This document shows positions 1 to 22,408 of a DNA stretch of 22,408 bases, piece after piece. Source of the DNA: Candidatus Baldrarchaeum yapensis (GTDB taxonomy: Archaea; Asgardarchaeota; Baldrarchaeia; Baldrarchaeales; Baldrarchaeaceae); NCBI GenBank assembly GCA_016840465.1, contig JAEOSH010000037.1:1-22408 (forward strand). Reading direction: 5' to 3'. The notes under the pieces are model-generated. The model did no database searches and was not told the origin of the DNA. It saw only the letters and a list, made by a program, of their open reading frames with translations. Made by a program: the position numbers and the translations under genes. Position 1 is the first letter of the stretch, and each line of letters starts with the position of its first letter.

Positions 1-19
1 AGATGTGTATAAGAGACAG
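1..19 (+). other. Tn5 mosaic end / Nextera adapter remnant (library artefact)
   Basis: Bases 1-19 are AGATGTGTATAAGAGACAG, the exact 19-bp Tn5 mosaic end, at the very start of the window. Confidence 0.97.
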
Positions 20-304
20 CTTTTGTAGTATTAAGCCTTAGCTTCTATAACATTTTTCCACAGCCTTATGTTTAGGTCTCCAAGGCGAAAACCAATCATA
101 TAAGCCTTTACGCACTTGTCACCGTTAAATATAGGATATTTCCTTTTTCCAAATTTTGCTGAATGCCAATCCCTCGTAGGAATATTGAGTTTTTTCCCAC
201 CTATAGACAGTTGTTTTCCTAACTCCAAATTTTTCGGCAATCTCTCTTAATGAGAGATTTCTCTTCCAATAAAGTTCATATAGCTTATCTTTAAGTTCTT
301 TCAT
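20..304 (-). pseudogene. Frameshifted, truncated HTH + LAGLIDADG-like protein
   Basis: ATG at 304 reads MKELKDKLYELYWKRNLSLREIAEKFGVRKTTVYRW (HTH). The frame then shifts at about 196 into KKLNIPTR...KAYMIGFRLGDLNI (LAGLIDADG-like helix). A second shift at about 39 gives RLNTTK, which runs into the adapter. Confidence 0.6.
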
Positions 305-497
305 TGTTCATCAATTCTCCCTAATTCTTGTTGCAACATTCCGACTTTTCCTGAGATCGCTTTATACTCACAAAAATACTTAAAAGTCACTTAAACCGTA
401 AACTGCTTCAGAACCCTTATTTCCCTCTCCAGTCTTATTTTCTTCACCCTCGGTGATAACACCCCCAATTTTCGAAACAACAAAGACAGGGGTAAGC

Positions 498-3173
498 ATG
501 GGACTGCTGAAAATTGCCATTAGAAACGTTAAAAGAAGGAAGATACGATCGGCTATTGCAGTACTTGGTGTCGTTCTTGCGGTCTCGCTGATCATTGCGG
601 TCAATGTAGTTGTGGATTCCCTCACCGTGGGTCTCGTGGAGGCATATACCGGGTACCTTGGAGGGTATGACGCATTTATAACCAGAAGGGGAGACTTTGG
701 GGTCTTCAATTCCAGTGTCCTCATCGAAAACATATCTAGGATCGAGGATGTGAACCTCACCGTCCCAATATTCCTATACCGATGTGTCGCATACAGCATT
801 TATGGCAAAAAAGTGGGAGTTGCAGTCTTAGGGTTAAATCATACCTGCGGAGTGAGTGTCTTAGGAGCGGAAATCATAGAGGGAAGTTTTCTCTCATCCA
901 GCAATGCATGTATTCTTCCTAAGGATCTCGCCGCAGACCTGAGAGTATCCGTCGGAGATTCCCTCTTGCTCGAAGTTTTCTCGTTCAAGAGCATGAGATA
1001 CGAAAATGTAACCGTGACGGTCGCCGGAATAATAAGCACGCCCGAAGGGATGCCAATCACCCTCAGAAGATTTGTTTTACTTGACGTTTCATTCCTACAG
1101 AACATGACTGGAGTTTTATGGGGGGATGCTAACATCATTCTTGTTAGATTTGACCAGTCGATCATCGATTATGATAATATTGATGCGACGGTCGCACATA
1201 TGGTAGACATTGGATGCAAGATTCAAGATACTATTGGATTTAACTTTTCCGTCCACCTGATAAAGGCATCACTGTTGGAGAACATCAAGGACGCAATTGC
1301 CATGCAACGCGCAATATTTCTGACATTTACGATGATATCTGTGATAATGGCAATCATACTGGTCATGTCGACAATGCTCATGAACATCACCGAGAGGGTG
1401 CGGGAAATCGGCATCATTAGGTCACTTGGAGCGACAAAATCGCAGATATTCGCGATGGTGCTGATGGAGTCATTGATACTGGGAGTTATTGGAACAATGA
1501 TAGGCTTAGCGGCAGGGCTTATGGTCAGCAGGGTTCTGGTACAACCTATAGTTTCGAACGGAATGATAACCGTACAAATCACCTTCAGACATTATCATCT
1601 CCTATATGGCGGCGTACTTGGAGTACTGATCAGTAGCATGGGTGGAATCTATCCTGCGTACTCGGCGTCCAGAATAACCCCCGTGGAGGCGTTGTCTCCC
1701 TCTGCAAGAAGGGCAACGATCACAGAAGAGGAGTTTAAAAGGCGAAAGAAAGACGTCAATATAAGTCTTCTACTTGGAGGTATCTCTCTATTCGCACTGA
1801 TGAGTTTCCTGATATTCTTCATTCCTATAGTCACCTTTTATGGAACACCCATAATATTCATGCTCCTGATATTCGTGTCCTTAGGCTCGGTACTTCTCGG
1901 CCTCACACTCGTAATGGTGGCCATCCTCCCACTAATGGTCACGGGGATCGCGAAACTTTTAAGAAAAATCTGGAAAGTGGAGGCGCTAATTTCAGGGCGT
2001 AATTTGCTGAGATATGGGAGGAGAACTAAGATAACGTTCTTCATGCTCTCAATGTCCATAGCGTTCATCCTGCTGATAGGCAACATAACAACAATAAGTC
2101 TAGCAACCTCAGAAGTGAGCATGAGAGCGCATATAGGCTCCGACATTGTAATCTACCCGCGTCAGCCTGTACACTTGACAGTATGCAATAACATAAGCGA
2201 ATTGGAAGGTGTTGTGTCCGTATGCCCCATCACATCGCCACTAACCGTAAAAGCGGGTGACATTGTGCTCTACAGGCAAACCACAATAAACATCTATGGC
2301 GTCAACACATCAACGTTCCTCGAGTCTGCATTCCGTGAGTTCGTTTCCATAAACGGAATCTCTCCCGAGGACGCCATGGAAAGACTCCAAGAAAACGGAA
2401 CTATCATTATAAGTGAAGGGCTTGCGAAGTTTCTGGGAGTGGGCGTGGGGGACACGATAAGGATCGAAATTTCCCAAAAAACCATTACGTTAAAGGTCAT
2501 TGCCACCGCCAGCATGATGCCCGGATTCTCCTTCACAAAATTCGAACAGAAGGCTTCGGGGACCGATGCCATAGTTTCGCTACAAACATTTAAGAACATC
2601 AGCGGCACGCTGACGGTGGAAAGGATCCTCGTAAAGGTGAAAGAGGGCGTGGATCCGAGAAGCGTCGCCTCCTCCATCTCCAACACTATCGGAGTATACT
2701 ACGATATCGAGGTTGTAACGCTCTCGGATCTCATGGAGAGCATGAGGAAGGGTTACGAGCAGATGTTTGCCCTCTTCACATCGATACTTGTGTTTGCGGT
2801 GGTAATAGCGGTACTCGGGCATGCAATCTCGATAATAACGTCGATAGAGGAAAGAATATGGGAAATCGGGGTTATAAGGAGTATAGGGATGCAGAACTTC
2901 CAGATAATAATGTCGGCGGTGCTGGAGGCGTTCATTCTGGCGGTATGCAGCTACCTTGCGGGAATGGTGGGATCCCTCGTAATCACAGCCGAGTTCGTCC
3001 TCACAAATAACCTCACCAGCGACCTCCCCATGCCTTTCACGCTTCCATGCGCTCTTTACATCGGAATCTTCCTCCTCGTCTCAGTAACCGCCGTGATTCT
3101 TTCGGCAATCCTCTCAAGAAAAGTAACAAAAATGAGCATTATAGATGCGCTTAGGAGAGGAATGAGGCTCTAG
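498..3173 (+). CDS. ABC transporter permease, tandem MacB/FtsX-type (two extracytoplasmic domain + FtsX modules)
   Basis: Starts MGLLKIAIRNVKRRKIRS. Two FtsX signatures are present (ERVREIGIIRSLGAT and ERIWEIGVIRSIGM), with TM clusters and two large soluble loops. ATG 498 is preferred over GTG 453. Confidence 0.9.
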   Translation: MGLLKIAIRNVKRRKIRSAIAVLGVVLAVSLIIAVNVVVDSLTVGLVEAYTGYLGGYDAFITRRGDFGVFNSSVLIENISRIEDVNLTVPIFLYRCVAYSIYGKKVGVAVLGLNHTCGVSVLGAEIIEGSFLSSSNACILPKDLAADLRVSVGDSLLLEVFSFKSMRYENVTVTVAGIISTPEGMPITLRRFVLLDVSFLQNMTGVLWGDANIILVRFDQSIIDYDNIDATVAHMVDIGCKIQDTIGFNFSVHLIKASLLENIKDAIAMQRAIFLTFTMISVIMAIILVMSTMLMNITERVREIGIIRSLGATKSQIFAMVLMESLILGVIGTMIGLAAGLMVSRVLVQPIVSNGMITVQITFRHYHLLYGGVLGVLISSMGGIYPAYSASRITPVEALSPSARRATITEEEFKRRKKDVNISLLLGGISLFALMSFLIFFIPIVTFYGTPIIFMLLIFVSLGSVLLGLTLVMVAILPLMVTGIAKLLRKIWKVEALISGRNLLRYGRRTKITFFMLSMSIAFILLIGNITTISLATSEVSMRAHIGSDIVIYPRQPVHLTVCNNISELEGVVSVCPITSPLTVKAGDIVLYRQTTINIYGVNTSTFLESAFREFVSINGISPEDAMERLQENGTIIISEGLAKFLGVGVGDTIRIEISQKTITLKVIATASMMPGFSFTKFEQKASGTDAIVSLQTFKNISGTLTVERILVKVKEGVDPRSVASSISNTIGVYYDIEVVTLSDLMESMRKGYEQMFALFTSILVFAVVIAVLGHAISIITSIEERIWEIGVIRSIGMQNFQIIMSAVLEAFILAVCSYLAGMVGSLVITAEFVLTNNLTSDLPMPFTLPCALYIGIFLLVSVTAVILSAILSRKVTKMSIIDALRRGMRL

Positions 3174-3182
3174 GTGAAGGAC

Positions 3183-3866
3183 ATGGAGGATATTGTCATA
3201 GAAACCGTGAACCTCACGAAAATTTACAGACTCGGACCAGTTGAGGTTCGTGCGCTCTACGATGTAAACTTAAAAGTTAGAAGGGGAGAGATGGTCGCGG
3301 TTGTGGGACCCTCAGGCAGTGGAAAAACAACTCTCCTGAACATGATCGGAGGACTCGATAAACCCACGCGCGGGAAGGTATACATAGAGGGGATGGACAT
3401 CACGAGGATGGATGACAAAGAACTAGCGATTCTGAGGAGGAAAAAGATAGGGTTTGTCTTCCAGTTCTACAACCTGATACCAGTGCTGGACGCGTATGAA
3501 AACGTCGAACTCCCGCTGATAATAACCGGGGTGCCCGAGGAGGAGAGAAGAAGAAGGGTGGAGAGGCTCCTAAAGTTGGTCGGGCTCGAGGATAGGATGC
3601 ACCATAGGCCGGATGAGTTAAGCGGCGGGGAACAGCAGAAAGTTGCAATCGCGAGAGCCTTAGCAAATAATCCATCAATAATACTGGCGGATGAGCCCAC
3701 CGGCGACCTGGATACGGAAACCGGAATGAAGATCATGAATCTGCTCAAAGAAATATCGAGAGAGGAAAAGGTAACTGTAGTGGTTGTCACCCATGACCCG
3801 CAGGTTGCAGCCATCGCTGATAGGAGAATACACCTAAGAGATGGGAGAATAATCCGCGAGGACTAA
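3183..3866 (+). CDS. ABC transporter ATP-binding protein (LolD/MacB-type)
   Basis: Walker A GPSGSGKT, signature LSGGEQQ, Walker B IILADEPTGDLD and H-loop VTHD. An AGGTGA RBS precedes ATG 3183; GTG 3174 is the alternative start. Confidence 0.96.
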   Translation: MEDIVIETVNLTKIYRLGPVEVRALYDVNLKVRRGEMVAVVGPSGSGKTTLLNMIGGLDKPTRGKVYIEGMDITRMDDKELAILRRKKIGFVFQFYNLIPVLDAYENVELPLIITGVPEEERRRRVERLLKLVGLEDRMHHRPDELSGGEQQKVAIARALANNPSIILADEPTGDLDTETGMKIMNLLKEISREEKVTVVVVTHDPQVAAIADRRIHLRDGRIIRED

Positions 3867-3886
3867 TAGGTATTCACATGGCTGCA

Positions 3887-4042
3887 CTACACATGATCAT
3901 CAGAAAATAAGCAGAGAAGAGTGCCATTAGCGGTGCCATGCGAGGTCTTCTTCCTAATGAGTATCGCAATTGTGACAACTACAAGTCCGCCACACACGAT
4001 AGCAACAAGATACCACGGTTTTGTCACTATTGGCTTGAACCT
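3887..4042 (-). pseudogene. Possible remnant of a C-terminal membrane anchor
   Basis: The frame reads KPIVTKPWYLVAIVCGGLVVVTIAILIRKK (hydrophobic helix followed by a basic stop-transfer) with no intact upstream ORF. Confidence 0.25.
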
Positions 4043-4365
4043 TTACCTTCTCCGGTTTCTTTGTCTCAGCGATAACATGCACTCACTGGAGTTTACCCTG
4101 TTATTTTGCAACATTACGATCAGATAGCTAAGATATTGACTGCAGATATACTGTTATGAAGTGATTATGGCATCGATCCGAGCATTACGATTACCTTTAT
4201 AACTTAAAAACAGTATCTGTCCGGTGGAATCATAAAGCAGGAAATTTGCGAGGTTTAACAAATAGTAATTGTGACGAGAAAAATCCGGAATATTTCTTAA
4301 TTCTACCTAGAGTACTTTTTCGATAACTATATGAGATTGAAAGGGGCAAGGATTAGTGCCTTTAA

Positions 4366-4635
4366 TTAGGATCCGCGTACGAATCTCACCAATTCGTCCA
4401 GCATTTTTAGAAGTTGCTCGTAATCGGCACCCCACGCCATGAAGTCTGCAATTTTGTTCATATCACCGGTTCCAGAAATCTCCCCGCGATTCCACTTCTC
4501 GACAAACTCTTCAGTCGACATTGCGTACTTCTCCTCGAACTTTTTTAATCTCCTGAGTATGCGCTCTATTCTTATGATATGTCGCCGGATCTCGGAAACT
4601 TTCAGCACCCTCTGTGCTTTCACGATAACCACCAA
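4366..4635 (-). CDS. Small antitoxin-like protein
   Basis: The pattern LKKFEEKYAMSTEEFVEKWNRGEI...DFMAW resembles small archaeal/bacterial antitoxins that usually sit beside a toxin gene. Recognised by motif only. Confidence 0.6.
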   Translation of the reverse strand: MVVIVKAQRVLKVSEIRRHIIRIERILRRLKKFEEKYAMSTEEFVEKWNRGEISGTGDMNKIADFMAWGADYEQLLKMLDELVRFVRGS

Positions 4636-4866
4636 TCAGGCGGTAATCGGAATTCTGACTTTATTTTTGCACGAAGCCACTATTAAATTCTTCTTGCCAT
4701 CGGGTATGGCGCAAATGTATGGTTATGATATCCTTTTCTTCGACTTTCACAATTTCTGAGACGTCAACGGGAAGGTGAATGATTAGGCGTAATAACTAGC
4801 CCATTTAATGAGGTTGCGAGGAAAAACGAGAAATATTAGATTTAAATGATATTTGGGGAAAAGAGT

Positions 4867-5070
4867 TTATGTTTTTGATTTACACGGTATCCCAAACTTG
4901 ATGAGCTTTCCCTCTACACTTTCTATTATGTCCTTATGCTCCTTAATCTTCTTATCCAAGTCAGCAAATTCAATAGGAGGGTGTGTCTTAATGACATTGT
5001 AGCCGATCTTCGATGGAGCGATCATTTTGTTCCTGTAGTCAAATATTAGAAGTTCATGATGCTTTCCCAC
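4867..5070 (-). CDS. Hypothetical protein or gene fragment (67 aa)
   Basis: Lys/Ile-rich, protein-like composition. The frame stays open a few codons upstream of the GTG, up to a TAG at 5110-5112. No family recognised. Confidence 0.3.
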   Translation of the reverse strand: MGKHHELLIFDYRNKMIAPSKIGYNVIKTHPPIEFADLDKKIKEHKDIIESVEGKLIKFGIPCKSKT

Positions 5071-5228
5071 AAAGATTGCGCCTCTGGCCTCAATTTTTCC
5101 CTCAGTTTGCTAACGCTCACTGAAACGACCGGGTCTGAAAACAGTTTTCGGTTTAAGTAATTTTCAGGGGTATTTTTGTGATTTTTGAGTAATGTAAGCC
5201 CTCTTAGCACCACCAATAAAAGAAATGT

Positions 5229-5242
5229 GGAAAGTTTAAATA
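5229..5242 (+). promoter_or_regulatory. Archaeal BRE-TATA promoter (GGAAAG-TTTAAATA)
   Basis: A purine-rich BRE sits directly before TTTAAATA (5235-5242), about 25-30 nt upstream of a GC-rich tract with no credible + strand ORF. Confidence 0.65.
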
Positions 5243-5270
5243 GTATCGCTCCATTACTTGGTTAGAACGA

Positions 5271-5325
5271 GGCCGATGAGGATGACGAGGCTGATAAGTA
5301 CCTGATGAACTCGCTTCGCCGAACC
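5271..5325 (+). ncRNA. Putative box C/D guide sRNA
   Basis: C-like CCGATGA (5273-5279), 11-nt spacer, D' CTGA (5291-5294), C' TGATGA (5303-5308), 10-nt spacer, D CCGA (5319-5322). The order and spacing are canonical, and it lies just downstream of a TATA box. Confidence 0.6.
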
Positions 5326-5412
5326 AGTCCCATGAGCGGGCAACCGCACGGGATGGGCCGGGTAGGGGGGGACGGAATGATCGGGAGCCGTGATGACCCA
5401 CTTGGCGGCCGA
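5324..5412 (+). ncRNA. Putative second C/D-type or structured RNA module, co-transcribed with the first
   Basis: GCGG-GCAA-CCGC GNRA hairpin; ATGA (5377-5380) + CGG/CCG mini-hairpin + GTGATGA (5390-5396); then a 12-nt spacer and CCGA (5409-5412). The tract is GC-rich within AT-rich surroundings. Confidence 0.4.
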
Positions 5413-5517
5413 AAATTGCTTCAAATTGCCGAATGTTACCAAGTGGGAGAACGGTGATAATTTGATGATTGACCACCCAAAAACTTTTGTGCTGTTGGCA
5501 ACAGTCAACAACTAATA

Positions 5518-5853
5518 TCACCTTAAGTTCAACCTTTTAAGTAACTCCTCGGCTCTTTTTGCCCCTCTTTTTCCAATACTTTCCACCCAGTCGCTCCACT
5601 GCCTACAATATTCTGCTATTTCCTCATCAACATCACGTAATAGATCAAATATCACGTTACGTAGCGACTCGTCGTAAGAACATAGCGAAAGAGCGGCAGA
5701 ACATATTTTCTGAAAAATAAAAGCCTTATTTGTCTCTGCTTTTTTCGTTTCCATTACCAATTTTCTGAATTCCGATTTAAACTCCTCTCGGGATATATTC
5801 CCCTTGATACACTTAATTATTAGTGACCTTACTCTGTACCCGAGCCCTTCCAT
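5518..5853 (-). CDS. Hypothetical helical protein (about 111 aa)
   Basis: A GGTGA RBS precedes ATG 5853 (GTG 5865 is an alternative). Charged, helical composition; no family recognised. Confidence 0.65.
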   Translation of the reverse strand: MEGLGYRVRSLIIKCIKGNISREEFKSEFRKLVMETKKAETNKAFIFQKICSAALSLCSYDESLRNVIFDLLRDVDEEIAEYCRQWSDWVESIGKRGAKRAEELLKRLNLR

Positions 5854-6074
5854 GCGGATCACCACATCATGGATCTTATGTCGTCCAATGGGTATACATA
5901 ATTATTGTATGACGATTTGTATTTTCACTTTTATGTCGGTACTAATGATGAACTCCCGTGGCACTTGCCCCATTCACATAAACTATTGGGATTTGCTTAA
6001 AAGGAGATAGAGAGATTTTTGAGAAGGACGCCTCTAAGTGTCCACAATCTGCAAAACCTATACGGTGAAATGGC

Positions 6075-7661
6075 GTGGATGACGAGGCGGTAATTATCAG
6101 AACCGCGAGGGGCGCAGGCGCTCTTTCGGCACAGAGCATAATAACCTCCCTCATGGGAACAGCATTTTTCATGATGATGGCGAGGATTCTATCAAAAGCA
6201 GAAATGGGAATTTATAACGCGGTTTTTCTGATATCCACGATATTATCTGTAGCATCGCTACTTGGAATGGATTTTGCCACCATGCGTTATATCTCCTATT
6301 ATAATGGTAAGAATGACCCTCTGAACAAAGCCCTAACCTATAGGATAGTGTTCACGGTAGCAGGGCTTTCGGCATGTGTGGTGGCAGGCACTCTCGCCGC
6401 AATATCGGTTCCTTTGTCGGAATTCCTATTTGGAACGAGAGAGTACGCATTTTACATACTAATAGCAGCAATCTTGGTTCTGACGAATGCGATATCGCTT
6501 TTGTTGCTTAATGTGCTATTCGGGTTGCAAAAGTATTATCATGCGGCGGCGTACAGGGTGGTGGCGCAGGGGATTCGCATTACAATCTCAGTGATGCTTC
6601 TTCTATGGGGACTGGGAATACTGGCCGTGCTGATGGGGTGGATGGCCTTTTATCTGGTGTTGATATTTGCAAGTCTTCCCATATTCATCGATGACTTTTT
6701 GGGATTAAAAAGGCATATTCAGAACGTTTCTAGTGATCCTGAGGTATCTGTCGGGAAGATCCTGCATTTTTCCCTCCCGATAGTGAGTTACCAAGTAATT
6801 GTGATGCTTACGTCATCTCTCGATCAGTTCATCCTATTAAAGCTTGCAAATGCGCAAGCTTTGGGTTCCTATACCGTTGCGGTGACCGCAGCATCGATTG
6901 TGTCGATAATAATGGTCACGCCAATAGTCTCAACCCTGTTGCCCGGGTTCAGTGAAACAATGGGACGTATCGGCGAGGAACAGGTTATTAGTTCTCTGAA
7001 GTTGGCGACTCGATACATAAACCTGGTATTCATACCATCGTGCATCGGTATTGCAATTCTATCTCCCCCGTTGGTTATCCTACTTGGAGGATCGAAATAT
7101 CTGGATGCCGCACTTCCGCTGACAATAATATCCCTCGGGGCGATAACGTGCGGTACAAGTGCGGCAATAGCGGCCGCATTTCTGGCAACTGGGCGAACAT
7201 CTGACGTGTTTGTAGCATACATTACTGGATCGGGCATTGAGATGGTATCAACGATGATCTTCGTGCCGATCTGGGGAACAACGGGAGCCGCACTGGGTCG
7301 TGCACTTATGTTTACAACTATCTTTGCGATATTAATGGTGCTGTGCTTGAAGAGGTTGCGAGGAGCCATAGATACGAGAACATCCATGAAGAGTCTGATA
7401 GCATCTGCTGTCATGACGCCCGCGGTGTATGTTATTGCGGTCATGACCGGCTACCAGTTAATGATGCTTCCATTGTACCTGTTGGTGGGGGTATGCTCCT
7501 ACGCTCTGCCTCTACTTCTTATGAGGACGATAGAGTTCTCCGATATAGAGTTCTTTTGCAAAGTGGTGCCGATGGGCAGAATCTTCCTTGCGATCTTCGA
7601 AAAATATTACTATGGGAATTCTGCTGTTTCGAGGATTCTCAGAAAGTTCATTCCCCGATGA
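6075..7661 (+). CDS. Oligosaccharide flippase (Wzx/RfbX-like, MOP superfamily)
   Basis: About 13-14 TM helices. Motifs ARILSKAEMGIY, LDQFILLKL...LGSYTVA and PIWGTTGAAL. Confidence 0.85.
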   Translation: MDDEAVIIRTARGAGALSAQSIITSLMGTAFFMMMARILSKAEMGIYNAVFLISTILSVASLLGMDFATMRYISYYNGKNDPLNKALTYRIVFTVAGLSACVVAGTLAAISVPLSEFLFGTREYAFYILIAAILVLTNAISLLLLNVLFGLQKYYHAAAYRVVAQGIRITISVMLLLWGLGILAVLMGWMAFYLVLIFASLPIFIDDFLGLKRHIQNVSSDPEVSVGKILHFSLPIVSYQVIVMLTSSLDQFILLKLANAQALGSYTVAVTAASIVSIIMVTPIVSTLLPGFSETMGRIGEEQVISSLKLATRYINLVFIPSCIGIAILSPPLVILLGGSKYLDAALPLTIISLGAITCGTSAAIAAAFLATGRTSDVFVAYITGSGIEMVSTMIFVPIWGTTGAALGRALMFTTIFAILMVLCLKRLRGAIDTRTSMKSLIASAVMTPAVYVIAVMTGYQLMMLPLYLLVGVCSYALPLLLMRTIEFSDIEFFCKVVPMGRIFLAIFEKYYYGNSAVSRILRKFIPR

Positions 7662-8628
7662 GAGCAATTGTCCTAGATACGCTGGCCTCTGGGATTATAT
7701 GCGTGCCTGTCTTGCCCTCCAGAGCCTCGACCCCCTTTTCTATTGACGATATTATCACCTTTTTCCCGCCGTTTCTGAGAAACTCTATGGCGGCCAGTAT
7801 CTTGGGGCCCATGCTTCCCGGCGGGAAGTGCCCCTCTTCGTAGTATCTGATCGCGTCCTCGACCGTCATCAGGTCGAGGAACCTCTGATTCGGTTTCCCG
7901 AAGTTTAGGGCGACTTTCTCAACATCGGTTAGTATCAGCATGATGTCCGCCTTTATTACCTCCGCGAGTTTTGCGCTTGCAAGATCTTTGTCAACGACGG
8001 CCTCAACGCCCTCCAACTCTCCGTTTACGTCTCTAACCACCGGAATTCCACCGCCGCCCGCCGCTATTACTATCGCGCCCATATCAACTAGGTGTTTCAC
8101 GGTGACGCCCTCTAAAATTGCGATGGGCCTAGGAGATGGGACAACCCTGCGCCACCCTCTTCCCGAGTCTTCCTTCATTTTCCAACCGCGGAGTTTCATC
8201 AACTCCTCTGCTTCCTCTTTAGAATAAAACCTACCTATGGGTTTCGAGGGATTTTCGAACTCGGGATCGTTCTTATCGACAAGGACCCGTGTGATCACGC
8301 TCACGACTGGTTTCTTTATGCCTGCTCTCCAGAGTTCGTTTTGGAGGGCCTGCGATATCATATATCCCAACATTCCCTGACTTTCCGCCACACATACGTC
8401 AAGCGGCATCTGTGGAACCTGATCCCTCGCAATTTCATTCTGCAGGAGAATATTTCCGACCTGCGGTCCATTTCCATGAGTTATTACAACTTCGTGCCCC
8501 ATCTTTATTATTTCGACGATTTGCTTGCATACCCCTCTGACGTTTCGCATTTGCTCGTCGAACTCTCCCCTCTGTCCCTTTTTGAGGATGGCATTGCCTC
8601 CGAGAGCGATGAGAATACGGGCGCACAT
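7648..8628 (-). CDS. arcC: Carbamate kinase (or carbamate kinase-like carbamoyl-phosphate synthetase)
   Basis: IALGGNAI, ITHGNGPQVG, KPIGRFY, GWRRVVPSPRP, AGGGGIPV, VEAVVDKDLAS, GSMGPKI. Confidence 0.97.
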   Translation of the reverse strand: MCARILIALGGNAILKKGQRGEFDEQMRNVRGVCKQIVEIIKMGHEVVITHGNGPQVGNILLQNEIARDQVPQMPLDVCVAESQGMLGYMISQALQNELWRAGIKKPVVSVITRVLVDKNDPEFENPSKPIGRFYSKEEAEELMKLRGWKMKEDSGRGWRRVVPSPRPIAILEGVTVKHLVDMGAIVIAAGGGGIPVVRDVNGELEGVEAVVDKDLASAKLAEVIKADIMLILTDVEKVALNFGKPNQRFLDLMTVEDAIRYYEEGHFPPGSMGPKILAAIEFLRNGGKKVIISSIEKGVEALEGKTGTHIIPEASVSRTIALIGE

Positions 8629-9014
8629 GAACGACCCTCACAAATACAGGTATAATGGGAGTAATACTATGCGCGAGCGATGATATAAGTGTAATTTTTG
8701 GAACATTTTCCCGCAATTTTATTACATTCGTAACTTCCGGGTTTTCCGTGAGTAGCACTTATCTCTGATAATAAACGAAAATCGAGCGCTGTATCCGGGA
8801 AAATTACCAGAAGTAACCACCGTTAACAACACTTCTTGTTGCTCACCTTCCAATTTTCGTGCCCTATGGAGTAACAATTACGAGAAAAATTCTCGCCACA
8901 TCCGTAATTCTTGATTGAAAGGCTAAATTATGTTCGCAGGACAATGAATAAAGTGGGGTATGAGCCGGAAGATTTTTTGTGTTCACGGGACAACTTCAAG
9001 GAAGAGGTGTCGGG

Positions 9015-10247
9015 ATGCCGGATGTCTACAAAATCCGGGAGGACTTTCCCCTACTTCAGAGGGTGAGAAAGACCGACGGAAAACCTTTTGTCTACTTGGA
9101 CAACGCCGCGACCAGCTTAAAACCAAGGCAGGTGATAGAGGCGGTCATCGAGTACTATGAGAAGTACTGTGCGAACATTCACAGGGGCGTGCACTATCTT
9201 TCGCAGAAGGCATCCGAACTCTACGAGGAGGCCCACGAGAAGGTTGCAAAGTTCATAGGAGCGCGTAGCATGGAGGAAATAGTTTTCGTCAAGAACACCA
9301 CTGAGGCCATAAACTATGTGGCCTACGGGATCGACTGGAAGCCTGGCGACGAAATAGTGACCACCGTCATGGAGCACCACAGCAACCTCGTCCCGTGGCA
9401 GATCGTCAGAGGTAAATTCGGAGTAAAACTGAAGTTCGTAAGGTTAAGAGATAGATGGTTTCTCGATATTGAGCATCTAGAGGAGTTGATAACCGATAGG
9501 ACAAGGCTCGTGGCCGTGGTTCACGCATCTAATGTTCTGGGTACTATAAATCCTGTCGAGGAAATTTGCAAAATAGCCCACGACCACGGGGCGCTTGTGC
9601 TCGTGGACGGTGCGCAGTCAGTCCCCCACATGCCAATTGACGTTAAGAAGATAGGTTGCGACTTTCTGGCGTTTTCGGGACATAAGATGCTCGGGCCCAC
9701 CGGGATAGGCGCACTCTACATAAGAGAGGGCTTAGGGGAGGAGCTAAACCCAACATTCGGCGGGGGAGATATGATAAGGAGAGTTACGCTCGAAAAGAGC
9801 GAATGGAACGTCCTTCCATGGAAGTTTGAGGCGGGAACTCCCAACATTGCCGGAGGAATAGGCTTCGGCGCGGCGGTCGACTATCTTAGGCGCGTGGGTA
9901 TGGAGTGGGTCCGTGCGCACGAGAAGGAACTCACGAGATATGCTCTGAAGAGAATGAGCGAAATCCCCGGCGTTGAAGTCTATGGTCCGGAGGACATTGA
10001 GAAAAGAGGCGGCGTGATAGCGTTTAATGTGAGGGGATTTGACCCCCATGAGGTTGCAATGCTTCTCGATGATTTGGAAAATATAGCGATAAGATCTGGA
10101 TTGCACTGTGCTGAGCCTCTACACAACGCTCTTGGAATATCCTCCAGTGCAAGAGCATCATTCTACTTGTATAATACTAAGGAGGAAGTAGATCTGTTCT
10201 GTGATACCTTAGAAAAAATAGCTAGAGAATTGGGAAGTACGGAATAA
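9015..10247 (+). CDS. sufS: Cysteine desulfurase, SufS family (PLP-dependent)
   Basis: YLDNAATSLKP, HHSN, VDGAQS, FSGHKMLGPTG (PLP lysine), FEAGTP and group II RSGLHCA. A GAGGTG RBS precedes ATG 9015. Confidence 0.96.
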   Translation: MPDVYKIREDFPLLQRVRKTDGKPFVYLDNAATSLKPRQVIEAVIEYYEKYCANIHRGVHYLSQKASELYEEAHEKVAKFIGARSMEEIVFVKNTTEAINYVAYGIDWKPGDEIVTTVMEHHSNLVPWQIVRGKFGVKLKFVRLRDRWFLDIEHLEELITDRTRLVAVVHASNVLGTINPVEEICKIAHDHGALVLVDGAQSVPHMPIDVKKIGCDFLAFSGHKMLGPTGIGALYIREGLGEELNPTFGGGDMIRRVTLEKSEWNVLPWKFEAGTPNIAGGIGFGAAVDYLRRVGMEWVRAHEKELTRYALKRMSEIPGVEVYGPEDIEKRGGVIAFNVRGFDPHEVAMLLDDLENIAIRSGLHCAEPLHNALGISSSARASFYLYNTKEEVDLFCDTLEKIARELGSTE

Positions 10248-10562
10248 GCGAATTTTTTATATGTTTTCGTCTGCAACAAATTTCAAAGAAAAATCTATTC
10301 TTTTAACTCGTTAAGTAAATGAGTGGTTTCGTAGGCCCGATCTCACAATGCCATTTACTTGAGCAAATTATTTTTTGATGTCGTTGATGTCATTATCCTT
10401 CTTTTTCGATCACACTTTGCATCGCAGTTTTTGGTGCGGTTTATAGATGTGATAATGCAAGGATGGTAAGGTAACGAGTCATTTGTACGTTGGATGTCAG
10501 AACCTCAGATGATATTCGTTCATTGAGCCAGTTTCTGCAGGTCTTTAAGAGGATGTTTCCTT

Positions 10563-11780
10563 TCACATTTCTAGGATGTCAGTCCAGTCCCACACCTCAA
10601 TATTTTCGGGAGTTCTCTTCAATACATCCTTTGTCGGGACAATCAGCAGTCTTCTCGCGTCAAATTTGGAAAGTTTCTCCTCTATACTTCTGACCTCTCT
10701 TTCGTCAACTTCTCTCTTCCATTTTATTTCCGCTACAATTTTTATCCTCTTATGTTCTCTCAGGGCTATATCTACTTCGAGTTCCGGCCTTGCTATCTTT
10801 ACTGGTTGCATACCGAAGACTCTGGCTAGGAGGTCTTCGAAGAACCATTCCATATACCTAGGTAGTCGTTCTGCAAACATCGACTCTATCCTTTTTTCAT
10901 CCACATTCGCCTCAAAGAATCCGTACTTCTCGTTAAGATAGTATGCAAAGTCGGTGATTGGAGAGAGATGACGGTACTGGAAGACCCTTCGTCTCCTACC
11001 CTCGACGGGAGTTGCCCTTATCAGTCCCATCTGAACGAGGTTTCGCAGGTACTGGGAAATCATTCCTGGGCTGTCCTTCTCGATTAGTCCTCTCGAGAAG
11101 AGGTAGTTTGAAATTTCTGACGAGTACACTTTCCCACTAGCGATTGCGCTTAAGATTGCCGAGTATCTTGTGGTCAGTTGTATATCCTCCTCGGTGAACA
11201 CCTCTCCTACTAGATATGGCACGTAGACCCTCAGCTCCTCTCTAATGTGGAGTGCCACTTTCTCCTTGTATCTCTCGATCTTCGGGGCGAGCTAAGGTTC
11301 CCTCGCTATACACGCAACCTCCAGTAGTTTTCTTCCCTTCAAACCGAGTTCTCGTGCGAAGAGTATGGCATCCCTCGGATCCACCAGTCCTACTTCTCTT
11401 AGTTCGAAAAGCCCGAAGAGGGGCTCCTGACAAGATTTCTGAAGTAATGCATTGTTGATGTTATTCAGGATCATCCTGCCTCTTCCACTAAGTGCCTGGA
11501 GGGTTGAGAACACAGGTTCGTCGAGCCTGTGAAACTCGTCAATCACTATCCTCTCCTCTCTTATGAGAAGTGGGAGAATCTTTTGGAACTCTCTTTGCGA
11601 GAACTCTTCGCCCCGGTCTACCGGTGGTTGCTGATATACGGCAGGAGAAAGACAGGGAAAACCTTCTACGTCAGGGAAAAGGGAGAATATGACAGATACC
11701 TCATAGTGACCAGGAATAAAACGCTGATAGATATAGTCGCTCAGGACGTTTTCGAGTTCCCTCCTTGGTATAATGGCCAT
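10563..11780 (-). pseudogene. Archaeal ATPase (P-loop + wHTH + DUF234/PD-(D/E)xK-like C-terminus), disrupted
   Basis: Walker B IVIDEFH is on the - strand but Walker A GRRKTGKT is on the + strand. An in-frame TAG at 11292-11294 links the two ORFs in one frame. A wHTH (ISQYLRNLVQMGLI) and C-terminal EVDIAL...AEIKW follow. Confidence 0.85.
11622..11735 (+). other. Inverted 114-bp segment inside the ATPase pseudogene (limits 11620-11737 given 2-bp microhomology)
   Basis: The + strand encodes RWLLIYGRRKTGKTFYVREKGEYDRYLIVTRNKTLIDI. Reverse-complementing it restores an in-frame N-terminus at both junctions. Confidence 0.9.
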
Positions 11781-11850
11781 TATTAAATGATCGTTATAAT
11801 ATATGAACTTCGCTCGCCCCTTCTCTTGAGGTGCGCTTTGGCAGGAAAGA

Positions 11851-11863
11851 GGAAATTTATATC
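11851..11863 (+). promoter_or_regulatory. Putative BRE-TATA for the 11895 gene
   Basis: GGAAA-TTTATATC lies about 30 nt upstream of ATG 11895. Confidence 0.45.
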
Positions 11864-11894
11864 TCGGGATTGGGCATGTATTCCGGTGCGGGTG

Positions 11895-12590
11895 ATGGCG
11901 ACCTTAAGAGTTGAGGGTCCTCTGTCCGTAGGGGAGGAAGTGGTGCTCAGGTTCTATCCGGCGGTTAAGAAGCTTCTGGAGGAAATAAGGAGTAGAGGGT
12001 GGGAGTACCACATTGAGGGTGTCGTGGGGATTGCCAGAGTTGCGCTGGATCCCAGGAAACTACGCTTCAGGCTGAGGCATATCAGTCCTAGGAAGGAAAA
12101 GGGGGAGAAGGAGAGTACATATGCTATTGAGGCGGAACTTGGGAAGGCGCCTCCAGAGATTCTCGAGGTCGAGAATATTAAACGATTCGAGGTGGCAGTA
12201 TCCACGGAGCACGCAGAAAGGTGCGTGAGGGTGGATCCGCTCAACAGGGTCATCACATATGTAGAGGACGTTCTCTGGGAGGGCTTTAGGCTCGGGGTGG
12301 AAAGAACTCCGCAGAGGCTTTCGGAGGCAAGAGAGGTATACGAGGTCGTGAAATTCTTCCTAAATAACGGTTATAAGTTTGAAGACAAATACGTAGCGAG
12401 GCGTTACGAGGACCTCGTTAATCTCTTTGAGAAGAAGTACACGTTCACGTTAACACTTGATCTGACCATGGAGAGGGAAGATGTTGTTCCTAGGTGGGAC
12501 AGGTTACGAGAGGAATTGTTGGAGTTTTTCCGCAAGAGAGGAATATCTATGAGGCTGAAGGAGTTACTTGATGATAGAGATGCTCAATAG
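11895..12590 (+). CDS. Hypothetical protein (about 231 aa)
   Basis: Long ORF with E/K/R-rich composition. GGGTG precedes ATG 11895 and a TATA lies upstream. The first 36 aa of the ORF-track version look non-coding. Confidence 0.75.
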   Translation: MATLRVEGPLSVGEEVVLRFYPAVKKLLEEIRSRGWEYHIEGVVGIARVALDPRKLRFRLRHISPRKEKGEKESTYAIEAELGKAPPEILEVENIKRFEVAVSTEHAERCVRVDPLNRVITYVEDVLWEGFRLGVERTPQRLSEAREVYEVVKFFLNNGYKFEDKYVARRYEDLVNLFEKKYTFTLTLDLTMEREDVVPRWDRLREELLEFFRKRGISMRLKELLDDRDAQ

Positions 12591-12907
12591 GGGCGATAAG
12601 AGAATATCGTTGTAGGGATTTGTGCAAGATGATGACTGAAACGGGCACATGTTCATGTCGTAGTATTTTATCGTGATTTTCTGCAATTAGGGGGTTCCAA
12701 GAATTCTTTAAAATTGTGAAGTCGGTCTTTGCCTAATGGATCGGTGGCGTCAGGGTTTGTGGGACGCGTTTAAGAGGAGTGGGCGTAATGAGGTATACTG
12801 GTTGGAGAGCATTTTATGTGTCCGGCCGTGGTGTAAATTTCGGAACTTTTATGATAGAGGCGGTGTGGTAGATATTCGATTTTGTCAGTTAGGTAGGAGT
12901 GAGAAAG

Positions 12908-13402
12908 ATGGGCAAGAGGAGCAAGAGAGAGGAAGAGTATCTGGAGGCGCTGTATATTCTGGCCAAGGAGAAGGAAGTTATTAGGATAAAGGATGTTGCG
13001 CGGATGCTTAGGGTAAAGCCGTCGAGTGTTGTTGAGTATTTGGGCAAATTGTCACAAAAGGGTCTCGTGAGGTATGAGAAGCGGGAGTTTGTCACGCTGA
13101 CCGATGAAGGGAGGAGAATCGCGGAGGAAATCTATAGGAGGCACGTTGCGCTTAAGAAGTTCCTCATGCTTCTTCTTAGGGTTCCGGAGGACATTGCTGA
13201 ACGGGACGCTTGCTATATAGAGCATGGGATCCATGAGGTGACGCTCACGAGGATATTGCGCTTCATAGAGTTCGTAGAAAACTGCCCGGTCGGAGTTCCC
13301 GAGTTCCTGAAGCATCTGGAGTACTACTATGCTCACAATGAGTATCCGCCAGAGTGCTATCATAAAAAGGAGGAGTACTGCAGAGGCGAAGACTCGAGGT
13401 AA
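12908..13402 (+). CDS. Metal-dependent transcriptional regulator, DtxR/MntR family
   Basis: EEYLEALY, HTH IKDVARMLRVKPSSVVEYLGKL, RRHVALKKFL, and ACYIEHG (DtxR-type C-x-x-E-H). Confidence 0.95.
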   Translation: MGKRSKREEEYLEALYILAKEKEVIRIKDVARMLRVKPSSVVEYLGKLSQKGLVRYEKREFVTLTDEGRRIAEEIYRRHVALKKFLMLLLRVPEDIAERDACYIEHGIHEVTLTRILRFIEFVENCPVGVPEFLKHLEYYYAHNEYPPECYHKKEEYCRGEDSR

Positions 13403-13405
13403 AAT

Positions 13406-13885
13406 TCACCACTGTTTTCTGAGTTCTCTTACAGAATTGTAGAGTACAATTGCGGATGGTATTCCTAACAGTACATCTGGTCTCATGATCTCCTCTTTTA
13501 GGCCGTACTCTACAATTTCACCGTAAAGCATCAATATTTGAGCATCTATCGCATTGGCAATTACTGTGAGGAGTTGAAGCACCAGTATTGCGGATCCCAA
13601 TAGTGATCCGACCAGCACGCACGATATGAACTTGTATCTGTCGTAGTGGTAGTATACGGAGCCAGCGAGTAACATTCCTGTGGTTGCGAGCACGATCGCG
13701 GATCCGGGGTCTGGCGGTATGAACACTCCGCAGATCGAGTACAATAGTTTAGCGGTTGGGAAAAATACTGTTATGATCCAGTTGTATAGCATTAATGATG
13801 CGAATATCAGGTAAATGGCGCCCAGAGCACATACCGCTATGTGCATGAGGGGTGCTGATCTTCGCATGATGACCACCACCTTCAT
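13406..13885 (-). CDS. Uncharacterised membrane protein (about 4 TM), last gene of the feo operon
   Basis: The ATG overlaps the feoB TGA (ATGA, 13882-13885); an alternative ATG is at 13867. Four hydrophobic segments. The ORF-track extension to 14200 lies inside feoB. Confidence 0.8.
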   Translation of the reverse strand: MKVVVIMRRSAPLMHIAVCALGAIYLIFASLMLYNWIITVFFPTAKLLYSICGVFIPPDPGSAIVLATTGMLLAGSVYYHYDRYKFISCVLVGSLLGSAILVLQLLTVIANAIDAQILMLYGEIVEYGLKEEIMRPDVLLGIPSAIVLYNSVRELRKQW

Positions 13886-15942
13886 TTGAGCCCCAGAGGT
13901 ATGCCAATACAGATAATGGCGAGTGCAACGAGATACGCAAGTAAAATTTCGTAGATTAGTGCCAGTATTGCGTACTTGAGCCCCAGTTCGCCTCTCAATG
14001 CAGCCAAGGTGGCCAGACAAGGGACGTATATCAGTACGAACGCCATATAGGCGTAAGCCGATAATGGTGTGAATGCCATTGAGAGCATTTTGGGCAACTC
14101 CTCCTCGCCCGCTGCTCCGTATAGTACTGCCATGGTCGACACGACTATTTCTTTTGCCATAAATCCGAAGAAGAGCGCGGCGATGGCTCTCCAGTCCCAT
14201 CCCATTGGATAGAACAGCGGCTGCATGGTCTTACCTATGACCCCCACCCAGCTCTTCTCCAGCAGAGTGGGGTCTTCTAGTGCTTCGGTTCCGATATACC
14301 CGGATGGCCCGGTTACCGAGAGGGCCCACACAAGTACTGTTGCTAAGAGTATTACGGTACCGGCCTTGAACAGAAACCTCTTTGTGCGCTCCCACGTTTT
14401 GATCAGCACGTTCTTCGGCAGGGGAGTCATGTAGGGCGGAAGTTCCATTATGAATCCTGTCGATGGTCCTCTGAACACACATTTTCTCAGCAGCAATGCC
14501 ATCATTATTGCGAGGAGCATCCCTAAGAGGTACATGCTGAGCACGACCACGCCCCTGTACGCTACGAAGAAGGCGGCAGCTATGACTAGGTAAACGGGCA
14601 ACCGTGCGCTACATGACACGAGTGGGTTGACAAGTGCGGTGACATTGCGGTCGTTTTCGTCCTCAATTGCCCTAGTGGCGATGATTGCGGGAACGTTGCA
14701 TCCGATTCCTATGATTAGCGGGATAATGGATTTACCGGTGAGCCCCCATCTGTGCATGATCTTATCGATGATGAATGCCGCTCTCGCCATGTATCCTAAA
14801 TCCTCCAAGAGCGATATGAAGATGAAGAGGAAGACTATATTTGGCAGGAATACGAGTATCGATCCTATTCCGGTTATAACTCCATCGGCGAGGAATGATT
14901 TTACAACCTCCGGAAGTGTGCTGCTTTTTACGATGTCGTAGAGAAATGCCGCAAAGAACCAGTCTATTAAGTCGACAAGCGGGGTTGCGACATCAAAAGC
15001 GAATTTGAATGCCATGTAGAGTATTGACAGTATTATTGGGATTCCGAACACCTTATGTGTTATGGCAAAATCAATGATATCGGATGGCGTTTGCGGAACT
15101 TCCCTAACCACTTTGACGCACTCATTGGAAATTCTGAATGCATATTCATATCGCTTTTCCGCAATGTACTCCTCGATGTCCCGTCCAAGCGCCTCTTCAA
15201 GTGTTTTTATTGATTTTTCTACTTGCTTAAGTATCATGCTTGCCACTTGTGACTTTCTTACTCGCTCGATAACGTCCTCATCTTTCTCGAGGAGTTTAAT
15301 TGCGAGCCAGCGCTTGTTATACTTTTTAATGAGGGCGGGGTCCTTTTCCAGAACGCTGATTATCTTTTCTATTTCCCTCTCTACCTCGTCTCCGTAATTG
15401 ATGATTAATTCCGGTGTTTTCCTCCCTCTACATGCCTTTTTTATTTCCTCCTTTAGTTCATCGATTCCAACGCCTTTAATTGCGATCGTGGGAACCACCG
15501 GAACGCCTAACAGTTCCCTTAGTTTCCTTACATCTATTTCGTATCCTCGCTCTCTTGCGATGTCGATCATATTCAGCGCCACTACGACGTTCGCTCCCAT
15601 TTCCAGCAGGGAGATTGTAAGGTAGAGGCTCCGTTCGATATTAGAGGCGTTTAGTATATTTACAACGACATCCGGTTTTTCCTCTATGATGGCGTTCCTC
15701 GCGATAAGTTCATCCAAGCTATATGCAGTTAGGCTGTAGATCCCAGGTAGGTCTATTACTTCCGCGTCCTGTCGGTCTATCCTCATCTTTCCTACCTTTT
15801 TCTCGACGGTGGTGCCCGGCCAGTTGCCTACCCACGCTCTGCCTCCGGTTAGGTTGTTGAATATTACGGATTTCCCAACATTTGGGGTTCCCGCCAGCGC
15901 TATCTTTATCCTATTATGTTTTGCTTTAGATAACTCACTCAC
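13882..15942 (-). CDS. feoB: Ferrous iron transporter B
   Basis: G1 GTPNVGKS, NWPGTTVE, G3 DLPGIYSL, G4 NMID, LEDLGYMARAAF, CSARLPVY, FIMELPPY, YVPCLATL. Confidence 0.98.
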   Translation of the reverse strand: MSELSKAKHNRIKIALAGTPNVGKSVIFNNLTGGRAWVGNWPGTTVEKKVGKMRIDRQDAEVIDLPGIYSLTAYSLDELIARNAIIEEKPDVVVNILNASNIERSLYLTISLLEMGANVVVALNMIDIARERGYEIDVRKLRELLGVPVVPTIAIKGVGIDELKEEIKKACRGRKTPELIINYGDEVEREIEKIISVLEKDPALIKKYNKRWLAIKLLEKDEDVIERVRKSQVASMILKQVEKSIKTLEEALGRDIEEYIAEKRYEYAFRISNECVKVVREVPQTPSDIIDFAITHKVFGIPIILSILYMAFKFAFDVATPLVDLIDWFFAAFLYDIVKSSTLPEVVKSFLADGVITGIGSILVFLPNIVFLFIFISLLEDLGYMARAAFIIDKIMHRWGLTGKSIIPLIIGIGCNVPAIIATRAIEDENDRNVTALVNPLVSCSARLPVYLVIAAAFFVAYRGVVVLSMYLLGMLLAIMMALLLRKCVFRGPSTGFIMELPPYMTPLPKNVLIKTWERTKRFLFKAGTVILLATVLVWALSVTGPSGYIGTEALEDPTLLEKSWVGVIGKTMQPLFYPMGWDWRAIAALFFGFMAKEIVVSTMAVLYGAAGEEELPKMLSMAFTPLSAYAYMAFVLIYVPCLATLAALRGELGLKYAILALIYEILLAYLVALAIICIGIPLGLK

Positions 15943-16225
15943 GCCGGGCTACCTCCTCCACCAAGATTTTCATGGCGGTTCCGAACCCGATTACAATCCT
16001 ATTACCGCATGATGTGCAACAAAGATTACATCGGTCACTCACGCTTTTGCTTTTGTCTCCACATACTTCTATGATCACAGGACCCGCGCCCAATGTTCTC
16101 ACAACTCTTAGGACTTTCCCGGGAGCTATCCCCATTTCTATAAGCCTTCGGGAAAGCCCCCTTCCCGCCCTTATACACACGACTCTGACAAGGTGCCCCT
16201 CCGGGGCGAAAGAAAGCGGCATCAT
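15935..16225 (-). CDS. feoA: FeoA family protein with a Cys-rich insertion
   Basis: RRLIEMGIAPG...RIVIGFGTAMKILVE FeoA core, with the insert CGDKSKSVSDRCNLCCTSC. Confidence 0.88.
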   Translation of the reverse strand: MMPLSFAPEGHLVRVVCIRAGRGLSRRLIEMGIAPGKVLRVVRTLGAGPVIIEVCGDKSKSVSDRCNLCCTSCGNRIVIGFGTAMKILVEEVARRE

Positions 16226-16467
16226 TTTCCAGTCACCGCTTTAACGACTATTAATGAGGCCTCACTCTTCCTTATTGTGAGGTTGTATCCCCTCGCGACC
16301 ACATTGAGCGGATCGCCGAGTGGGGCTTTTCCGATAACCTTTATCTCAGTTCCTGGCACAAGACCCATGTCTATAATTCTCCTTCTTACAGTTCTGGGCC
16401 CTTCTATTCTGACAATTTTGTACATCTCTCCGATGATAGCTTCTGATAGCCTTATCTCGCCGTTCAT
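16222..16467 (-). CDS. feoA: Ferrous iron transport protein A
   Basis: RRRIIDMGLVPGTEIKVIGKAPLGDPL...LTIRKSEA. Its stop overlaps the next start. Confidence 0.95.
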   Translation of the reverse strand: MNGEIRLSEAIIGEMYKIVRIEGPRTVRRRIIDMGLVPGTEIKVIGKAPLGDPLNVVARGYNLTIRKSEASLIVVKAVTGK

Positions 16468-16480
16468 GTTATTTTCCCTC

Positions 16481-16513
16481 TTAGGCTACCCTAATATTTT
16501 TAGGGTAACCTAA
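16481..16513. promoter_or_regulatory. Putative DtxR-family operator: two TTAGG-N4-CCTAA boxes in inverted arrangement
   Basis: TTAGGCTACCCTAA-TATTT-TTAGGGTAACCTAA has 14-bp arms with one mismatch and resembles the DtxR/IdeR TTAGG...CCTAA boxes. It lies between the feo TATA and the feoA start. Confidence 0.75.
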
Positions 16514-16520
16514 TTTAAAC
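16512..16520 (-). promoter_or_regulatory. Putative TATA box of the feo operon
   Basis: Reads GTTTAAATT on the - strand, about 45-50 nt upstream of the feoA ATG (16467). Confidence 0.5.
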
Positions 16521-16523
16521 CTG

Positions 16524-16545
16524 ATTATGTACATATGCACATAAT
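16524..16545. promoter_or_regulatory. 22-bp near-perfect palindrome, candidate second operator
   Basis: ATTATGTACATATGCACATAAT, with one mismatched pair. Confidence 0.5.
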
Positions 16546-16976
16546 TTGGCAGAAACTGCCGATAATTTCCATTTCTTTTGCTATTCGATTGAATATTAGG
16601 CCTGTTCATTAGATTCATCGTGATATTGTTCTCAGAGATCAATTATTGCGTTTCGAGATCTTTTTTTCAAAAATATTGATTATAAGCACGATTAAAAGCC
16701 GAGGAGAGTTCTTCAGGTAACGATAATTTGAAATGCTTGGCAAATCGTGAACGTTTTCGTAAGATTCTGGTTATTATTTTTGTTTGCGGCCAGTTGTCTT
16801 TACCGATTGTCATGTAATCTTGTTCTCAGCAGTGATTTGAACGATAGTATGTTTCACGCCGGAGCATTGAGTTATATAGCCCTAATCCTGTGAAACTTGC
16901 GGTTATATTTTCCTCCCTCTATCACAAATGTCATAACCCGCTCCCATAAGATTATTTAAAGACCAAAGGCGGTCAG

Positions 16977-19448
16977 TTGGTGATATACGTGGCCGGTGTC
17001 GCCGATAAGGCGAGAGAAAGGATAAAAGTGTCTGGTATGCGGTGTGCCGGATGTGCTGCAAGAATCGAAGATGCATTAAGAGAAATGGAGGGTGTTATTG
17101 ACGCAAAAGTGAATTTTGCATCGTCCATTGCGGTGGTGGAGTACGATCCCAGTGCTGTGAGCGTAAAGGAGATAGATGATAGAATACGGAGCCTCGGATA
17201 TGATGTCGTACTGGAGAAGCTAGAGTTAATGGTGGGAGAACTCCACTGTGTCAGTTGCGCACTTGGTCTCGAGAGGTCGCTCTTGATGTTCAGAGGCATA
17301 AGAGAGGTTCGTGTGGATCCGGTTGGTGGGAGGGTCAGGGTCGTTTATAACCCGTTGGAGGTATCGCCCCGTGAGATAAAGCGCATCATTATGGATTTGG
17401 GTTATGAGGTGAGGGAGGGGGAGGTGCTTGGTGAGGAGAGACCGGAGGAGAAGGAATTATCGTTGTATAGGAAGTTGCTGTTTCTGAGTATTATGTTGAC
17501 GATTCCGGTGACGTTCTTTACATATTTTTGGGTGGATTTGCCGCTGTTGAGCAGAGAGTTTCTGCTATTTTTATTGGCGACGCCCGTCGAGGTAGTATGT
17601 GGTTTTCCGTTCTTTTACGGGATGGTGAGGGGCATTAGACACGGACAGCTTACGATGGACACCCTCGTGGCGGTTGGTACTGGAGCGGCGTATGTTTACA
17701 GTACTGCCAAAACGTTCATACCAGTACTTCCTGGGGAAGTTTTCTTCGATGCCGCCGTTCTTCTCATAACATTTATACTCATGGGTAGGTTTCTGGAAGC
17801 AAAGGCGAGGGGAAAAACCTCTGAGGCGATAAGGCGGCTCGCGGAACTCCAAGTTAAGACCGCAAGGGTTTTGAGAGATGGGCGTGAGGTTGAGGTTCCG
17901 ATAGAGGAGGTGAAGAGGGGAGATCTGGTTATTGTGAGACCGGGTGAGAGGGTCCCCCTCGACGGTGTGGTTGTGGAGGGGGAGTCCTGGGTTGACGAAT
18001 CGATGATTACGGGAGAGCCAATGCCAGTGGGCAAGAAGCCCGGTGATGAGGTTATTGGCGGGACCATAAACAGGTATGGGGTATTGAAGGTGAAGGTTAC
18101 GAGGGTGGGGGATGAAACTGTACTGGCGCAGATAATGAGGGTTGTTGAGGGGGCGATGACCACGAAGCCGCGTGTTCAGAAGATTGCGGACAGATTTGCG
18201 GCATACTTTGTGCAGATCATTATAGCGGTAGCGACCTTTGCGTCTCTTTTCTGGTTGTTTATTGTGGATCCCGCGCAATTTGGGTGGACCGGCGCTAGGA
18301 TATTATTCGCGCTCATGGTGGGAATCTCTACGCTGGTCATAGCGTGTCCCTGCGCACTTGGTCTTGCAACACCTACTGCGGTGATGGTCGGGCTCGGAAA
18401 GGGCGCCGAGAGCGGCATACTGATAAGGAAAGGAGAGGCGCTGGAGGTTGCCGGGAAACTGACGACTGTCGTATTTGACAAGACCGGGACGCTGACTATT
18501 GGGAGGCCGGAGGTTGTGGATTTTGTGCTTCTGGATGGAGTTGATATCTCTGAGGAAGAAGTGTTAAGAATTGCGGCGGTTGTGGAGAAGAATTCGAATC
18601 ATCCCATCGGCGACGCGATAGTCAGGTTTGCTGAGAGTAAGGGAGTGATGGCTGAGGGTGATGCTGAGGAGTTCGAGGTATTGCCCGGTCTCGGTGTAAT
18701 TGCGAAGTTGAGTGGCAACAGGGTAGTTATCGGAAATCGCAGAATTTTCGAGAAGGAGGAGATCAACCTAGATGGAGTGAAGGGGAAGTTGGAGAGTTTA
18801 GAAAAGAGGGCAAGAACAACAGTTGTGATGGCGGTTAACGGGAGACCTGTGGCGATTTTTGGAATTGCGGATAAGATAAAGGAGCCCGCTGTGGAAGCTA
18901 TTAATGCTTTAAGAAAAATGGGGATAAGAGTTGTCATGCTGACGGGGGATGATAGGAAAACAGCGGAAGCTATTGCGAAGGAGTTAGGAATAGAGGAGGT
19001 CATTGCGGAAGTTCTTCCTCAAGAGAAGTCCATGAAGATAAGGGAACTCCAGGAGAGGGGTGAAGTTGTAGCGATGGTTGGGGATGGGATAAATGATGCG
19101 CCGGCCCTCGTTCAGGCCGATTTGGGGATAGCGATAGGATCCGGTACCGATATTGCGATAGAGTCAGGCGATATAATCTTAATTAGGGACGATTTGAGGG
19201 ATGTCATCAACGCGATAGAGCTCAGCAGGGCAACCATGAGAAAGATAAAGCAGAACCTTGCATGGGCGGTGTGTTATAATCTTTTCTTCGTGCCATTTGC
19301 CGCGGGCCTGTTCTTCCCGATATTACACTTCCTCATAAGGCCGGAGTTTGCTGGTCTTGCAATGTCCATGAGTTCGGTGTCTGTAGTTTCGAACTCTCTG
19401 ACGCTCAGAAGGTGGAGGCCTCCGCTAAGTCCTAGCAATAGGAGTTGA
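16977..19448 (+). CDS. copA: Copper-translocating P1B-type ATPase
   Basis: Two HMA domains (CAGC, CVSC), TGEP, CPCALGLATP, DKTGT, HP, GDGIND, plus YN and MSMSSVSV in the last TMs (Cu+ P1B-1 pattern). The true start may be GTG 16989 (after a GGTGA RBS). TTTAAA lies at 16955-16960. Confidence 0.96.
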   Translation: MVIYVAGVADKARERIKVSGMRCAGCAARIEDALREMEGVIDAKVNFASSIAVVEYDPSAVSVKEIDDRIRSLGYDVVLEKLELMVGELHCVSCALGLERSLLMFRGIREVRVDPVGGRVRVVYNPLEVSPREIKRIIMDLGYEVREGEVLGEERPEEKELSLYRKLLFLSIMLTIPVTFFTYFWVDLPLLSREFLLFLLATPVEVVCGFPFFYGMVRGIRHGQLTMDTLVAVGTGAAYVYSTAKTFIPVLPGEVFFDAAVLLITFILMGRFLEAKARGKTSEAIRRLAELQVKTARVLRDGREVEVPIEEVKRGDLVIVRPGERVPLDGVVVEGESWVDESMITGEPMPVGKKPGDEVIGGTINRYGVLKVKVTRVGDETVLAQIMRVVEGAMTTKPRVQKIADRFAAYFVQIIIAVATFASLFWLFIVDPAQFGWTGARILFALMVGISTLVIACPCALGLATPTAVMVGLGKGAESGILIRKGEALEVAGKLTTVVFDKTGTLTIGRPEVVDFVLLDGVDISEEEVLRIAAVVEKNSNHPIGDAIVRFAESKGVMAEGDAEEFEVLPGLGVIAKLSGNRVVIGNRRIFEKEEINLDGVKGKLESLEKRARTTVVMAVNGRPVAIFGIADKIKEPAVEAINALRKMGIRVVMLTGDDRKTAEAIAKELGIEEVIAEVLPQEKSMKIRELQERGEVVAMVGDGINDAPALVQADLGIAIGSGTDIAIESGDIILIRDDLRDVINAIELSRATMRKIKQNLAWAVCYNLFFVPFAAGLFFPILHFLIRPEFAGLAMSMSSVSVVSNSLTLRRWRPPLSPSNRS

Positions 19449-19517
19449 GGATTATCGTTTGCTCACCAGATTTCTTTTTCTTCGTTATGAGCATCTAATG
19501 TGAGGAATTTTACGCGA

Positions 19518-20204
19518 CTACTTCTTTTCGGATTTTTCTTTCTCCTTCTTTTTCCTTTCACGCACTCTTTTGCTCACGAGGTAGCCTCGACGGTATGCAG
19601 CGGCTATTGCTATCAGGTAGCCGTTGGGGTCTGCATCCTCGACGAATAAGCGCTTACCTATCTCGTATGCTCTTTCGGCCTCCTCCTCAGTTACAAGGTC
19701 GGGATCCTTCGCGAAGAACTCCTTCAGGAACTTTAGTTCCTCCTTGGTAAGAGGATTCACAGCGCTTGCGTACGTATGGAATATTCCCTCAACTCTGCGG
19801 CTAAGGTACTCCATTTCGTCTCGTTCCAAAATTCCCTTTATCGAGAGAAAGTCGACGATCAGACGGTGAGCCTCAACAGATGCCGCACTTATTGCCTTCA
19901 CCTTCCTGTCCATATTTCTGCTCAGATCTTCGATTTTTCTTTCAAGCGTTCCAACTCTATCCTCAAGCTTTCTAACTCTCTCCTCGAGTTTGCTAACCCT
20001 TTCCTCAAGCTTGGTAACTCTTTCCTCCAGCCTAGATACTCTCTCCTCGAGAATCGTCAGCCTAAGTCTAATTTCGGTGAACTGGCGGCCTAACCAGTAG
20101 GCGAGGATCGAGGTTGAGGATACTATTGTTGCGATCACGCTCACCGCGAGAATTATGAGTTCGGCGTCCACTACTTTTCCCCACTCGTAAATGTGCATCC
20201 TCAT
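19518..20204 (-). CDS. Membrane-anchored coiled-coil repeat protein
   Basis: An N-terminal TM (LIILAVSVIATIVSSTSILAYWLG), then heptads LEERVS(R/K) and a helical C-terminal domain. The start codon is uncertain. Confidence 0.8.
   Translation of the reverse strand: MRMHIYEWGKVVDAELIILAVSVIATIVSSTSILAYWLGRQFTEIRLRLTILEERVSRLEERVTKLEERVSKLEERVRKLEDRVGTLERKIEDLSRNMDRKVKAISAASVEAHRLIVDFLSIKGILERDEMEYLSRRVEGIFHTYASAVNPLTKEELKFLKEFFAKDPDLVTEEEAERAYEIGKRLFVEDADPNGYLIAIAAAYRRGYLVSKRVRERKKKEKEKSEKK
19926..20051 (-). repeat. 21-nt (heptad) coding tandem repeat, 5-6 units
   Basis: LEERVSR / LEERVTK / LEERVSK / LEERVRK / LEDRVGT / LERKIED. Confidence 0.85.
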
Positions 20205-20446
20205 TACATAACCTTTTTCTTAATCGCTTCCACGCAACATTCTCGGCACCCTCAAAATTCTTCCTTAACTACTAGGCTTACGATTTATTACGCGATTTTG
20301 AAGATTTCTTCCCCTGTAGAGAAAGATTCCCTCGGCATCTCCCTAAGAAGAGGTAAATTCCGGCTTTAGATGCTCATCGAGCACGTGAATATATTTGAGT
20401 TTGCTCGACATATAATGGAAGTGAGTTGCCTCAGGAGAGTGCCTCC

Positions 20447-21727
20447 ATGAGTTTGAAATTTCCTGAGGGTTTCATGTGGGGTTGCGCGATTTCGGCGCAT
20501 CAGGTGGAGGGAAATAATACGAATAATGATTGGTGGTTATGGGAACAGCAGGGACACACCGCTGAGCCCTCAGGGAGGGCATGCGATCATTATAACCTTT
20601 ACGAGAAGGATTTCGACCTCGCAAAGGAATTGAAGATTCAGGTTTTACGTTTTTCAATAGAGTGGAGCAGGATAGAGCCAAAGGAGAATGCATGGAATGA
20701 GAAAGAGGTCGAACATTACAGGAAGGTTTTGAAGGCGTTGCATGAACGCGGAATAACCCCGATGGTGACGCTACATCACTTCACGAACCCCATATGGTTT
20801 GCGGAGAAGGGGGCGTGGCTCAATCCCGATAGTCCCCAGATATTTGAGAGGTACGTGAGGCATGTCGTGGAGAAGCTTGGAGACCTAATAGAGTACTATA
20901 ACACGATAAATGAGCCTATGGTCGTCGCCACCATGGGTTACTACCTTGGTGTATTTCCTCCTGGAGAGAAAGATCTTGCAAAGGCGCTGATCGTGGCGAG
21001 AAATCTGCTACTGGCGCATGCACGCGCGTATCATGCGATACACGAGGTTGCGCGAGAGTTCGGCTTTAAGAAGCCAAAGGTTGCTATTGTCAAGAACATA
21101 ATAATCTTCGAGCCCCTGAACCCCGAGGCCAGAGGAGACGTTAGCGAGGCCCAGATGAGGGATCTCTACTTCAACCGCGCGTTTCTGGACTCGATTGCAC
21201 GTGGAGAGATTGTACCGCCGTTCGGAAACAATGAGCCCGTTGACTACCTTAAGAGCACATGGGACTTCATAGGGTTAAATTACTATACGAGAATGTTGTG
21301 CTCTCCCTCGGTTCAGATTTCGGAGTCCGGACCGGTTCCTGAGGGCGCCGAGATTACCGACATGGGGTGGGAGGTCTACCCGGAGGGCATATACAGGGCA
21401 TTGATGATGTTGAAGAGGTACGGTAAGGGCGTCGTGATAACAGAGAACGGAATTGCAACGAGAGATGATGAGCAAAGGTGTAGGTTCATAGTGAGGCATC
21501 TTGCGCAGGTACACAGAGCGATAAAGGAAGGCGTGGATGTTCGGGGCTACCTCTACTGGTCGTTAATTGACAATTTTGAATGGAACCATGGATTCAGCAA
21601 GAGGTTTGGCCTGATAGAAGTAGATTACAACACCATGGAGAGAAAGCCAAGACCCAGCGCATACATGTTTAGAAGGATAATCGAGTACAACGGAGTGCCG
21701 GAGGACCTATTAAAGAAATACCTATGA
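20447..21727 (+). CDS. Glycoside hydrolase family 1 beta-glycosidase
   Basis: FPEGFMWGCAISAHQVEG, RFSIEWSRI, TLHHFT, acid/base TINEP, nucleophile ITENG, WSLIDNFEW. ATG 20447 is preferred. Confidence 0.97.
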   Translation: MSLKFPEGFMWGCAISAHQVEGNNTNNDWWLWEQQGHTAEPSGRACDHYNLYEKDFDLAKELKIQVLRFSIEWSRIEPKENAWNEKEVEHYRKVLKALHERGITPMVTLHHFTNPIWFAEKGAWLNPDSPQIFERYVRHVVEKLGDLIEYYNTINEPMVVATMGYYLGVFPPGEKDLAKALIVARNLLLAHARAYHAIHEVAREFGFKKPKVAIVKNIIIFEPLNPEARGDVSEAQMRDLYFNRAFLDSIARGEIVPPFGNNEPVDYLKSTWDFIGLNYYTRMLCSPSVQISESGPVPEGAEITDMGWEVYPEGIYRALMMLKRYGKGVVITENGIATRDDEQRCRFIVRHLAQVHRAIKEGVDVRGYLYWSLIDNFEWNHGFSKRFGLIEVDYNTMERKPRPSAYMFRRIIEYNGVPEDLLKKYL

Positions 21728-21737
21728 GCCCATCAGA

Positions 21738-22408
21738 TTACTTTGTACTTCCGTAAATTACAATTATCCCGTGTTCCTTTACAATACTCATTATTTTATC
21801 GAAAACTTTTCTAGAAATCACGTTGGCAACGAAGACCTTTGCCGCCGGCTCTCTGTCGTATATTCTTCTGGCAATATCAATTTTTTCAATAAGTTTCCTG
21901 ATCTCTTCGTCGGTTTCGGCAAACGCGGTTACCTCTCCCACTATCAGGGGGTCCTCGCAGAAGACGTTTACCTCTATCTCCTTACCCTCGTATTTTATCT
22001 TACGTGTCTCGAGTTTCTTATCCTTGGGCAGTACACCTGCTTCCACTAAATATCCTTATAAGAAGTTGCGAACGAACTCCTCAAATGTAAGTCCGGCGAA
22101 TACTCTTATTCCCTCAAGAGCGCTGAAGAGCCCGCGTACATCACGTTGCAATCTCTCAAAAGCCTGCTCCAGCCTAGTAACTCTTTTGTCCAGCCTGTTA
22201 ATATCTCGGCGGAGTGCAGTTATTTCCCTATTAAAGTCCTCCCTCAGTTTATTCATGTCCTTCCGTAGAGAAATAATTTCTTTGTTGAAATCCTCACGCA
22301 TTTTATTCATATCATTGCGAAGTGAGGCTATTTCTCTGTTAAAGTCCTCACGCATGTTCTTCATCTCCCTACGGAGTTCTGAAATTTCTTTATTGAAGTC
22401 CTCTCGCA
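21738..22408 (-). pseudogene. Coiled-coil + PD-(D/E)xK-like domain protein, split by an in-frame TAA and 5'-truncated by the window edge
   Basis: The two ORFs share a frame and read ...FEEFVRNFL*GYLVEAG...EVNVFCEDPLIVGEVT, with the stop at 22056-22058. Confidence 0.75.
22194..22408 (-). repeat. 54-nt (18-aa) coding tandem repeat, at least 4 units
   Basis: (M)REDFNKEISELRREMKN / MREDFNREIASLRNDMNK / MREDFNKEIISLRKDMNK / LREDFNREITALRRDINR. Confidence 0.9.

Follow-up and report, generated by a model that had tools for sequence, protein, structure and literature searches.

Short-range template-switch mutations are described by the quasi-palindrome model of Ripley and by the four-point model (PMC5453318). 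Within the latter, events of the 3-1-2-4 class make an inverted repeat around an inverted spacer, and this class has been observed (Loytynoja and Goldman, 2017; PMC5453318). For yeast, the stated template-switch signature combines homogenisation of the inverted-repeat arms with inversion of the spacer (PMC8604942). A second described kind of inversion inside genes is the intragenic inverton, which is known from bacteria and from one archaeal case (Chanin et al., PMC10028968). Here, we describe a micro-inversion in a 22,408-nt stretch of DNA from Candidatus Baldrarchaeum yapensis (contig JAEOSH010000037.1, positions 1 to 22,408 of the forward strand; hereafter the window). It probably arose as a single event that reached fixation in one lineage of an archaeal population in the wild, and the gene concerned, which codes for a P-loop ATPase, is truncated or split by a TAG stop.

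The affected gene is encoded on the - strand and consists of two ORFs that share one frame and are split by a single in-frame TAG (11292-11294): an N-terminal ORF of 162 codons at 11295-11780 (11292-11780 including the stop) and a C-terminal ORF of 231 aa at 10563-11258, which comprises a winged helix and a PD-(D/E)xK-like region (DUF234/Mrr_cat-like). In the window, the N-terminal ORF contains the Walker B motif (IVIDEF, 11532-11549, - strand) and lacks Walker A, as the initial annotation had correctly read from the sequence. The P-loop codons GRRKTGKT, a motif identical in the orthologs, were located at 11640-11663 on the + strand, which is the wrong strand for this gene. There, as likewise recognised before, they are part of a spurious + strand ORF (11529-11786), which is made by the flip and carries the Walker A sense codons between stretches antisense to the gene. 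A divergent ORF of 250-267 aa (11787-12590, + strand) abuts the start of the ATPase gene; it has no Pfam match and is kept in all strain contigs. The neighbours of the locus are feoA-feoA-feoB, a DtxR-type repressor, an unknown 250-aa gene, a class-V aminotransferase, an amino-acid kinase and a polysaccharide synthase.

A homology search together with a cluster look-up recovered a natural counterpart of the un-inverted state. The 162-aa protein P0004 has exactly the sequence predicted for the N-terminal half without the inversion and likewise stops at the TAG; it is encoded on a 93.8-kb ENA contig (L014/L022). The 162-aa ORF of the inverted state was absent from the protein collection. In the following, the un-inverted allele is called U and the inverted allele, as found in the window, I.

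Comparison of the window with the un-inverted public contigs L014, L020 and L022 and with the contig layout of run X2 placed the inverted core at 11621-11733 (113 nt). It is bordered by two 3-bp arms: CTA on the left (11618-11620, + strand), which is common to both alleles, and TAG on the right (11734-11736, + strand), where every inverted allele has G at position 11736 and every un-inverted allele has A, the latter reading TAA. On the + strand, U is thus CTA, the reverse complement of the core and TAA, with imperfect arms, and I is CTA, the core and TAG, with perfect ones. Read along the gene strand, U is GAGCGA-TTA, core, TAG-ACCGG, and I is GAGCGA-CTA, flipped core, TAG-ACCGG. Because CTA and TAG border the core, a flip of 11618-11736 equals a flip of 11621-11733. 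No base was gained or lost, and I is U with the core flipped plus one change at 11736. This A/G difference is a synonymous Asp change on the - strand, GAT in U and GAC in I, and in all contigs covering the position it is fully linked to orientation.

We further aligned the Logan contigs of four runs to positions 10500-12600. In a 149-nt contig of X2, positions 11619-11736 in reverse complement are followed by one unaligned base (position 119) and then by 11737-11766 in forward direction, and a 1540-nt contig of the same run starts with 27 bases corresponding to 11707-11733 forward and continues from 11620 downwards. The X2 layouts match the predicted flip of 11618-11736, and neither the window nor a restoration by flipping 11622-11735. 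A 60-nt X2 contig (depth 9) is collinear with the window over 11736|11737.

These natural alleles required a revision of the inversion as it was initially drawn. Its boundaries had been set at 11622-11735, with junctions sharing only 2 bp (AC/GT); U alleles from L014/L022, L020/L024 and X2 move them to 11621-11733, and the actual flanks are the 3-bp arms. The GACCGG noted at both junctions of the restored gene turned out to be a by-product of the shifted boundaries. Flipping 11622-11735 does give a continuous open frame, as was stated, but it is one codon out at each junction: its alignment to both orthologs has a 1-codon gap at the 5' junction, and at the 3' junction one codon is inserted. 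The description of the inversion as clean holds for the unchanged length and fails at position 11736, where the window has G and U has A. That the inverted state stays open on the - strand was confirmed, and this is so because the flip is codon-aligned and its 38 sense codons contain no TTA, CTA or TCA. The expectation that automated annotation would hide the event was not borne out, as gene callers split the flipped gene into fragments of 84 or 108 aa plus a 67-aa ORF on the opposite strand.

Gene conversion from a paralog was considered and rejected, since the core is base-for-base equal in U and I, bar one later SNP in some I copies. This additional core SNP is carried by two I contigs, L013 and L016, and indicates that the I lineage has persisted.

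Orthologs of 407-437 aa were found in two genomes of the same phylum (G020, locus L002; G010, locus L003), with about 65% identity over the full length and 70% identity between the C-terminal 231 aa and the closest orthologs. U aligns without gaps to these 65-70% orthologs. The initial annotation had made its reading depend on the restored protein aligning better to homologs than the current one, and the difference is large: over the 41 residues that span the segment, 29-30/41 match the orthologs in U and 0-1/41 in the I allele of the window. Moreover, the Walker A segment is in gene orientation in the G020 ortholog, in the G010 ortholog and in a paralog on contig C60. By the orthologs, U is shown to be the ancestral state and I the derived one. 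The paralog on C60 of the same genome is intact, has the GRRKTGKT loop and is 33% identical to the G020 ortholog and 37% to the C-terminal ORF of the window. The closest orthologs (L002:964-2187 and L003:1471-2784) belong to another family of the phylum and have a different gene neighbourhood; in the four genomes of the same order that were searched, the best relatives reached 35%. This patchy distribution suggests horizontal transfer of the ATPase gene.

The domain order of the gene is a P-loop domain (AAA_14/AAA_22-like), a winged helix (weak HTH_5 and MCM_C matches) and a PD-(D/E)xK-like region with weak Mrr_cat and DUF234 matches, which cover nearly the full profiles and stay below the cut-offs. 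The un-inverted N-terminal half, P0004, passes Pfam AAA_14 with 27.5 versus 27 bits, and this is the sole profile that reached its gathering score. The inverted N-terminal ORF had no Pfam match, and the current ORFs had neither an NCBIfam match nor a useful PDB sequence match. The gene shares its domain order with archaeal P-loop ATPases that carry a C-terminal DUF234/PD-(D/E)xK region (PF01637 + PF03008), as well as the P-loop GxxxxGKT, a DE Walker B, the winged helix and the nuclease-like D...ExK. In contrast to these proteins, neither profile reaches its gathering score here: DUF234 (PF03008) scored 13.5-14.7 bits versus 22.5, and ATPase_2 (PF01637) gave no match for this gene and 17.9 versus 33.2 for the paralog. 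The earlier label ATPase/DUF234 is therefore fair as a resemblance but not as Pfam membership.

The TAG at 11292-11294, absent from the initial annotation, cuts the gene in every allele and was found in 14/14 sequences examined, in both orientations. The orthologs have TGG at this site (Trp in EPWLAP), and the window reads EP-stop-LAP, which identifies the TAG as a TGG-to-TAG nonsense mutation; a plain mutation of this kind would be the simple reading. Pyrrolysine was rejected as an alternative, as the orthologs have Trp and no tRNA with the anticodon CUA was detected by aragorn, the latter being a weak check on 32 tRNAs from a draft genome. The C-terminal ORF starts with a GTG 33 nt past the TAG, with AAGGAG ahead of it, and the gene may survive as two pieces instead of being dead. 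Since the TAG is present in every allele, the gene was no longer whole when the flip struck: it had been truncated, or at best divided into one half with the P-loop and another with the wHTH/nuclease-like part. The flip was presumably neutral in a gene already disabled. At the far end of the gene, a strain SNP at 10563 (another lies at 10529) changes the stop TGA (10563-10565) to TGT and gives a C-terminal ORF of 237 instead of 231 aa. These two forms are represented by P0006/P0008 and P0007/P0009, and the SNP was found with both flip orientations.

Both alleles are present in public metagenomes from vents, sediment and seawater, which were obtained in several studies between 2018 and 2025. 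The allele census and the linkage analysis were drawn from contigs. Both junctions of I are contained in the window, in L013 (ENA), in L015 (Logan, the same 17,067-nt contig as X1) and in L023 (JGI); one junction of I is contained in L016, X6, X7 and a minor contig of X2 (record 4, depth 9). Both junctions of U are present in L014/L022 and in the major contigs of X2 (records 2 and 3), and L020/L024 (JGI/NCBI) has an intact 3' junction of U and starts inside the 5' junction, 4 nt before the junction itself. Altogether, the I allele occurs in at least five samples besides the window, and run X2 holds both alleles at about 23x U and 9x I, as calculated from contig depths. An exact search with a 36-nt core word gave 0 matches in the JGI metagenome_contigs and genome_contigs collections, which is uninformative, as near-identical records were possibly omitted there. 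X6 record 10 (179 nt, 148 aligned) is known by length only and was not counted as a second allele in X6; its length fits a path of right flank, I junction, core, U junction and right flank (30+118+1+30).

Several public contigs break at this site. L017, L018 and L019/L025 end exactly at TAGACCGG, and L016 and L020 start at the other junction. The three contigs that stop exactly at the junction stem from at least two assemblies, and five contigs in all (L016-L020, from NCBI, ENA and JGI assemblies) have their first base exactly at, or within 4 nt of, one of the two junctions. De Bruijn graph assembly breaks at a junction when both orientations share a sample. Some samples assemble as a single orientation across 17-94 kb.

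As the window comes from a metagenome draft of 100 contigs, a misassembly or a chimera formed during amplification or library preparation in its source data had to be considered. The same two junctions are found in independent contigs from several runs and studies, dated 2018-2025 and assembled as Logan, MEGAHIT (k141), SPAdes (NODE) and JGI contigs. This recurrence across independent samples and studies excludes an assembly or amplification artefact for all practical purposes, and we regard such an origin as extremely improbable.

We consider one inter-strand template switch, made during replication, the most likely mechanism. The sequence of I can be written as U up to CTA, followed by the reverse complement of the U stretch that begins with the left arm and includes the TA of the right arm, followed by U from 11737, and this accounts for all differences. 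In such an event, the nascent + strand would leave its template within CTA, using a 2-bp TA microhomology, take the opposite strand as template, run backwards along it across the 113-nt spacer and then the left arm, which would give TAG, and return to its own template at 11737. In four-point notation, this would be a 3-1-2-4 event (mirror 1-3-4-2), by which the spacer would be inverted and the imperfect arms made perfect. The change from U to I is wholly templated by one switch; the reverse change is not, because I offers no source for the A at 11736. The replication mechanism and the switch points are deduced from the junctions and should be taken as probable; the points themselves are weakly determined, because the microhomology is 2 bp and the return requires extension from a terminal G:T mispair.

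A nearly identical outcome would result from two double-strand breaks and reversed re-ligation by microhomology-mediated end joining at TA/TA, together with an independent mutation at 11736. The conserved length and the TA at both junctions are in agreement with this route, but two-break rejoining usually adds or loses bases. In addition, it requires a second, unrelated mutation at exactly 11736, and one that perfects the complementarity of the arms. The region has about 28 variable sites in 12.7 kb (approximately 0.2%), and at this SNP density an unrelated change at precisely that base is improbable. We therefore consider breakage and rejoining unlikely and favour the template switch, which explains the flip and the substitution together.

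The third possibility is an enzyme-driven, reversible intragenic inverton, by which phase variation would turn the ATPase's P-loop on and off. Some of the observations are those expected from such a switch: X2 contains both orientations, the three contigs ending and the two starting at junctions suggest mixtures, the flip is in frame, the published invertons provide a precedent, and the genome encodes five resolvase-domain proteins (genes on C96, C55 and C23) and one tyrosine recombinase (on C7) elsewhere. Orientation is also unlinked to the flanking SNPs, as both orientations are found with either variant at 10563/10529, which makes four combinations. To produce this pattern, there must have been recombination, the metagenome contigs must be mosaic, or the event must have recurred; as such contigs can be mosaics, we set the pattern aside as evidence of recurrence.

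The junctions themselves speak against a switch. Their arms are only 3 bp long, and the best inverted repeat nearby is a 7-nt pair (11585-91/11754-60) that is asymmetric, at 27 and 18 nt from the junctions; none longer than 7 nt and none in a symmetrical position was found there, in agreement with the initial annotation on the lack of long inverted repeats. U is not an exact flip of I, as 11736 differs in every allele seen, and no U-orientation junction with C was present among these alleles. In the gene tables, the 6 kb to each side of the locus contain no recombinase gene, and the premature TAG is there in both orientations. Finally, the metagenomes sampled contain further SNPs at strain level, for which coexisting strains can account for the mixtures, and single orientations over 17-94 kb in some of them do not fit a toggling segment. 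An inverton is accordingly a very unlikely explanation. The same low probability applies to the broader idea that, in living populations, the flip recurs or can be reversed, as a 3-bp-arm intragenic switch that toggles the P-loop in the N-terminal half of a naturally split ATPase. If true, it would explain why both orientations are found together in several samples and show no linkage to flanking SNPs. The evidence agrees with the order in which the initial annotation had ranked the explanations, with the template switch ahead of an amplification chimera and a reversible switch in last place. Apart from this locus, contig C96 carries three resolvase-domain (serine recombinase) matches inside a 9-kb stretch (G000:C96:26410-35184), which may mark a mobile-element cluster.

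Taken together, we judge this to be an ordinary template-switch micro-inversion, a known kind of mutation, that is unusually well documented. It does not reveal a new biological system, and its value is practical and illustrative: it represents a well-resolved natural example from an archaeon, with ancestral and derived alleles in wild populations and a junction base that gives the direction. On the practical side, such flips fragment metagenome assemblies exactly at their junctions, and gene callers turn the flipped gene into pieces plus an antisense ORF. Annotations should label the locus a pseudogene or a split gene and record both of its lesions.

Compared with the intragenic invertons of Chanin et al. 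(PMC10028968), the locus has in common that an in-frame inversion lies wholly within a gene and recodes the protein, and that both orientations have been sequenced. The published invertons are thought to be recombinase-mediated, reversible and located between detectable inverted repeats, whereas here we find 3-bp arms, inexact flips, no nearby recombinase and a gene cut by a stop. The resemblance to short-range template-switch mutations is much closer, as these also read as flank, adjacent reverse complement and flank, one event accounts for both the flip and the neighbouring substitution, and imperfect arms become perfect. Unlike in those cases, the spacer is long (113 nt), the arms are very short (3 bp) and the host is an archaeon. 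A further difference is that both alleles coexist in natural samples, and the polarity of the change is observed instead of reconstructed.
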